Assembly (NCBI GenBank): GCA_037442925.1
Contig: JBBIPG010000005.1
Location: forward strand, 1 to 60,161
Source of the DNA: Candidatus Fraserbacteria bacterium
GTDB taxonomy: Bacteria; Bipolaricaulota; Bipolaricaulia; RBG-16-55-9
Direction of reading: 5' to 3'
Length of the DNA: 60,161 nt
A program made the translations under genes and the position numbers. Positions within the stretch are counted from its first letter, which is position 1. Every line of letters starts with the position of its first letter. The notes beneath the pieces are model-generated. The model saw nothing but the letters and a program-made list of their open reading frames with translations, made no database searches and was not told where the DNA came from. Below are positions 1 through 60,161 of this stretch, in pieces.

Positions 1-1232
1 GGGATCTTTTCGAGGCCGGTCGGAGTCAAGCGCACCGTCGGATACCCGTTCTGGCGGATCTCGATCTCTCCAATGCGACCCTCATCCACCCTCAAGGTGA
101 GCACTCCATCGGCCAGCTGCTCCTTGGTGAACTTCGCCAAGAAGTATCCTTCTTTGCGGTACAAGCGGTAGACTCCTTGCAGAGCGGTCAATAGCTCATA
201 ATTGCTCACCGTCTTCTGAGGCAACGCGACCCGAGCGAGAAGATCCCCTTCGGAAAAGGCCGTATTCCCGACGAATTGGATCCCCTGGATCTCCTGAGAT
301 CCCTCGATGATCTGACGCGCGCGCAGACGCAGCACGAGCTTCACCTGATCCGGTGCGCTGCCCTTGTCGAACACCACGTCTTCGCTCCGCAAGGGCTCAA
401 AATAGACGGATTGTGAGATCTTCTGCAGCGCTTCTTGCATCTGTCGCAATTTCACCGGCCGTAGCAACGGCAGATCTGCCAGCACCTTAAGCGCCTCACT
501 CTTCAGGGGCTCTTCCAGCTCTGGAACCTCAAAGGCTTCGATCACGCCTTCCAAAACCCGGATCTTGAGCGTCTCCCCTGTGGACACCTCCCCAATCGTG
601 ACTAGGAAGTATTCCTTGCTCTTGTACTCGCTGCAGATGCTGGAAGCAGGAGGATTGGGAGCACATCCGCCGCCCTCTTGCACCCCCAGAGCGGCTCTCA
701 ACTTCTTGACATTCAAGACCTTGCCGCGTTCGATCTCATGTTCCTTGAGGATCTCCAGCATCCGCTCTGGAGTCACCAAATAATCCACAAAGGGCCAGCG
801 AAGGCTGAGGCCGATGATCGGAATATTCAGGCGGCGGTCTTCGTTCCAGTCCCGATTCCCTGTGATCTCGATCTTCTGAATCACGGGGTTCTCGGTCACG
901 TCCAGGATCACGACGATTCCGTCTTCGGCACGGCGATAATCGGCAACGGCACTCTCGAGGGTCCCTAGGTCCCCGAGCGCCAGCTCTGCCCGATGTAAGT
1001 CATCCGGCAGGGTGATCTCATCGCCTTCCTTAAAGGGCAGGGCTGACAGGATCTCTTTCGCGCTCACCTGCTGGTTCCCCTCGATTTGGATCTCGACGAC
1101 TCGCGTCTTCTCCGTCACTTCGGGAGTCTCTTGCGCTTGAGTGATCTGGGCGGGAGCCAGTGCGATCCCCCAGCCTGCTGCCACCAGCAAGAGCATCCCC
1201 CACAGCCTGAGTTTGTCGGTTTTTTGACCCAT
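1..1232 (-). CDS. POTRA-domain outer-membrane assembly factor (BamA/Omp85-like), 3' end runs off the window
   Basis: Not in the ORF track because it is open at the edge. Manual translation from ATG 1232 gives a signal peptide followed by POTRA-like repeats (VVEIQIEGNQQVSAKEILSALPFKEG...VILDVTENPVIQKIEITGN). Start abuts the comM stop. Confidence 0.8.
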   Translation of the reverse strand, partial: MGQKTDKLRLWGMLLLVAAGWGIALAPAQITQAQETPEVTEKTRVVEIQIEGNQQVSAKEILSALPFKEGDEITLPDDLHRAELALGDLGTLESAVADYRRAEDGIVVILDVTENPVIQKIEITGNRDWNEDRRLNIPIIGLSLRWPFVDYLVTPERMLEILKEHEIERGKVLNVKKLRAALGVQEGGGCAPNPPASSICSEYKSKEYFLVTIGEVSTGETLKIRVLEGVIEAFEVPELEEPLKSEALKVLADLPLLRPVKLRQMQEALQKISQSVYFEPLRSEDVVFDKGSAPDQVKLVLRLRARQIIEGSQEIQGIQFVGNTAFSEGDLLARVALPQKTVSNYELLTALQGVYRLYRKEGYFLAKFTKEQLADGVLTLRVDEGRIGEIEIRQNGYPTVRLTPTGLEKI

Positions 1233-2774
1233 TTACGCTCCTCCTTCAAGCATATCTAACGAACTGCGATACTGGACTGCTTCGGCTATATGGGCAGGCC
1301 CAATAGACTGAGATCCTTCGAGATCGGCGATCGTGCGCGCGACCTTGAGCACCCGGCTGTAAGCCCGCGCACTCAAATGGTAGCGATCGATGGCGTTCTC
1401 AAGTAACCCTTGGGCCTCTTGTTCCATGATACAATACTTCCGGATCTCTCGGATACCCATCTGCGCATTGACGTAGAGGTCTGTCCCCGAAAACCGCGCA
1501 CGCTGACGCTGGCGGGCCTGCTGGACCCGTTGGCGGATCTCGTCGGAGGACTCACCGGAGGGCTTGCCTAGAAGCTCTTCTTTGCGTAGTCGAGGCACTT
1601 CCACAAACAGATCGATGCGATCCAAGAAGGGACCCGAGATGCGCTTGCGATAGCGTCTGATGTCGATGGAACTGCAGCGACAGCGGTGGGTCGAATCCCC
1701 CCAATGCCCGCAGGGGCAGGGGTTCATGGCTGCCACAAGCGTGAAACTCGCCGGAAACGTCACGGCCATCGCCGCCCGTGAGATGGCGATCTGGTGCTCT
1801 TCCAGAGGCTGCCTGAGCGTCTCCAGCACCGCGCGCTCAAACTCCGGCAGCTCATCCAAGAACAATACGCCACAGTGGGCCAGGCTGATCTCCCCCGGCC
1901 GCGGCACGCCGTGCCCGCCTCCCACCATCCCCGCGTACGAGATGGTGTGATGGGGTGAGCGGAAGGGCCTCTGGGTGATAATGGGCTGCTCACGGGTGAG
2001 CAATCCCATGATGCTGTAGATCTTCGTGACCTCTAAAGCTTCTTCGAAGCTTAAGGGAGGGAGTATGGTGGGAAGCCTCTTCGAGAGCATGCTCTTGCCC
2101 GAGCCAGGGGGACCGATCATCAGGAGATTGTGGCCGCCGGCCGCGGCGATCTCTAACGCTCTTTTCGCTTGCTGTTGGCCGCGGATCTCATTCATGTCTA
2201 CCTCATAGCCCCGGTGCGTGCGGAAATAGCCCTCGTAGTCAAACCGGTAGGGAGCGAGTTGCCGTGAGCCATTTAGAAACTGGATGGCTTCTTCTAGGGT
2301 GTTCACGGCCCAGACATTCAGATGGTCCACGATGGCCGCTTCGTTCGCGTTGCCCTGCGAGAGGACGATCCCGTTGACCCCGGCACGGCGGGCGGCGAGC
2401 GACACGGGAAGGGCCCCTTTGACAGGGCGCAGCTCTCCATCTAGCGAGAGTTCCCCAAGCAGTAGATGATCGGAAAGGCGTTCGCTATCGAGCTGACCCG
2501 TAGCCTTAAGAATCGCCAACGCCAGCGGCAAATCAAGACCTACTCCTTCCTTCTTGATATCGGCCGGCGCCAGATTGACCGTGATGCGCTTGGCCGGAAA
2601 CTCATAGCCGGAGTTGCGAATGGCACTGCGAATGCGCTCGCGGCTCTCTTGGACCTCCTTCTCCGGCAGCCCCACGATGGTGAACGCCGGCAGCCCCGGC
2701 GAGATGTCGCACTGGACCTCTACCAGAGCGGCATCAATACCGATCACGGCACCGCTCAGTGCTTTGGCAAACAC
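1233..2774 (-). CDS. comM: YifB/ComM family Mg-chelatase-like AAA+ ATPase
   Basis: PAFTIVGLP, RITVNLAPADIKKEG, Walker A GPPGSGKS, RPFRSPHHT, AMNPCPCG; typical adjacency to yraN. Confidence 0.95.
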   Translation of the reverse strand: MFAKALSGAVIGIDAALVEVQCDISPGLPAFTIVGLPEKEVQESRERIRSAIRNSGYEFPAKRITVNLAPADIKKEGVGLDLPLALAILKATGQLDSERLSDHLLLGELSLDGELRPVKGALPVSLAARRAGVNGIVLSQGNANEAAIVDHLNVWAVNTLEEAIQFLNGSRQLAPYRFDYEGYFRTHRGYEVDMNEIRGQQQAKRALEIAAAGGHNLLMIGPPGSGKSMLSKRLPTILPPLSFEEALEVTKIYSIMGLLTREQPIITQRPFRSPHHTISYAGMVGGGHGVPRPGEISLAHCGVLFLDELPEFERAVLETLRQPLEEHQIAISRAAMAVTFPASFTLVAAMNPCPCGHWGDSTHRCRCSSIDIRRYRKRISGPFLDRIDLFVEVPRLRKEELLGKPSGESSDEIRQRVQQARQRQRARFSGTDLYVNAQMGIREIRKYCIMEQEAQGLLENAIDRYHLSARAYSRVLKVARTIADLEGSQSIGPAHIAEAVQYRSSLDMLEGGA

Positions 2775-2780
2775 GCTGGA

Positions 2781-3131
2781 TCATCCCTCAAGTGAGAAGG
2801 CGTTCTGATGGAGTCGTGCTGTCCCACGGGAGAGGGCCACGACATCAAAGCGCACAGGGAGCTTCGTGGGATGCTGCAGTAGATATCTTTGGGCGGTGCG
2901 AATCAGCTTGTGTTGCTTCTGGACATTGACAAACTCTTCCGGCAGCCCAAAGGCCTCAGAGCTACGGGCTTTCACTTCAACGAAGACCAAGAAATCACCA
3001 TCCCGCGCAATAAGATCGATCTCGCCCCCACGCCAACGGTAGTTCTCTTCGATGATCTGATAGCCGTGGCCTCGCAAGAAGTCTGCCGCTTGCTTCTCTC
3101 CTCGCTTGCCCCGCTCGAGAGATTTTCCCAT
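2781..3131 (-). CDS. yraN: YraN family (UPF0102) PD-(D/E)XK protein
   Basis: GEIDLIARDGDFLVFVEVKAR and RFDVV motifs; start moved to ATG 3131. Confidence 0.92.
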   Translation of the reverse strand: MGKSLERGKRGEKQAADFLRGHGYQIIEENYRWRGGEIDLIARDGDFLVFVEVKARSSEAFGLPEEFVNVQKQHKLIRTAQRYLLQHPTKLPVRFDVVALSRGTARLHQNAFSLEG

Positions 3132-3202
3132 AGTAAACAAATGCTTACTATCTTAACGAGTGGGCTTAGAGACTGTCAAGCGATGGCTTTTTCAGCGGAT
3201 TG

Positions 3203-3249
3203 CTCTGTCAACGGATATACAAACGGATTAGAGGATGCCCTTAGCTACA
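3203..3249. repeat. Half copy of the palindromic element at 5798-5878
   Basis: CTCTGTCAACGGAT at 3203-3216 is identical to 5797-5810; similarity continues (CGGATTA..GGATG.CC...GCTACA). Confidence 0.65.
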
Positions 3250-3277
3250 AGTTACTGGGGGTGCGTCAAACTGCTCT

Positions 3278-3583
3278 TTATTGGTTGTGCAAAGATGGTA
3301 CAGTCGAGTGGTCCGTCGGTGAAGGGCATAACCGGTGTCGCTTGAGAACATATTCAATGAACCCAACGTCCACCAGCGGATAGCGCTCCCCGTGTCGATC
3401 CAGCTTCAGGACAGCCGCCGAAAGCGCGGCGATGGCCTCGGGCGAGTTGACTTGCCGCGCAATGATGGCAGCGGTGATCTCCGAAGCCCGGTAGGTCCCA
3501 CAGCGGGGGCAATCGTAGGCCGGAGTCTCGCGCACAGAGCTGGTCTCGGGCACGGAGGCAGACTTACAGATGATGCAGTTCAT
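3278..3583 (-). CDS. Hypothetical zinc-ribbon protein (101 aa)
   Basis: CxxC...CPRCGTY; TGGTACTGT -10-like box 7 nt upstream of the ATG. Confidence 0.65.
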   Translation of the reverse strand: MNCIICKSASVPETSSVRETPAYDCPRCGTYRASEITAAIIARQVNSPEAIAALSAAVLKLDRHGERYPLVDVGFIEYVLKRHRLCPSPTDHSTVPSLHNQ

Positions 3584-3714
3584 GAGACAGACAGTACCAG
3601 GCCACCGCGCAAAAGGGTATGACCGGTGTACTTCGATTCTTAAGAAGTTGAGAGCCTAGAAGAGTGATGGAGTTCCCCCATCAGTATTCTGTTGAAGCTA
3701 TCGAAAACGACTGG

Positions 3715-3807
3715 TCATACCAATGAACGACGAGAGAACCTGAAAGACCGCACTGCGAGCACTAACAGAACCAACACTAAGACAATCCCGAGAATGATGT
3801 AGCGCAT
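3715..3807 (-). CDS. Putative 30-aa single-TM micropeptide
   Basis: Manual translation MRYIILGIVLVLVLLVLAVRSFRFSRRSLV; hydrophobic helix plus basic tail; no clear RBS. Confidence 0.4.
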   Translation of the reverse strand: MRYIILGIVLVLVLLVLAVRSFRFSRRSLV

Positions 3808-3846
3808 GTTTGGGAAAGGAACAGGGGCGATTGATTCAGAGCGCCT

Positions 3847-3957
3847 CTAAGCCTTGCGCTCCCGATCTTTACGAGCTTGATAACGAACCCAAAGGGCAAG
3901 GGCTCCAGCGGCTGCCAAAACGCCAGCGATCATCACTACAAGAGGCCACATGCTCAT
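3847..3957 (-). CDS. 36-aa single-TM microprotein (paralog of 7307-7420)
   Basis: MSMWPLVVMIAGVLAAAGALALWVRYQARKDRERKA; ATGA overlap with the upstream stop; GAGGTG RBS. Confidence 0.7.
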   Translation of the reverse strand: MSMWPLVVMIAGVLAAAGALALWVRYQARKDRERKA

Positions 3958-4154
3958 TCACCTCTTCCCCATTGTAACACAAAATAGCCCCAAATATAGA
4001 AGCCCGCCCATGCGATCGCACCCAGACCGGCCAGCCACCAGTTGAAGGGCTGTCCACTGAGGATCTGCCCGACGATAAGAGCTGCGAACGTAATATTCCC
4101 GGCATCCATGAGCTTGTCTGCCAACTTATCTGCGTACTCTTTCCAGGCGTTCAT
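3954..4154 (-). CDS. About 66-aa two-TM small membrane protein (paralog of 7417-7611)
   Basis: ADKLMDAGN...GQ...FNW motif shared with 7417-7611; alternative GTG start at 4160. Confidence 0.75.
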   Translation of the reverse strand: MNAWKEYADKLADKLMDAGNITFAALIVGQILSGQPFNWWLAGLGAIAWAGFYIWGYFVLQWGRGE

Positions 4155-4169
4155 TGTCACAGATCTTTG

Positions 4170-5729
4170 TTAGCTGCCCCCCGAAGATGGTTGCGTGGAT
4201 GGGGCAGGCTTCGGCGACGGAGGCGGCGGCTGTTCTGAGGTGTTCGTATCGTGGCGGTTGTTCTCTAGACGATTGTTCGCGAATTGATTGTCGCTGGATT
4301 GATGGACAAAGATGCCAAATTGGCTCTCGCGAATCCAGTTCTCTTTGATCACATTCGCCCCGCCCTGCTCCAAGAACACCCCGACCCAGTTGTTGCGAAT
4401 CTGATTCTGCAGCAGTGTGACTTTACGGCTGGCCTCCAGGCGAGCGCCGGACTCGCGGTTGCCTTCGAGCTGATTCCCGTTCAGTTCGTTCCCCGAGGAG
4501 TTTTGCAGCAGCACTCCGTGGCTGCCACTGGCCAAAATGAGATTTCTTAAGACACGAATGCCCTGCGAACCCATGACTGTAATGCCGCTCGCTTCTGTGC
4601 GTTCGATGCGATTGCCGGAGATCTCTATCTCCCGAGAATTCCAGACGTAGATGCCCCGGATAGTGTTTAGAAGCACGTTGTTTTGCAGTTTAGAGTTTTG
4701 CGTGTTCACGACCACGATCCCTTCCGCTCCGTTGCTCAAAGTCACCCCCTCGACTGTGATCCTCTCCGAGTTGACAAGAGCCACAAAGGCGGGCTGATCC
4801 CTGGAGCCAATAGTGATGTCTTTCTCTCCCACCAGATAATAAACAGCTCGACCGTCGATCGTGTTGCTCCGTTCGATGTCGTGAACGAATTGTCCCGGCA
4901 CATCGCCCCAGACGCGCAAGGAGCGGGGGTTCCGATCTATGCGATTGGCGCGTAACGTGTTTGCGTTGGAGGAGAGGATGACCAACCCCAAAGCATTTCT
5001 CTCACTCTGATTCCCTACTAGCTCATTCTGATCTGAGTACTCCAGAAAGATCCCTTCACTTTGATTTGCAAGTGTTCTATTGGTGCGTATCTCGTTTTCG
5101 CGTGAGCCTTTCAGTACCAGTCCTCGGGCGTTGCTCGTGACTTGATTGGACACGAGATGATTCTTGTGAGAGTTCTCGAGCAAGATGCCTGTATCGGCTT
5201 GAGAGATCTCGTTGTTCTGCAAGGTGCTCTCGTGGGCGTTGATCAAAGCAATGCCAGCTTGGCTGCTGTTAGAAATGCGATTGTCGATGAGATACGTTCT
5301 TCGCGTTTGCGAGACCAGAATCCCGTGGCTGCCACCGCGGATGACCAAGCCGCGCAGCTCTACGCCTTCGGCCCGAATCTCGATGGCAGGCCGTTGGGGA
5401 TCGGCAGCTACGATAGTGATAGGTCTAGGAGGAGCAGAGAAGATAGCGAAAGGCACTCCTCCAGAAGATCCTTGCGTAAAGAAGGCAAACGTGACGTGGG
5501 AGCGAGAGATCAAACGAATGGGTTTTGTAATGACTATGTTCTCGCGGTACTCGCCCGCCAGCAAGATGACAGTACAGCCGGGTTGCGCCACTCGAATTGC
5601 ATCCTGAACCCTTGGATAATCTGTTCCTGGCCCAGCGAGGAAACAGACCGGTGTAGTGAGAAACGCGGTGATAACAAGAGAAGTGAGCAAGAAAAATCCA
5701 CCAGCAACCCAGATCAGGACGTTCGTCAT
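4170..5729 (-). CDS. Exported right-handed parallel beta-helix (NosD/pectin-lyase-like) protein
   Basis: N-terminal TM, DYPRVQDAI start motif, many GIxLxxSxxNxIxxNxI repeats, Pro-rich tail. Confidence 0.85.
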   Translation of the reverse strand: MTNVLIWVAGGFFLLTSLVITAFLTTPVCFLAGPGTDYPRVQDAIRVAQPGCTVILLAGEYRENIVITKPIRLISRSHVTFAFFTQGSSGGVPFAIFSAPPRPITIVAADPQRPAIEIRAEGVELRGLVIRGGSHGILVSQTRRTYLIDNRISNSSQAGIALINAHESTLQNNEISQADTGILLENSHKNHLVSNQVTSNARGLVLKGSRENEIRTNRTLANQSEGIFLEYSDQNELVGNQSERNALGLVILSSNANTLRANRIDRNPRSLRVWGDVPGQFVHDIERSNTIDGRAVYYLVGEKDITIGSRDQPAFVALVNSERITVEGVTLSNGAEGIVVVNTQNSKLQNNVLLNTIRGIYVWNSREIEISGNRIERTEASGITVMGSQGIRVLRNLILASGSHGVLLQNSSGNELNGNQLEGNRESGARLEASRKVTLLQNQIRNNWVGVFLEQGGANVIKENWIRESQFGIFVHQSSDNQFANNRLENNRHDTNTSEQPPPPSPKPAPSTQPSSGGS

Positions 5730-5769
5730 GATACCCTACTTATTCCTAAGGAAGATGAGTGAAATGGTC

Positions 5770-5816
5770 GGTGACGGGGATCACGGCGGGGGGGGTCTCT
5801 GTCAACGGATCGCAAG
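5770..5816. repeat. Imperfect direct repeat, copy A (left of TA module)
   Basis: GGTGACGGGGATCACGGCGGGGG...TG.CAA..GATCGCAAG matches 6459-6501. Confidence 0.8.
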
Positions 5817-5878
5817 CGGATTAACGGATGGCCAGGCTACAGCTCATCCGTTCATCTGCCATCTCTTCCGTTGACAGA
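5798..5878. repeat. 81-bp nested palindrome (REP/MITE-like)
   Basis: TCTGTCAACGGA (5798-5809) pairs with TCCGTTGACAGA (5867-5878); inner AACGGATG (5823-30) pairs with CATCCGTT (5845-52). Confidence 0.8.
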
Positions 5879-5923
5879 TCGTTGCAATTGGTGGTGCCTA
5901 GAGTAGAGAGTATAATGAGCAAG

Positions 5924-6238
5924 ATGCCTGAGATCTTATTCATCGTGCCAACGCCTCTGGGCTTTTCTGTACGAACAACTAGGGAGTACTGGGAACTCAT
6001 CCAGCACAAACATCCCGAAATCGTTGGGAAAGAAGCCGAAGTGCAACAGTGCCTTCAGCAGCCAGCTGTGATCCGCCGTAGCACGCAAGATCCTACGGTA
6101 TACTTGTTCTATATCTCAGTCCCGCCTTATCATCTAGCTGTGGTCGTCAAGCGGCTGGATGGGGAAGGCTTCATTATCACCAGCTACTTAACGGATCAGC
6201 TCAAGGAAGGAGAGACGATATGGCCCACATCCGCGTGA
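5924..6238 (+). CDS. Putative type II toxin (DUF4258/RelE-like)
   Basis: TPLGFSVRTT..YW..I..KHP and GFIITSYLTD motifs; overlaps a DUF2283-like gene; TATAAT 7 nt upstream. Confidence 0.75.
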   Translation: MPEILFIVPTPLGFSVRTTREYWELIQHKHPEIVGKEAEVQQCLQQPAVIRRSTQDPTVYLFYISVPPYHLAVVVKRLDGEGFIITSYLTDQLKEGETIWPTSA

Positions 6239-6438
6239 TCCACGATCCCGTCGGTGAGACGCTCACCGTCTACTGGAAAGAGCCCTCAGCAGAACAGATC
6301 TGTGAGGAAACGGGCGAAGGGGTGATCTTGATCAAGGATCGCAGAACTCAAGAGGTCATCGGCTTTGAGCGGCTTTACTACCGTCCTGAAGTCAAGGGAC
6401 AGGCTGTGACCGTGGAAACCATAGAAGCAGCTCGCTAG
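6220..6438 (+). CDS. Putative antitoxin, DUF2283-like
   Basis: HDPVGETLTVYW...EETGEGVILIKD...VIGFERL; typical DUF4258-DUF2283 pairing. Confidence 0.75.
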   Translation: MAHIRVIHDPVGETLTVYWKEPSAEQICEETGEGVILIKDRRTQEVIGFERLYYRPEVKGQAVTVETIEAAR

Positions 6439-6458
6439 TTCCTTTTCCCGTCTTCGTT

Positions 6459-6501
6459 GGTGACGGGATCACGGCGGGGGGACGTGCCAATAGATCGCAA
6501 G
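6459..6501. repeat. Imperfect direct repeat, copy B (right of TA module)
   Basis: GGTGACGGGATCACGGCGGGGG...TGCCAATAGATCGCAAG. Confidence 0.8.
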
Positions 6502-6542
6502 ACCACTCGGTCCCTGAATTCAATTCATGCTATAATGATTTG

Positions 6543-7310
6543 GTGATCGCTATGCGCGTGGTTCGATGCCTGTGCCGTTTCATGCTGGCAGCAGTACTGA
6601 CTGTCCTGCTAGGGTCAAACATCCCTGCCCAGACCGCAACTCAGAGCTTTTCCGACAGCTTTCACAGCAATACTCTCGATCGATCTCACTGGGTCATTGG
6701 AAAAGTCAATGCTCAAGGAGAAGCCATCCCAACCCAGGAAGGCCTGCGTCTTACGCTCTCCGTCCGCAACGTAGCGCAATTCTTTGCCCTCACTGCGTGG
6801 CTCAACTGTCGTATTCCCGGAGATTTCGATGCCCAAGTGGACTACCGCGTGGTGGACTGGCCTTACGCGAGCGGAATTCGCTTGGGACTGGGTGCCCACC
6901 CTAACCCACTGCCTTTAGGTTCGACCAGCCTTCATGGCTTATCCGGTGATGTCCGAGGTCTGCGCACCGTCATCTCCGAACGAATCAGTCTCCAAGCGGG
7001 AGCCGTGACAACTCACACCACCGGTGGGGAATTCTACACAGCTGAACTCAACGGCCGACAGGACAGACTCATCGCCACCTCGGATCGCTCCGGCAAGCTC
7101 AGAGTCACCCGCGTCCAGAATGACTTCACGGCGTGGTATTGGGATATCGGAAGCCGTGTCTGGATTCCCACCGGCCGCTTCAGCTTAAGCCCTCAAGTGA
7201 AAGATAGCGAATGGCTTGCACTCCAGCTCTGGGGGTACAACCAGAGTCCGAACATCACGGTCATCGTGGAAGACTTCTCCGTGAGCGCTCCGACCCTCAG
7301 TTGTCCTTAG
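6543..7310 (+). CDS. Secreted hypothetical protein, possible ConA-like beta-sandwich
   Basis: Signal peptide; GDFDAQVDY and GKLRVTRV..FTAWYW motifs; TGCTATAAT just upstream; alternative ATG at 6552. Confidence 0.7.
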   Translation: MIAMRVVRCLCRFMLAAVLTVLLGSNIPAQTATQSFSDSFHSNTLDRSHWVIGKVNAQGEAIPTQEGLRLTLSVRNVAQFFALTAWLNCRIPGDFDAQVDYRVVDWPYASGIRLGLGAHPNPLPLGSTSLHGLSGDVRGLRTVISERISLQAGAVTTHTTGGEFYTAELNGRQDRLIATSDRSGKLRVTRVQNDFTAWYWDIGSRVWIPTGRFSLSPQVKDSEWLALQLWGYNQSPNITVIVEDFSVSAPTLSCP

Positions 7311-7420
7311 CGCTTGTGCTCTCGGCGCTTGCGGAAATCCCGAACGATCGTGGGCAGGGTGAAGGCTAAGGCAGCCAGCGCAATCAGACCGAGCAACGCT
7401 ACCCCTGGCCAAATGTTCAT
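7307..7420 (-). CDS. 37-aa single-TM microprotein (paralog of 3847-3957)
   Basis: MNIWPGVALLGLIALAALAFTLPTIVRDFRKRREHKR; ATGA overlap with the upstream stop. Confidence 0.7.
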   Translation of the reverse strand: MNIWPGVALLGLIALAALAFTLPTIVRDFRKRREHKR

Positions 7421-7611
7421 CGTCTCGCTCCCTCGCCTTCTAAGAGCCAGAAGGCTGCAGCATAGCATAACACCCAAATGGCTCCTCCAGCAACTGTCCA
7501 TACCCAGTTGAACTCCTTCGCCAGGAACTGCCCCAAGAGCAGAGCACCTACGGCCAAATTCCCCACTTCCATCAACTTATCCGCAAACGCTTCGCGCTGG
7601 CGTTGATTCAT
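7417..7611 (-). CDS. 64-aa two-TM small membrane protein (paralog of 3954-4154)
   Basis: ADKLMEVGN...GQ...FNW; ATGA overlap with the ftsI stop. Confidence 0.75.
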   Translation of the reverse strand: MNQRQREAFADKLMEVGNLAVGALLLGQFLAKEFNWVWTVAGGAIWVLCYAAAFWLLEGEGARR

Positions 7612-9311
7612 GGATGCTCGCTCATCTCCTTAGGTCTCATATGCTTAAGTTCAATGATGCCCTGAGCAATCTCTTTGAAGATGGGTCCGGCTGTCTGCCC
7701 CCCATAGTAGAGCTTTGCCCCTACTTCGTCTAAGACGACCAGAATCACATACTGAGGATCTGATGCGGGAAAGAAGCCTGCGAAGAGAGACGTGTATCTG
7801 CCCTTCACATAGCCTTGGCCGGGGATGGCCTTCTGACCCGTGCCTGACTTGGCAGCAATTTCAAAGCCATCGATCTGCGCTAAAATACCTGTCCCGTCTT
7901 CCACAACGAGCTTCATCATGTCGATAAGTGCCTGCAGGTTTGCGGGCGAAGCGACGGGCTCACCAGATGGGAGACTCACATCTTCTGTCAGTGGCTCGCC
8001 TTTAGGCGAAATGACGCGCTTTGCGATCTCCGGAGGGCGTAGCCAGCCTCCGTTGGCGATGGCTGCATAGCGAGACGCCAGTTGTATTCCCGTGACAGCG
8101 ATACTCTGACCGATGGCGATGGAGCCAATCTCCAACGCAGACCAATCTTTCAAAGCTGGAAGAACCCCAGATTCTTCACCCGGCAGACGCACTCCCGTCT
8201 TCTCCCCAAAATGCATGCGCTTTAAGAAGCCATAGAGTCTTTCTTCCCCCAGCTTCTGCGCGACGCGGATCATGGCGGTATTGACGGAATCCTTCATGAT
8301 CTGTGCGGGTGTGATCCAGCCGTAGTTTCTATTCTCCGAGTTGTGGAAACGGTGCCCCGCAATCACCACCGGCTCGTTCCCGTTGAATCGCTCATTAAGA
8401 TCCACGACTCCGGCTTCCAGGGCCGCCAGCATGGAAAAGACTTTGAAAGACGATCCCGGCTCGAAGAGTTGAGTGACGGCGGCATTCTTGCGCGCCAGAG
8501 TGGATGAGCGCTCAAAGTCATTGAGGTCGTATGTCTTGTCCTGTGCCATGGCCAAGATCTCGCCTGTCTTAGGATCCAACACGATGGTGAAGCCGCCCTT
8601 CGCTTGCTGTCGGCGAACACCAGCACGAATGGCTTCCTCCGCGAGATGCTGGATACGGGCGTCCAGCGTAAGATACAGATCCGCGCCAGGGGAGCCCGCC
8701 TCCAGAAGGCGATCCGCAAGAACGATCCCCCCTCCTCCTAGCACTACTTCATGCTTTGCCTCTCGACCTCGCAAGAACTCATCGAACGATAGCTCAACGC
8801 CTTCCAGCCCCTGGTTGTCGAGCCCTGCGAATCCAATCACGTTGGAGGCCAGACTCCCTTGGGGATAGACCCGCTTCCATTCGGGGAGGTAGATCAACCC
8901 CTGGATGCCTTGGGCTTCGGCCTCGCGCTGGAGCGCTTGAGCCACCTTAGGGTCGACCCTGCGGGCGATCCAAGTGAAATATGCTTGCCGATAGACGAGT
9001 TCCCGCGCCTTCGCGGGCGAGAGCTTGAGATAGCGCTGGAGGAGCGACTCGATCAGTTCGGGTCTCGTCATCTGGAAGTTGTCGAGCGCAATGGAAGTGG
9101 CGCGCACGTCAAATGCCAGTAGCAGCCCATTTCGGTCGTAGATGCGCCCGCGCGGATGGCTTTGGATCGTCTCGCGCACTTGAATCTGGTCTGCCGCTTG
9201 CAGCCAGCGATCATGCTCCAGCACCTGAACTTGGATGAGCTTGGCTGCGACTGTGACAAAGAGTGCGGCCAGCAGCCCGGCTACCAAGAGGAAGCGGCTT
9301 CGTAGGGTCAT
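7608..9311 (-). CDS. ftsI: Class B penicillin-binding protein (FtsI/PBP3-like)
   Basis: RGRIYDRNG, RVYPQG, GLEGVE, EPGSSFK (SxxK), SVN (SxN), KSGT; start reset to ATG 9311. Confidence 0.92.
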   Translation of the reverse strand: MTLRSRFLLVAGLLAALFVTVAAKLIQVQVLEHDRWLQAADQIQVRETIQSHPRGRIYDRNGLLLAFDVRATSIALDNFQMTRPELIESLLQRYLKLSPAKARELVYRQAYFTWIARRVDPKVAQALQREAEAQGIQGLIYLPEWKRVYPQGSLASNVIGFAGLDNQGLEGVELSFDEFLRGREAKHEVVLGGGGIVLADRLLEAGSPGADLYLTLDARIQHLAEEAIRAGVRRQQAKGGFTIVLDPKTGEILAMAQDKTYDLNDFERSSTLARKNAAVTQLFEPGSSFKVFSMLAALEAGVVDLNERFNGNEPVVIAGHRFHNSENRNYGWITPAQIMKDSVNTAMIRVAQKLGEERLYGFLKRMHFGEKTGVRLPGEESGVLPALKDWSALEIGSIAIGQSIAVTGIQLASRYAAIANGGWLRPPEIAKRVISPKGEPLTEDVSLPSGEPVASPANLQALIDMMKLVVEDGTGILAQIDGFEIAAKSGTGQKAIPGQGYVKGRYTSLFAGFFPASDPQYVILVVLDEVGAKLYYGGQTAGPIFKEIAQGIIELKHMRPKEMSEHP

Positions 9312-9655
9312 GGCGCAAGAGGAGGGAGAAGAAGATATTTGAGCGTGGGGCGGATCATGCCCAGTCGTTGGGTTGCGATCCGTTCCAGGCGCGCGAGTGA
9401 GAAGGCTTGAGCGACTTCGAATTTCAAGTAATCGTTCTCGGTCTGGAGCGCATCTCGTTTCGCCTCGGCTTGATGGAGTTGATTGAGCCAGTAGACCCAC
9501 TGCCACGACTGCCAGAGGTAAAAGAGAGCAAGACCCGTAAGCAAGAGAAGAGAAAGCAGTACCAGAAGACGCTTGCGCGTCCAGAACGTTCCGGCCGTTG
9601 TTGGGCGAGGTATAGGCTTTTCTCTCCCATGCTGCAAATGAAGATCGCGAATCAT
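9308..9655 (-). CDS. ftsL: FtsL-like cell division protein
   Basis: TM, coiled coil and RLERIATQRLGM; lies between rsmH and ftsI; start uncertain. Confidence 0.75.
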   Translation of the reverse strand: MIRDLHLQHGREKPIPRPTTAGTFWTRKRLLVLLSLLLLTGLALFYLWQSWQWVYWLNQLHQAEAKRDALQTENDYLKFEVAQAFSLARLERIATQRLGMIRPTLKYLLLPPLAP

Positions 9656-9731
9656 GATCGTGGCATGTCCAACTGTAGTAGCGTAGATGGCTGATCCCAA
9701 GGACAGGCGTCTCTTGAAGGAGAGCAGAGGG

Positions 9732-10673
9732 TCAGAGCTTGCGCAATGCCCGCAGCCGGGCGCTGCGAGCGCGCGGGTTTTGAGAGAGTTCTTCAGGCGA
9801 AGGCGTTGCTTCACCCAGGATCTCAGCTTCTGGAGTCCGGCCACACTGGCAGATGGGCATATCAGGCGGACAGAGGCAGCCGCGGGCCTTCTCTTTCATG
9901 AAGTGCTTGACGATGCGATCCTCCAGCGAGTGAAACGAGATCACGACCAGTCGTCCGCCGGATGCCAGCCGACGAAAGGCCGCTTCGAGGCCCTCTTTCA
10001 GGTTCCCCAGTTCATCGTTTACAGCAATCCTAAGTGCCTGAAAGGTGCGCGTCGCTGGATGAATGGCTCGACCTTGAAGATATCGGCGCTGGGCGGGCTT
10101 AGGGATGGCCTGATCAATCCATGCCACGAGTTGACCGGTCGTCTCGATGGGTGATTGCTTCCTGATGCGCACGATCTCCGCCGCAATGCGGGAGGCAAAG
10201 CGCTCTTCGCCGTACTCTCTTAGAATTCTCGTCAACTCCTTTTGCCCGTATTCATTGACGATCTCCCGTGCCGTAAGCGAGCTTTTTGGGTCGAAGCGCA
10301 TATCCAAGGGAGCATCCTGCTGAAAACTAAAGCCGCGCTCTGGATCGGCAAGTTGCAGCGACGAGAGTCCCAAGTCGAGCAATACCCCATCGACTTCAAC
10401 AATCCCCAGCTCATCTAAGATCTGTTCGAGATCTCGGTAGTTGGCGTGCACCAGCTCCACTTGATCGAGATGGCCCCGAAGTGTTTCACGAGCGATGCTG
10501 AGCGCCTGAGGGTCGAGATCGAGGGCAATCAAGCGCCCCTTCGTCAGCCTTCGGGCGATCTCAAGCGCGTGGCCGCCGCCACCCACCGTCGCATCCACAT
10601 AGATCCCATCAGGTCTAAGAGCCAAGTACTCGATGGTTTCACGAAGGAGCACGGGTTGGTGCCTCATATTCAT
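9732..10673 (-). CDS. rsmH: 16S rRNA m4C1402 methyltransferase
   Basis: HQPVLL, DATVGGGGH, DLGLSS, ISFHSLEDR, NPRARSARLR. Confidence 0.97.
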   Translation of the reverse strand: MNMRHQPVLLRETIEYLALRPDGIYVDATVGGGGHALEIARRLTKGRLIALDLDPQALSIARETLRGHLDQVELVHANYRDLEQILDELGIVEVDGVLLDLGLSSLQLADPERGFSFQQDAPLDMRFDPKSSLTAREIVNEYGQKELTRILREYGEERFASRIAAEIVRIRKQSPIETTGQLVAWIDQAIPKPAQRRYLQGRAIHPATRTFQALRIAVNDELGNLKEGLEAAFRRLASGGRLVVISFHSLEDRIVKHFMKEKARGCLCPPDMPICQCGRTPEAEILGEATPSPEELSQNPRARSARLRALRKL

Positions 10674-11785
10674 ATCAATCCATCCAAGCGCCACCACATT
10701 CGCGTTATGCCTTTGAGTGGATAGGACAGCTCATACCAGATTTTATCTAAGGCTCGATAGGTTTGGTGATAGAGCGCTTCGCCCGCACTGAGCAGACCCA
10801 CTCGAAGTTGAGGGTCCACCGTGAGCTGGAGCAAAGCTTCTACCAGATTGATGTTCGTTGCCTGAGCAGGGGTAAGAAGCGGGAGCCGCGGACCACCAGA
10901 GGCTTCGACTTGTTGAACGAAAGCCGCGATTTTCGGGTCATCGCTCAGGGCCAGAAACGGCCGGATGGTCAATAAAGCGAAGATCAGAGAGTGAAGACGC
11001 ATCCCCACAAGCGCCTTGGCGCCGCTGAGGGCCGCGAGCAATTCCTGAGGGTTGCTGAGCTGGCGCACGGACGGGGGGTGCCTCATCTGTGCCGCGATAT
11101 GAACGGCCTCACGGAGATCTTCGTTCGGATGCACCACGAGGAAGACGACTTTGCCTTCTTCGCTCAAGTCATCGAGTTGCCGGACGAGCTTCTCTTTCAA
11201 TTGTTTTGGGAGTCCCCCCTTGAGGCAGACGGCCCAATACGCGCTTGCGCGATCGGGCGCTTTACGCAAGGATCTACAGTGAGGCCAGAAGAGCAGGGCA
11301 AGGTCTCCTCCTACAACCGTGCGCTCCGCTGAGAGTCCCCAAGCCTGCAGGAGTTGCTCACTCGACTCATCACGCACCATGGCGAAATCCACCTGACGCA
11401 ATAGCCGCTGCGCCCATTGGCAGACCAGCTGGTTGTTCAGCGGCCCGATCCCTTGACCGACAAGAAAGACGGGGCAGTTTCTATGTGCCAACGCGATCAG
11501 GCCAAGATAATAGAACGCTGAGCGTCGGCTGGTTCGATCTTGAATGAGCCCACCCCCGCCGCTGATGAATGCTCTTGCGCTTCTGAGTTCCCACAGGATG
11601 TGCCCCAGGTTCCAACGATTGATCGCTCTGACTCGATACTGTTTCGCTGTCTCTTGCGGTGTGGCGGAGAGCACCACGATCTCCGCTCGTCGGAAGCGCT
11701 CTTGCAGTTCCTTGACCAAGACGGCTAAGATGGCCTCATCACCCATGTTACCGAAACCGTAATACCCTGAAATGATGAGCTTCAT
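10670..11785 (-). CDS. csaB: Polysaccharide pyruvyl transferase CsaB
   Basis: ISGYYGFGNMGDEAIL, GGGGLIQD, GQGIGP, GMRLHSLI. Confidence 0.9.
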   Translation of the reverse strand: MKLIISGYYGFGNMGDEAILAVLVKELQERFRRAEIVVLSATPQETAKQYRVRAINRWNLGHILWELRSARAFISGGGGLIQDRTSRRSAFYYLGLIALAHRNCPVFLVGQGIGPLNNQLVCQWAQRLLRQVDFAMVRDESSEQLLQAWGLSAERTVVGGDLALLFWPHCRSLRKAPDRASAYWAVCLKGGLPKQLKEKLVRQLDDLSEEGKVVFLVVHPNEDLREAVHIAAQMRHPPSVRQLSNPQELLAALSGAKALVGMRLHSLIFALLTIRPFLALSDDPKIAAFVQQVEASGGPRLPLLTPAQATNINLVEALLQLTVDPQLRVGLLSAGEALYHQTYRALDKIWYELSYPLKGITRMWWRLDGLI

Positions 11786-11793
11786 AGAGCGAG

Positions 11794-13428
11794 TCAGTCT
11801 ACCGAGCGCGCGGGCGAAAGTCGAAGCAGCGAGCGAAGGGAGAATTGAAGGAGCAAGCCTAAACCTGCTCCAAGCCACAGGCCATGAAACGTGCGCAGAA
11901 GCGTCACCCAAAGGGGCGTATGAAGATGCTCAAAGCTATTGATGATCGATACTTGTCCCAGTAAGCCGGCCAACAGAACGGCAACGGCCCATGGACGCCA
12001 GCGTAGAACTCCCAGTCCGCTCCAGAGCAAGAGCAGTGGGTGCCCGATGAGAAATTCTTTGACGCGTGGGCGCACGATTAGTAGCTCTTCCAGCCAACTA
12101 CGCAGTGCCACTTCCGACTCTGACACGGGCCAGATCGAAGCATTCCCGCTTCGAAGGAGTACGATGACGAGCAGTACCCCCACCACCGCCCCAAGAATCA
12201 CATCCAACGCCCGCAACTGTGCCCACTCGATCTGGTGAAGCACAAGGAGCGCGATGCACACGATGGGTAGAATCAAAGCGGCCTTCACCCCTGGGAACTC
12301 TTGAATCTGCAAGAAGTAAGCATCCGTACTTACGAAAGCAGCAGCCACGAGGCCACCCAAAAGCGAGAACGCTGAGAATGTCAACAAGAACCGAAGGCCG
12401 TTTCCCTCGCCGAAACGCCCGCTCAGGAAGACGAAGGCTGCAACGGGGGTGAGAATCGTTGTGAACCACGCTGCACTTTGCTGCATCAGCTCGCCCAGTA
12501 GAAAGAATCCCACAGGCCCTGCGAATAGTCCCGCCACCCAGAGCACACCCAGCCAGCGGAGCGAAAGCCTAGTCAGCCTCTCCAACAGCAACGTCAAAAG
12601 ACTCACCAGACCCAGCCATACGAGAGCTAATATCCAGGGACTTGGGGCAAAGGATGCCGGTGCAGAGGGCGGGGCCAGGGCGAAACCAGCACGCGAGATC
12701 TCCCTTTGGAGTGACGTGTAGTCTGTGACGATCTGTTCTGGGGTGATCGCTCGTAGCTCCAAAAAACGCACGTTGCGCTCCACCACAGCACGCGCGTAGC
12801 GATCTATTGCCTCACGGTCGCTGAGCTCTACCCGTTCCTGCATCTTCAACGTATGCCCGCGAACGAAACCGTGATATCCCAGCTGATAGAGCTGCTCCAT
12901 GTCCGATGGAGTCGCGAATTCAACGATCCCTACAAGGGCTGAATGCGTTTTCAGCAGTTGAAGTAGCTTGTTGAGGTGCTCTGGATACAAAGTGAAGGGG
13001 GCCATGAAGAGAAGTCCAGCGGGATGCGCCTCGAGGAGCGCACTGAGAAAAGCTTCGAATCTATCCGAAGGAACCCACGCATCGAGCTTCCAGAAGATCG
13101 TGGCGCCGTTCTCCTCTAGTGCTTCCAGCATCTGGTGGGGAATGGCTACTTCGGCAGGCAGAGACGGGAAAAACTGATCATGAAATTCCTGAATCTCTTG
13201 TGGGGAGACCGTGAACGTAGGCGGGCGCTGCGATTCAATGTTCTTGAAGCCCTGAAGATATGACTCTACGGCATCTACTCCCCGTGATTTGTATAGATCT
13301 CCCAAGTTGGCTGCCAGAGTGACGGTGCGATACTGTCCCTCCCATTGCACGCGCGCGGCACCGATCATCAGTGCAGCAAGAACGGCCAGATAGACACATA
13401 GCCACAAGATGCGTGAGAAGAGGTTCAT
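11794..13428 (-). CDS. DUF5693-like multi-TM protein
   Basis: RAVVERNVR, FPGVK, RPRVKEFLIGHP, NSFEHLHTP; usual csaB neighbour. Confidence 0.8.
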   Translation of the reverse strand: MNLFSRILWLCVYLAVLAALMIGAARVQWEGQYRTVTLAANLGDLYKSRGVDAVESYLQGFKNIESQRPPTFTVSPQEIQEFHDQFFPSLPAEVAIPHQMLEALEENGATIFWKLDAWVPSDRFEAFLSALLEAHPAGLLFMAPFTLYPEHLNKLLQLLKTHSALVGIVEFATPSDMEQLYQLGYHGFVRGHTLKMQERVELSDREAIDRYARAVVERNVRFLELRAITPEQIVTDYTSLQREISRAGFALAPPSAPASFAPSPWILALVWLGLVSLLTLLLERLTRLSLRWLGVLWVAGLFAGPVGFFLLGELMQQSAAWFTTILTPVAAFVFLSGRFGEGNGLRFLLTFSAFSLLGGLVAAAFVSTDAYFLQIQEFPGVKAALILPIVCIALLVLHQIEWAQLRALDVILGAVVGVLLVIVLLRSGNASIWPVSESEVALRSWLEELLIVRPRVKEFLIGHPLLLLWSGLGVLRWRPWAVAVLLAGLLGQVSIINSFEHLHTPLWVTLLRTFHGLWLGAGLGLLLQFSLRSLLRLSPARSVD

Positions 13429-13614
13429 CTTGGTCCATTAAACTTTGGAAGGTCGTCGTGCGTCAAAGGGTATGATGAAGCATGACAGGAGTCACCCTCG
13501 CTTCAGACGGATTCCTCTTGGGTCTTCTACCACGGGTCATTCGGCAAGCTCTTTGGAGCTACTAGACTCACAACGAGAAGATCGATAAACGTCAGTTGAG
13601 GGAAAGGAGACAGG

Positions 13615-14085
13615 ATGCATCGTTGGGTTATTGTGGGTCTAGCGCTCTGTTTGATGGTGGGTATCACGTTCTCAAGTCAGGCCATTCCAGTGGTGGATCT
13701 CTCTCAAGGACACGGCTTCGGTTTCGGGTTAGCACTAACGGCGCCCTTCACGCCGCCGGACACGTTCCCGGCCTCGGGGTTCTCCACTCGAGTGTGGATC
13801 GCTGATCTCTTTGGACTTTCGGCGACAATCTTCATCGTCGATGGCGCTCCCAGTGCCACGGCTCGGGCGTTCCTCAAGTTTCTCAACACTTCCATCGTCG
13901 ATCTCTATGTGGGAACAGGAGCGGCATTCTTCGTGAATAGCGGGATGATAGTCGTGCCGCTCCAAGCGGTGACGGGCATCGAGATCCGGCTGACTCCGAA
14001 TGTGGCCCTCCACGCGGAAGTGGGACTCCTCTTCCGTGGTGTGAGCGAAGTGACCTCTGGGTTGGGGGTTCATTTCTATTTGTGA
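13615..14085 (+). CDS. Small exported protein, possible outer-membrane beta-barrel
   Basis: AGGAG RBS, signal peptide, amphipathic beta-strands, C-terminal GLGVHFYL. Confidence 0.7.
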   Translation: MHRWVIVGLALCLMVGITFSSQAIPVVDLSQGHGFGFGLALTAPFTPPDTFPASGFSTRVWIADLFGLSATIFIVDGAPSATARAFLKFLNTSIVDLYVGTGAAFFVNSGMIVVPLQAVTGIEIRLTPNVALHAEVGLLFRGVSEVTSGLGVHFYL

Positions 14086-14144
14086 ACCTCTCCCCGCCCT
14101 AGGGCCGCCCCTCTCTGATTCGGAGAGGGGATGGGGGTGAGGTT
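14085..14144. repeat. REP-like nested palindrome / possible terminator
   Basis: AACCTCTCCCC...GGGGTGAGGTT outer arms; CCCCTCTC...GAGAGGGG inner stem. Confidence 0.65.
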
Positions 14145-14186
14145 TCGTTTGTCACCTCAGTATCCATCCGTTATGATGAGCCTGCC

Positions 14187-15266
14187 ATGGGCAAGAAGGA
14201 AGTTCTAAACTCCGTCCTGGAACAGATCAAGAAGCGCTATGGCGAGGGCTCCATCATGTGGCTGGGGGAGTCCGGCCGCCTGGATATTGAAACCATACCG
14301 ACCGGCTCTCTCGCACTGGACATCGCTTTGGGGATCGGAGGTGTGCCTCGCGGCCGCATTGTAGAGATCTTTGGTCCGGAGTCTTCGGGAAAGACCACCT
14401 TGGCGCTCCATCTCATTGCCGAAGCACAGAAGCGAGGCGGGGCAGCGGCTTTCGTCGATGCCGAGCACGCGCTCGACCCAACATACGCGCGGGCGATTGG
14501 CGTGAATCTTGATCAACTTCTGCTCAGCCAACCCAACTCCGGTGAGCAAGCACTGGAGATCACAGAATATCTCGTGCGAAGTGGAGCCATGGATATCATC
14601 GTGATCGACTCCGTGGCGGCTCTCGTCCCCGAGGCGGAGATCGCAGGGGCCATGGGCGATGCTCAAGTTGGGCTACAGGCTCGCTTGATGAGCCAAGCCA
14701 TGAGAAAGCTTTCCGGTGCGATTCATCAGTCGAAGACGACGGTTGCCTTCATCAATCAGATCCGCTCGCTGATCAGTGCCGGACCCTGGGGGCCAACGAC
14801 GACGACTACGGGAGGATTGGCGCTCAAGTTCTATACCTCAGTGCGTATGGAGATCAAGCGCATCGGCTCTGTTGAGGAGGGTCAAGAGAAGATCGGTAAC
14901 GAGACGATCGTACGGGTCGTGAAGAACAAGCTCGCCCCACCGTTTAAGGAAGCGCGTTTCGATATTCTCTATGGCAAGGGTATCTCCCGCGAGCGGGAGC
15001 TGATTAAAGTGGGCGAGCAGATGGGGGTCATCAAGAAGAGTGGCGCATGGTTCTCCTATGGGAACACTCAACTGGGACAAGGGATGACCAATAGCGCCGT
15101 CGCCTTGGAACAGAACGCGGAACTGGCGAAGCAGATCGAAGGCGAGATCCGTCTCAAAACAGGACTTCTGCGAGAAGGCGAAGAGAAGGTTCCTGCCGTG
15201 AGCGTAGACTCGCAGTCGGATGAGAGAACGGTCAGAAAGCAAGCGAAGAGATCCACGGAGCGATGA
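14187..15266 (+). CDS. recA: Recombinase RecA
   Basis: [42 protein letters not shown]. Confidence 0.98.
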
Positions 15267-15711
15267 GCTTTTCCAAGCGCGAGACGATCTTCAGCGCTTG
15301 CTCCGTTTTCGTCCCCGCAGCATCCAAGAAGCCCAAAGCCGTCTGCAACAAAAGCGCTACTCCCCTGCAGTTATCCAGCAAGTGATTCGGGAAGCTGAGG
15401 AGCGTGGCTGGCTCGATGACGCGGCGTTTGCCAAGCTCTGGGTTCAGGATCGCTTAGTGACAAAGCCCAAAGGCAAAGCTTTGCTCAAAAGTGAATTGCG
15501 TGCCAAAGGCGTCGCAAATGAACTGATTGAACAAGCATTGGGCGAAGTCGAGATGGACGAAGAGGAGATCATTCAACAACTGGTCGAGCAACAAAAGGCA
15601 CGCTATCAGGGGGAAGATCGCGCGACTCGCGAGCGCAAGCTACACGCGTTTCTCATGCGAAGAGGTTTTTCACCAGAGGCAATCCGACGGGCGTTGCGAC
15701 GGTTTCTTTAA
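15220..15711 (+). CDS. recX: Regulatory protein RecX
   Basis: Overlaps the recA end; [23 protein letters not shown]. Confidence 0.9.
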
Positions 15712-15764
15712 GGCAGCTTGCTCGCTGAGCTATCCCCATGTTAAGCTCTTCCACGAGGGACATT

Positions 15765-15971
15765 ATGAAGCAACTCAAAGTTGTGGTCGAAAAACATTCG
15801 GATGGTTATGTAGCTTACCCTCTTGGGCTAAGGGGCATTGTAGTTGGTGAGGGCGACACTTATGAGGAAGCCCTGGCCGATGTAAAATCTGCGATTCGGT
15901 TTCATATTGAGACCTTCGGGCAAGACATCCTGAAAGTGGAGTCGCCTGTGCTAGAGGCCTTTGCGCCATGA
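15765..15971 (+). CDS. Orphan HicB-like antitoxin, possibly truncated
   Basis: EKHSDGYVAYPLGL..VGEGDTYEEAL..VKSAI.FH; no hicA adjacent. Confidence 0.75.
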   Translation: MKQLKVVVEKHSDGYVAYPLGLRGIVVGEGDTYEEALADVKSAIRFHIETFGQDILKVESPVLEAFAP

Positions 15972-16019
15972 TTCACAACACTTGATTGATTCATGGAAGT
16001 CCTGCGTGCCAACATGTCT

Positions 16020-17207
16020 TTAAAGTACATACAACAGCTTCCCTCTCACAAACGTCATGACCGGCCACCCCGTAAGCTCGAAGCTCTCATACGGCGACCA
16101 GCCACACTTTGTGGCGAGTCTCTCTCTCTTGACTCGATCCCGCTTTTCGAGATCCACAACTACAAAATCCGCATCACAGCCGATTTCGATACGCCCTCTT
16201 TGAGTGAGCGAAAAGCGCTCGGCAGGACGCGTTGAGAAGACCTCTATCAGCCGAGCCAGCGACATGCTCCCCTTTTCGACAGCATCGAGCATCAAGGGTA
16301 GCGATGTCTCCACGCCGGGCAAGCCATAGGGCGCTTTCTCAAACGGCTGTGATTTCTCTTCTCTGGTGTGCGGCGCGTGATCGCTCGCCAGAATATCCAT
16401 CCAGCCCTCTTGCAAGGCCCACCACAAGAACTCGCGATCCTCTTCGGCTGTCAAGGGAGGGTTCACCTTGAGCCATGCTCCCCGCCTTTCGAGATCCCGT
16501 TCTGTGAAGAACAGATAGTGAGGGCAAGTCTCGATGGTAACATCCAGCCCATCGCGCTTGGCATCTTGCGCCAGCTCCACCCCCTCGCGCGTCCGCACAT
16601 GACAAAGGTGCAATCGGACGCCCGTCTGCACGGCATATTCCAGAGCCACTTCGAGATCCTTGGCTTCAGAAGGTGAGTCAAGCTGCTGCGCGTGCACGGC
16701 CAGTACTTTTCCGGTCTCCGCGACCCTCTGGAACGCTTCCCTCTGCACCGAGCGACGCGCAACGTGAAGGCTCCCCGTCGTCTCACCCATGTAAAGCTTA
16801 AACGCTGTCACATGAGCAGCAAGCTCAGAGAGCCTTGCCAGGTTCTCCGGCGCGATCCCACCGAAGATCCCAAAGTGGATCTGTGATTGTTCTGCCCGAC
16901 GCCGCTGCTCCTGGATCATCTCAAGAGTTGTGATCGGCGGGTCCGTGTTCGGCATGGCGAGAACCGTCGTGACTCCGCCCTTGAGGGCCGCTCTTGCTCC
17001 GCTCTGCCAATCTTCTTTGTAAGATTGACTGAAATCTCGAAAGTGGACGTGGGCGTCGATCATGCCGGGCAGGATCACTTTGCCGGAGCAGTCGATGGGT
17101 TTCCCATCTAGATCCTTCCCGATAGACTGAACATGCTCATCGAACGCAATCTCAGTAGAGACGAGTTTTCCATTGAGAAAAACCTGACCACCGCGTAAGA
17201 CGTTCAT
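16020..17207 (-). CDS. pyrC: Dihydroorotase
   Basis: PGMIDAHVHFRD, MPNTDPP, ETCPHYL, KVNPPL, SDHAPH; next to pyrD. Confidence 0.9.
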   Translation of the reverse strand: MNVLRGGQVFLNGKLVSTEIAFDEHVQSIGKDLDGKPIDCSGKVILPGMIDAHVHFRDFSQSYKEDWQSGARAALKGGVTTVLAMPNTDPPITTLEMIQEQRRRAEQSQIHFGIFGGIAPENLARLSELAAHVTAFKLYMGETTGSLHVARRSVQREAFQRVAETGKVLAVHAQQLDSPSEAKDLEVALEYAVQTGVRLHLCHVRTREGVELAQDAKRDGLDVTIETCPHYLFFTERDLERRGAWLKVNPPLTAEEDREFLWWALQEGWMDILASDHAPHTREEKSQPFEKAPYGLPGVETSLPLMLDAVEKGSMSLARLIEVFSTRPAERFSLTQRGRIEIGCDADFVVVDLEKRDRVKRERLATKCGWSPYESFELTGWPVMTFVRGKLLYVL

Positions 17208-17211
17208 GTGC

Positions 17212-18159
17212 TTAGAGATCTCGCACGGTCCCGACGATCTCTTCGAGGCGGGAATGGCCGTTCTTCCTGAGCCACTGTTCGATCCCTTGCCAAAGTTCGG
17301 CGAAGACGGCCGTTCCCCTCCAAAGCAGCACTGTGCCGACCTGTACGACAGACGCACCTGCCAAAAAATGCTTGATCGCGTCTTCAGCGCGAACGATGCC
17401 TCCACAACCCCAGACTTCGATGGGGCTCTTGTGTTTCTGGAAGAACCTGTAGAAACGATGGACCTCTGCCAGTGCGATAGGGAGGATGCCCGGACCGCCG
17501 TAACCGCCGTAGCCTTCCCGTGGTTTGATCACTTTCGTTCTGGTGCTTACGTCGATGTCCATGGCATTGGGCTCGGAGTTCATCGTAGTGACAAAGTCTA
17601 CTTTGAGGTCCATAAGAAGCTGAGCCACTTCTTCAAAGAGGGGCAAGGTGTTGTTGTACGGAGAGACTTTTACGCCAATGGGAGTCTTTCGATCCTTGCA
17701 AAGCGGTGTGAGGACACGGCGGATGGACTCCGGGTCGTTCGATATGGGTATGCCGGTCAGGTTGGGCGTCGAGAGATTGATCTCCAGCATGTCCGCACCG
17801 CTCTCCGTGAGTGTTTGAGCGATCTCCCAGTATTGCTCTTCGAGAGGCAGCTTGTGTTCGCATGGGGCGTAGGAGATGCTGGCGATCACGGGTTTTTTGT
17901 AGCTCTTCAGTACGGGCACAAGCTTAGCATAGCCGCGATAGCCCAAGTTGTTCAGTCCCATGGAGTTGATCGAACCCTTTTCACCGTCGAGATGAGCAGC
18001 CAGGCGGGGTTCCGGGTTGCCCTCCCGCGGGCAGTGGGTCATAGATTTCGTCACGATGGCTCCGCTGCCGGAGCGTCCGAGAGCTTCGAGTTCCTCGCGG
18101 GTGACAGACAGCGGCCCGGAGGCATTGGTGATGGGTGGATGGACTGCAAACTTGCTCAT
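17212..18159 (-). CDS. pyrD: Dihydroorotate dehydrogenase, class 1-like
   Basis: NASG, VTKS, GNPEPR, INSMGLNN, NLSTPN, GGYGG, GCGG, VQVGT. Confidence 0.9.
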   Translation of the reverse strand: MSKFAVHPPITNASGPLSVTREELEALGRSGSGAIVTKSMTHCPREGNPEPRLAAHLDGEKGSINSMGLNNLGYRGYAKLVPVLKSYKKPVIASISYAPCEHKLPLEEQYWEIAQTLTESGADMLEINLSTPNLTGIPISNDPESIRRVLTPLCKDRKTPIGVKVSPYNNTLPLFEEVAQLLMDLKVDFVTTMNSEPNAMDIDVSTRTKVIKPREGYGGYGGPGILPIALAEVHRFYRFFQKHKSPIEVWGCGGIVRAEDAIKHFLAGASVVQVGTVLLWRGTAVFAELWQGIEQWLRKNGHSRLEEIVGTVRDL

Positions 18160-18259
18160 GCTAGAGAGATTATATGAGGCAGATTGTCTTGCTGCCAAAT
18201 GCGTGAATTGGCTTCACCAAGAAGAGTCTCTATACTCACAAGCGAAGGAGGCGGTGAAC

Positions 18260-18979
18260 ATGAGAGTTACACTCACTCTTTGTCTGGTCGCGGCGATGGC
18301 ATTCGGCTTCATCCCGCTGGCTGTCGGACAACCGGAGGAGATGCCCATGGAGACGAAGGAGGAAGGCATTGGGGCTGGCGGTCCCATGCCTGGCTGGATC
18401 ATGCTGGACCTCTCGGAACTGAGCACAGTGCTCACAGCCCACGGGTACGCGCCTTTCCCTATAGCGGGAATGTTCACGATGGGTGGTGGCGGCTGGGGAG
18501 GCTTCTTGCAGGGCTGGCGCTTCGGCGGCTTTGGGATGGGTGGGGAGACAACTTCATCGCTCGGGGATAAGACGGCCAAGCTCTCTTTGGGATTCGGAGG
18601 TTTCTTCATCGGCTATGGCCTGTACTCCAGCGATGCATACGACGTGATGGTAGGCGCGCTTCTGGGAGGCGGAGGCGCAGAGTTGAGGTTGTTGGATCAT
18701 CGCTCGGAAAGCTTCGAGACAGCCATTACGAGCCCGCCCAATACCGTACTTCAGCGCGGCTTCTTCGCTCTTCAGCCGCAGCTGAGTGTTGCCTTTTCCC
18801 TCTTTGAGTGGTTGTCTGTCAGGATCTCAGGCGGATATCTCTTGACATTGGGAGGCAGCTGGGAACAGGACGGCCAGGAGCTGGTGGGGCCTCCGGCGAA
18901 CTTCGATGCGTGGGTGGTGCAGGCGATGATCTCCTTTGGGGGCAGGGACGAAGAGGAGGAGAGCCAAGAGAACGAGTGA
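18260..18979 (+). CDS. Exported Gly/aromatic-rich protein, possible beta-barrel
   Basis: AAGGAGG RBS, signal peptide, alternating beta-strand pattern, acidic tail. Confidence 0.7.
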   Translation: MRVTLTLCLVAAMAFGFIPLAVGQPEEMPMETKEEGIGAGGPMPGWIMLDLSELSTVLTAHGYAPFPIAGMFTMGGGGWGGFLQGWRFGGFGMGGETTSSLGDKTAKLSLGFGGFFIGYGLYSSDAYDVMVGALLGGGGAELRLLDHRSESFETAITSPPNTVLQRGFFALQPQLSVAFSLFEWLSVRISGGYLLTLGGSWEQDGQELVGPPANFDAWVVQAMISFGGRDEEEESQENE

Positions 18980-18994
18980 GGTGGGAATAGAGAT

Positions 18995-19357
<363 letters not shown>

Positions 19358-19365
19358 GGTATGTC

Positions 19366-19394
19366 ATTTTAGGTTGTGGGTTCGGCGTTGTCAA
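19366..19394 (-). promoter_or_regulatory. Sigma70 promoter for tRNA-Ser(GCT)-SRP RNA
   Basis: TTGACA-17 bp-TAAAAT. Confidence 0.8.
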
Positions 19395-19411
19395 ACAGTA
19401 TAGCCATTGGG

Positions 19412-19495
19412 CGGAGGGAGAGGGATTCGAACCCCCGGGGCTCTTCGCCCTATGGTTTTCAAGACCATCGCCTTCGTCCGCTCGGCCATCCCTCC
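19412..19495 (-). tRNA. tRNA-Ser(TGA)
   Basis: GGAGGGA acceptor stem, ATGGT-CTTGAAA-ACCAT anticodon arm, variable arm, GGTTCGAATCC; CCA not exactly encoded. Confidence 0.95.
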
Positions 19496-19526
19496 GTCTC
19501 GTAATCTGCAAAACCGGGCGTACATA

Positions 19527-19555
19527 ATTCTAGGCATTGACTTACAACGCGTCAA
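19527..19555 (-). promoter_or_regulatory. Sigma70 promoter for tRNA-Ser(TGA)
   Basis: TTGACG-17 bp-TAGAAT. Confidence 0.75.
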
Positions 19556-19696
19556 GAATACTCGTCTGGCAGGTTTTAAATGTCCTCTCCTGAGATGACC
19601 CTTGAGTTGACGTGCCCGTCCCCTCTTCAGTATGATCCTCTGGATCATCATGAAACTCGCTCGATTTCGACAACCAGGGAGGAGACCCCATCGATT

Positions 19697-20077
19697 ATGG
19701 AACGTGTGATTGTGATCATCGTCCTGCTGGCGGCGGTAGCTTTGGCCGCGTTTTCGTTCTTGGGACCCAAACCTCAGGGCGGTACATCTACCGCAAGGGA
19801 AGCGACCTTCACCCTCACCGAGTACGCCATCACTCCCAACCGGATCACTCTCGCCAACGCCCGCGTGAAACTCGTCTTCAAGAATGATGGCAATAACGCT
19901 CACGGCATTGAGATCTACGACACCGTAGAACAACGTGTCATTGCCAAGATTGATTATATACGTCCCAAGTCCACGGCCACTCCCCTCTGGATCGAACTGA
20001 CCGGCGGACGCCGCTATCAGCTGTACGATCCCACCTGGAGAAGAAGGGGAATGGAGGCACTGATCATTGTGCCGTAG
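19697..20077 (+). CDS. Small exported cupredoxin-fold-like protein
   Basis: GGAGG RBS, N-terminal TM, EYAITPNRITL...VKLVFKNDGNNAHGIEI; lacks the Cys/His copper ligands. Confidence 0.65.
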   Translation: MERVIVIIVLLAAVALAAFSFLGPKPQGGTSTAREATFTLTEYAITPNRITLANARVKLVFKNDGNNAHGIEIYDTVEQRVIAKIDYIRPKSTATPLWIELTGGRRYQLYDPTWRRRGMEALIIVP

Positions 20078-21197
20078 CTCTCTTCAGGGTAATCTTCGCT
20101 TCGGAAGGAGCGAGAGCCCGAAGGATCGTTCCCCCGCCAAGAACGTTTCCGTCTTGGTAGAAGACGGTAATCTGTCCAGGCGTGATCGCCCTCTGGGGTT
20201 CATCGAAGAGCACACGCACAGAAGCGCTTCTACGACTGGCTGTAGTGGGCTCGCTGGCAGGCTGGACTGTGGCAGACACAGCGCGAGAGCGATAGCGGAC
20301 CTTTACTTCGACGCGCTCCTCACGCGTGAGTCCGTTGAGATAAATGAAGTGGGCATCCGTTGCCAGCAGGCCCTCAGAGTACAACTCCTCTTCCGGTCCG
20401 ACGATCAGGCGATTGCGCATGGGGTCCATGGACACGACGTAGATCTTTTCACCTGTGCTGAGCCCGAGCCCTCTGCGCTGGCCGATGGTGTAGAATGCTA
20501 ATCCCTGGTGCTCTCCCACCACTCGCCCCTGGGTATCCACAATCTCGCCGGGGGAAAGAGATTCCCTTGCTCGTTCATGCAAGAATCGCGCGTGATCGCC
20601 CTCAGGCAAAAAACACAGATCTTGGCTCTCCGGCTTGCGGGCGGACACCAGATGGTGCTGGCGGGCGATCTCCCAGACCTCTTCCTTGAGATATTCACCG
20701 ATAGGGAAGAGAATACGCCTCAGTTGGGACTGCGTGAGAGCATAGAGAAAGTACGACTGATCCTTGAGTGGATCGCATCCCTTACGCAAGTAATAGATCC
20801 CATCTTCATATCCAATGCGTGCGTGGTGACCGGTGGCCAAATATTCACACTCCAGTCGATCCGCCAACTGCAATAGTTTGGGGAAGCGCACGTGGCGATT
20901 GCAGCGCGCACACGGACTGGGAGTGCGTCCAGCCACATACTCCGCGATGAAGGGGTCAATGACTTGGCGCTTGAACTCTTCTCCTTCATCGACGAAGTGG
21001 TGCTCGATTCCCAACTGCTGGGCGACAACACGGACCTCCAGAGAACAACATTCGTTGTAAGGTTCCTGTCGCCCCTCATAGGACCAGAGGTTGAGGGTCG
21101 CCCCAATGACTTCATAGCCCTCTTGCTTAAGCAACAGGGCGGCCACGGAGCTGTCCACTCCGCCGCTCATCGCCACCAACACACGACTCTTAGACAC
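20064..21197 (-). CDS. mnmA: tRNA 2-thiouridylase MnmA
   Basis: AMSGGVDSS, TPSPCARCN, ATGHHA, KDQSYFL, ESQDLCF, YTIGQRRGL. Confidence 0.97.
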   Translation of the reverse strand: MSKSRVLVAMSGGVDSSVAALLLKQEGYEVIGATLNLWSYEGRQEPYNECCSLEVRVVAQQLGIEHHFVDEGEEFKRQVIDPFIAEYVAGRTPSPCARCNRHVRFPKLLQLADRLECEYLATGHHARIGYEDGIYYLRKGCDPLKDQSYFLYALTQSQLRRILFPIGEYLKEEVWEIARQHHLVSARKPESQDLCFLPEGDHARFLHERARESLSPGEIVDTQGRVVGEHQGLAFYTIGQRRGLGLSTGEKIYVVSMDPMRNRLIVGPEEELYSEGLLATDAHFIYLNGLTREERVEVKVRYRSRAVSATVQPASEPTTASRRSASVRVLFDEPQRAITPGQITVFYQDGNVLGGGTILRALAPSEAKITLKRATAQ

Positions 21198-21318
21198 GGC
21201 TTCACTCTCCGTTGCAGCAAAACCAGCATCTGACGTTGAAGTTCATTATAGCAGTTGCCGGTCCGCTGCTCATCCCCTGACTCCGCGTGGTTGACAAGCT
21301 GAGGTAGATCGGCTTATA

Positions 21319-21873
21319 GTGGCAGTGACCATGCAGAACCTCTTCACAGTGATGCTCATTTTGATCGGAGCGGCCGTGGCCGTCTTCGTGGCCTTGATCG
21401 TCCTTCAGACGGGCACAAACTCCAGCTCCGGCCCACCGGAAACGCCCACTCAGACGCTCATACCCCAAGAGATCGAAGGGTTTGTCATCGAGCGCATGGA
21501 TCGAGCCGATCCCATCTTTGAGGGTGAGCTTTTCTCCGTGCATGCTTCACTGGTACCCGAGGCAGGTTCACCCTTTGAAGGGAGTGTGGAAAGCCTCGGG
21601 ATCACCGTCTTCCTTCTGGAGAACTTGAGAGCGGCGAACGAGATCAAGCCCCTGCTTCTCTTGGGAGACGCAAGCCCCCTCACGATCGAGGGCGTGCCCA
21701 TGCAGGCCTTCGTCAACGAGGACGCGCAATTAGCCGGACTGCTGTGGCAGAATAACCTGCAGATCTATTACGTGCTCGTTTCCGGAGTAGCAGATTCTCA
21801 GGATCTCAACATGGATGTCTTGACGGAAGCCGCGCAGTTCGTTGCGCGGGCCATCGTGAAAGGCGAGGAATGA
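21319..21873 (+). CDS. Membrane-anchored acidic hypothetical protein
   Basis: N-terminal TM; ATGA overlap with the next gene. Confidence 0.65.
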   Translation: MAVTMQNLFTVMLILIGAAVAVFVALIVLQTGTNSSSGPPETPTQTLIPQEIEGFVIERMDRADPIFEGELFSVHASLVPEAGSPFEGSVESLGITVFLLENLRAANEIKPLLLLGDASPLTIEGVPMQAFVNEDAQLAGLLWQNNLQIYYVLVSGVADSQDLNMDVLTEAAQFVARAIVKGEE

Positions 21874-22958
21874 CAAAGCCGGTCACCGTAGATCGCAAGG
21901 AAGTCGTACGACTCTTCCGCGATATGGGGTTGGTGGGAGCTGGAGGTGCGGGTTTCCCGACATACTTTAAGTATATAAAACCCACGCCCATTCTCATTGT
22001 GAACTGCGAAGAGGGCGAGCCCGGCTACGAAGCCGATAAGCTTCTGCTCATCACCTACGCCGATCAGATGAAAGAGATGCTCGACACGCTGAAGATGATC
22101 TTCGGCTTTGAGCGCATCGTCATCGGTGCCAAAGAGAAGGACCAACAAACGCTTGATCCCCTGAAGAAATCGCACGGTTTTGAGATCGCTTACACTCCGT
22201 CGAAGTACGGCTTCGGTGAGGAACGCTGGCTTACGAAATCTGTCACCGGGCGCGAGGTTCCGGGCAAGCAGTTGCCCTCTGTTGTTGGTGTGACGGTCAA
22301 CAACGTCGAGACGATCTTCAATATGTACCGAGCGCTCTTTGAAGAGCAACCGGTGGTCGACAAATACTTAAACGTTTACGGTGAAGTCGCCGAGCCACGC
22401 GTATACTGTGTCCCTGTAGGCACGTTCAGCATTGACCTTCTGGCTCACTCAGGCATTGACACCCGAAGACACCATCAGCTCATGCTCATCGATGGCGGTC
22501 CGTTGATGGGAGACATCGCAGACGTCCGTGTGCACGCCATTCTCAAAAAGACCAACGGGTTACTCGTAGTAGACAAGGCCCTCTATGTAGGTGATCAGGT
22601 GGCGTTCAAGCAGCTTCCTGGTGAGGCGTCTCCCACGTGGGAGGACACGCTGCCGCGTGCGATGGAGAAGTTGGGGCTAACACGCTATCTCCATTGGAAG
22701 CCGAAGGCCGTGACAGATGTGGGCACAGAAATTTGGCGCGTTCGAATCTATCTCACGCACACGCTCACGCCCATTGTGAAGGCCTCAGTGCCGGCTGTGA
22801 AGGTGGGGGACAGAGTCCGCCGCGGACAGCTCGTCGCCAAGCCTCTCGATGGTCCCATCGAGGACATCAAAACTCTCAGTGTAGCTCAACACGCCAGTAT
22901 CGATGGGGTTGTCAAGGAAATCACAAGCGAGTACATCGTCATCGAGCGGGAAGCCTAG
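21870..22958 (+). CDS. RnfC/PduS-like flavoprotein (51-kDa FMN domain, SLBB, C-terminal barrel-sandwich) lacking Fe-S motifs
   Basis: GLVGAGGAGFPT, NCEEGEP..ADK, VNNVET, GGPLMG, VKVGDRV..GQ, HASIDG. Confidence 0.8.
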   Translation: MTKPVTVDRKEVVRLFRDMGLVGAGGAGFPTYFKYIKPTPILIVNCEEGEPGYEADKLLLITYADQMKEMLDTLKMIFGFERIVIGAKEKDQQTLDPLKKSHGFEIAYTPSKYGFGEERWLTKSVTGREVPGKQLPSVVGVTVNNVETIFNMYRALFEEQPVVDKYLNVYGEVAEPRVYCVPVGTFSIDLLAHSGIDTRRHHQLMLIDGGPLMGDIADVRVHAILKKTNGLLVVDKALYVGDQVAFKQLPGEASPTWEDTLPRAMEKLGLTRYLHWKPKAVTDVGTEIWRVRIYLTHTLTPIVKASVPAVKVGDRVRRGQLVAKPLDGPIEDIKTLSVAQHASIDGVVKEITSEYIVIEREA

Positions 22959-23003
22959 CATCCTGCCACAAAGATCGTTCCTACCTCATTGCTGAAGACC
23001 TCC

Positions 23004-23092
23004 ATTTAACGATTTTTTAACGATCTCCCTATATACTATCCTGCAACGCAGCAATGGGAAGAGACACCCATAAAAGGGGGGGGGTAATTGCT
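23004..23092 (+). promoter_or_regulatory. Promoter/leader with tandem TTTAACG repeats; paralog of 28087-28175
   Basis: ATTTAACGATTTTTTAACG...TATACT...AGAGAC...AAAAGG shared with 28087-28175. Confidence 0.65.
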
Positions 23093-25153
23093 ATGGCATC
23101 CCGGTACGGCAAGATAGTCCTAGCGGTTGTATTAGTCCTTTCGCTGTTGACGTTTCATCAGGTGGTCCGTGCTCCGATTTCCCAAGGGGCAGCGGGCATC
23201 ACCTATAACCCCGCCACCGATTCGCTCTTTCTCATCAATTCTTCACAAGTCTACGAGTACGACCGGGAAGGAAGACTGATCCGTGAGTTCAATGTCAGCG
23301 GCGTGGGCTTTGGCAACGGTATCGCTGCAGATCCAGAGGGGAATCTCTATATCACCGATGAGGGATCGAATAACAACGTAGGAAAGCTGCTGAAGCTGGC
23401 TCCTAGAGCAAGTGGAGGCTATGATCTTGTCTTCACAAACGACATCTTGAGCAAGCTGGGAATCGCCCCTGATGATCTCACGTTCGACCCGGAGAGCAGT
23501 CATCTCTTCATTTCCTCGTTCGATGGAGGCAACAAGGTCTTTGAGGTGACTTCAGATGGAGAAGAGATCGTGAATTCGTTCGTCGTCGGTGGAGGGACAG
23601 GGTTCGGGATTACGCTGGCCACAAGTGGGTCGTCCCGTGGGAATCTCTTCTTGACCACCTATACCAACCGGCCAGAGATCCAGATTCTCGAGATCACACG
23701 GGCTGGAACCCCTGTTCGTGCTTACTCGTTCACGGGTGGGCAATGTCCTGCGGATGGGATCGCCTTCGATCCGAGCACCGAAAAATTCTGGGTGGCAGAC
23801 CTCTGCGGCAATCAAGTGTTGTACGTAGACATCGCCACTGGGGAAGAATTGCCTCTTCCGCCGCGTACTCCTGTAGAGTTTCAGAATATGATCGCGGTCC
23901 CGACCGATCCCACGAAGATTGCATACCCCGATTTCTACCGAAACGCGCAACCCATGACCGTGCAACTCAGCGACCCAGAGTGTGTGGTACAGAGCGACAC
24001 CATCTACTACCCGAAAGACTACCTGGGCAGCTTTCCACTGCCGTCCCTTCGCGGAGGCCCACTTCCGTCCGACATTAAGCGCGGTGTCGCCATGGTAGAT
24101 GTCTGGGGTTGCTGTCTTGACTGGCCCACCCTGAATCCTAATTGTAGCGGGAGCATGCACGAAGCGTACCTGGAGACCCTGCGAAGAACTAGCTTGCTGG
24201 GAGCAGATCATGTCCTCATCTCCAATTACACCTATGTGCAGGATGCGGACTCAGCCACTCCAAAGGTGGATTTAAGTGACGGCTGGTTGCAGATCACCGA
24301 GTCCGAGATGGCGTTCCAGGCTGAGGAGGCCCATAAGAGAAATCTAGGCGTGACCCTCCTCATCAATATGGTTCCCGTTGATGAGAAGGGAAAGCCGCTT
24401 CCGACATCCCCCGCCCGGGATTGGTGGGCCACCTACCTGGACAGCTACGGTGATTTTATCTTCCAGCAGGCGCAGTGGGCCGAGAAGTATAACATCGATG
24501 CGATGATGTTGAACAACTTTGACTACGAGGCGCCATGCCACCAGCCTGACTACTCGGACATCATCGCGAGCAAGCTGCTGACCACGCTGCAGCGGGTAAG
24601 GAGCATCTACAGCGGAAAGGTCATCCTGTACGATTGTTTTTCTGGATCCCAAGACCTCAGCAAGTTAAATCAGCTATTCTCTAAGGTTGACCTCATCCTC
24701 TTTACTCTGGCTAACCCGTGGGGTCTTGATGACACGGAAAATGCTAACCTCAACACGAACTTGGTCTTGGAGAAGTACAACATCCAACTCAGATCCTACA
24801 TCCAAAGATATGCCTTGTACTCGAAACCCGTGGTCATCCGGGTATTGTTGCAATCCCACCGGGATTATCTGAAGACCGGGTTCATCGATACGGTAGCCTT
24901 TTGTGAACTCAAGGGTAATTGCGCGCAGTTTCTTGCTGTCAAGACAGACTTCTCCGTGCAAGCCATCGCTTACGAAGCCGTTTTCGAAGCGATTAACAAG
25001 ATCCACAAGCATGGTCTGACTGTCTACGCGTTCGACATCTATTGGTCTTCGTACACTGACGCTATGCTGCCAAAGAGCAACTTCGTCAATATATCTCAGT
25101 CTATCAGGAACAAGCCGGCGGAGTCGATCGTGCTCCACTGGTTCAAGAGATAG
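23093..25153 (+). CDS. Secreted protein: NHL-like beta-propeller plus putative glycoside-hydrolase-like TIM barrel
   Basis: Signal peptide; GITYNP/GIAADP/DLTFDP/GIAFDP repeats; C-terminal half with AHKRNLGVTL, AEKYNID, VRSIYSGKV (GH113-like, tentative). Confidence 0.7.
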   Translation: MASRYGKIVLAVVLVLSLLTFHQVVRAPISQGAAGITYNPATDSLFLINSSQVYEYDREGRLIREFNVSGVGFGNGIAADPEGNLYITDEGSNNNVGKLLKLAPRASGGYDLVFTNDILSKLGIAPDDLTFDPESSHLFISSFDGGNKVFEVTSDGEEIVNSFVVGGGTGFGITLATSGSSRGNLFLTTYTNRPEIQILEITRAGTPVRAYSFTGGQCPADGIAFDPSTEKFWVADLCGNQVLYVDIATGEELPLPPRTPVEFQNMIAVPTDPTKIAYPDFYRNAQPMTVQLSDPECVVQSDTIYYPKDYLGSFPLPSLRGGPLPSDIKRGVAMVDVWGCCLDWPTLNPNCSGSMHEAYLETLRRTSLLGADHVLISNYTYVQDADSATPKVDLSDGWLQITESEMAFQAEEAHKRNLGVTLLINMVPVDEKGKPLPTSPARDWWATYLDSYGDFIFQQAQWAEKYNIDAMMLNNFDYEAPCHQPDYSDIIASKLLTTLQRVRSIYSGKVILYDCFSGSQDLSKLNQLFSKVDLILFTLANPWGLDDTENANLNTNLVLEKYNIQLRSYIQRYALYSKPVVIRVLLQSHRDYLKTGFIDTVAFCELKGNCAQFLAVKTDFSVQAIAYEAVFEAINKIHKHGLTVYAFDIYWSSYTDAMLPKSNFVNISQSIRNKPAESIVLHWFKR

Positions 25154-25193
25154 ACGACGGATGAGCTACTAAGCAGTGAAGGGAGGGCCTGCA

Positions 25194-26141
25194 ATGCGCA
25201 CATGCAAAACATTGAAGCTCTTCGGGTCAGGCGCAGTCTTGCTTCTGTGGGCAGTGGCTGCGGGGAATAGTGGACAAGTTGGGTTAGCGCAGGCTCAGCC
25301 GCCGGGGATGGCTTTGATCCCGGCAGGGAGCTTTCAGATGGGGGACAGCTTCAGCGAGGGCAACTCCGACCAGCGGCCCGTGCACACCGTGTTTGTGAGT
25401 GCGTTTTACATGGACAAGTACGAGGTGACGAAGTCCTTCTGGGACGAGGTGGCCAACTGGGCAGCAGCCAACGGCTATGACATCGGGCCTGCAGATGGTT
25501 TGACAGATCGCTCTGATGGTTTCGGCAAGGTGGAGGACCATCCGGTAACGTACGTCAGCTGGTATGAAGCGGTGAAGTGGGCCAATGCGCGCAGCGAGAA
25601 GGAGGGACTGACGCCGGTCTACTACACGGACGCTTCGCAGGCGACAGTCTATCGGATGGGGAGTGTGAATGTTGCCATAGAGGGCGTGAAGTGGAACGCC
25701 AATGGGTACCGGCTGCCGACGGAGGCGGAGTGGGAGAAGGCGGCGCGCGGGGGATTGGAGGGTAAGCGCTACCCGTGGGGAGACGAAGAGCTAGTGTGTG
25801 AGGCTGGAGCACGCAATGGGGGGCGGTTTGATGATAACTACCGATGTGATGACATTGGCACCGCACCGGTGGGGACGTATTCTCCCAACGGGTACGGGCT
25901 CTACGACATGGCGGGGAACGTGTGGGAGTGGGTGTGGGACTGGTTCGACTCGTCATACTATGCGAAATCGCCTGGGCCTGATCCGCGTGGCCCTGCTTCG
26001 GGCTCGTACCGCGGAGAACGCGGCGGCAGTTGGTACTCCTACGACGCATACTTCTGCCGCGTCGCCTTCCGCTTCTACGGAGTCTCGCCCGACGGCGGCG
26101 GCTTCGACTTGGGCTTTCGCCTTATGAGGACAGCGCCCTGA
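25194..26141 (+). CDS. Secreted FGE-sulfatase/C-type-lectin-fold protein; candidate DGR target
   Basis: IPAGSFQMG, FYMDKYEVT, HPVTYVSWYEA, YRLPTEAEWEKAARGG, GLYDMAGNVWEW, RGGSW...LGFRL. Confidence 0.9.
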   Translation: MRTCKTLKLFGSGAVLLLWAVAAGNSGQVGLAQAQPPGMALIPAGSFQMGDSFSEGNSDQRPVHTVFVSAFYMDKYEVTKSFWDEVANWAAANGYDIGPADGLTDRSDGFGKVEDHPVTYVSWYEAVKWANARSEKEGLTPVYYTDASQATVYRMGSVNVAIEGVKWNANGYRLPTEAEWEKAARGGLEGKRYPWGDEELVCEAGARNGGRFDDNYRCDDIGTAPVGTYSPNGYGLYDMAGNVWEWVWDWFDSSYYAKSPGPDPRGPASGSYRGERGGSWYSYDAYFCRVAFRFYGVSPDGGGFDLGFRLMRTAP

Positions 26142-26339
26142 AGTCCTTGCCGTGGGCAATGGCTACCGACACGGCAGTGCATCTTCAAAGTGAAGATGAA
26201 ATGTGATTCAAATGAAATACAAGAGTTCACAATTGACTCATAACAGAAAGATGCGCTATCCCAGGGATTGTCCCGTGTTACGAGGTTCTATGGAACGTGG
26301 CCTTTCTGTAGTTGCGAATTCACTATATATAGGGGGGGG

Positions 26340-27239
26340 ATGCTAATGCTCACGAGCGCGCAGAGGATCTTGGGAGTCGGAGTGGTTGTAATTTTCCTTG
26401 GGGTCTGGCCTGGGGGGAGTACAGGGCAGGTTGGCTTAGTGCAGTCCTCCTTGGTGAATGAGTTCATTCAAAGTCAGCAACCCGTGCTCAGTTTGTCCGT
26501 TAGCTCGCCTGCAGCAGATGGTTCACGGCAGGCGACAGGAACACTTAACGACCCGGTTGGTCATCCCATCGCTAATGCGCCCATTGAATTCTTTCTTACG
26601 ATCATGAGCGGATCGGAAGCTTATTATGGAGAATACACGGTGTCTGCTACCGTCCCTGCCGGTGCGACGCAAGCCATGGTAGGGTTCCGAGTTAACAGGG
26701 CATGCGACTGTGCTGGAACCAGCGACTTCACGCTCTATGAAGTCCGATACACCGAAGGTACCGAAAGAACCAATCGCGTTCCCAATGGGAACTTTTCGCA
26801 AGGCTTGGTGAATTGGGGCATAGGAATGAGTACGGGTACGGTCCGCCTTGAACCCAGTGATCGGGGTCCTGGCCAGATATTGCATGTGATGGCCACACCC
26901 GCGCAAACTGCCATTCTCAATGGCACACCTTTCCCTGTGACTGCTGGAGTAACGTATACAGCTGCCTTTGTCGCACGCGTACTCCCGGTGTCCGTCGGCA
27001 GCGGCTACTTTGCAGTATTCTTCCTAGATTCATCTAGAGGAGAAGTACGAAGGGACAAGATCCCGTTGGCACCAGCTCGCCTCTCAGTTGGCAAGACGAT
27101 CACCGATACGAACGGGGCATTTCAGTTCACCTTGAGCAATCTTCCGCAAGGGCAGTTGCTGTTAGAAGGCAACTATCCGGGGGACGATGCTCGTTACTTG
27201 CCTGCATGGGCCAGTATCACACTGGAGCCCAGCAGATGA
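26340..27239 (+). CDS. Secreted Ig-like/carbohydrate-binding-like protein; paralog of the C-terminus of 28176-30020
   Basis: Signal peptide; NRVPNGNFSQGL CBM-like motif inside an Ig-like frame (GTLND..GHPI.NAPIEF...TDTNGAF). Confidence 0.7.
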   Translation: MLMLTSAQRILGVGVVVIFLGVWPGGSTGQVGLVQSSLVNEFIQSQQPVLSLSVSSPAADGSRQATGTLNDPVGHPIANAPIEFFLTIMSGSEAYYGEYTVSATVPAGATQAMVGFRVNRACDCAGTSDFTLYEVRYTEGTERTNRVPNGNFSQGLVNWGIGMSTGTVRLEPSDRGPGQILHVMATPAQTAILNGTPFPVTAGVTYTAAFVARVLPVSVGSGYFAVFFLDSSRGEVRRDKIPLAPARLSVGKTITDTNGAFQFTLSNLPQGQLLLEGNYPGDDARYLPAWASITLEPSR

Positions 27240-27292
27240 AAGCAATATCGCGCTAAGATGAAGCTACATTCATGATTGGGATCACGACGGCG

Positions 27293-27322
27293 GGGGCCGG
27301 GCGAACACCGCTCGGCCCCTTT
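27293..27322 (+). terminator. Probable intrinsic terminator
   Basis: GGGGCCGGGCG-AACAC-CGCTCGGCCCC followed by TTT. Confidence 0.65.
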
Positions 27323-27375
27323 ACTCAATTGCCGAGGCTGGAAAGGAATGACAGAGTTGGACTAAAATTGAACTA

Positions 27376-27855
27376 ATGCTTCTCATCTATGTCGACGTGT
27401 GTTGCTTAAACAGACCTTTCGACGATCAGACCCAGCAACGCATCCGTCTGGAAGCCGAAGCGGTGTTGCTGATCCTTACTCGATGCCAAAGTCGCAAGTG
27501 GCGGATGCTGAGTAGTGAAGCAGTAAATCTCGAAATCTCTCGCATCCCTGATGTTGAAAGAAAGCAACGAGTTCAGTTGTTGCATTCCTTGGTAGCATCC
27601 ATAGCGAAGGTGACGGCACAAGTCGAGCGTCGCGCTCTGGAGTTGGAAGCACTCGGATTTCAAGCATTGGATGCTTTACATATTGCCTGCGCGGAAGCCG
27701 GGGAGGCCGATGTGTTGCTCACGACCGACGATCGATTGTTGCAAACGGCAAGAAAGCATAGTAACTTGTTGAAAGTGCGGGTGGCAAACCCTGTTGCATG
27801 GTTTATGGAGGTGATTGAGCATGAAGACTTCGAAGACCAGTCCAGCTCAGATTAG
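27376..27855 (+). CDS. PIN-domain toxin (VapC-like)
   Basis: IYVDVCCLNRPFDDQ, DALHIACA, LLTTDDRL. Confidence 0.88.
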   Translation: MLLIYVDVCCLNRPFDDQTQQRIRLEAEAVLLILTRCQSRKWRMLSSEAVNLEISRIPDVERKQRVQLLHSLVASIAKVTAQVERRALELEALGFQALDALHIACAEAGEADVLLTTDDRLLQTARKHSNLLKVRVANPVAWFMEVIEHEDFEDQSSSD

Positions 27856-28036
27856 AAGCCGTGGCTTAGAGGCGCTAGCCAAAGCCCTAGGACCGGTGGG
27901 CATGGTTCGTTTCCTCCAGGAATTCGATGTCGGCAGTGGGGATTATACCGAAGACCGTCATCGATGGTTGGAGGGTGTCACCGTCCGGAAGGCCATTGAA
28001 GGAATTAAGAAGTGGCGAAGGCAAACGAGTAGGTAA
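27821..28036 (+). CDS. Putative antitoxin partner of the PIN toxin
   Basis: GLEALAKALGPVGMVRFLQ.FD.GSGDYT; overlaps the toxin end; GGAGGTG RBS. Confidence 0.75.
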   Translation: MKTSKTSPAQIRSRGLEALAKALGPVGMVRFLQEFDVGSGDYTEDRHRWLEGVTVRKAIEGIKKWRRQTSR

Positions 28037-28086
28037 CTACCCCTCCCAAGCACTAGCACCCACAAGGTACAAATCTCCCTACACGG

Positions 28087-28175
28087 ATTTAACGATTTGA
28101 TTTTTTTAACGCTCCTCCTGTATACTATTGGGCAAGTCATCCAAGTGGGAGAGACCCACAAAAAGGAGGCAGGCT
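28087..28175 (+). promoter_or_regulatory. Promoter/leader paralog of 23004-23092
   Basis: ATTTAACGATTTGATTTTTTTAACG...TATACT...AGAGAC...AAAAGGAGG. Confidence 0.65.
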
Positions 28176-30020
28176 ATGGTGCGTGCTTACATATTCAAAC
28201 TGCTCGTCTTGGGCGCAGTCTTGCTTCCTTGGGCACTGGTTGCAGGGAATAGTGAGCAGATCGGATCGGCACAACCATCCACGGAGACAAGCGGGCGGTT
28301 GGTGTGGTTTGCTCCCAACATGGATGCAGGAGGACCTGACACATGGCCATCCGGTGTCTTGCGGTTTTCCCCGCCTGAAGACGCGCGCAAGCTCTTCGAA
28401 CCTGGAGCCCCTTGGCCTTCAGGACGAGCAGGGATCCAGGTGTTCAAGTTCTACATTGACGTGCTGGGAGGCCTATACAACTTGCCAGTCTCACAAGCCA
28501 TCCAAGCGCTCAAAGATGCCAATATCGCTATCGCCGTCGAGGCTGGAGGACTGCGGGATTGGGAGTGCTCCGGTGCCAGAATGGCACAAATCGAGCTAGC
28601 CAAAATGGCTCCCATTACGCGAGCCGGCGCCCAGCTGAGTTACTTGCACTTGGATTCCCCGTTCGCTCATACGCTTGCTAGCGACAGTTCTAATCCATGC
28701 CAGTACACCATTGAGCAAGCAGCGTCCCAACTGTTGGTCTACATCAAAGCTGTAAAGCAGCAGTATCCCAACGTGAAAATCGGACTGAGCGAACCTGTCC
28801 CTCATTACACTGTGGGGGAGTTTCGGACCCAGGGAGGCCTCGTCTATGGGGACTTACTTCAACTGTTAGATACAGTTCAAGCTATACTGAAACAAGGCGG
28901 CGAAGCGCTCGACTTCTTTCACGCGGATGGAGCTGCTTATGACTGGGTTGAAGCACTCCCTGGCCGACAAGGCTGGGCTAAACTCAAGGCTCTGCAGGAT
29001 TTCGTACGGAGCCGGGGTATGCGCTTCGGCATCCTCTACAACTCTGCCCGTGCTGGCCGAACGTCTGATGAGCTCTTTTTCCATGAGACACTGGCGCTGA
29101 AGGCAAAATTCGCTCAGATTGCGGGCGACCCGGACGACTTAGTCGTGCAAAGCTGGTCTTGGTACCCGCGCCAGTGGCTGCCCGAAGACCAGCCGTACAC
29201 ATACACGTACTTGCTCAAGAAGTTCTTAACCGCCGAAGTACCGGAGCTCAGTCTTACTGTCGGTCCTCCATCGGTAGGTGACTCACGACAGATTACCGGA
29301 ACCCTCAAGGATCAGACTGGGCATCCCATTGTGAATGCGCCGATTGAGTTCTTCGTGACGCCGCTTACTGGTCAAGGGCAATTTGCTGAATACACTGAAG
29401 CTCTTGCGCCTGGTAACACGGTACCCGCTACTGTTCCAGCAGGTGTGGCACAAGCCATTGTACTGGTCCGAGTCAACCGAGCATGCGCATGCGCTGGGAC
29501 GAGCGATTTCACCCTCTATGAAGTCCGATATACTGAAGGCAACGAAACAACCAACCGCGTGCCCAATGGGAACTTTTCACAAGGATTAGAAGGTTGGGGC
29601 TGGCGAATGAGCACGGGTACGGTCCTCCTTGAACCCAGTGACCGGGGTCCTGGCCAGATGTTGCATGTGATGGCCACACCTACACAAACGGTCATTCTCA
29701 ATGGCACACCTTTCGCTGTGACGGCTGGTGCAACGTATACGACTAGCTTTGCGGCACGAGTCGCGCCGATATCCATAGGCAGCGGCTACTTTGCAGTGGT
29801 CTTCCTGGATTCATCGGGTAACGAAGTGAGACGCCTGTCAATTCCGTTCGATCTTGCCAGTATCTCTATCGGCCAGACAATTACCGATGCCAATGGAGCC
29901 TTTCAGTTCACCCTACGCGACCTTCCGGAAGGCCAGTTGCTGCTAGAAGCCAGTTATCCAGGGGACGATGAACGTTACCTACCTGCATGGGCCAGTGTCA
30001 CGCTGGAGTCCCGTAGATGA
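28176..30020 (+). CDS. Secreted protein: putative TIM-barrel domain plus Ig/CBM-like module
   Basis: AGGAGG RBS, signal peptide; C-terminal ~255 aa closely similar to 26340-27239. Confidence 0.75.
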   Translation: MVRAYIFKLLVLGAVLLPWALVAGNSEQIGSAQPSTETSGRLVWFAPNMDAGGPDTWPSGVLRFSPPEDARKLFEPGAPWPSGRAGIQVFKFYIDVLGGLYNLPVSQAIQALKDANIAIAVEAGGLRDWECSGARMAQIELAKMAPITRAGAQLSYLHLDSPFAHTLASDSSNPCQYTIEQAASQLLVYIKAVKQQYPNVKIGLSEPVPHYTVGEFRTQGGLVYGDLLQLLDTVQAILKQGGEALDFFHADGAAYDWVEALPGRQGWAKLKALQDFVRSRGMRFGILYNSARAGRTSDELFFHETLALKAKFAQIAGDPDDLVVQSWSWYPRQWLPEDQPYTYTYLLKKFLTAEVPELSLTVGPPSVGDSRQITGTLKDQTGHPIVNAPIEFFVTPLTGQGQFAEYTEALAPGNTVPATVPAGVAQAIVLVRVNRACACAGTSDFTLYEVRYTEGNETTNRVPNGNFSQGLEGWGWRMSTGTVLLEPSDRGPGQMLHVMATPTQTVILNGTPFAVTAGATYTTSFAARVAPISIGSGYFAVVFLDSSGNEVRRLSIPFDLASISIGQTITDANGAFQFTLRDLPEGQLLLEASYPGDDERYLPAWASVTLESRR

Positions 30021-30168
30021 CAGCGACAACGCACTGAGACGGAGCCGTATTCAGGGCTGGAATCGCGAAGGCAGGGGCCGGGCGAACTCCGCACTCAGCC
30101 CACTGTGATCTTTTTGATGTCCCTACATGACCAGGCTAAAATGAACTGACTAGAGGAGTGAGTGTACG

Positions 30169-30486
30169 ATGCGGGAGCGAATATACGCGTATCTCGTTGA
30201 CTTCATCGTCGAACCCGATGATGGCCAATACTATGCACATTGCCCTGGACTCGGAGGAGTTCATGAGAGCGGGGAAACTGTGGAAGAGGCCTTGGCCAAT
30301 GCGTATGACTCCTTTCTGTCGATATTGGAAGTCCGCTTGGAACGAGGAGATGTGCTCCCTGAAGGCCCCCACTTGATTGCTCTGCGCACTCCCCCGGAGT
30401 TGCCTCTCGAAGACATAAGACCAAAGCTCAAGGAACGCAAAGGACGCCGTCAGGTTAAGACCCTCTTGGTACCAGCTCCCGCTTGA
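30169..30486 (+). CDS. HicB-family antitoxin
   Basis: YYAHCPGLGGVHESGETVEEALAN. Confidence 0.85.
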   Translation: MRERIYAYLVDFIVEPDDGQYYAHCPGLGGVHESGETVEEALANAYDSFLSILEVRLERGDVLPEGPHLIALRTPPELPLEDIRPKLKERKGRRQVKTLLVPAPA

Positions 30487-30505
30487 CTGTACGGCGAGAT
30501 CTAGA

Positions 30506-30775
30506 GTGTGGCCGAAACACATCTGGGATCAACTCAAAAATCTCACTGCGCAGGATCTGATTAATGCGCTTGACAGGAGAGAATCCGGTTGGACCCGGGT
30601 GCGTACTAAAGGGAGTCGCTACATCTATCGCAACCCCAATCGGCCACCGGACAAGCAGGATGTCTCCATCCATTTTCACCCTAGGAAAACCTTCGGACCC
30701 AAACAGCTCAGAGGCCTACTCGATACTATTGGCTGGAAGGAAGCCGATCTCCGTCGACTCAAGCTCATTCGGTAG
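30506..30775 (+). CDS. HicA-family toxin
   Basis: LINALDR..GW.RVRTKGSRYIY, SIHFHP.KTFGPKQL..LL..IGW. Confidence 0.8.
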   Translation: MWPKHIWDQLKNLTAQDLINALDRRESGWTRVRTKGSRYIYRNPNRPPDKQDVSIHFHPRKTFGPKQLRGLLDTIGWKEADLRRLKLIR

Positions 30776-30883
30776 CATCTGGCCCCTTGACTTTCCCAGT
30801 GAAATCCTCTTTGAAATCCGCAAGCTCCACTAGCTATAATCCTCCGTACACTCGAACCCCAAATCATAAAGGGAGGAACATCG

Positions 30884-31816
30884 GTGTCCGCCGACGGAGG
30901 AGTCGTACTGCAACGGAAGCCGGACTGGCTGAAGATTCGTCCTCCTTCGGGCGAGAAATACAAGCATATCCATCAGACCCTGCGCTCTCACAGCCTTCAC
31001 ACCGTCTGTGAAGAGGCCCGATGTCCCAACGTGCATGAGTGCTGGGGCGGCGGCACGGCTACGCTCATGCTCATGGGCGATGTGTGTACGAGAGGCTGCC
31101 GCTTCTGTGCTGTCACCTCTGGGCATCCCAACGGCTGGCTCGATCCCTTAGAGCCCTGGAAGGTCGCCAAAGTGCTGGGAGAATGGGGTCTCGACTACGT
31201 CGTGCTCACTTCCGTAGCGCGAGATGATCTGCCCGATGGAGGCTCAGGGCACTTCGCCCAAACTGTGAAAGCCATCAAGGAGCAACATCCCAAGATGCTC
31301 GTGGAAGTGCTCATCCCTGATTTTCAAGGAAATGTGGAATCTCTCAAAAAAGTGGTAGATGCCAAACCGGATGTGATCGATCACAACATCGAGACCGTAG
31401 AGAGGCTGACACCTAAAGTGCGTGACCGACGGGCGAAATATCATCAATCCCTGAAAGTCTTAGAAAACGTCAAGCAGCTCGATCCCACGCGCTACACGAA
31501 GTCCTCCATCATGGTTGGGTTGGGCGAGACCGAAGAAGAAGTGATTCAGACGATGAAAGATCTGCGCACCGTGGGAGCGGATATTCTCACCGTGGGACAA
31601 TACCTGCGACCAACCCAAAGGCATATCGAAGTGAACGAATACGTTCATCCCGAGCAGTTTGAGCGCTATAAGAAGCTAGGCGAAGAGATGGGATTTCTCT
31701 ATGTGGCATCGGGTCCGCTGGTGAGGAGCTCCTATCGGGCGGGAGAGTTTTTTGTCGCTAGCTTACTGAGAAAGAGAGAAGGAGGACGAGTGAATGGCCA
31801 AGAGCACCGAGTTTAA
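30884..31816 (+). CDS. lipA: Lipoyl synthase
   Basis: CEEARCPNVHEC, CTRGCRFC, GPLVRSSY. Confidence 0.97.
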   Translation: MSADGGVVLQRKPDWLKIRPPSGEKYKHIHQTLRSHSLHTVCEEARCPNVHECWGGGTATLMLMGDVCTRGCRFCAVTSGHPNGWLDPLEPWKVAKVLGEWGLDYVVLTSVARDDLPDGGSGHFAQTVKAIKEQHPKMLVEVLIPDFQGNVESLKKVVDAKPDVIDHNIETVERLTPKVRDRRAKYHQSLKVLENVKQLDPTRYTKSSIMVGLGETEEEVIQTMKDLRTVGADILTVGQYLRPTQRHIEVNEYVHPEQFERYKKLGEEMGFLYVASGPLVRSSYRAGEFFVASLLRKREGGRVNGQEHRV

Positions 31817-32936
31817 GTCTAAAGAGAGAATCAAGACAGACCGCAAGGGTGGACGGAGCTGGACGTTGGGTGCCATGATTCGAGTGTTGGACGATGATGG
31901 CCATCTGCTCGATGAAGACTACGAGTCTGGGCTTTCGATCGAAGCTCTAAAGAAGATCTACCGCTGGATGGTCGTGGCACGGGTCTTCGACGAACGGGCA
32001 TTGGCCTTGCAACGCCAGGGCCGCTTGGGGACTATCGCGCCTCTCTCTGGCCAGGAAGCGGCTCAAGTGGGAAGTGCGTGGGCGCTGCAACCCGCTGATT
32101 GGATGTTCCCCTCGTATCGAGAGCACGCGGTCCAAGCTGTACGGGGTCAGCGATGGGTGGATATCTTGGCTTACTGGGGTGGCAACGAAGAGGGGAATCG
32201 CATCCCAGAGGGAATCAATAATTTCACGATCTCCATCCCCATTGCGACGCAGTGCCTGCACGCTGTGGGTGCGGCGTGGGCGGCCAAGCTCAAGGGCGAT
32301 CGCATTGCCACGATGGTCTACTTCGGTGACGGCGGGACCTCGGAGGGAGATTTTCACGAAGCGATGAACTTCGCTGGTGTTTTCCAGTGCCCCGTAGTCT
32401 TCTTCTGCCAGAACAATCAATACGCCATCTCGCTGCCGCGCGAGAAGCAGACGGCCTCGGAGACCATTGCGCAAAAGGCGATTGCCTACGGCTTCTCAGG
32501 TGTTCAAGTCGACGGCAATGATGTGCTTGCTGTCTATCAAGTCACCAAGCAGGCACTGGAAAAGGCTCGTGCCGGCGGTGGGCCCACCTTGATTGAAGCC
32601 ATCACCTATCGACTGCAGCATCACACAACAGCTGACGATTGGACGCGCTACCGCTCCAAGGAAGAGGTCGAGGAATGGAAACGCAAGGACCCCATCACAC
32701 GCTTCCGCAAGTACTTGGAAAGGGAAGGCTTCTGGGGCCCGAAAGACGAAGAGAAAATCTGGGAGGAGGCCAAGGCTGAAATTGCCAAAGTCGTCGAAGA
32801 ATACGAGAAGATGCCGGAGCGCGACGTGGAAGAGATCTTCAAGTACACCTATGCCGAGATGCCCTGGAATCTCAAAGAACAGCTGGAAGATCTCCGTGCG
32901 TATCTGAAAGAGCGCGGCGAAGGAAAAGAGGAGTGA
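31794..32936 (+). CDS. pdhA: 2-oxoacid (pyruvate/branched-chain) dehydrogenase E1 alpha
   Basis: LQRQGR, GQEAAQ, TPP motif GDGGTSEGDFHEAMN...NNQYAIS, HTTADD. Confidence 0.92.
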   Translation: MAKSTEFKSKERIKTDRKGGRSWTLGAMIRVLDDDGHLLDEDYESGLSIEALKKIYRWMVVARVFDERALALQRQGRLGTIAPLSGQEAAQVGSAWALQPADWMFPSYREHAVQAVRGQRWVDILAYWGGNEEGNRIPEGINNFTISIPIATQCLHAVGAAWAAKLKGDRIATMVYFGDGGTSEGDFHEAMNFAGVFQCPVVFFCQNNQYAISLPREKQTASETIAQKAIAYGFSGVQVDGNDVLAVYQVTKQALEKARAGGGPTLIEAITYRLQHHTTADDWTRYRSKEEVEEWKRKDPITRFRKYLEREGFWGPKDEEKIWEEAKAEIAKVVEEYEKMPERDVEEIFKYTYAEMPWNLKEQLEDLRAYLKERGEGKEE

Positions 32937-32939
32937 CTC

Positions 32940-33917
32940 GTGGCACAGCTGACGCTCGTCCAGGCAATCAACGACGCGCTCAAGACAGAGATGCGCTTGG
33001 ACGATCGGGTGTTGGTCATGGGCGAAGATGTGAGCGTGGATGGCGGGGTCTTTCGCGCCACCGAAGGCCTTCTACAAGAATTCGGTCCGGAGCGCACGCT
33101 CGATACCCCGCTTGCGGAATCGGGGATCGTGGGGACGGCCATTGGGATGGCTCTCTATGGATTGCGCCCTGTAGCCGAGATCCAGTTTGACGGGTTCATG
33201 CCACCGGCTTTTGATCACATTGTCTCGCACGCGGCACGCATTCGTTGGCGTTCGCGAGGGCGGTATCACGTGCCTCTCGTCGTTCGCGCTCCCTACGGCG
33301 GAGGAATCCACGCGCCGGAGCATCACTCGGAAAGTCCAGAAGCATACTACGCGCACACGCCCGGCCTCAAAGTGGTGATTCCATCCAGCGCCTACGATGC
33401 AAAGGGGCTGCTCATCGCAGCCATCCGTGATCCAGATCCCGTCATCTTTCTAGAACCAAAGAAGATCTATCGCGCATTTCGCGAAGACGTGCCAGAGGGG
33501 GACTACACGGTCCCTTTGGGCAAAGCGAGGGTCGTTAAAGAAGGAGCAGACCTCACCATCGTCTCCTGGGGCTACATGGCACACGTCTCACTCCAAGCGG
33601 CGGAAGAGGCACAGGACGAGGGTATTCAAGCAGAAGTGATTGATCTACGCACTCTTGTCCCCTTGGACATCGAGACGGTGATTCGTTCTGTCGAGAAGAC
33701 GGGACGATGTGTGATCGCGCAAGAATCGCCTCCCACCTGCAGCTTCGGCGCTGAGCTTATGGCCCTTATCAACGACAAAGCGTTTTTGTATTTGCAGGCT
33801 CCTCCTGTGCGAGTGAGCGCGTTCGACACGGCCATCCCGCTCTATCGATTAGAGGACCCTTATGTACCGGACGCGGGCAAAGTGCTCCGCGGAATCCAGA
33901 GAGTCATGCAATTCTAA
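32940..33917 (+). CDS. pdhB: 2-oxoacid dehydrogenase E1 beta, copy 1
   Basis: GEDV..GGVFRAT, DTPLAESGI, EIQF, EHHSESPE, FLEPK. Confidence 0.93.
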   Translation: MAQLTLVQAINDALKTEMRLDDRVLVMGEDVSVDGGVFRATEGLLQEFGPERTLDTPLAESGIVGTAIGMALYGLRPVAEIQFDGFMPPAFDHIVSHAARIRWRSRGRYHVPLVVRAPYGGGIHAPEHHSESPEAYYAHTPGLKVVIPSSAYDAKGLLIAAIRDPDPVIFLEPKKIYRAFREDVPEGDYTVPLGKARVVKEGADLTIVSWGYMAHVSLQAAEEAQDEGIQAEVIDLRTLVPLDIETVIRSVEKTGRCVIAQESPPTCSFGAELMALINDKAFLYLQAPPVRVSAFDTAIPLYRLEDPYVPDAGKVLRGIQRVMQF

Positions 33918-33943
33918 ATCGCAATCATGGGTGATGTTTCAAC

Positions 33944-34924
33944 ATGCCTCAACTGAATTTGGTGCAAGCTGTCAACGACGCGCTCAAAACAGAGATGCGC
34001 TTGGACGAGCGAGTGGTGGTCATGGGAGAAGACGTGGGGGTGGATGGCGGGGTCTTTCGCGCCACCGAAGGCATCTTGCAGGAGTTTGGCCCTCACCGTG
34101 CGATGGATACGCCTCTTGCGGAATCGGGCATCGTAGGGACGGCCATAGGGATGGCCGTCTATGGGCTGCGGCCCGTGGTGGAGATCCAGTTCGATGGCTT
34201 CATGCCTCCGGCGTTCGATCAGATCGTCTCGCATGCCGCGCGCATTCGCTGGCGTTCGCGGGGTCGCTTCCATGTGCCGCTGGTCATCCGTGCTCCTTAC
34301 GGCGGCGGGATTCGCGCTCTCGAACATCACTCGGAAAGTCCAGAGGCGTACTATGCACATACACCCGGCTTGAAAGTGGTCACGCCTTCGAGCCCTTACG
34401 AAGCTAAGGGCCTCTTAATTGCCTCCATCCGTGATCCTGACCCCGTAATTTTTCTAGAGCCCAAGCGCCTCTATCGCGCGTTTCGTGAAGACGTTCCGGA
34501 GGGAGACTACATGATCCCACTAGGCAAGGCTCGTGTGGCCAGCCAGGGGAAAGATATCACAGTCATCTCGTGGGGCTCGATGACCCGAACGACTCTACAA
34601 GCTGCGGAAGAAAGCAACGAGAAAGAGGGTATCTCTGCGGAAGTCATTGATCTTAGGACGCTTGTGCCCTTGGACTTTGAGACGATAAGCCAGTCGGTAC
34701 AGAAAACAGGTCGTGCGGTCGTCGTCCAGGAAGCTCCGCGCACGTGTGGCTTTGCTTCCGAGATCATGGCGCTCATCGTGGAACGCCTCCTGCTTTACCT
34801 GGAAGCGCCTGTAATACGTGTCACTGGCCATGATGTCACCATTCCCTACATGCGCATGGAAGAATATCATCTACCGGATGTGGGACGCGTAGCACGCGCA
34901 ATACATCAGGCGGTGGACTTCTAA
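33944..34924 (+). CDS. pdhB: 2-oxoacid dehydrogenase E1 beta, copy 2
   Basis: Same motifs; near-identical N-terminal half to copy 1. Confidence 0.93.
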   Translation: MPQLNLVQAVNDALKTEMRLDERVVVMGEDVGVDGGVFRATEGILQEFGPHRAMDTPLAESGIVGTAIGMAVYGLRPVVEIQFDGFMPPAFDQIVSHAARIRWRSRGRFHVPLVIRAPYGGGIRALEHHSESPEAYYAHTPGLKVVTPSSPYEAKGLLIASIRDPDPVIFLEPKRLYRAFREDVPEGDYMIPLGKARVASQGKDITVISWGSMTRTTLQAAEESNEKEGISAEVIDLRTLVPLDFETISQSVQKTGRAVVVQEAPRTCGFASEIMALIVERLLLYLEAPVIRVTGHDVTIPYMRMEEYHLPDVGRVARAIHQAVDF

Positions 34925-36366
34925 TGGTCGTCGGCGAGATTGCCACGGGGACCCAAGTGCTGGTGATCGGAGCAGGTCCCGGCGGCTATGTGGCTGCCAT
35001 TCGTGCAGCTCAGCTGGGCAAGGATGTGACACTCGTCGAAAAAGATGAACTGGGTGGCGTGTGTTTGAACATCGGCTGCATTCCCTCTAAAGCCTTGATC
35101 TACGCATCGTATCTATACGAAAAGATTCAGCACGTAGACGAGATGGGGATCTCCGTCAAGGACGTGCATGTCGAGCTAGATAAGATGCAGCTCTGGAAGG
35201 AAAGCGTCGTCAAGAGACTCACGGGAGGCGTCAAGCAGCTTTGCGAGGGCAACGGCGTGAATATCATCAAGGGCAAGGCCAGTTTTGTATCGGCGAAAAA
35301 GTGTCTAGTAGAGAGCGAGCATGGCACCCAAGCCATTGAGTTCAAAGACTGCATTATTGCCACGGGTGCTGTCCCGATGACGATTCCAGGCTTTGAGGTA
35401 GATGGAGAGAGAGTCATCGACTCAAAAGGGGCACTGGCGCTCAAAGAACTGCCCGAATCACTGGTGGTGATCGGCGGCGGTTACATTGGGCTTGAGTTGG
35501 GCATGGTGTATGCCAAGCTTGGGAGCAAAGTTACAGTCGTCGAGATGTTGGATCGCTTGCTGCCGGGGACAGAGCCGGAGTTGGTCCGTCCGGTTGCACG
35601 CAAAGCCCGTCTGCTCGGAATGGAGACCTATCTGAGTACGCAAGCCAAAGAGCTGAAGCACGGAAAAGACGGCGCGCAGCTTGTCATCACTACACCTGAG
35701 GGAGATAAGAAACTCGTGGCCGAGAAAGTGCTCGTCAGCGTCGGGCGCAAACCGAACACGCCGCCGGAGTTGGGACTGGACAAGCTGGGCATAAAGCCCG
35801 ACTCTAAGGGCTTCTTGCAAGTAGATGCTCAGATGAGAACGAGCAACCCGCACGTCTATGCGATTGGCGACGTAGCAGGGCAGCCACTTTTGGCTCATAA
35901 AGCTTCGCATGAGGGTCTGGTTGCAGCGGAAGTAATTTGTGGATTGCCCAGTGCGGCGGATTGGCAGACCGTGCCTGCCGTGATCTTCACTGACCCGGAG
36001 ATTGCCTATGCAGGCATGACAGAAGAAGAAGCGCAGAAAGCGGGTTTCAAGCCATTGGCTGGAAGATTCCCATTTGCGGCGCTGGGGCGAGCGATCAGCA
36101 TGAACGAAACGGAAGGGTTCATAAAAATCATCGCAGATGAAGCGACGAACGTGGTGTTAGGCGTGCAGATCGTTGGCCCCGAAGCGAGCAATCTCATCAG
36201 TGAAGCAGCCCTGGCTATTGAGATGGGGGCACGTCTCGAAGACCTCGCGATGACAATTCATCCTCACCCCACGTTGCCTGAAGGTCTGATGGAAGCGGCC
36301 GAAGCCGCGATGGCCAAGGCGATTCATATTCTCAATCCGAAGAAGAAGGAACCGGTAAGGGCGTAA
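34924..36366 (+). CDS. lpdA: Dihydrolipoamide dehydrogenase (E3)
   Basis: GAGPGGY, GGVCLNIGCIPSK, HPHPTLPE. Confidence 0.96.
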   Translation: MVVGEIATGTQVLVIGAGPGGYVAAIRAAQLGKDVTLVEKDELGGVCLNIGCIPSKALIYASYLYEKIQHVDEMGISVKDVHVELDKMQLWKESVVKRLTGGVKQLCEGNGVNIIKGKASFVSAKKCLVESEHGTQAIEFKDCIIATGAVPMTIPGFEVDGERVIDSKGALALKELPESLVVIGGGYIGLELGMVYAKLGSKVTVVEMLDRLLPGTEPELVRPVARKARLLGMETYLSTQAKELKHGKDGAQLVITTPEGDKKLVAEKVLVSVGRKPNTPPELGLDKLGIKPDSKGFLQVDAQMRTSNPHVYAIGDVAGQPLLAHKASHEGLVAAEVICGLPSAADWQTVPAVIFTDPEIAYAGMTEEEAQKAGFKPLAGRFPFAALGRAISMNETEGFIKIIADEATNVVLGVQIVGPEASNLISEAALAIEMGARLEDLAMTIHPHPTLPEGLMEAAEAAMAKAIHILNPKKKEPVRA

Positions 36367-36369
36367 GCA

Positions 36370-37515
36370 TCATATCTCCATCTGCTTGGCGATGATCTCG
36401 TACATGATCTCTGTCGTGCCTCCACCGATCTTCCAGAGGCGAATGTCCCGGTAGAAACGAGCAATGTCGTATTCTTCAATGTAACCGTAGCCCCCGTGAA
36501 TCTGAAGACACTCATCGGCTACTTCATTGGCTACGTCAGCGCAGAAGGCCTTGCACATGGCGATGGCCATCGTCCAGTCTTGACCCCGATCATACAGCTG
36601 CGCGGCATAGTACGTGAGCTGACGCGCGGCCTCAAGCTTGGTCTGCAAGCGGGCGAGCTTGTGCCGGATCACTTGATATTCCGAGAGTTTGTGGCAGAAG
36701 GCTTCACGATCTTGGGCGTACTGGACGGCATCTTCGAGCGCCTGCTGAGCAGAAGATGTCATCGCAACACAGGCCACAAAACGCTCGTTCTGCAAGCTCT
36801 CCATCATGTAATAAAAGCCCTGATTCTCTTCGCCGATCAGATTCTCCGCTGGCACGGGCGTATTCTGAAATGTCAGCTCGCCCGTGTCAGAGGCGTGCAT
36901 GCCCAGCTTCTTCTTCATGGGTTCGATGATGAATCCAGGCGAGCCCCGCTCGACGATGAACATGCTGATGCCCTTCTTGCCCTTCGCCGGATCCGTCTTG
37001 GCGGAGACGAAGAATAGATCTGCGTTCAGAGCGTTCGTGATGAAGGTCTTGCTGCCGTTCAGAATGTATTTGTTCCCTTGGCGCTTTGCCGTGGTCTTCA
37101 TATTGGCAAGATCCGAGCCACCGCCAGGTTCGGTGAGCACAATCGCCCCGATCTTTTTGCCCTGGATCATCGCAGGCAGGTACTTGCGCCTGAGCTGCTC
37201 GTTGCCGTGCTTGGCTAGATAGGGGGAAGACATATCTGTATGAGCGAGCACGCTCATGGTGAGTCCCCGCGAGCGGCAGCGCCCCAACTCCTCACAGAAC
37301 ACCACGGTCGTCCAGATGTCGGCCCCCGCGCCGCCGTATTCCGTCGGGTAGCGAATTCCTAGCACTCCCAACTCTCCCAATTGCTCATAAATCTCTTTGG
37401 GGAAGCGACCGGCGGCCTCCCATTCATCCACGTGAGGATTGAGTTCTTCATCGACGAATTTTCGTACTGTGCGGCGGAAGATGCGATGCTCTTCAGAGAA
37501 GAACGGAGATTCCAT
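36370..37515 (-). CDS. Acyl-CoA dehydrogenase
   Basis: TEPGGGSD, NGSKTFITN, QIHGGYGY, IGGGTTEI. Confidence 0.93.
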   Translation of the reverse strand: MESPFFSEEHRIFRRTVRKFVDEELNPHVDEWEAAGRFPKEIYEQLGELGVLGIRYPTEYGGAGADIWTTVVFCEELGRCRSRGLTMSVLAHTDMSSPYLAKHGNEQLRRKYLPAMIQGKKIGAIVLTEPGGGSDLANMKTTAKRQGNKYILNGSKTFITNALNADLFFVSAKTDPAKGKKGISMFIVERGSPGFIIEPMKKKLGMHASDTGELTFQNTPVPAENLIGEENQGFYYMMESLQNERFVACVAMTSSAQQALEDAVQYAQDREAFCHKLSEYQVIRHKLARLQTKLEAARQLTYYAAQLYDRGQDWTMAIAMCKAFCADVANEVADECLQIHGGYGYIEEYDIARFYRDIRLWKIGGGTTEIMYEIIAKQMEI

Positions 37516-37593
37516 GTGAGTTTGGGCCTCCCATTCGTGGCTCTTATAGAATAGATCTTAGCGTAGCGCGCGGTGCGCTTCAAATGATTCGGA

Positions 37594-38223
37594 TCAAGCG
37601 AGTGGCAGCAGCACGAAGATCGTCACGCTCCAGAGTGCGTGAGAGATAATGACGGGAACGAGGCTGCGTTCCACAAGATAGATCCAACCCCAGATTAGCC
37701 CAGCGGTAAACGCGGCCAGCAGCAGAGAGGTATTGAGCGTCCAGATGTGAACCAAAGCGTAGCCAACAGCAGCCAGTAGAAGTCCGCTCATGGGGCCAAT
37801 GCGCTGGACGAGGACGCGCTGCAGTAGCCCTCGCCAATAGATCTCTTCCGCTGGCCCGGTGACTAAAAGCAAGAGGGGAGCAATCAGCCACGGCGATAGA
37901 ACTTCGCGCCGAGCGTACAAGGAGCCGATCTCGCTGGGTGCTGCGGCATACAGGCTGGTCAAGATCCATTTGCCCAGCCAGAAGATCCCGTACAAGATGA
38001 CTGCCGAAGCGATTCCCAAACTGATATGGCGCTTCTTGATGTGCAGCAGTTGCTCACGAACGGCTCCCATCATCCAGAGCGAGATGATCCCCAAGATCGC
38101 AGCAGAAACCGCGATCTTGACCCAGAAATTCCCTGTATCTACAGCGAACGTTCCATACCAGAGGACAAACGCCAGCGGCAAGCTCACAGCTACGGCCACC
38201 AGTTCGGCTCTTTCTTTGTTCAT
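37594..38223 (-). CDS. CPBP/Abi (CAAX protease) family intramembrane metalloprotease
   Basis: AEEIYWRG, YALVH, ISHALW; multi-TM. Confidence 0.88.
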   Translation of the reverse strand: MNKERAELVAVAVSLPLAFVLWYGTFAVDTGNFWVKIAVSAAILGIISLWMMGAVREQLLHIKKRHISLGIASAVILYGIFWLGKWILTSLYAAAPSEIGSLYARREVLSPWLIAPLLLLVTGPAEEIYWRGLLQRVLVQRIGPMSGLLLAAVGYALVHIWTLNTSLLLAAFTAGLIWGWIYLVERSLVPVIISHALWSVTIFVLLPLA

Positions 38224-39149
38224 TGCCCCAGCGGGACGAAATGTCCCAGAAGTAAGGAGAGGATGAGCAGAAACCCGAAGCGGGTAGAGAGCTGCGCTGT
38301 TCGGGGATCTGCGTCAGGCGGGATCTCTGGAGCGCTTTGAAATGCTCGAATCAAGTTCCACGCCATGGGAAGAGAGACAAAGACGATCAGGCTCCAGATG
38401 GGCACCACGTTCAAGATGATGGCGACGGCCGTTAGGGCATAGATCAAGCCGATCAGCAACGTATAAAGCCGTAGTGTTCCCTTTCGCCCCAGAAGCGTAC
38501 CGAGAGTCCTTCCGGTCTGTCGATCGTAGTCGATGTCTTTGAGGTTATTGGCAAGAAGCACAAGGGCCACCCAAAGTCCGATGGGGATCGAGATCCAGAT
38601 CACGGAATCGGCGCCAGCCCACTTGCCCGTTTGGACATAGTAGGCTCCCAACATCATGAGGGGTCCCCACATCAAGAAGACAGAGATTTCGCCCAGAGCA
38701 AGATGCTTATATTTGATCGGCCCGGCGGTGTAGAAGAAGCTCGCCAAGCCTCCCAGAAGAGCGATGAGCGCGATCGGCCAATCTCTTAACCAGACAAGAT
38801 ACAGCCCGATCAATGCTGCTAGCCCATACAAGATGAATACAATGAACAGCGCCTGGGCAGGACTAAATGCCCCTGTCAAAAGCGGATGAGGGCGATAGCG
38901 TGCCGTGGGTGCATCCGGGCGATCGACACCGTGGCGCACGTCAAAGTAATCATTGATCAAGTTTGTGGCCGCATGAACCAGGATCATGCCTACGAGCACC
39001 AGAAGATAGAGTCCCCCGTGGAAGATCGGCAGTGCCATCAAGCTGGCGACAGTCACCGAAACAGTCGTCATGGTAAACGACCACGGACGAACCGCCAACA
39101 GAGCGGTGCGCACATCCAGCCTTGTGTGAGTTCGTCCTTGTGGATTCAT
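38220..39149 (-). CDS. menA: UbiA-family prenyltransferase, MenA-like
   Basis: RPWSF, NLINDYFD..GVD, YTAGP, LGE, ANNLKDIDYD. Confidence 0.85.
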   Translation of the reverse strand: MNPQGRTHTRLDVRTALLAVRPWSFTMTTVSVTVASLMALPIFHGGLYLLVLVGMILVHAATNLINDYFDVRHGVDRPDAPTARYRPHPLLTGAFSPAQALFIVFILYGLAALIGLYLVWLRDWPIALIALLGGLASFFYTAGPIKYKHLALGEISVFLMWGPLMMLGAYYVQTGKWAGADSVIWISIPIGLWVALVLLANNLKDIDYDRQTGRTLGTLLGRKGTLRLYTLLIGLIYALTAVAIILNVVPIWSLIVFVSLPMAWNLIRAFQSAPEIPPDADPRTAQLSTRFGFLLILSLLLGHFVPLGQ

Positions 39150-39260
39150 AGATGTCCGGCTTGTCTATTTATATGTCATGGATGCCTTGGGCGTCAATTG
39201 CGTTGGAGGCGTTTTGCACGTCCTTGGAGCGGCTGAGTACAATGAGGCTTACGGAAATCT

Positions 39261-39893
39261 ATGGCGAAAAGAACGAATCGTAGACGATCAGCAGTGCGTC
39301 CACAACAGGTGAGGCGTTGGCTCAAGCGGTTGGCCATTCTGCTCGTCGTGGCAGCCATCGGATATGGGCTCCTTTCGCTTTTGGGAGCTTGGGTAAATAG
39401 ACCCGGCTATGCTGTGCCGGATCAGGGCCGGGGACACAAAGAAGATACCAATTGTACGTATCGACCCAATAGCTCACCCCCCACATCCGGGTGCCACTCT
39501 CGCGGCCAAGCCGCCTATGGAGTTCATGAAGAGCCCATCCCAGGTGAGCTCCAAGTGCATAATCTGGAGCATGGAGCTGTGATCATCCAGTACCGTCCTT
39601 CGGGCATCATTGGTGTAGGCGATGCGTTGGCGGAGGATCTGAGGAGCCTAGTGAATCACATGAGAGGCCAAGATCAGCGGTACTGCCGCTTGATCGTGGC
39701 ACCGTATCCCATCCCATTCGCGCAGCCCAACCGTCCTGCGGAGGAGAGCGCTCAAAAGGTGATCGCGCTCACCGCCTGGGGTCGGATCGATCTGCTTGAG
39801 GAATACGATGAGGCACGCATCCGGAAATTCATTGATGCCTTCATCAATCGCGGTCCGGAGTCAGGGCAATTATCGGCAGCGGAGTGCCAATGA
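39261..39893 (+). CDS. DUF3105-like membrane-anchored protein
   Basis: PPTSGCH, VHNLEHGAVIIQY, IALTAWG. Confidence 0.82.
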   Translation: MAKRTNRRRSAVRPQQVRRWLKRLAILLVVAAIGYGLLSLLGAWVNRPGYAVPDQGRGHKEDTNCTYRPNSSPPTSGCHSRGQAAYGVHEEPIPGELQVHNLEHGAVIIQYRPSGIIGVGDALAEDLRSLVNHMRGQDQRYCRLIVAPYPIPFAQPNRPAEESAQKVIALTAWGRIDLLEEYDEARIRKFIDAFINRGPESGQLSAAECQ

Positions 39894-40864
39894 GACAACT
39901 CATCGCAGCAGGAGCAGCTTATCTCCAATCGGACCTGGACGAGGTTGAGCGCAAACTCCGAGAGCTGCTTCACTCGGAGATCCCCACGGTGACGGATCTG
40001 GGACGATACCTTCTGGGCACCGGTGGTAAACGCTTTCGACCCGCGCTCACACTACTTTTCTACAAGCTCCTGGGCAGTCGCGGCGCGTATCCAGCTGTGA
40101 TCGAGTTGGCAGCGGTAATGGAGATGATCCACCTGGCAACGCTGGCCCATGATGATGTGATCGATCAATCCCCGTCGCGTCGGAATAGCCCGGCTCTCTG
40201 GAAGCGTGTGAACAATCAATCGGCTGTGCTGGAAGGGGATTTCATCTTCTCCCGCGCCTTTCGGCTGCTCAACCCACATCCCTTTGAAGTAAGATCGCTC
40301 GTCATTGAAGCTGTGGAGCACGTGCTCGAGGGAGAACTGCTGCAAGAGAGCTTGCGCTGGCAGCTACCCAGCATGACGGAATACCATCGCGTGATCGAGC
40401 GCAAGACGGCTGCGCTGATCAGCGCCTCCTGCACCATCGGAGCCATGGTGGGAAATCCCGATCTTGCCCAGGCACAACGGGAGTCGATTCAGAGAGCGGG
40501 GCTGCTTTTGGGCAGAGCCTATCAGATGGTCGATGATCTTTTGGATGTCTTTGGAGATGAAGCATTGGGCAAGCCCACCTGGACGGATCCGAAGGGAGGC
40601 TGGTTCACGTGGCCTCATATTCGCCTGGTCGAACAGTCCCAAGATCCTCGCATTCTCGAAGTTCTTCAGCAGAGGGAACTTACAGATTCGGACAGGCGTT
40701 TTCTTCTGGAGCAGATGGCACACCATGAGATTCGCGAGCAGTTCATGGCCCAAGCGCAGCGCGTGATCGAACAAGCCAAAGAGCTCCTCCGTTGGATTGC
40801 CAATTCCGATCTTAAGGAGCTGTTACTCGACAGCTTCGATTTCGTCGTGGCACGCCAGAGCTAG
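39890..40864 (+). CDS. Polyprenyl diphosphate synthase
   Basis: GGKRFRP, HDDVID..RR, KTA, YQMVDDLLD. Confidence 0.92.
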   Translation: MRQLIAAGAAYLQSDLDEVERKLRELLHSEIPTVTDLGRYLLGTGGKRFRPALTLLFYKLLGSRGAYPAVIELAAVMEMIHLATLAHDDVIDQSPSRRNSPALWKRVNNQSAVLEGDFIFSRAFRLLNPHPFEVRSLVIEAVEHVLEGELLQESLRWQLPSMTEYHRVIERKTAALISASCTIGAMVGNPDLAQAQRESIQRAGLLLGRAYQMVDDLLDVFGDEALGKPTWTDPKGGWFTWPHIRLVEQSQDPRILEVLQQRELTDSDRRFLLEQMAHHEIREQFMAQAQRVIEQAKELLRWIANSDLKELLLDSFDFVVARQS

Positions 40865-40884
40865 GAGCGAAAGAGGGGGTTCAC

Positions 40885-41151
40885 ATGGAGATCCTCAAGG
40901 TAGCCGCCACGTCCGACGTCAACTCCGTCGCCCGCGCGATCATGGGCGCGTTGGGCAAAGCCCAGCTGGTGGAGGCGCATGCGATCGGGGCCGGAGCCGT
41001 CAATCAAGCCGTGAAGGCTGTGGCCATTGCCCGGCGTAACTTCGCGCGCCGCGGCCAAGAACTCGTCATGACCCCGGGCTTCATCGAAGTCGAGGTCGAT
41101 GGCCAAGAGCGGACAGGCGTCCGCCTGATCATCGAGTGCCGGCCAGCATGA
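40885..41151 (+). CDS. spoVS: SpoVS family protein
   Basis: ILKVA..S...VA.AI, AIGAGAVNQAVKAVAIAR. Confidence 0.92.
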   Translation: MEILKVAATSDVNSVARAIMGALGKAQLVEAHAIGAGAVNQAVKAVAIARRNFARRGQELVMTPGFIEVEVDGQERTGVRLIIECRPA

Positions 41152-42860
41152 ATCCTGCCGTACGGGAGATCGCAGAGCAGGCGGGTGCTGAGCTCGGTCT
41201 ACCTGCTCAGGACGTCTTCCCGCTGATCACTCACCCGCCCGATGAGACTCTCGGCGACTATGCTCTGCCCTGCTTTGCCTTGGCACAGAGGCTGAAGCGT
41301 TCTCCGGTAGAGATTGCTAAGGAATTGGCGAACGCGCTTCGCGGGTCGCACATCGCGCGTGCGCAAGCGGCAGGCCCTTATGTGAATATCACCGTCAACC
41401 GCGCGGAGCTGCTGCGACACATTCTCGGTACCGTTCTCACGCAAGGTGAGAACTATGGGCGAGGATCCGAGGGAAGAGGCAAGACCATTGTGATTGATTA
41501 CTCTTCCCCCAACATCGCCCGCCCGTTCAGTATTGCACATCTGCGCTCCACGGCTCTGGGGAACTCGCTGAGAAGAATCTATGAGCATCTGGGCTATCGG
41601 GTGGTGGGCGTGAATCATCTGGGTGATTGGGGGGTACAGTTTGGCACGTTGATTGCGGCGTACAAGCGCTGGGGCTCCAAAGAGAAAGTCCAGAGGGATT
41701 CGATCTATGAGCTCTTTCGGTTGTACGTGCGTTTCAATGAGGAATCCGAGCGTGACCCCGCGTTACGGGAAGAAGCGCGCGCTTGGTTCAAGCGCCTCGA
41801 AGAGGGCAATCCAGAGGCATCGCAGCTCTGGCAATGGTTCGTGGAGGAGAGCCTGCGGGCCTTTCAGCACTATTATGATATTCTAGGAGTTGAGTTCACA
41901 GAGATCCGTGGCGAGAGCGCCTATCGCCATGAGACCGCTTCTCTCATCGATGAACTCCTGAAGCGAGGCATTGCGAAGGAGAGCGAAGGAGCCATCGTCA
42001 TTCCCCTGGTGGAAGATCATCAGGAATTGCCGCCTCTCATGCTGCGTAAGAACGATGGAGCCACCGTCTATGCCACGCGGGATCTGTGCGCTGCGATCTA
42101 CCATCGGGAGAGATACGGCTTCACCAAAAAGCTGTACGTAGTGGGGGCAGAGCAGTCGCTTCACTTTCAGCAGCTCATCAAAGCCTTAGAGCGTATGGGT
42201 TATCCGTGGGCGCGTGGCTTGGTGCATGTGCCTTTCGGTATGGTGCTCTTCGATGATGAGAAGATGGCCACGCGTCGAGGCAATGTGGTCTTTCTGGAGG
42301 AAGTGATCAAAAGAGCCACAGAACTCAGCCGTTCCATCATTGAGAACATCAAAAAGACCTCAGAGCTAACGGAAGCAGAGAAAGAGCAGGTAGCGCAGGA
42401 CGTCGGCATCAGCGCTGTCATCTATGCCGATCTCAGCCGCTCCCGCACGCACAACATCAACTTCCGCTGGGAGGAAGTGCTTAACTTCCATGGTCAGAGC
42501 GGACCCTATATTCAATACACACACGCGCGACTGGCAGGCGTGCTACGTAAGTATGGAAAGAACATTCCGACGGAACCTGAGTATTCTTTGCTCACTCAGC
42601 CTCAAGAGATTGCCCTGGCGAGACGGCTGGAGCATTTCCCCACGAAAGTTCAGCAAGCTGCAGAGGAATACGAGCCCTTTGTGATTGCCAGCTACTTGGC
42701 GGATCTGGCGGTCTGCGCCAATCAGTTCTATGACACCTGCCGAGTGCTGGGAGAAGAGTTGTCGCTGGAAGAAGCTCGTATTGCACTCGTCTATGCGACG
42801 AAGATCACGCTGAAGAAGGGGTTGGAGCTTCTGGGCATGAAGGCCCCGGAGCGCATGTGA
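41148..42860 (+). CDS. argS: Arginine--tRNA ligase
   Basis: DYSSPNIA, HLRST, NHLGDWG, KMATRRG, YIQYTHAR, C-terminal PERM. Confidence 0.96.
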   Translation: MNPAVREIAEQAGAELGLPAQDVFPLITHPPDETLGDYALPCFALAQRLKRSPVEIAKELANALRGSHIARAQAAGPYVNITVNRAELLRHILGTVLTQGENYGRGSEGRGKTIVIDYSSPNIARPFSIAHLRSTALGNSLRRIYEHLGYRVVGVNHLGDWGVQFGTLIAAYKRWGSKEKVQRDSIYELFRLYVRFNEESERDPALREEARAWFKRLEEGNPEASQLWQWFVEESLRAFQHYYDILGVEFTEIRGESAYRHETASLIDELLKRGIAKESEGAIVIPLVEDHQELPPLMLRKNDGATVYATRDLCAAIYHRERYGFTKKLYVVGAEQSLHFQQLIKALERMGYPWARGLVHVPFGMVLFDDEKMATRRGNVVFLEEVIKRATELSRSIIENIKKTSELTEAEKEQVAQDVGISAVIYADLSRSRTHNINFRWEEVLNFHGQSGPYIQYTHARLAGVLRKYGKNIPTEPEYSLLTQPQEIALARRLEHFPTKVQQAAEEYEPFVIASYLADLAVCANQFYDTCRVLGEELSLEEARIALVYATKITLKKGLELLGMKAPERM

Positions 42861-43777
42861 TGGGCTGGCTGGATCGCTTAAAGCGTGGCCTCAAGAAGAC
42901 GCACGATCGCCTCGTCGATCAGATTCGCGCTGTCATAACCGGGCACCGCCGCATTGACGAAGAATTGCTTCAAGAACTCGAAGAGATTCTGATCAGCGCG
43001 GATCTGGGTGTGGAGACGACACTGGAAATCATCGAGCAACTCAAGCTACGCCATCGCGAGGCGAAGGCCGACGAGACGGAGCAGATCTACCCGTGGCTAA
43101 GAGAAGCTCTATCGCAATGCTTGGTACCCATGGAAGCCCCATTGAAGTTGCGTTCAGATGGACAGCCCACAGTCATTCTCGTGCTCGGAGTCAATGGCTC
43201 CGGCAAGACGACGAGCATTGCCAAGCTGGCGCAGCATCTTCGTGAAGAAGGCCAAGACAAGATTGTGATTGCCGCTGGAGACACGTTTCGTGCGGCGGCC
43301 ATAGAGCAGTTGGAGGTCTGGTCCCAACGCGTGGGGGCAAGACTCATCCGACATCAAGCAGGCGCCGATCCGGGAGCCGTCGCGTTCGATGCTACAGACT
43401 ATGCTCTCAAGAACGGCCAGCATGTGTTGCTCATTGATACAGCCGGGCGCCTCCAGACCAAGCACAACTTGATGGAAGAGCTCAAGAAGATCCAGCGCGT
43501 TGTCGAGAAGCGGTTGGGACGCGAGATCGATGAGAGATTATTGGTGCTGGATGCAACGATTGGTCAGAATGCGATCTCCCAAGCGCGACTCTTTAACGAG
43601 GCCGTACCGCTTACGGGATTGATAGTTACGAAGCTCGATGGCACAGCCAAGGGTGGAGTCATCGTGCCCATTGCCAAAGAGCTGAAGATTCCCATCAAGT
43701 TCATTGGCGTAGGTGAGACGGCGGAAGATCTTAAAGAGTTTAAGAGCCGCGAGTTTGTGGAGGCGTTGTTGGCTTAA
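42860..43777 (+). CDS. ftsY: SRP receptor FtsY
   Basis: GVNGSGKTT, DTFRAAA, DTAGR, TKLDGTAKGG. Confidence 0.97.
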   Translation: MGWLDRLKRGLKKTHDRLVDQIRAVITGHRRIDEELLQELEEILISADLGVETTLEIIEQLKLRHREAKADETEQIYPWLREALSQCLVPMEAPLKLRSDGQPTVILVLGVNGSGKTTSIAKLAQHLREEGQDKIVIAAGDTFRAAAIEQLEVWSQRVGARLIRHQAGADPGAVAFDATDYALKNGQHVLLIDTAGRLQTKHNLMEELKKIQRVVEKRLGREIDERLLVLDATIGQNAISQARLFNEAVPLTGLIVTKLDGTAKGGVIVPIAKELKIPIKFIGVGETAEDLKEFKSREFVEALLA

Positions 43778-43797
43778 CCCAAGATGCTGTAGCAACG

Positions 43798-45012
43798 CTA
43801 GCGACGATTTCTCATTACGAGTATCCGTTTCCAGATTTCCTTGGCCAGTTCACATTTTGAAGCTGGTGGCAGTTTTTCGCTTTTGCCATCCTTGTATACG
43901 AGTGTGACCATGTTTGTATCGCTCTCCGGGCCGATCTCCTCATGAGAAACGTCGTTGGCCACAACCAGATCCAGATGCTTCTCGGTGAGTTTCGTTCGAG
44001 CTTTTTTCAGGAGGTCGTGAGTCTCCGCGGCAAATCCCACGAGCAAGGGCCTCTTGCGCCTGCCCTTGAGCTTCGCTCCCAACTCTTTGAGGATGTCCGG
44101 AGTTCTTTCGAGCAAGAGCGTCATTTCAGAGTGAGTCTGCTTGCTCTCTTTCTGCTGGGTGGGATGCTTGGGACGCCAGTCGGCTACGGCTGCTGCCATG
44201 AGCACAACATCATAGGAAGCAGCTCGCTTCAATACGGCATCATACATCTCTTTTGCGCTTTCAACGCGTATGATCTCGATGCCCGAAGGCAGTGGAAGCT
44301 GAGTGGGACCGCTGATGAGACAGACGTTCTCAGCACCCATGTCCCGAGCCGCTTCGGCCAGCGCATACCCCATCTTGCCGGAAGAACGATTGGTGATGCA
44401 GCGCATGGGATCGATTCGCTCTCGCGTGGGACCGGCTGTCACAAGAACCTTCCTGCCCTTAAGAAGTGAACGGGTCGTCAAGATCTCTTCGATGGCGCTG
44501 ATGATCTTCTCTTCCGAAGGGAAGCGTCCAATGCCTCTACGTCCGCTGGAGAGATGCCCCACTTCGGGCTCAAGAAAGCGATAACCCCAAGCTTCCAATG
44601 CGCGCTTGTTCTGTTGAAAGATCGGATTCTCATACATCTGGGATTCCATGGCGGGCACGAAGAGGACGGGCGCTCGTGTTGCAGCAATTGTTGTCGTGAG
44701 ATAGTCGTCCGCTATCCCGTTGGCGACCTTTCCGATGATGTCATAGGTGGCAGGGATCACGGCGAACAGAGCTGCTTGATATGCCAACTCCACATGGGCC
44801 AGCGGCTCATCCCGAAAGAGATCTGTCAAGACGCGATGACGAGAGAGCGACTCCAGCGTGAGAGGAGTTATAAATTCACAGGCCGCCCGAGTCATAATGA
44901 CATGCACATCCGTTCCGCCCTGCTGGAGTTGGCTCACTACTCCCGCTGCCTTGTAAGCGGCGATGCCTCCACAGATCCCCACAACGATCGTTTTGCTTGA
45001 AAGGATGCTCAT
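43798..45012 (-). CDS. coaBC: Bifunctional CoaBC
   Basis: GGIAAYK, TAGPTRE.IDP.R.ITN.SSGKMG, AAAVAD, GFAAET. Confidence 0.96.
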
Positions 45013-45034
45013 GTGCTTGCAACAAGCAAACGAG

Positions 45035-46117
45035 CTAGAATCGCAGCTCTACTCCGAACGTGGGCTGGCTGAAGCCTTCGGGAGTCAGAAGCGTAGAGAA
45101 GGAGAGTAGTCCGGCAAGCGAGGCTTCCAGTTTGAATTCGGGTAGTCCCGCGCCAAAGGTGGCCTGTCCGGTGACGTTGAGCGCTCCTAGCTGTGCCGTG
45201 ATCATCAGGATTTCCTTCTCCAGCCCTTCCCCTTTGGTGAAGGTCGTGGTACTGCTGATGTAGTTGGAACCCAGCCGGAACTTGACCTCAAATTGCCCCT
45301 CAGTGATGCTGAAATCCGCTGGATCGAACTCCGCTTGGCTGGTAATCGTACCGTTGCTGATTTTCACTGTGATCTGATTGATGTCCAACCCGCCGGAAGC
45401 CGGGGTGTCGGTGGCACCTTGAAGCACGGTAGCGACGTTTACATCGGCCAGTTCTCCGTTGATGTTAAAGACCAGTGTGATCTCATCCTGGGTCGTGGGC
45501 AAAGGGACATCCGAAGCCATGAGGTTCTGAGCCAGATACTGCATCAGGTTCGTCATGAAATCGACCTTGGCGGCAAGTGAAGCCACGTCTCCCACGCGCA
45601 GGATCAGCTCCTCTTTCTGACTGGCTGCCTCCAGAAGCTCGGGCGGGTAGGGTCTGCCTTGGGAATCGAGGAGCAACTTCACCAGCGTGCCTTTCCAGTC
45701 GAGATGGCGTGCCAGCACCTCTACACCATCGCTGATCTTGAGGATGAACTCTTGATCGTGTGTGAGGCCCTCACTGTACTGCGCTCGCTCTTCGAAGCGC
45801 ACGAGGTTCGACAGGGTGTGAGAGAAGTGGAAGAGTGACGGCTCGACTGTTACGGCCGTTGACGGCTGTGTTACGGCAAGACAGCGCAGTTCCGCTCCCA
45901 AGTCCTGAGAAGGGAGCAGCAGGGAGTCAAACAAGCGTGGAGCGGGATGATCTCGATAGAGTTGACCGACAGAGACTTTAGGGGCCGTGCAGAGGATCTG
46001 GGGCTCTGGTGGGGAGGCAGACGCATCAAGGGCACTGAAAATCAAAAAGATCCCCGCGATGAGCAAAAGTCCACTTGATCTTATCCGGTTGGCTGCCTCC
46101 TGCTTGGCTGCATCCAT
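45035..46117 (-). CDS. Exported hypothetical protein with beta-rich C-terminus ending in Phe
   Basis: Signal-peptide-like N-terminus; C-terminal TFGVELRF; start uncertain. Confidence 0.65.
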   Translation of the reverse strand: MDAAKQEAANRIRSSGLLLIAGIFLIFSALDASASPPEPQILCTAPKVSVGQLYRDHPAPRLFDSLLLPSQDLGAELRCLAVTQPSTAVTVEPSLFHFSHTLSNLVRFEERAQYSEGLTHDQEFILKISDGVEVLARHLDWKGTLVKLLLDSQGRPYPPELLEAASQKEELILRVGDVASLAAKVDFMTNLMQYLAQNLMASDVPLPTTQDEITLVFNINGELADVNVATVLQGATDTPASGGLDINQITVKISNGTITSQAEFDPADFSITEGQFEVKFRLGSNYISSTTTFTKGEGLEKEILMITAQLGALNVTGQATFGAGLPEFKLEASLAGLLSFSTLLTPEGFSQPTFGVELRF

Positions 46118-46258
46118 CTCCTTCACCTGCCCGACGCATGAAGTGTAGCACTTCCCGCCAGAGGATGTCAAGGTAGCACGTTACATTCATGCGATGATTG
46201 ACTTTCTCAAGGGGTCATTCTACACTGGACGGGAAGGATTTGGACACGAGGAAACCAG

Positions 46259-47746
46259 ATGTCGTGGAGTCTGAAGTATAAATTCATCGTAACGCTCGCG
46301 GCCTTCACGGTCGTACTTTCCGTCTCGTTCGGACTCATTGCGATCCAGAGGCTCAATTCAGATCTGGAAGACCAAATACTCAAGCAAGGGGAGTATATCG
46401 CCAACGATCTGAAGGCCAAATCGTTTGGTGCCAACAGCGAGAGCTTCCTCGCTCAAATTGCCCAAGGGTATTGGATCCTCTGGGCCGGAGGCGGAAACGT
46501 CTTCTACGTTCAGGTCGTTAAGTATGGCCAACCTTATACTGGTGTTTTGGGGAGAACCGAAAGAATCAAGGAGCTAAAGCTACTAGATGAAGTTCTCACA
46601 CCTCCCGTCTCAGAGTCTCGCAGCCATCGTGTGACTTCTGAAGGCGTGCCCTATCTCGATTTGATCAAACCTGTGGGTGAGACGGAAGCCATTGACATCA
46701 ACACAGGCGAGCTGAAACAGCTGCCAAACTATGTGAGGATTGGCCTCTCGCTGGCAGCCGTTCAAGAGCAGGTCCGCAGAGAGTTTCTCATCATCTCCGG
46801 CCTGTCTGCACTCTACATTGTGGTGGGCCTGCTGATCGCCTTCTGGCTCTACCAGAGCATCTTAGGACCTATCGACGTGCTTACCCAGTCTGTGAAGCGC
46901 TTCAAACGAGATCGGCAGGCGCGGGCCCATGTGACGAGTCGCGATGAACTCCGAACACTGGCGGAGGAATTCAACCGTATGGCGGACTCCATTCAAGAAC
47001 GAGATGAAAGACTTGAGCGGGTCAATCGCGAGCTGCGCAAGGCCAATCAAGTGAAGAGCGAGTTCTTGGCCGTCATGGGCCATGAACTCAAGACTCCCAT
47101 TCATGCCATCCGTGGCTACTCCCAGCTGTTGCTTGAAGGCATTGATGGATCTCTTACCGTAGCGCAACAGGAAGATCTCGAGAACATCGTCAAATCCGGC
47201 GATCACTTGAGGGCATTGATCGACAACATTCTGCAATTTAGCAAGCTGGAAGCAGGCGGGGAGACGCTCCACCCCACGGAGGTGGAAGTGGGGCGCCTGC
47301 TGGAGGAAGCGCTTCAGAACGTGAAAGTCCTGGCACGCGAGAAGGGGATCGAGCTCCACGCCCATGCGAATGGGCTGCGAATCCAGGCGGACGAGACGAA
47401 ACTCAAGCAGGTGTTGATCAATCTCTTGAGCAATGCGCTCAAGTACACGCCACGAGGGCAGGTCGATGTGACGGTAGAACGACGCAACGGGGAAGTCTTA
47501 TTTGCCGTGAAAGACACCGGCATTGGCATTCCAGAGGAGTACCACGAGAAGATCTTCGAGCCGTTCACGCAGCTGGATTCTTCCACGACTCGCCCGTGGG
47601 GGGGCCTCGGCTTGGGGCTCTCGATTGTCAAGAAATATGTAGAGATGCACGGTGGCCGCATTTGGCTTACGAGTCGTGTAGGAGCGGGGACCACGTTCTA
47701 TTTCACGATCCCCGAACAGAGCTGCCAAGGTGGTGAGAACGCGTGA
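46259..47746 (+). CDS. Sensor histidine kinase (TM-sensor-TM-HAMP-HisKA-HATPase)
   Basis: HELKTP, QVLINLLSNALKYT, DTGIGI, GLGLGL. Confidence 0.95.
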   Translation: MSWSLKYKFIVTLAAFTVVLSVSFGLIAIQRLNSDLEDQILKQGEYIANDLKAKSFGANSESFLAQIAQGYWILWAGGGNVFYVQVVKYGQPYTGVLGRTERIKELKLLDEVLTPPVSESRSHRVTSEGVPYLDLIKPVGETEAIDINTGELKQLPNYVRIGLSLAAVQEQVRREFLIISGLSALYIVVGLLIAFWLYQSILGPIDVLTQSVKRFKRDRQARAHVTSRDELRTLAEEFNRMADSIQERDERLERVNRELRKANQVKSEFLAVMGHELKTPIHAIRGYSQLLLEGIDGSLTVAQQEDLENIVKSGDHLRALIDNILQFSKLEAGGETLHPTEVEVGRLLEEALQNVKVLAREKGIELHAHANGLRIQADETKLKQVLINLLSNALKYTPRGQVDVTVERRNGEVLFAVKDTGIGIPEEYHEKIFEPFTQLDSSTTRPWGGLGLGLSIVKKYVEMHGGRIWLTSRVGAGTTFYFTIPEQSCQGGENA

Positions 47747-48408
47747 AGATCCTGATTGCCGAGGACGATTCCAAGTCCCTGGCGTTGATCAGAAAATATC
47801 TGGAGGCCAAGAGCCACGTCGTGATGGCGGCACGCGACGGTCGGGAAGCTCTCGAGAGATTCTCTCAAGAGAACCCGGATATTGTGCTTCTCGATGTGAT
47901 GATGCCAAAGATGGATGGTTGGGGAGTGCTCGAGGAGATTCGCAAGACCAGCAATACACCGGTCATCATGGTGACCGTGAAAGATTCCACCGAAGACAAA
48001 GTCCGCGGCCTCTCCTCTGGAGTTGATGACTACATCACCAAACCGTTCGACCTAAGGGAGGTCGAAGCTCGGATTGAGGCGGTGATGCGTCGCTATAAAT
48101 CGGCCGTCTCTCAGCTGGAGATCGGATCCCTTTACATCGATGACGAGAAGAAGCAGGTCACCATTGAGGGTCGCCCCATCGAGCTGTCCCCGAAGGAATA
48201 CGATCTTCTGCTGTTCTTGGCATCCAAGCCCGGCAGAGTCTTCTCTCAAGAGGAGATTCTTCAGAACGTTTGGGCAGGAAGCACCTATGCCGGAGCGGAA
48301 GACGTCAAAAAATATATCTATCTATTGCGCAACAAGATCGAAAAGAACCCCGAAGATCCTCAGATTATCCTCACGGTACGAGGCTTTGGCTACAAGCTAA
48401 ACGCCTGA
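47743..48408 (+). CDS. OmpR/PhoB-family response regulator
   Basis: AEDD, LDVMMP, DDYITKPF, TVRGFGY. Confidence 0.95.
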   Translation: MKILIAEDDSKSLALIRKYLEAKSHVVMAARDGREALERFSQENPDIVLLDVMMPKMDGWGVLEEIRKTSNTPVIMVTVKDSTEDKVRGLSSGVDDYITKPFDLREVEARIEAVMRRYKSAVSQLEIGSLYIDDEKKQVTIEGRPIELSPKEYDLLLFLASKPGRVFSQEEILQNVWAGSTYAGAEDVKKYIYLLRNKIEKNPEDPQIILTVRGFGYKLNA

Positions 48409-48409
48409 C

Positions 48410-49438
48410 CTAGGTTTCAGGCACCAAGATGATCTTGCCGAACTGCTCACGGTTCTCCATGAGCTGTTGCGCTTTAGCTGCCTCTTCCAGTGGGAAGACT
48501 CGATGCACTACAGGCTTGAGTTTCCGCTCCCAGATGAGCTTCATCACGTCAGCCACTTCTTTGCGGTTGCCCATGGTCGTCCCAATGATCTGCAGTTGTC
48601 TCCAGAATACTAAGCGAATATCCGTAGGTGGCGTGGGACCCGTGGTAGCTCCAAACGTGACCAGGCGTCCATTGCGGGCCAAGCTCCTCAGGCTCTTCTG
48701 CCACGTGGCTTCGCCGACACTGTCGATGACCACATCTACGCCGCGCTTGTTCGTGAGCTGCCAGACCTCTTTGCCAAAGTCTTTCTCCGTATGGTTGATG
48801 AGGATATCAGCGCCCAGTTCTTTGAGTTTTCGGAGTTTTGTCTCTGTGCCTGCTACAGCGAAGACCTTTGCACCTGCTAGCTTGGCAATCTGCACGCAGG
48901 CGGTTCCCACCCCGCCTGCCGCTCCCAATATGAGCACATCTTCGCCGGGGCGAACTCTCGCGCGGCTGATGAGCGCACGCCATGCCGTTTGAAACACCAA
49001 CGGTGCCGCGGCAGCCTCCTCAAACGAGAAACCTTCCGGGATTCTCATGAGGTTCCGCGCCGGGACTTTCACGAATTCGGCGTAGCCTCCATCCACATGC
49101 TCGCCGATGATGTGGTACGAGTAGCAGAGCGGGTCCTCGCCCTGCTGGCAATACTCACAGTCACCGCAGCTGACCCCCGGATTGATGACCACGCGATCGC
49201 CCCGGGCCCAACCCTTCGCATCTTGGCCCACTTCTTCGATCACCCCGGCTACATCGCAACCGGGAATGAGAGGCAGCCGTATGCCGGGGATGCCTCGGCG
49301 TGCCCAGAGATCCAGATAATTGAGAGCGCATGCCTTCACGCGAATCAAGACTTCATCGCGGGCGATCTCAGGCACCGAGACATCTTCATAGCGGAGCACT
49401 TCGGGACCGCCGTGCTCGTGGATACGAACGGCCTTCAT
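48410..49438 (-). CDS. Zinc-binding dehydrogenase/quinone oxidoreductase (MDR family)
   Basis: HGGPEVL, CGDCEYC...C, GAAGGVG, FGKIIL. Confidence 0.9.
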   Translation of the reverse strand: MKAVRIHEHGGPEVLRYEDVSVPEIARDEVLIRVKACALNYLDLWARRGIPGIRLPLIPGCDVAGVIEEVGQDAKGWARGDRVVINPGVSCGDCEYCQQGEDPLCYSYHIIGEHVDGGYAEFVKVPARNLMRIPEGFSFEEAAAAPLVFQTAWRALISRARVRPGEDVLILGAAGGVGTACVQIAKLAGAKVFAVAGTETKLRKLKELGADILINHTEKDFGKEVWQLTNKRGVDVVIDSVGEATWQKSLRSLARNGRLVTFGATTGPTPPTDIRLVFWRQLQIIGTTMGNRKEVADVMKLIWERKLKPVVHRVFPLEEAAKAQQLMENREQFGKIILVPET

Positions 49439-49447
49439 CGGCTCACC

Positions 49448-50047
49448 TCAGATCGTCACCCGTCCCTGAAGCGCGCGGCTTAGGGTGAGTTCATCAGCGA
49501 ACTCGAGGTCGCGACCGATGGGCACACCCTGTGCGATCCGCGTGGCAGAGATCCCTAGAGGCTTAATCTTGCGGGCCAGATACATCGCCGTCGCTTCCCC
49601 TTCCACCTTGGGATCGAGCGCGAGGATCACTTCCTTGACTTGGCCTCCTTCGAGCCGTCGCATGAGTTCCTCAATGTGGAGGTCTTCTGGTTGGATGTCG
49701 TTCACCGGTGAGATGAGGTCGCCCAGCACGTGGTAAAGACCGTGGTACCCGTTCGTGCGTTCCAGTTTCCAAAGCTCTTGGGGGTGGCTTACGACACAGA
49801 TCACCGACCGATCGCGCTCAGCGTCCCGGCAGATGGAGCAGAGCTCTTCTTCCGAGAAATTGAAGCATTCTTTGCAGAGGCGGATCTTCGCTTTAAGTTC
49901 AGCAAGGGCTTCGCTGAGGAGCCGGACTTCCTCTGTGGGTTGATTCAACAGATGAAATGCTAAGCGTTCGGCTGTTCTTTGTCCGATGCTGGGGAGCTTC
50001 TTAAGCTCGTGGATGAGCTGGCTGAGAGCTTCTGGATACTGTGCCAT
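49448..50047 (-). CDS. recR: Recombination protein RecR
   Basis: LPSIG.RTAERLA, C4 zinc finger, YHVLG, EGEATA. Confidence 0.96.
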   Translation of the reverse strand: MAQYPEALSQLIHELKKLPSIGQRTAERLAFHLLNQPTEEVRLLSEALAELKAKIRLCKECFNFSEEELCSICRDAERDRSVICVVSHPQELWKLERTNGYHGLYHVLGDLISPVNDIQPEDLHIEELMRRLEGGQVKEVILALDPKVEGEATAMYLARKIKPLGISATRIAQGVPIGRDLEFADELTLSRALQGRVTI

Positions 50048-50051
50048 TGCA

Positions 50052-50381
50052 TCAAAACAACCCAGGGATGTTGGGGAGTCCTAGGCTGCCGATTAGGCTT
50101 CCCATCTCCTTTTGGGCTGCCTCCTTGGCTTTGGTCTGTGCTTCCTTGATGGCGGCCAAAATCAAGTCCTCCAGCATGTCAACCTCTTGGGGGTTGACCA
50201 CTTCTTTATCAATCTGAACATCTAAAATCTCATCTTTCCCATTGGCAATGACTTTGACCATCCCGCCTCCGGAGGTGGCCTCGATCCGAAGGCTGGCCAG
50301 TTCTTCCTGTTTCTTCTGGACAAGCTCTTGAGCTTTTTTCATCTGCTTCATCACTTCGCCCAGCTTGCCGGGAAATTGCAT
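50052..50381 (-). CDS. ybaB: YbaB/EbfC nucleoid-associated protein
   Basis: SGGGMVKV, MLEDLILAA; lies between dnaX and recR. Confidence 0.94.
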   Translation of the reverse strand: MQFPGKLGEVMKQMKKAQELVQKKQEELASLRIEATSGGGMVKVIANGKDEILDVQIDKEVVNPQEVDMLEDLILAAIKEAQTKAKEAAQKEMGSLIGSLGLPNIPGLF

Positions 50382-50439
50382 TGTTCCTCCTCCTCTACGG
50401 TGCTGGTGTCATTATAGGGAGCTACTCGCAAGCTAGCAA

Positions 50440-51990
50440 TTATCTGCGGATCTCGCCTTCAAAGGTCCTACGAACCAGTTCTGCTTTCTCGCGCAGCGTC
50501 TCTGCTTTGGACTTCGGCGGAGTTTCGGGCGTGGCTTTGTCTTGAGAAAAGCCGATCTTGAGCTCCACACTATTCCCGTAGATCTCTTTCACGAGGGACC
50601 GCATGAATTGCAGGTTCTCCGGCTGCTCCAAGCGATCTTTGTGGAAGCTATACTCTGGCGAGTATTCGATCCACAAGGTTCCTTCTCTCTCGCGAGCCTC
50701 CGCTTCGGTCAAGAGAGCGTGAACAGCAATGCGTTCTTTCTTGACGCGTTCCAAAAGTTCCTGCCAGTGATGGCTCTTGTCGGGTTTGCGCTCTTTTGGA
50801 GCTTGCTCGGCGCTAGAAACTCTCTTTCGCGCGGGTGATGCCGGAGCCGCTGGTGCGGTCTTTGGGATCTTCGTGCTCGATGCGGGGGCTGATTCGCGGG
50901 GCGTAGTCTCTGTTGTTGCTGATGCCGTCGATGGAGAACGAGCAAGCTGGAGTGCCTTGACTTCCAAGAACATCCTCTTATCGAAGGCGTATCTCAGTTC
51001 CCGTTTCAGCTCCAGGAGCGCTCCGGTGAGGCGGACCCAGTCCTCTTGGCGGCCGGGAAATTCGTTGGCTTTGGCACTGAGTTTTTCTACAAGCACGTCT
51101 CGGCTGCGGTGAAGCAGCTCCTCGAGAAACACCTCGATATCCCGACCGCGCTCCGCAAGGTCTGCAACGAGCTGAAGGGCTTTTGGTGCATCTGCCGTGA
51201 TGAGAGCCTTTAGAAACTCATCGAGTATCTCTTGAGGGGGCAATCCCAGAATCTCATCGAGATCCTGAGCGACGATGGTGGTGTGACCTTTGAAGGAGAC
51301 GAGTTGTTCCAAAAGCACGAGAGCATCGCGCAGCGCGCCGCGGGCATGGCGGGCGATGGCTCGAAGAGCCGTCTCCTCCACCTGAAAGCCTTCGGATTTC
51401 GCAATCTCAGCCAGTTGGGCTTCGATCATCTCTTGAGGAATGTTCTTGAACTCAAAGGCTTGGCACCGCGAGAGGACGGTGGGTGGGACCTTGTGTGGTT
51501 CTGTGGTAGCGAAGATGAAGATGACGCGTTCTGGTGGCTCTTCGAGAGTCTTAAGGAGTGCATTGAAGGCCTCGTTGGTGAGCATGTGGACTTCGTCGAT
51601 GATGTAGACTTTGTAGCGGCCTTCGGCGGGCGCGAAGTTCACTTCTTCGCGGAGTTGGCGGATCTGGTCGATGCCACGGTTGGAGGCGCCGTCGATCTCG
51701 ATCACGTCCAGTGCGCTGCCGCGCGTGATTCGCTGGCAGCTAGGACACTCATTGCAGGGTTCGCCATCTGTGCGCTTAGGGCAATTGATGGCCTTAGCAA
51801 AGATGCGGGCTATGGATGTTTTGCCTATCCCACGTGGGCCAGCGAAGAGATAGGCATGGGCGATCTGGTTCTGAGCGATGGCGTTTTTGAGTGTCTGGAC
51901 GGTGTATTGCTGTCCGACCACTTCAGAAAACTTCTGGGGGCGCCACTTGCGATAGAGCGATTGGTAAGGCGTGCGTTGTCCCTCAGCCAA
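50440..51990 (-). CDS. dnaX: DNA polymerase III gamma/tau
   Basis: LYRKWRP, GPRGIGKT, EIDGASN, IDEVHML; start reset to TTG 51990 behind a GAGGGGG RBS because the track ORF runs through tRNA-Pro. Confidence 0.95.
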   Translation of the reverse strand: MAEGQRTPYQSLYRKWRPQKFSEVVGQQYTVQTLKNAIAQNQIAHAYLFAGPRGIGKTSIARIFAKAINCPKRTDGEPCNECPSCQRITRGSALDVIEIDGASNRGIDQIRQLREEVNFAPAEGRYKVYIIDEVHMLTNEAFNALLKTLEEPPERVIFIFATTEPHKVPPTVLSRCQAFEFKNIPQEMIEAQLAEIAKSEGFQVEETALRAIARHARGALRDALVLLEQLVSFKGHTTIVAQDLDEILGLPPQEILDEFLKALITADAPKALQLVADLAERGRDIEVFLEELLHRSRDVLVEKLSAKANEFPGRQEDWVRLTGALLELKRELRYAFDKRMFLEVKALQLARSPSTASATTETTPRESAPASSTKIPKTAPAAPASPARKRVSSAEQAPKERKPDKSHHWQELLERVKKERIAVHALLTEAEAREREGTLWIEYSPEYSFHKDRLEQPENLQFMRSLVKEIYGNSVELKIGFSQDKATPETPPKSKAETLREKAELVRRTFEGEIRR

Positions 51991-52006
51991 GCTGATCCCC
52001 CTCGGG

Positions 52007-52080
52007 TCGGAGAGGCCGGATTTGAACCGGCGACCTCTTGGTCCCAAACCAAGCGCGCTAGCCAGCTGCGCCACTCTCCG
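52007..52080 (-). tRNA. tRNA-Pro(TGG)
   Basis: CGGAGAG acceptor stem, CTTGG-TTTGGGA-CCAAG anticodon arm, GGTTCAAATCC. Confidence 0.95.
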
Positions 52081-52091
52081 CAATCTGCTGG

Positions 52092-52120
52092 ATTATACGA
52101 AGGGCTTCCAGATTCGTCAA
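52092..52120 (-). promoter_or_regulatory. Sigma70 promoter for tRNA-Pro-dnaX
   Basis: TTGACG-17 bp-TATAAT. Confidence 0.8.
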
Positions 52121-52165
52121 GGCAATTTGCCCTGTCCGAGAAGCAATTCTACAATCATACACACG

Positions 52166-52675
52166 ATGTCTACACGACTTCTCGTTCAACATCTACAGCG
52201 CGATCTCGAATCTGCCTATCACGGCAGCCGCTGGCACTCGTTCCAATCTGCACTCAAAGGGATTCAACCCCAAGAAGCCCTCTGGGCACCGCCTGCATAT
52301 CAGGGCTTCCCCTGGATGAAAGGCTCGATTCTGGAGATCGTCTTCCACGTGGGAGGCGATAGCCTCTATCAGCTCGATCATGCCCTGGGAAAGCAAAAGC
52401 TCACCTGGGAAGGTCTTAAAGAGCGCTTCCGTGCAGAGGGCGGCCACCTCCATGCAGCACTGCATCTTGCAGAAGAAGGGTACAAAGCCCTTCAGCAAGC
52501 GCTCGATTCACTCGCAGATGAAGACCTCACTCGCACGTACCCGACGCCCGAAGGCGAGGGCGAACGTACGCTCGAAGCGTTTTTTCGCATGATGATCGAG
52601 CACTATCTCTACCATGCAGGCCAGATCATGTACGTGCGCTGTCTCTGGCAGGGCCTTCGGCAGCAAAAGTCCTAA
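52166..52675 (+). CDS. DinB family protein
   Basis: SILEIVFHV and IEHYLYHAGQI His motifs. Confidence 0.85.
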   Translation: MSTRLLVQHLQRDLESAYHGSRWHSFQSALKGIQPQEALWAPPAYQGFPWMKGSILEIVFHVGGDSLYQLDHALGKQKLTWEGLKERFRAEGGHLHAALHLAEEGYKALQQALDSLADEDLTRTYPTPEGEGERTLEAFFRMMIEHYLYHAGQIMYVRCLWQGLRQQKS

Positions 52676-52681
52676 GCCTTC

Positions 52682-53419
52682 TTAGTAGCTTTCGTCTTGC
52701 TGCTGGAAGAAGGGCAGCTTGGCAGGAAACCCCAAAAAGGGGCGGATGAGCAAGATGGGAAAGCTGCGGGCTGTACGGTTGTAAGCAGCGACGGCCTCGT
52801 TATAGCGCTGACGCTCCACGGTGATACGATTCTCCGCGCCGGCGATCTCGTCTCTGAAGCCGGCTAGCACCGTGCCCAATCGCCTTGCTGCTTCACTTAG
52901 CTTCTCTTCAAGAGCTTGACGCTCCTCGAGCGTCTTTGCTTGCTGTAATTGCTCGATCAGCCCTTCGATGGAGGCGAACAGTTGGCGCTCGCTAGAAGCG
53001 GATTCTTTCGCTAAGGGGATCAGGCTACGCAGCTTATCCTGACGGCTTTGCAAGACGTTTTCCAGCTGAGCTCTTCTCTGCTCTATGTCAGCTAGCCGAC
53101 TGCTGAGTGTCCCATAGCTATACAAAGCAGAAAGCAAGAGGAAGGCTCCCAGGATGAGGCCGGTGAGGATAAGAGTGCGTCGTCGGGCCGCGCGACGGAG
53201 AGCCTGCTGCTCGCGCTCTGCTTTCAGCTCACGAATCGCCTGCTCGACGAACTCTTCCGAGATGCCCACGGCCCCGGCTCCCGCCTTCAGCGCTTCTGGG
53301 GAGAGGCGTTCCTTCGTCTGCTCGGACCGGCTCTGCAGCTCCGCCGCCCGCTGCAAGATGGCATCCACTTCTGGCTCTGTGAAGCCTTCTTGGGTTAGAC
53401 GCTCCTTAGAGTCCGTCAT
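52682..53419 (-). CDS. LemA-family protein with extra N-terminal helical domain
   Basis: EIAGAENRITVERQRYNEAV..YN...FP; central TM; N-terminal EVDAILQRAAELQ domain. Confidence 0.82.
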   Translation of the reverse strand: MTDSKERLTQEGFTEPEVDAILQRAAELQSRSEQTKERLSPEALKAGAGAVGISEEFVEQAIRELKAEREQQALRRAARRRTLILTGLILGAFLLLSALYSYGTLSSRLADIEQRRAQLENVLQSRQDKLRSLIPLAKESASSERQLFASIEGLIEQLQQAKTLEERQALEEKLSEAARRLGTVLAGFRDEIAGAENRITVERQRYNEAVAAYNRTARSFPILLIRPFLGFPAKLPFFQQQDESY

Positions 53420-53425
53420 CTCTTT

Positions 53426-54571
53426 TTAGAAGCTGCGTCCGGCCCCGCCCCCGCCGGAGCGGCCCCCACCAAAACTGCCTCCTCCCCTACTAAAGCCGCC
53501 GCCACCCCAGCCCCCAGAGCTTCCTGAAGAAGTCCAGCCGCCACCGCCCCGTGAAGCTCCACCACCAGAGACGACGATTATAGGGCGCTCCCGCCGCGGG
53601 ATGCGGTGTTCTCTTACGGACTCATATTTGCACTTGGGGAAGCGACACGAGCGGGTGATCTGCTCCAGTCCGTCTCGCTCGTAGGTGGGGTCTCGCAGCC
53701 TGTAGGATCTTACAGCAACGGTGCGATGCCCGCACTGGGGACACTCTTCATAGCCGCTGAACCAGCGGATCGCTGGCTCGATGTGATTGATCTGGCACTC
53801 ATCGCAGCGCCAGACGCGATAGTCCACGCTGCCGATCTCCTCTTCAAATCTCTGCGCCACTTCCAAATATGCATCGTCTTGCTCTTCGGTCAGGCGGCGC
53901 ATGGGCCTGTGACACTGTGGACAAAGGCGTCTTCTGGAGCGCCACAGGCCATAGCCTACGGCAGCGGCGATGAGCAGAAGCACCAGCGTGCCAAAGGGAA
54001 ATCCGGAAGGGCGCTTTTCTGCCGAGGGCACCACATCCCAACTGGCGTTCTTAAGTATCCCGATCATCGCCTGCACCCCAGCCAGCAGCCCTTGCCCATA
54101 ATCGCCCTGGCGAAACTGCGGGAGCACATACTCATCTAGAATCTCCCCGATTTGGCCATCAGGCAAGAAGGGCTCAACGCCGTAGCCCGTCTCCACTTCA
54201 ATACGCCGATCTTCGAGGGCCAGCAACACGAGAACACCGTTGTCTCGGCCCCTCTCGCCGATGCCCCAGCGATTGAGTAGTTCCGTAGCGAACTCCTTGG
54301 GCGTGCGGCCCTGAGCGCGACGGATCGTGACTACGGCAATCTCAGCTCCGGTCCGGCGCTTGAACTCGTCAATCATAGCATTGAGCTGACGCTCCCTCTC
54401 GGCGTCGATCACATTGGCCATATCGCTCACCCAGGCGTTGGCTGCCCTGGGATTGGGCACATCCTCCGGTCTCTGTGCCCACGCCGGAGCACTCATCATC
54501 AATACAGAAGCCCACACCACGAGCGCCAGAGCTCGAAGGGAGATGAACCACATTGGGGGGTCTCCTTTCAC
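53426..54571 (-). CDS. TPM-domain protein with zinc ribbons and Gly-rich tail
   Basis: VSDMANVI, AEIAVVT, WGIG..DNGVL, EVETGYGVE..LPD; several CxxC; GGGSFGGGRSGGGGA. Confidence 0.88.
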   Translation of the reverse strand: MKGDPPMWFISLRALALVVWASVLMMSAPAWAQRPEDVPNPRAANAWVSDMANVIDAERERQLNAMIDEFKRRTGAEIAVVTIRRAQGRTPKEFATELLNRWGIGERGRDNGVLVLLALEDRRIEVETGYGVEPFLPDGQIGEILDEYVLPQFRQGDYGQGLLAGVQAMIGILKNASWDVVPSAEKRPSGFPFGTLVLLLIAAAVGYGLWRSRRRLCPQCHRPMRRLTEEQDDAYLEVAQRFEEEIGSVDYRVWRCDECQINHIEPAIRWFSGYEECPQCGHRTVAVRSYRLRDPTYERDGLEQITRSCRFPKCKYESVREHRIPRRERPIIVVSGGGASRGGGGWTSSGSSGGWGGGGFSRGGGSFGGGRSGGGGAGRSF

Positions 54572-55101
54572 GAAGCGGGGTTCTCTTTGGGTGCCGAAGC
54601 CTGCCGAATGATTCCCGCCAACTGCTCTAGACCCTGCTGAAGAGCCTCATAGATGTGACCCTCTTTTAACAGCGGAACCACTCGCTCGTCGAGGACTTGG
54701 CCCGACTCTACATCCGAGATGATCCACTCCCAGGCGTAGCCGACTTCGCATTCCACCCGCCGCTCCTTTTGAGCCAGCAAGATCAACAAGCCCGCGTGAG
54801 TCTCTCCGCCCACCTGCCAACGATTGAAGAGCCAGAAGATATACTCTGAAGGCTTGACGGGTCGCGTGGATTTCACCGTCGCCACCACCAATTCACCCCC
54901 CAACTCCTGATGCCACTGGGTGAGTTGTTCCTCCAGCTGCTTCTGTTCTTGGGGAGAAAGCAAGAGAGAAAAGTCGTTGACGAAGCCCATTCTCTTTGGG
55001 ACGGCGCGGAGTTTTTTATCCAGATCTTGTAGGCCGAACCCGCAGCCGCGGCAGCGGGGCAAATAATCTGTGACGATCAGGCCGCAGCGGGGGCACTTCA
55101 T
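54568..55101 (-). CDS. Zinc-ribbon plus TPM-domain protein
   Basis: MKCPRCG...CRGCG, FVNDFSLLL, ECEVGYAWE; no signal peptide. Confidence 0.82.
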   Translation of the reverse strand: MKCPRCGLIVTDYLPRCRGCGFGLQDLDKKLRAVPKRMGFVNDFSLLLSPQEQKQLEEQLTQWHQELGGELVVATVKSTRPVKPSEYIFWLFNRWQVGGETHAGLLILLAQKERRVECEVGYAWEWIISDVESGQVLDERVVPLLKEGHIYEALQQGLEQLAGIIRQASAPKENPAS

Positions 55102-55796
55102 GGGTGCTCGGCTTTTGGGGCCTCCGAGGCCGGCAGCATCCCCAGCTTCCGCTTGTATTCGGCCAATTGCTCCTCGACTCCGATTTGAGCGGTAGCCCGG
55201 CGAATCTCCCTAATACGGGCGTCCACGCCGGAGGTGGCCAACTCCACCCGCGCTTGCGCCCGAGCCGTCCGCTCGGCCACCTTCTCCCGCATCCGCTCTA
55301 GGGCATCCGTAGGCTGTCCTACTTCAAAAGACGCCATCAAGTGTGCGAGCTCCTGTTGCATCTGGGCCAACTTCGCTTGGCCGATTAAGCGCTTGGCTTC
55401 CGCGATCTTCGGCTCCATCTCCCGTTGATAGTCTTCCAGGGCCTTCTTCGCTTGCTCGGAGGCTTTCTTGGCCGTCCCGGATTGCTCCAGGGTGTCCTGA
55501 AGGCTCTCCTCGGCCATGGCCTTGGCCGCGATCAGCGTCTTGGCTTCCTCTTCGTAGCCCAGCTTCAGGGCGGCGACGATTTGCTTGTCAAAATCCTCGA
55601 TCTGCTTGCGCAGATGATCCGTTTGCTGCGTGAGTTGAATCTCCGTGGCCATCACTTCGGCCACGGTGGCCCGCAATTTCGGCAGCTTGGCCCGCAAGTC
55701 ATCCATATATTGGCGGAGCAGAAGTTCCGGGTCCTCTGCGCGGCGTAGCAGCGCCCCGAAGAAGGAGCGCAGCACCATCCACAATCGCTGTAGCAT
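55098..55796 (-). CDS. pspA: PspA/IM30 (ESCRT-III-like) family protein
   Basis: Amphipathic N-terminus, AEDPELLLRQY..DL, long coiled coil, LERMREKV; AGGAGG RBS. Confidence 0.88.
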   Translation of the reverse strand: MLQRLWMVLRSFFGALLRRAEDPELLLRQYMDDLRAKLPKLRATVAEVMATEIQLTQQTDHLRKQIEDFDKQIVAALKLGYEEEAKTLIAAKAMAEESLQDTLEQSGTAKKASEQAKKALEDYQREMEPKIAEAKRLIGQAKLAQMQQELAHLMASFEVGQPTDALERMREKVAERTARAQARVELATSGVDARIREIRRATAQIGVEEQLAEYKRKLGMLPASEAPKAEHP

Positions 55797-55940
55797 TATG
55801 CCCTCCCTCCTTATGCCTATGTCGGCAGTATAAGAGACTGCTTCCGGAAGTGCCAATCCGGGCGTGCTTGTTGTCCTGGCCTCGCCCGTGGTAAACTCTT
55901 AGTCCAATGGGCATCTCAAATAAACATTAGGAGGTCCGCA

Positions 55941-57659
55941 ATGGCGCTAGATTTCACAAGACTGCCACGCGAGTATCCCCGTCGCTTCGTGCCCCAAACG
56001 CTTGATCTTGGAAAGTGGTCTGCTATTGAACCCATATTCGATGAACTCGACCAACGGCCTCTTACGACACGCGAAAGCCTCGAAACGTGGCTTCTGGACC
56101 AGTCAGAGTTGGCCTCTACTGTGCATGAGGAAGGCTCGATCCGTTACATCCGCATGACATGCCAGACAGATAACCCAGACTATGAGAAAGCGTATCTTCA
56201 CTTTGTGGAAGAGATCGAGCCACGCATCAAGCCACGCTTCCAACGCTTGAGAGAGCGCTATCTCAAGAACCCAGCTCGCAGCAAGCTCCCCCAGACTCGC
56301 TATGCTCTTCTGGATAGAAAGACCGAGAACGCGGTGGAGATCTTTCGCCACGAGAACGTGCCACTCGAAACGGAAGATGACAAACTGGGTCAGCAGTATC
56401 AGAAGATCTGTGGAGCGATGACCGTCCAGTTCGACGGCAAGGAACAGACGCTCCCACAGATGGCCCGCTATCTCGAAGAGACAAATCGGGATGCGCGTCG
56501 CAAGGCTTGGGAACTGGTGGCAGAGCGACGCCTGCAGGATCGCCAAGAGATCGATGAGATCTACGATAAGTTGATCGATCTTCGACAACAGATGGCTGTG
56601 AACGCCGGCTTCGAAGACTTCTGCGCTCTGGCTTTCCGGCGCTACGAGCGGTTTGACTACTCTCCCGAAGATTGCCTTCGCTACCACGAGGCCGTAGAGA
56701 ACTATATTGTGCCGCTACGACGAGAACTTCAGAAGCAGAGGCAACGCGAGATGAAGCTCTCGGAACTTCGGCCTTGGGATCTCAATGTCGACCCAGAAGG
56801 ACGCCCACCTCTTCGCCCGTTCGCTGCAGCCAATGAGCTCATCGCAGGCTGTGAGGAGATCTTCCGCCAAGTCGATCCTGAACTCGGAGAGCAATTCCAG
56901 CAGATGGCCGAGTTGGGCCTCTTGGATCTAGAGAGTCGCAAGGGCAAGGCACCCGGAGGATATCAAGCGACGCTCTCGGAGCATCGCCTGCCGTTCATCT
57001 TCATGAACGCCGTGGGGCGCGATGGCGATGTGCGCACGCTCCTCCACGAAGGGGGTCATGCCTTCCACATGTTCGCCGCGCGCAGCGAGCCACTACTGGC
57101 TTATCGTCATGCACCCACAGAGTTTTGCGAAGTCGCCTCGATGAGTATGGAACTGTTGAGTTCGCCTTATCTAGAGACGTTCTACTCTCCTCGAGATGCC
57201 GAGCGCTCACGAAGGGAGCATCTGGAAGGCATCGTCTGGATGCTCACCTGGATTGCTACCATTGATGCCTTCCAGCACTGGATCTACACCCATCCCAAGC
57301 ACACGCACAAAGAACGTCAGGAGCAGTGGCTGGAACTCCATCGCCGCTTTGGTGGCATCGAAAGTTGGGAAGGCTACGAGGACGCACTGCGGTACGCTTG
57401 GCAGCGCCAACTCCATCTCTTCCTCCATCCCTTCTATTACATTGAGTATGGGATCGCTCAGCTGGGGGCACTCGGCCTCTGGCTCCATGCTCAAGAGGAT
57501 CAAGCCGAGGCTGTCCGAGCCTATCGCGCTGCTCTGGCGCTCGGCGGCTCTCAGCCGCTGCCTCAGCTCTTCCAGGCTGCGGGATTGCCGTTCGACTTCG
57601 GGGCCAAAGCCGTGGGGCGTGCGGCCGAGGGCTTGCACCAGGCACTTGAAATCTCTTAA
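55941..57659 (+). CDS. M3 family oligoendopeptidase
   Basis: KGKAPGGY, TLLHEGGHAFH, EVASMSME, PFYYIEY. Confidence 0.93.
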   Translation: MALDFTRLPREYPRRFVPQTLDLGKWSAIEPIFDELDQRPLTTRESLETWLLDQSELASTVHEEGSIRYIRMTCQTDNPDYEKAYLHFVEEIEPRIKPRFQRLRERYLKNPARSKLPQTRYALLDRKTENAVEIFRHENVPLETEDDKLGQQYQKICGAMTVQFDGKEQTLPQMARYLEETNRDARRKAWELVAERRLQDRQEIDEIYDKLIDLRQQMAVNAGFEDFCALAFRRYERFDYSPEDCLRYHEAVENYIVPLRRELQKQRQREMKLSELRPWDLNVDPEGRPPLRPFAAANELIAGCEEIFRQVDPELGEQFQQMAELGLLDLESRKGKAPGGYQATLSEHRLPFIFMNAVGRDGDVRTLLHEGGHAFHMFAARSEPLLAYRHAPTEFCEVASMSMELLSSPYLETFYSPRDAERSRREHLEGIVWMLTWIATIDAFQHWIYTHPKHTHKERQEQWLELHRRFGGIESWEGYEDALRYAWQRQLHLFLHPFYYIEYGIAQLGALGLWLHAQEDQAEAVRAYRAALALGGSQPLPQLFQAAGLPFDFGAKAVGRAAEGLHQALEIS

Positions 57660-57757
57660 GTGCTGAGATAGCGCTCCTTGACAAGAATCATGGCTTCCTG
57701 TGCCTCTCTTTATGGTATACTATTGTGTGTGAGACCCAGAAAGGAGAGGGACCGGCT

Positions 57758-58936
57758 GTGAGCGCAAAGACGGATACTGTTGTCATTGTTGATGCCGTGC
57801 GCACACCTATAGGCAAGTTTCAAGGACGAGTCTCCCAGTTCAGCGCGACGGAGTTGGGTGCTCACGTGATTCGCGCACTCAAGGAGCGAAATCATCTTAC
57901 GGGCGATGAGGTCGATGAGGTGATCTTAGGAAGTGTAGTCCAAGCCGGCTTAGGTCAGGCTCCGGCGAGACAGGCCTCGATCCGTGGGGGGCTTTCGCCT
58001 AGTGTGCCTGCTGTAGCTGTTAACAAAGTCTGTGGCTCAGGACTCAAGGCGGTCATCATGGCCACGCAAGCGCTCAAATGCGGTGACGCCAAAATTGTAG
58101 TCGCCGGTGGAATGGAGTCGATGAGCAATGCCCCTTATTTATTAAACGGGGCTCGCCAAGGCCTGCGCTATGGTGATCAGAAGTTTATCGATGCCATGAT
58201 CTACGATGGTCTCTGGTGTGCCTTCGAGGGACACCACATGGGCCATTCTGCGGAATACACGGCGAAGAAATCCGGCATCTCGCGAGCCGATCAAGATCGA
58301 TTCGCGCTGGAGAGTCACCGCAAGGCGATCCGAGCCGCGGGAGAAGGCAAGTTCAAGAATGAACTCATTCCGCTCATGGCAAAGGACGGCCCGATTGATC
58401 GCGATGAGTCGCCGCGGGCTGACACTTCGCTGGAAAAGCTCGCACAACTAAAGCCAGCCTTTCAGGAGAATGGCACGGTCACAGCAGGAAACGCGCCAGG
58501 CCTGAACGACGGCGCTTCAGCGCTTCTCATCACCACACGTCTGGAAGCCCGCAAGCGGGATTGGAAGCCGTTGGCTGAGATTGTCGAGTACGCTGTAGCG
58601 GCCACGGAACCTTTGGATCTCTTCTATGCCCCTGTCTTTTCGACCCGTATGCTTCTCGACAAGATGGGAATTGGGGTGGATCACTTCGATCTCATCGAGG
58701 TCAATGAGGCATTCGCTTCCCAAACCCTGGCGGACGGGAAAGAGTTGGAGTGGGACTGGGAGCGCGTTAACGTGAATGGCGGCGCGATTGCTCTAGGCCA
58801 CCCGATTGGTGCGAGCGGAGCACGCATTCTCACCACGCTCGTCTGGGCGATGCAGGATCGCGGAGCGGAGACGGGGCTGGCCACGATCTGTATGGGCGGT
58901 GGCAACGGGATCTCGCTGGCCGTGAAGCGCGCCTAG
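57758..58936 (+). CDS. Acetyl-CoA acetyltransferase (thiolase)
   Basis: NKVCGSG, NEAFA, GHPIGASG, CMGGG. Confidence 0.95.
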   Translation: MSAKTDTVVIVDAVRTPIGKFQGRVSQFSATELGAHVIRALKERNHLTGDEVDEVILGSVVQAGLGQAPARQASIRGGLSPSVPAVAVNKVCGSGLKAVIMATQALKCGDAKIVVAGGMESMSNAPYLLNGARQGLRYGDQKFIDAMIYDGLWCAFEGHHMGHSAEYTAKKSGISRADQDRFALESHRKAIRAAGEGKFKNELIPLMAKDGPIDRDESPRADTSLEKLAQLKPAFQENGTVTAGNAPGLNDGASALLITTRLEARKRDWKPLAEIVEYAVAATEPLDLFYAPVFSTRMLLDKMGIGVDHFDLIEVNEAFASQTLADGKELEWDWERVNVNGGAIALGHPIGASGARILTTLVWAMQDRGAETGLATICMGGGNGISLAVKRA

Positions 58937-59758
58937 ATGAAGATCGCCTTTCAAGGAGAGCCAGGAGCCTACAGCCACGAGGCCATCCTTGCCCATTGGG
59001 GGCAAGGCCACAAAATTACTCCCTCAAAGACGTTCAAAGAGGTCTTCGAGCGCACGACTTCTGGCGAGGCCGACTGTGGCTTCTTGCCGCTAGAAAACTC
59101 GCTCACCGGCAGCATTCACGAAGTGTATGATCTTTTGCTCGAGTATCCGTTGTTCATCATCGGCGAGGCATTTCTAAAAATCGAGCACGCGCTTTTGGGG
59201 TTGCCAGGCAGTCGAATGGAGCAGATTGAGCACATCTATTCGCACCCGCAGGCGCTCTGGCAATGTGAGACTTTTCTGGAGACAGTAGAAGCGCAACGCC
59301 ATGCTTTCTATGACACAGCTGGAGCAGCGAGATGGGTTGCCGAACAGAAAGATCCCAGAAACGCCGCGATAGCGGGAAGACTTACAGCTCGGCTCTATGG
59401 GCTTGTGGTACTGAAAGAGAGCATTGCTACTTCAAAAGAAAACACCACGCGCTTCATTGCGATTGCTCGCAACCAGTTATCTTCTTGTCCACAGGGAGCC
59501 TGCAAAACATCCGTGGTGATTGAACTTCCTCACGAGCCGGGAGCGCTCCATCGGGCTCTTGAGCCGTTTGCTAAGCGGGGCATCAATCTCACAAAACTCG
59601 AATCACGGCCCCTGCGCACGGAGAACTGGCAGTATCGCTTCTATCTGGACTTCGAGGGTTACCAAGACGATTCGCCCATTCAGAGAGCACTGGAAGAACT
59701 AAAAGAGCATGTGGTGCATTTAAGGGTGTTAGGGTCCTATCCTCAGGGTACGATGTGA
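58937..59758 (+). CDS. pheA: Prephenate dehydratase with ACT domain
   Basis: FQGEPGAYS, PLENS, SHPQAL.QC, NTTRF, NLTKLESRP. Confidence 0.95.
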   Translation: MKIAFQGEPGAYSHEAILAHWGQGHKITPSKTFKEVFERTTSGEADCGFLPLENSLTGSIHEVYDLLLEYPLFIIGEAFLKIEHALLGLPGSRMEQIEHIYSHPQALWQCETFLETVEAQRHAFYDTAGAARWVAEQKDPRNAAIAGRLTARLYGLVVLKESIATSKENTTRFIAIARNQLSSCPQGACKTSVVIELPHEPGALHRALEPFAKRGINLTKLESRPLRTENWQYRFYLDFEGYQDDSPIQRALEELKEHVVHLRVLGSYPQGTM

Positions 59759-59799
59759 TATAATAGCCTCCGATCATGTGGGGCGCATGGGAAAACTAG

Positions 59800-59952
59800 A
59801 TGGCACGCGTACCTCTCACGGATGCTGAGGTTGCAAAGATCCTCCAGGCACCCAAGATTGTTGAAGAGAACGTGCAGTGGCATCTAGATCCTAACCCAAG
59901 TTGGGCCAAATGTGAACTTGCTGTTGAGAATAAGCTGAAGGCCAGCCTGTAA
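59800..59952 (+). pseudogene. Probable truncated gene fragment (50 aa)
   Basis: MARVPLTDAEVAKILQAPKIVEENVQW...; reads like a protein N-terminus that stops just before a possible IS. Confidence 0.35.
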
Positions 59953-60034
59953 AGAGTGTAACATTGAGTTTAGGGGAAAGTTTTCAGCTCTGCCGCCGCA
60001 GGAAGCATCGCTGTTCAAGGAGATGTAACTCATG

Positions 60035-60161
60035 GGTAGTCTCCCTGATGTGTGCAGTTAAGGGTGAGGTAAGCTAAGATGGTTACGGTGATCTATCATG
60101 CGGATCTTCAAGAAACGCCCTTGCCTCAACCCAGACTGCCCCAACTATGGTTCCTTTTCTC
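60035..60161 (+). mobile_element. Possible left end of an IS1-like element (partial)
   Basis: ORF from ATG 60098, MRIFKKRPCLNPDCPNYG, resembles the N-terminal zinc ribbon of IS1-family transposases; GGTAGT candidate IR start; only about 21 codons visible. Confidence 0.4.

What the first reader, a model, noticed from the sequence alone, without database searches (positions are those of the whole stretch)
26019..26198. Probable DGR variable region in a secreted C-type-lectin-fold gene, with no RT or template repeat nearby
Seen: between GGSW and LGFR the non-scaffold codons are almost all NNC (TAC TCC TAC GAC . TAC TTC ... TTC . TTC TAC . GTC ... GGC GGC GGC TTC GAC), as expected from adenine mutagenesis of AAC template codons. 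Two inverted repeats follow the stop (TGCCGTG/CACGGCA 26148-26176; CATCTTCA-AAG-TGAAGATG 26180-26198). Known: DGRs diversify C-terminal CLec/FGE domains, often need a downstream hairpin, and can act on remote targets. Inference: a trans-targeted or orphaned hypervariable ligand-binding protein in a cellular surface-protein island. GC3 bias could partly explain the NNC pattern.
Basis: partly seen in the sequence, partly recalled or inferred. Interest (0 to 1): 0.7.

Follow-up and report, generated by a model that had tools for sequence, protein, structure and literature searches.

The report
Orphan retroelement-written tip on secreted lectin-like protein
The last 35 codons of this secreted lectin-like gene carry the clear mark of a diversity-generating retroelement, but the reverse transcriptase and template that wrote it are not in this genome, so it is an ordinary orphaned or remotely served target of a well-known system.

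Summary
In window 26019-26123, 27 of 35 codons end in C, against 78 of 287 in the rest of the gene (Fisher p 1.2e-8). All 16 variable codons are NNC (P about 4e-6 given the genome's codon usage).

The gene (25194-26141) encodes a secreted TvpA-like protein with an FGE-sulfatase / C-type-lectin fold. It lacks the FGE cysteine pair.

Template repeats (TRs) from other Bipolaricaulota genomes give the strongest evidence. The window's variable region matches them at 53 of 57 non-adenine columns but at only 5 of 24 adenine columns.

The 94%-complete MAG holds no DGR reverse transcriptase (RT), TR or HRDC gene. The phylum shows a decay series:
- intact target-HRDC-RT-TR cassettes in 2 of 184 genomes;
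- a truncated RT in one genome;
- a truncated TR without an RT in one genome;
- a decayed variable region in a closed genome with no RT.

The gene lies in a 7.86-kb island that is absent from the same-genus genome.

Best reading: a genuine DGR-written variable region, now orphaned (about 0.6). The main rival is a remote target of a cassette missing from the bin (about 0.33).

This is a known kind, and this scan has found it before on other DNA.

The parts
25194..26141 (+). Gene for a 315-aa secreted FGE-sulfatase / C-type-lectin-fold protein (TvpA-like DGR variable protein). The mechanical ORF starts at GTG 25176. The likely start is ATG 25194, 8 nt after GGAGGG.
   Evidence: ORF list. Pfam PF03781 E 2.8e-60 over residues 42-318. 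The database copy of the protein is 315 aa (P0001). AlphaFold model pLDDT 76, pTM 0.78. Foldseek: FGE 2q17 at 6e-19 and TvpA 2y3c at 9.7e-19.
25194..25301 (+). Predicted N-terminal signal or leader (MRTCKTLKLFGSGAVLLLWAVAAGNSGQVGLAQAQ). The ...AGNSGQVGLAQ motif is shared with two other island proteins and with homologues elsewhere in the phylum.
   Evidence: Read from the sequence. The 81-nt leader DNA is 73% identical to that of the gene at 28128 (D3). The same motif is in P0007, P0009, P0014 and P0018. Secretion is inferred; no signal-peptide predictor was run.
26019..26123 (+). DGR-type variable region. The scaffold codons are RGGSW, A, CRVA, R, SP and LGFRL. The 16 variable NNC codons lie between 26034 and 26108.
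   Evidence: codon statistics. (53/57 identity to heterologous TRs at non-A columns, 5/24 at A columns).
26109..26141 (+). Constant 3' end of the VR (TTGGGCTTTCGCCTTATGAGGACAGCGCCCTGA). It is the VR-type, IMH-like end, and its DNA is conserved among homologues that are only about 65% identical as proteins.
   Evidence: L013, L008, L136 and L137 share ...GTGAGGACAGCGCC, whereas the TRs end ...TGAGCACA(A/C)CGCACGG.
26148..26176 (+). Inverted repeat 1: a 7-bp stem (TGCCGTG / CACGGCA) with a 15-nt loop.
   Evidence: The function is open: a terminator, or a DGR target hairpin.
26180..26198 (+). Inverted repeat 2: an 8-bp AT-rich stem (CATCTTCA / TGAAGATG) with a 3-nt loop.
   Evidence: VRs beside DGR cassettes in L109, L092 and L044 have GC-rich 8-9-bp stems with 3-4-nt loops in a comparable position. 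The resemblance is in geometry only.
22955..30809 (.). A 7.86-kb lineage-specific island that carries the gene. Order: 699-aa NHL-repeat secreted protein, the VR gene, a 323-aa protein, a PIN toxin-antitoxin pair, a 630-aa secreted protein, HicB/HicA. It lies between an Nuo51/RnfC-like gene and lipA.
   Evidence: In the same-genus G001 the flanks are 5 nt apart. In G003 they are 140 nt apart. Pfam hits.

Best explanation
The gene encodes a secreted ligand-binding protein of the TvpA type, built on an FGE-sulfatase / C-type-lectin fold. The codons for its C-terminal binding surface were written by a diversity-generating retroelement (DGR). In that process an RT copies a template-repeat RNA, misincorporates at adenines, and the cDNA replaces the variable region. 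AAC template codons therefore become NNC codons while every non-adenine base is copied faithfully.

The matching DGR type in this phylum is target - HRDC - RT - TR, which is 'Architecture C' of Wu et al. In this genome the cassette is gone or never arrived. The gene sits alone in a 7.86-kb horizontally variable island, so the present allele is most likely frozen: an orphan variable region.

Shown: the footprint, the fold, the absence of RT, TR and HRDC from the assembly, the island, and the decay series in relatives. Inferred: secretion, ligand binding, and that the absence from the assembly is a true absence.
For: (1) Codon footprint: C at the third position in 27/35 codons against 78/287 (p 1.2e-8). 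16 of 16 variable codons are NNC (P about 4e-6). Genome-wide frequency 4.6e-5.

(2) Heterologous TRs: the window VR equals the Bipolaricaulota TRs at 53/57 invariant non-A columns but at only 5/24 all-A columns. Across 16 VRs, entropy is 1.67 bits at A columns and 0.37 bits at non-A columns.

(3) Positive controls in the phylum:
- L109 holds an intact cassette: FGE target, HRDC (PF00570, 1.7e-20), a 334-aa RT with PIGNLISQ, and a TR. 16 of 18 core mismatches lie at TR adenines.
- L092: 18 of 21 core mismatches at TR adenines.
- L029: 8 of 8.

(4) Negative controls: two non-DGR FGE paralogue groups in the same phylum keep this segment conserved.

(5) Absence in the own genome (94.4% complete):
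- PF00078: 0 hits.
- DGR-RT profile A1: 0 hits at E<=1; best E 2.1 with filters off.
- tblastn with the L109 and L092 RT and HRDC proteins: nothing below E 0.1.
- blastn (word size 7) and regex searches for TR and the spacer region find only the VR itself.
- Only one FGE gene in the genome.

(6) Decay series:
- The A1 profile finds a DGR-type RT in only 2 of 184 phylum genomes (G055 and G056, E about 5e-148), plus one truncated 137-aa RT (G049 = L092).
- 24 of 184 genomes carry a homologue.
- L029 keeps a 5'-truncated TR with no RT within 10 kb.
- The closed genome G038 has a homologue with a decayed VR (C3 17/38) and no RT.

(7) The island is absent from the same-genus genome.
Against: The assembly is a MAG of 86 contigs, and about 6% of marker genes are missing. 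In relatives the DGR cassettes sit on short contigs (the L092 contig is 5.2 kb; the G055 cassette contig is read only to about 4.15 kb). Such contigs are easily lost from a bin.

The VR is pristine: no NNT or NNG drift in the 16 variable codons, and the frame is intact. That also fits recent or continuing rewriting. HRDC-type DGRs are the ones known to serve many remote targets (Treponema: seven; passages of PMC5758913).

Purity does not discriminate between the readings. Several VRs from genomes without an RT are as pure as the VR beside the intact cassette.

No reads or near-identical alleles were available. The protein is a singleton cluster and its nearest relative is 76% identical, so activity could not be tested.
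Confidence: 0.6

Rival explanations
1. Live remote target. The organism still has an HRDC-type DGR cassette (RT, TR, probably with its own adjacent target) on DNA missing from the bin: a short, unassembled or unbinned contig, a plasmid or a prophage. That cassette rewrites this VR in trans, as the Treponema denticola DGR does for its remote targets.
For: The VR is pristine (16/16 NNC) and the frame is intact. The 3' constant end is conserved and hairpins follow it. Cassettes in relatives lie on short contigs. The MAG is 94% complete. Remote targets are documented for 45 of 372 DGRs and for the HRDC/Treponema clade (passages of PMC5758913).
Against: There is no RT, TR, spacer region or HRDC anywhere in 2.07 Mb. 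There is no second FGE gene. Only 2 of the 24 homologue-bearing phylum genomes have an intact DGR RT. Pattern scans for window-type VR or TR sequences found 0 or only the known L011 VR in the metagenome and viral collections. Records close to the window's genome may be left out of those collections.
Confidence: 0.33
2. Not a DGR product. The NNC pattern comes from local codon bias or from selection for a Tyr/Phe/Asp/Gly-rich loop in an ordinary FGE-family protein.
For: The genome prefers C or G at third positions to some extent (C 0.35, G 0.31).
Against: TAC is used 0.50, GAC 0.43, GGC 0.38, TCC 0.19 and GTC 0.36, giving a joint P of about 4e-6. Variable and constant columns coincide with the adenine and non-adenine positions of real TRs from the phylum. 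Synonymous sites of the scaffold codons are conserved among proteins that are only about 65% identical. Non-DGR paralogue groups do not show the pattern.
Confidence: 0.04
3. A working formylglycine-generating enzyme (a sulfatase maturase), not a binding protein.
For: The best sequence and fold matches are FGE enzymes (6muj and 2q17 at E 1e-40; Foldseek 6e-19).
Against: In the phmmer alignment to 6muj, the two cysteines of ...LCHDSYC... align to Ser and Phe of the window protein, both at hypervariable positions. That these cysteines are the copper-binding catalytic pair is recalled knowledge; the entry titles 'C336S mutant' and 'C341S mutant' are consistent with it. No sulfatase gene was looked for.
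Confidence: 0.02

Closest known systems
Treponema denticola DGR and its variable protein TvpA (PDB 2Y3C): HRDC-containing 'Architecture C', target category 'b' (CLec1 VR inside an FGE-sulfatase domain) of Wu et al. 2018, NAR 46:11 (PMC5758913; passages read)
   Same: It has the same fold (2y3c: E 3e-27 by sequence; rank 4 by fold). The VR is C-terminal over the former FGE active-site region. The cassettes of the same phylum carry HRDC rather than an identified Avd. Non-adjacent targets are a documented feature of this clade.
   Different: No RT, TR or HRDC was found in this genome. The host is a Bipolaricaulota MAG. The gene sits in a small island with toxin-antitoxin pairs. Two literature searches pairing the DGR term with Bipolaricaulota and with Acetothermia returned 0 papers. 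Supplementary tables of the large surveys were not opened and may list such DGRs.
Bordetella phage BPP-1 DGR (mtd VR - avd - TR - brt)
   Same: Adenine-specific TR-to-VR rewriting of AAC codons at the C-terminus of a C-type-lectin-fold protein. A constant 3' end and a downstream hairpin-capable sequence are present (the BPP-1 IMH and hairpin are recalled, not tested here).
   Different: The accessory gene in the phylum's cassettes is HRDC, not Avd. The context is cellular, not a phage tail fibre. The window's stems are AT-rich or have a large loop, unlike the GC-rich stems beside cassettes in L109, L092 and L044.
Formylglycine-generating enzymes (SUMF1 / FGE; 6muj, 2q17, 1y1e)
   Same: Pfam PF03781 over the full length. 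These are the best PDB matches.
   Different: The cysteine pair is not conserved, and that segment is the hypervariable one. So the fold is shared but the enzyme activity is not expected.
Orphaned DGR variable regions noted earlier in this scan on other genomes (e1-3857765, e1-5221365, e1-5069696, e1-3531609)
   Same: An FGE/CLec-fold gene with a clear VR footprint and no RT or TR in view. Some of those were also judged pristine or frozen.
   Different: They are in different organisms. Here the relatives supply a graded decay series and an intact control cassette within one phylum, and the gene is shown to lie in an island absent from the sister species.

Membership tests
DGR variable region (target of mutagenic retrohoming) | Located at the C-terminus of a C-type-lectin / FGE-sulfatase-fold (or Ig-fold) protein | tested here: met
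   PF03781 E 2.8e-60. The VR is the last 35-40 codons. Fold matches to FGE and TvpA.
DGR variable region (target of mutagenic retrohoming) | Variable codons of NNC type, derived from AAC template codons, interspersed with invariant scaffold codons | tested here: met
   16/16 variable codons are NNC, P about 4e-6. Genome-wide frequency 4.6e-5.
DGR variable region (target of mutagenic retrohoming) | A cognate template repeat in the same genome that differs from the VR only at adenines | tested here: not met
   No second copy by blastn word size 7, by regex, or with relatives' TR and spacer sequences. Heterologous TRs from the phylum show the expected relation (53/57 against 5/24). The assembly is 94% complete.
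DGR variable region (target of mutagenic retrohoming) | A DGR-clade reverse transcriptase in the same genome | tested here: not met
   PF00078: 0 hits. DGR-RT profile A1: 0 hits at E<=1, best E 2.1 with filters off. tblastn with the L109 RT: best E 1.2. Control: the same profile finds G055 and G056 at 5e-148.
DGR variable region (target of mutagenic retrohoming) | An accessory gene (Avd or HRDC) in the same genome | tested here: not met
   tblastn with the HRDC proteins of L092 and L109: best E 1.1. Avd was not searched.
DGR variable region (target of mutagenic retrohoming) | A 3' IMH-type constant end and a downstream hairpin or cruciform | tested here: inconclusive
   The constant end is conserved at the DNA level with other VRs. 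Two stems follow the stop, but they are AT-rich or have a large loop. The stems beside cassettes are GC-rich.
DGR variable region (target of mutagenic retrohoming) | Population-level variation confined to the variable positions (current activity) | not testable with these tools
   No reads are available. The protein is a singleton cluster and its nearest relative is 76% identical.
Formylglycine-generating enzyme (catalytic FGE) | The conserved active-site cysteine pair (Cys-x4-Cys) | tested here: not met
   In the alignment to 6muj...LCHDSYC... lies over ...YSYDAYF..., so the two Cys align to Ser and Phe. The catalytic role of these cysteines is recalled.

The most novel reading that the evidence does not exclude
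The VR is still being rewritten, by an HRDC-type cassette carried on DNA outside the bin, such as a mobile element. On this reading DGR targets in Bipolaricaulota travel on small islands without their cassettes and are adopted in trans by whichever cassette is present. The intact, truncated and absent states seen in the phylum would then reflect turnover of a mobile mutator rather than simple decay.
Probability: 0.25. Interest if true: 0.45.

Novelty: new member of a known kind. Interest (0 to 1): 0.28.

Why it matters
The finding adds a clean example of a DGR target without its retroelement, in an uncultured phylum (Bipolaricaulota / Acetothermia). My two literature searches found no DGR report for that phylum.

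It also shows how to recognise such a target without its own template. Template repeats from related genomes separate adenine columns from non-adenine columns.

The graded states within one phylum suggest that DGR cassettes are often lost while their last-written binding sites persist:
- an intact cassette;
- a truncated RT;
- a truncated TR;
- a VR alone;
- a decayed VR in a closed genome.

Surveys that start from the RT miss these orphans. The biology itself (FGE-fold DGR targets, remote targets, HRDC-type cassettes) is already described.

Tried and rejected
- Cognate TR in the own genome: blastn-short with word size 7, regex for AAC runs and for W..A..C patterns, and blastn with relatives' TR plus spacer region all found only the VR itself.
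- RT in the own genome: PF00078, a six-sequence DGR-RT profile, tblastn with two Bipolaricaulota RT and HRDC proteins, and hmmsearch with filters off found nothing.
- RTs in relatives that turned out not to be DGR:
  - G009 L020 and G004 L105 sit next to Cas1.
  - G004 L021 and 24 other loci carry the group-II-type PQG..SP motif.
  - L126 is a frameshifted group-II-type RT, and L130 is another non-DGR type.
  - L107 is a 519-aa Abi-like protein by my reading.
  - L023 and L027 gave no hit to the DGR profile and were not classified further.
- Collection scans with a degenerate pattern of the window-type VR/TR (four codons between W and A): 0 matches in metagenome contigs and viral contigs.
- A looser 3' pattern gave 1 metagenome match, which is the already known L011 VR contig, and 0 viral matches.
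- Near-identical alleles for comparing VRs: none. The cluster is a singleton.
- NNC purity as a clock for time since the last rewriting: it does not separate genomes with an RT from genomes without one.
- Rfam over the island: 0 matches at E<=1.
- Notes of this scan on the own genome: nothing relevant.

Full report
**What is there.** Window 25176-26141 (+) is an open frame of 321 codons. The likely start is ATG 25194, 8 nt after GGAGGG, which gives the 315-aa protein that the public collection holds as a singleton (P0001).

The protein matches Pfam FGE-sulfatase over residues 42-318 (E 2.8e-60). Its N-terminus has a basic stretch, then a hydrophobic stretch, then AGNSGQVGLAQ. I read this as a secretion leader; that is inference, and no predictor was run.

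An AlphaFold model built on 57 aligned homologues has pLDDT 76 and pTM 0.78. Its best fold matches are Streptomyces FGE (2q17, 6e-19) and the Treponema denticola variable protein TvpA (2y3c, 9.7e-19, rank 4). By sequence, 6muj scores 1e-40 and 2y3c scores 3e-27.

In the alignment to 6muj, the two cysteines of ...LCHDSYC... lie over Ser and Phe of the window protein. The enzyme's cysteine pair is therefore absent, and this segment is the one that varies. The catalytic role of the pair is recalled knowledge.

**The observation.**
- In 26019-26123, 27 of 35 codons end in C, against 78 of 287 in the rest of the gene (Fisher p 1.2e-8).
- The genome's third positions are C 0.35 and G 0.31. TAC is used 0.50, GAC 0.43, GGC 0.38, TCC 0.19 and GTC 0.36.
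- The chance that all 16 variable codons are the C-ending synonym is therefore about 4e-6.
- Among 1,068,828 windows of 35 codons in all long frames of the genome, a fraction of 4.6e-5 reach 27. Only 8 frames do so, and this is one of them.
- Both inverted repeats are at the stated coordinates. They dominate the fold of 26139-26215 (z -3.4), and no T-run follows them.

**Evidence that a DGR wrote it.** The organism is a Bipolaricaulota / Acetothermia MAG, judged from the titles of the closest loci.

Homologues of 57-69% identity occur in 9 of 41 nearest genomes and in 24 of 184 genomes of the phylum. None is in the 8 other genomes of the window's own family.

Their C-termini keep the scaffold RGGSW..A..CRVA.R...SP.....LGFRLVRTAP, including its synonymous sites. 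The interspersed codons differ freely and are mostly NNC.

Three template repeats were found in the phylum.
- L109 (G055) is an intact cassette. It has an FGE target; an HRDC gene (PF00570, 1.7e-20); a 334-aa RT with PIGNLISQ that matches RVT_1 at 52 bits; and a TR. 16 of 18 core mismatches lie at TR adenines.
- L092 (G049) has the target, the HRDC gene and a full TR (18 of 21 core mismatches at adenines). Its RT is cut down to 137 aa.
- L029 (G009, same order as the window) has, 30 nt after the target's stop, only the 3' 81 nt of a TR plus the conserved region downstream of it. All 8 of 8 mismatches are at adenines, and no RT lies within 10 kb.

I aligned these three TRs with 16 VRs. The window's VR equals the TRs at 53 of 57 invariant non-adenine columns but at only 5 of 24 all-adenine columns. 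Across the 16 VRs, entropy is 1.67 bits at adenine columns and 0.37 bits at the others.

Two other FGE paralogue groups in the phylum, which are not of this type, keep the same segment conserved. They serve as a negative control.

The window's cognate TR must have differed from the three found. The window has one extra codon after TGG, an extra GGA, and TTC where the others have an AAT-derived codon.

**What is missing.** The assembly has 2.07 Mb in 86 contigs and is 94.4% complete with 0.16% contamination. The searches found:
- no RVT_1 match;
- no match to a profile of six DGR RTs at E<=1, with best E 2.1 when filters are off;
- nothing below E 0.1 with the Bipolaricaulota RT and HRDC proteins;
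- no second copy of the VR, of a TR or of the TR-downstream region;
- only this one FGE gene.

The same RT profile finds G055 and G056 at about 5e-148, so the search works in this phylum.

Of the 38 RT loci fetched from relatives:
- three are of DGR type (L108, L109, and the truncated RT in L115, which is the same contig as L092);
- 25 carry the group-II-type PQG..SP motif;
- four are two Cas1-adjacent RTs, each fetched twice (L020/L106 and L024/L105);
- L126 is a frameshifted group-II type, and L130 is another non-DGR type;
- L026 and L107 are one Abi-like protein by my reading;
- L023 and L027 did not match the DGR profile and were not classified.

Of the 77 homologue loci from named genomes, 8 have a DGR-type RT in the fetched flanks. 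Six of those built the profile, so they match by construction. The other two are L066 and the truncated L092.

**Context.** Window 22955-30809 is absent from the same-genus genome G001, where the flanks are 5 nt apart. It is also absent from G003, where they are 140 nt apart.

The 7.86-kb island holds, in order: a 699-aa NHL-repeat protein, the VR gene, a 323-aa protein, a PIN toxin-antitoxin pair, a 630-aa protein and a HicB/HicA pair. It lies between an Nuo51/RnfC-like gene and lipA. There is no integrase, and no tRNA at the borders.

So the target lies on horizontally variable DNA that has no cassette of its own.

**Orphan or remote target.**

For an orphan:
- everything is absent from the assembly;
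- an intact DGR is rare among homologue-bearing genomes (2 of 24);
- decay is demonstrated in relatives, including a closed genome (G038) that has a decayed VR (C3 17/38) and no RT.

For a live remote target:
- the VR is pristine;
- cassettes in relatives lie on short contigs (the L092 contig is 5.2 kb), which binning can lose;
- HRDC-type DGRs are the clade known for remote targets. The Treponema DGR has seven, and 45 of 372 DGRs have non-adjacent targets (passages of PMC5758913).

NNC purity does not separate genomes with and without an RT. No reads or close alleles were available. Pattern scans of the metagenome and viral collections found no cognate TR, but records near this genome may be excluded from those collections.

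I put the orphan reading at about 0.6 and the remote-target reading at about 0.33.

**Comparison with what is known.** This is category 'b' of Wu et al.: a CLec1 VR inside an FGE-sulfatase domain, found in 71 of 372 DGRs and exemplified by TvpA. The phylum's cassettes are HRDC-containing 'Architecture C' (passages read).

Membership as a DGR-written VR is supported by fold, position and footprint. The features that define an active target (cognate TR, RT, accessory gene in the same genome) were tested and not met. I therefore file it as an orphaned or remotely served member, not as part of a complete DGR.

Earlier notes of this scan describe the same situation on other DNA. One of them pointed me to the Architecture C passage, which I then read myself.

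Two literature searches pairing the DGR term with Bipolaricaulota and with Acetothermia returned no paper. Roux et al. 2021 (PMC8144416, passages only) state that their RT-centred approach would not detect remote targets. Its supplements were not opened.

**Verdict.** This is a new member of a known kind, of modest interest.

Noticed in passing
window 25211-25291 and 28193-28273; also 26346-26440: Three island proteins (the VR protein, the 630-aa protein and the 323-aa protein) share an N-terminal leader ending ...AGNS(G/E)Q(V/I)G(L/S)(A/V)Q. Two of the leaders are 73% identical over 81 nt of DNA. The same leader motif is on homologues from other Bipolaricaulota (P0007, P0009, P0014, P0018). 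It may be a lineage-specific secretion or sorting signal.
   Followed up: partly
window 23013-23046 and 28102-28135: A 34-nt element (TTTTTTAACG.TC..CCT.TATACTAT...) is repeated at 79% identity just upstream of the 699-aa and 630-aa genes. It may be a shared promoter or 5' leader (D5).
   Followed up: no
window 26635-27311 and 29416-30092: The C-terminal halves of the 323-aa and 630-aa proteins are paralogous: 83% identity over 300 nt and 76% over 252 nt. The domain hits Big_1 / CarboxypepD_reg only weakly, below the Pfam cut-offs.
   Followed up: no
L029 10891-11060 (G009, same order): A DGR relic: the 3' 81 nt of a TR and its conserved downstream region lie 30 nt after the target gene's stop, and the HRDC and RT genes are deleted. 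A near-identical allele of that protein (P0019) differs in the VR at two residues, N to S and I to V, both at codons that are AAY in the TR.
   Followed up: partly
L092 605-1660 (G049) and L109 998-2690 (G055), same genus as the closed genome G038: One genus holds three states: an intact HRDC-RT-TR cassette; a cassette whose RT is cut to its C-terminal 137 aa; and a closed genome with a decayed VR and no RT.
   Followed up: yes
L020 1279-3349 (G009) and L105 305-2391 (G004): Reverse transcriptases sit directly next to Cas1 (and Cas2 in L020). RT-associated CRISPR adaptation modules are therefore present in Bipolaricaulota relatives.
   Followed up: no
window 30169-30775; L108 351-928: A HicB/HicA pair closes the island in the window. 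A HicA/HicB-like pair also lies next to the intact DGR cassette of G056. This may be coincidence or a shared mobile context.
   Followed up: no
window 19266-19496 (-): Two tandem tRNA-Ser genes (anticodons GCT and TGA) lie 3.5 kb left of the island. They are not at its border.
   Followed up: no
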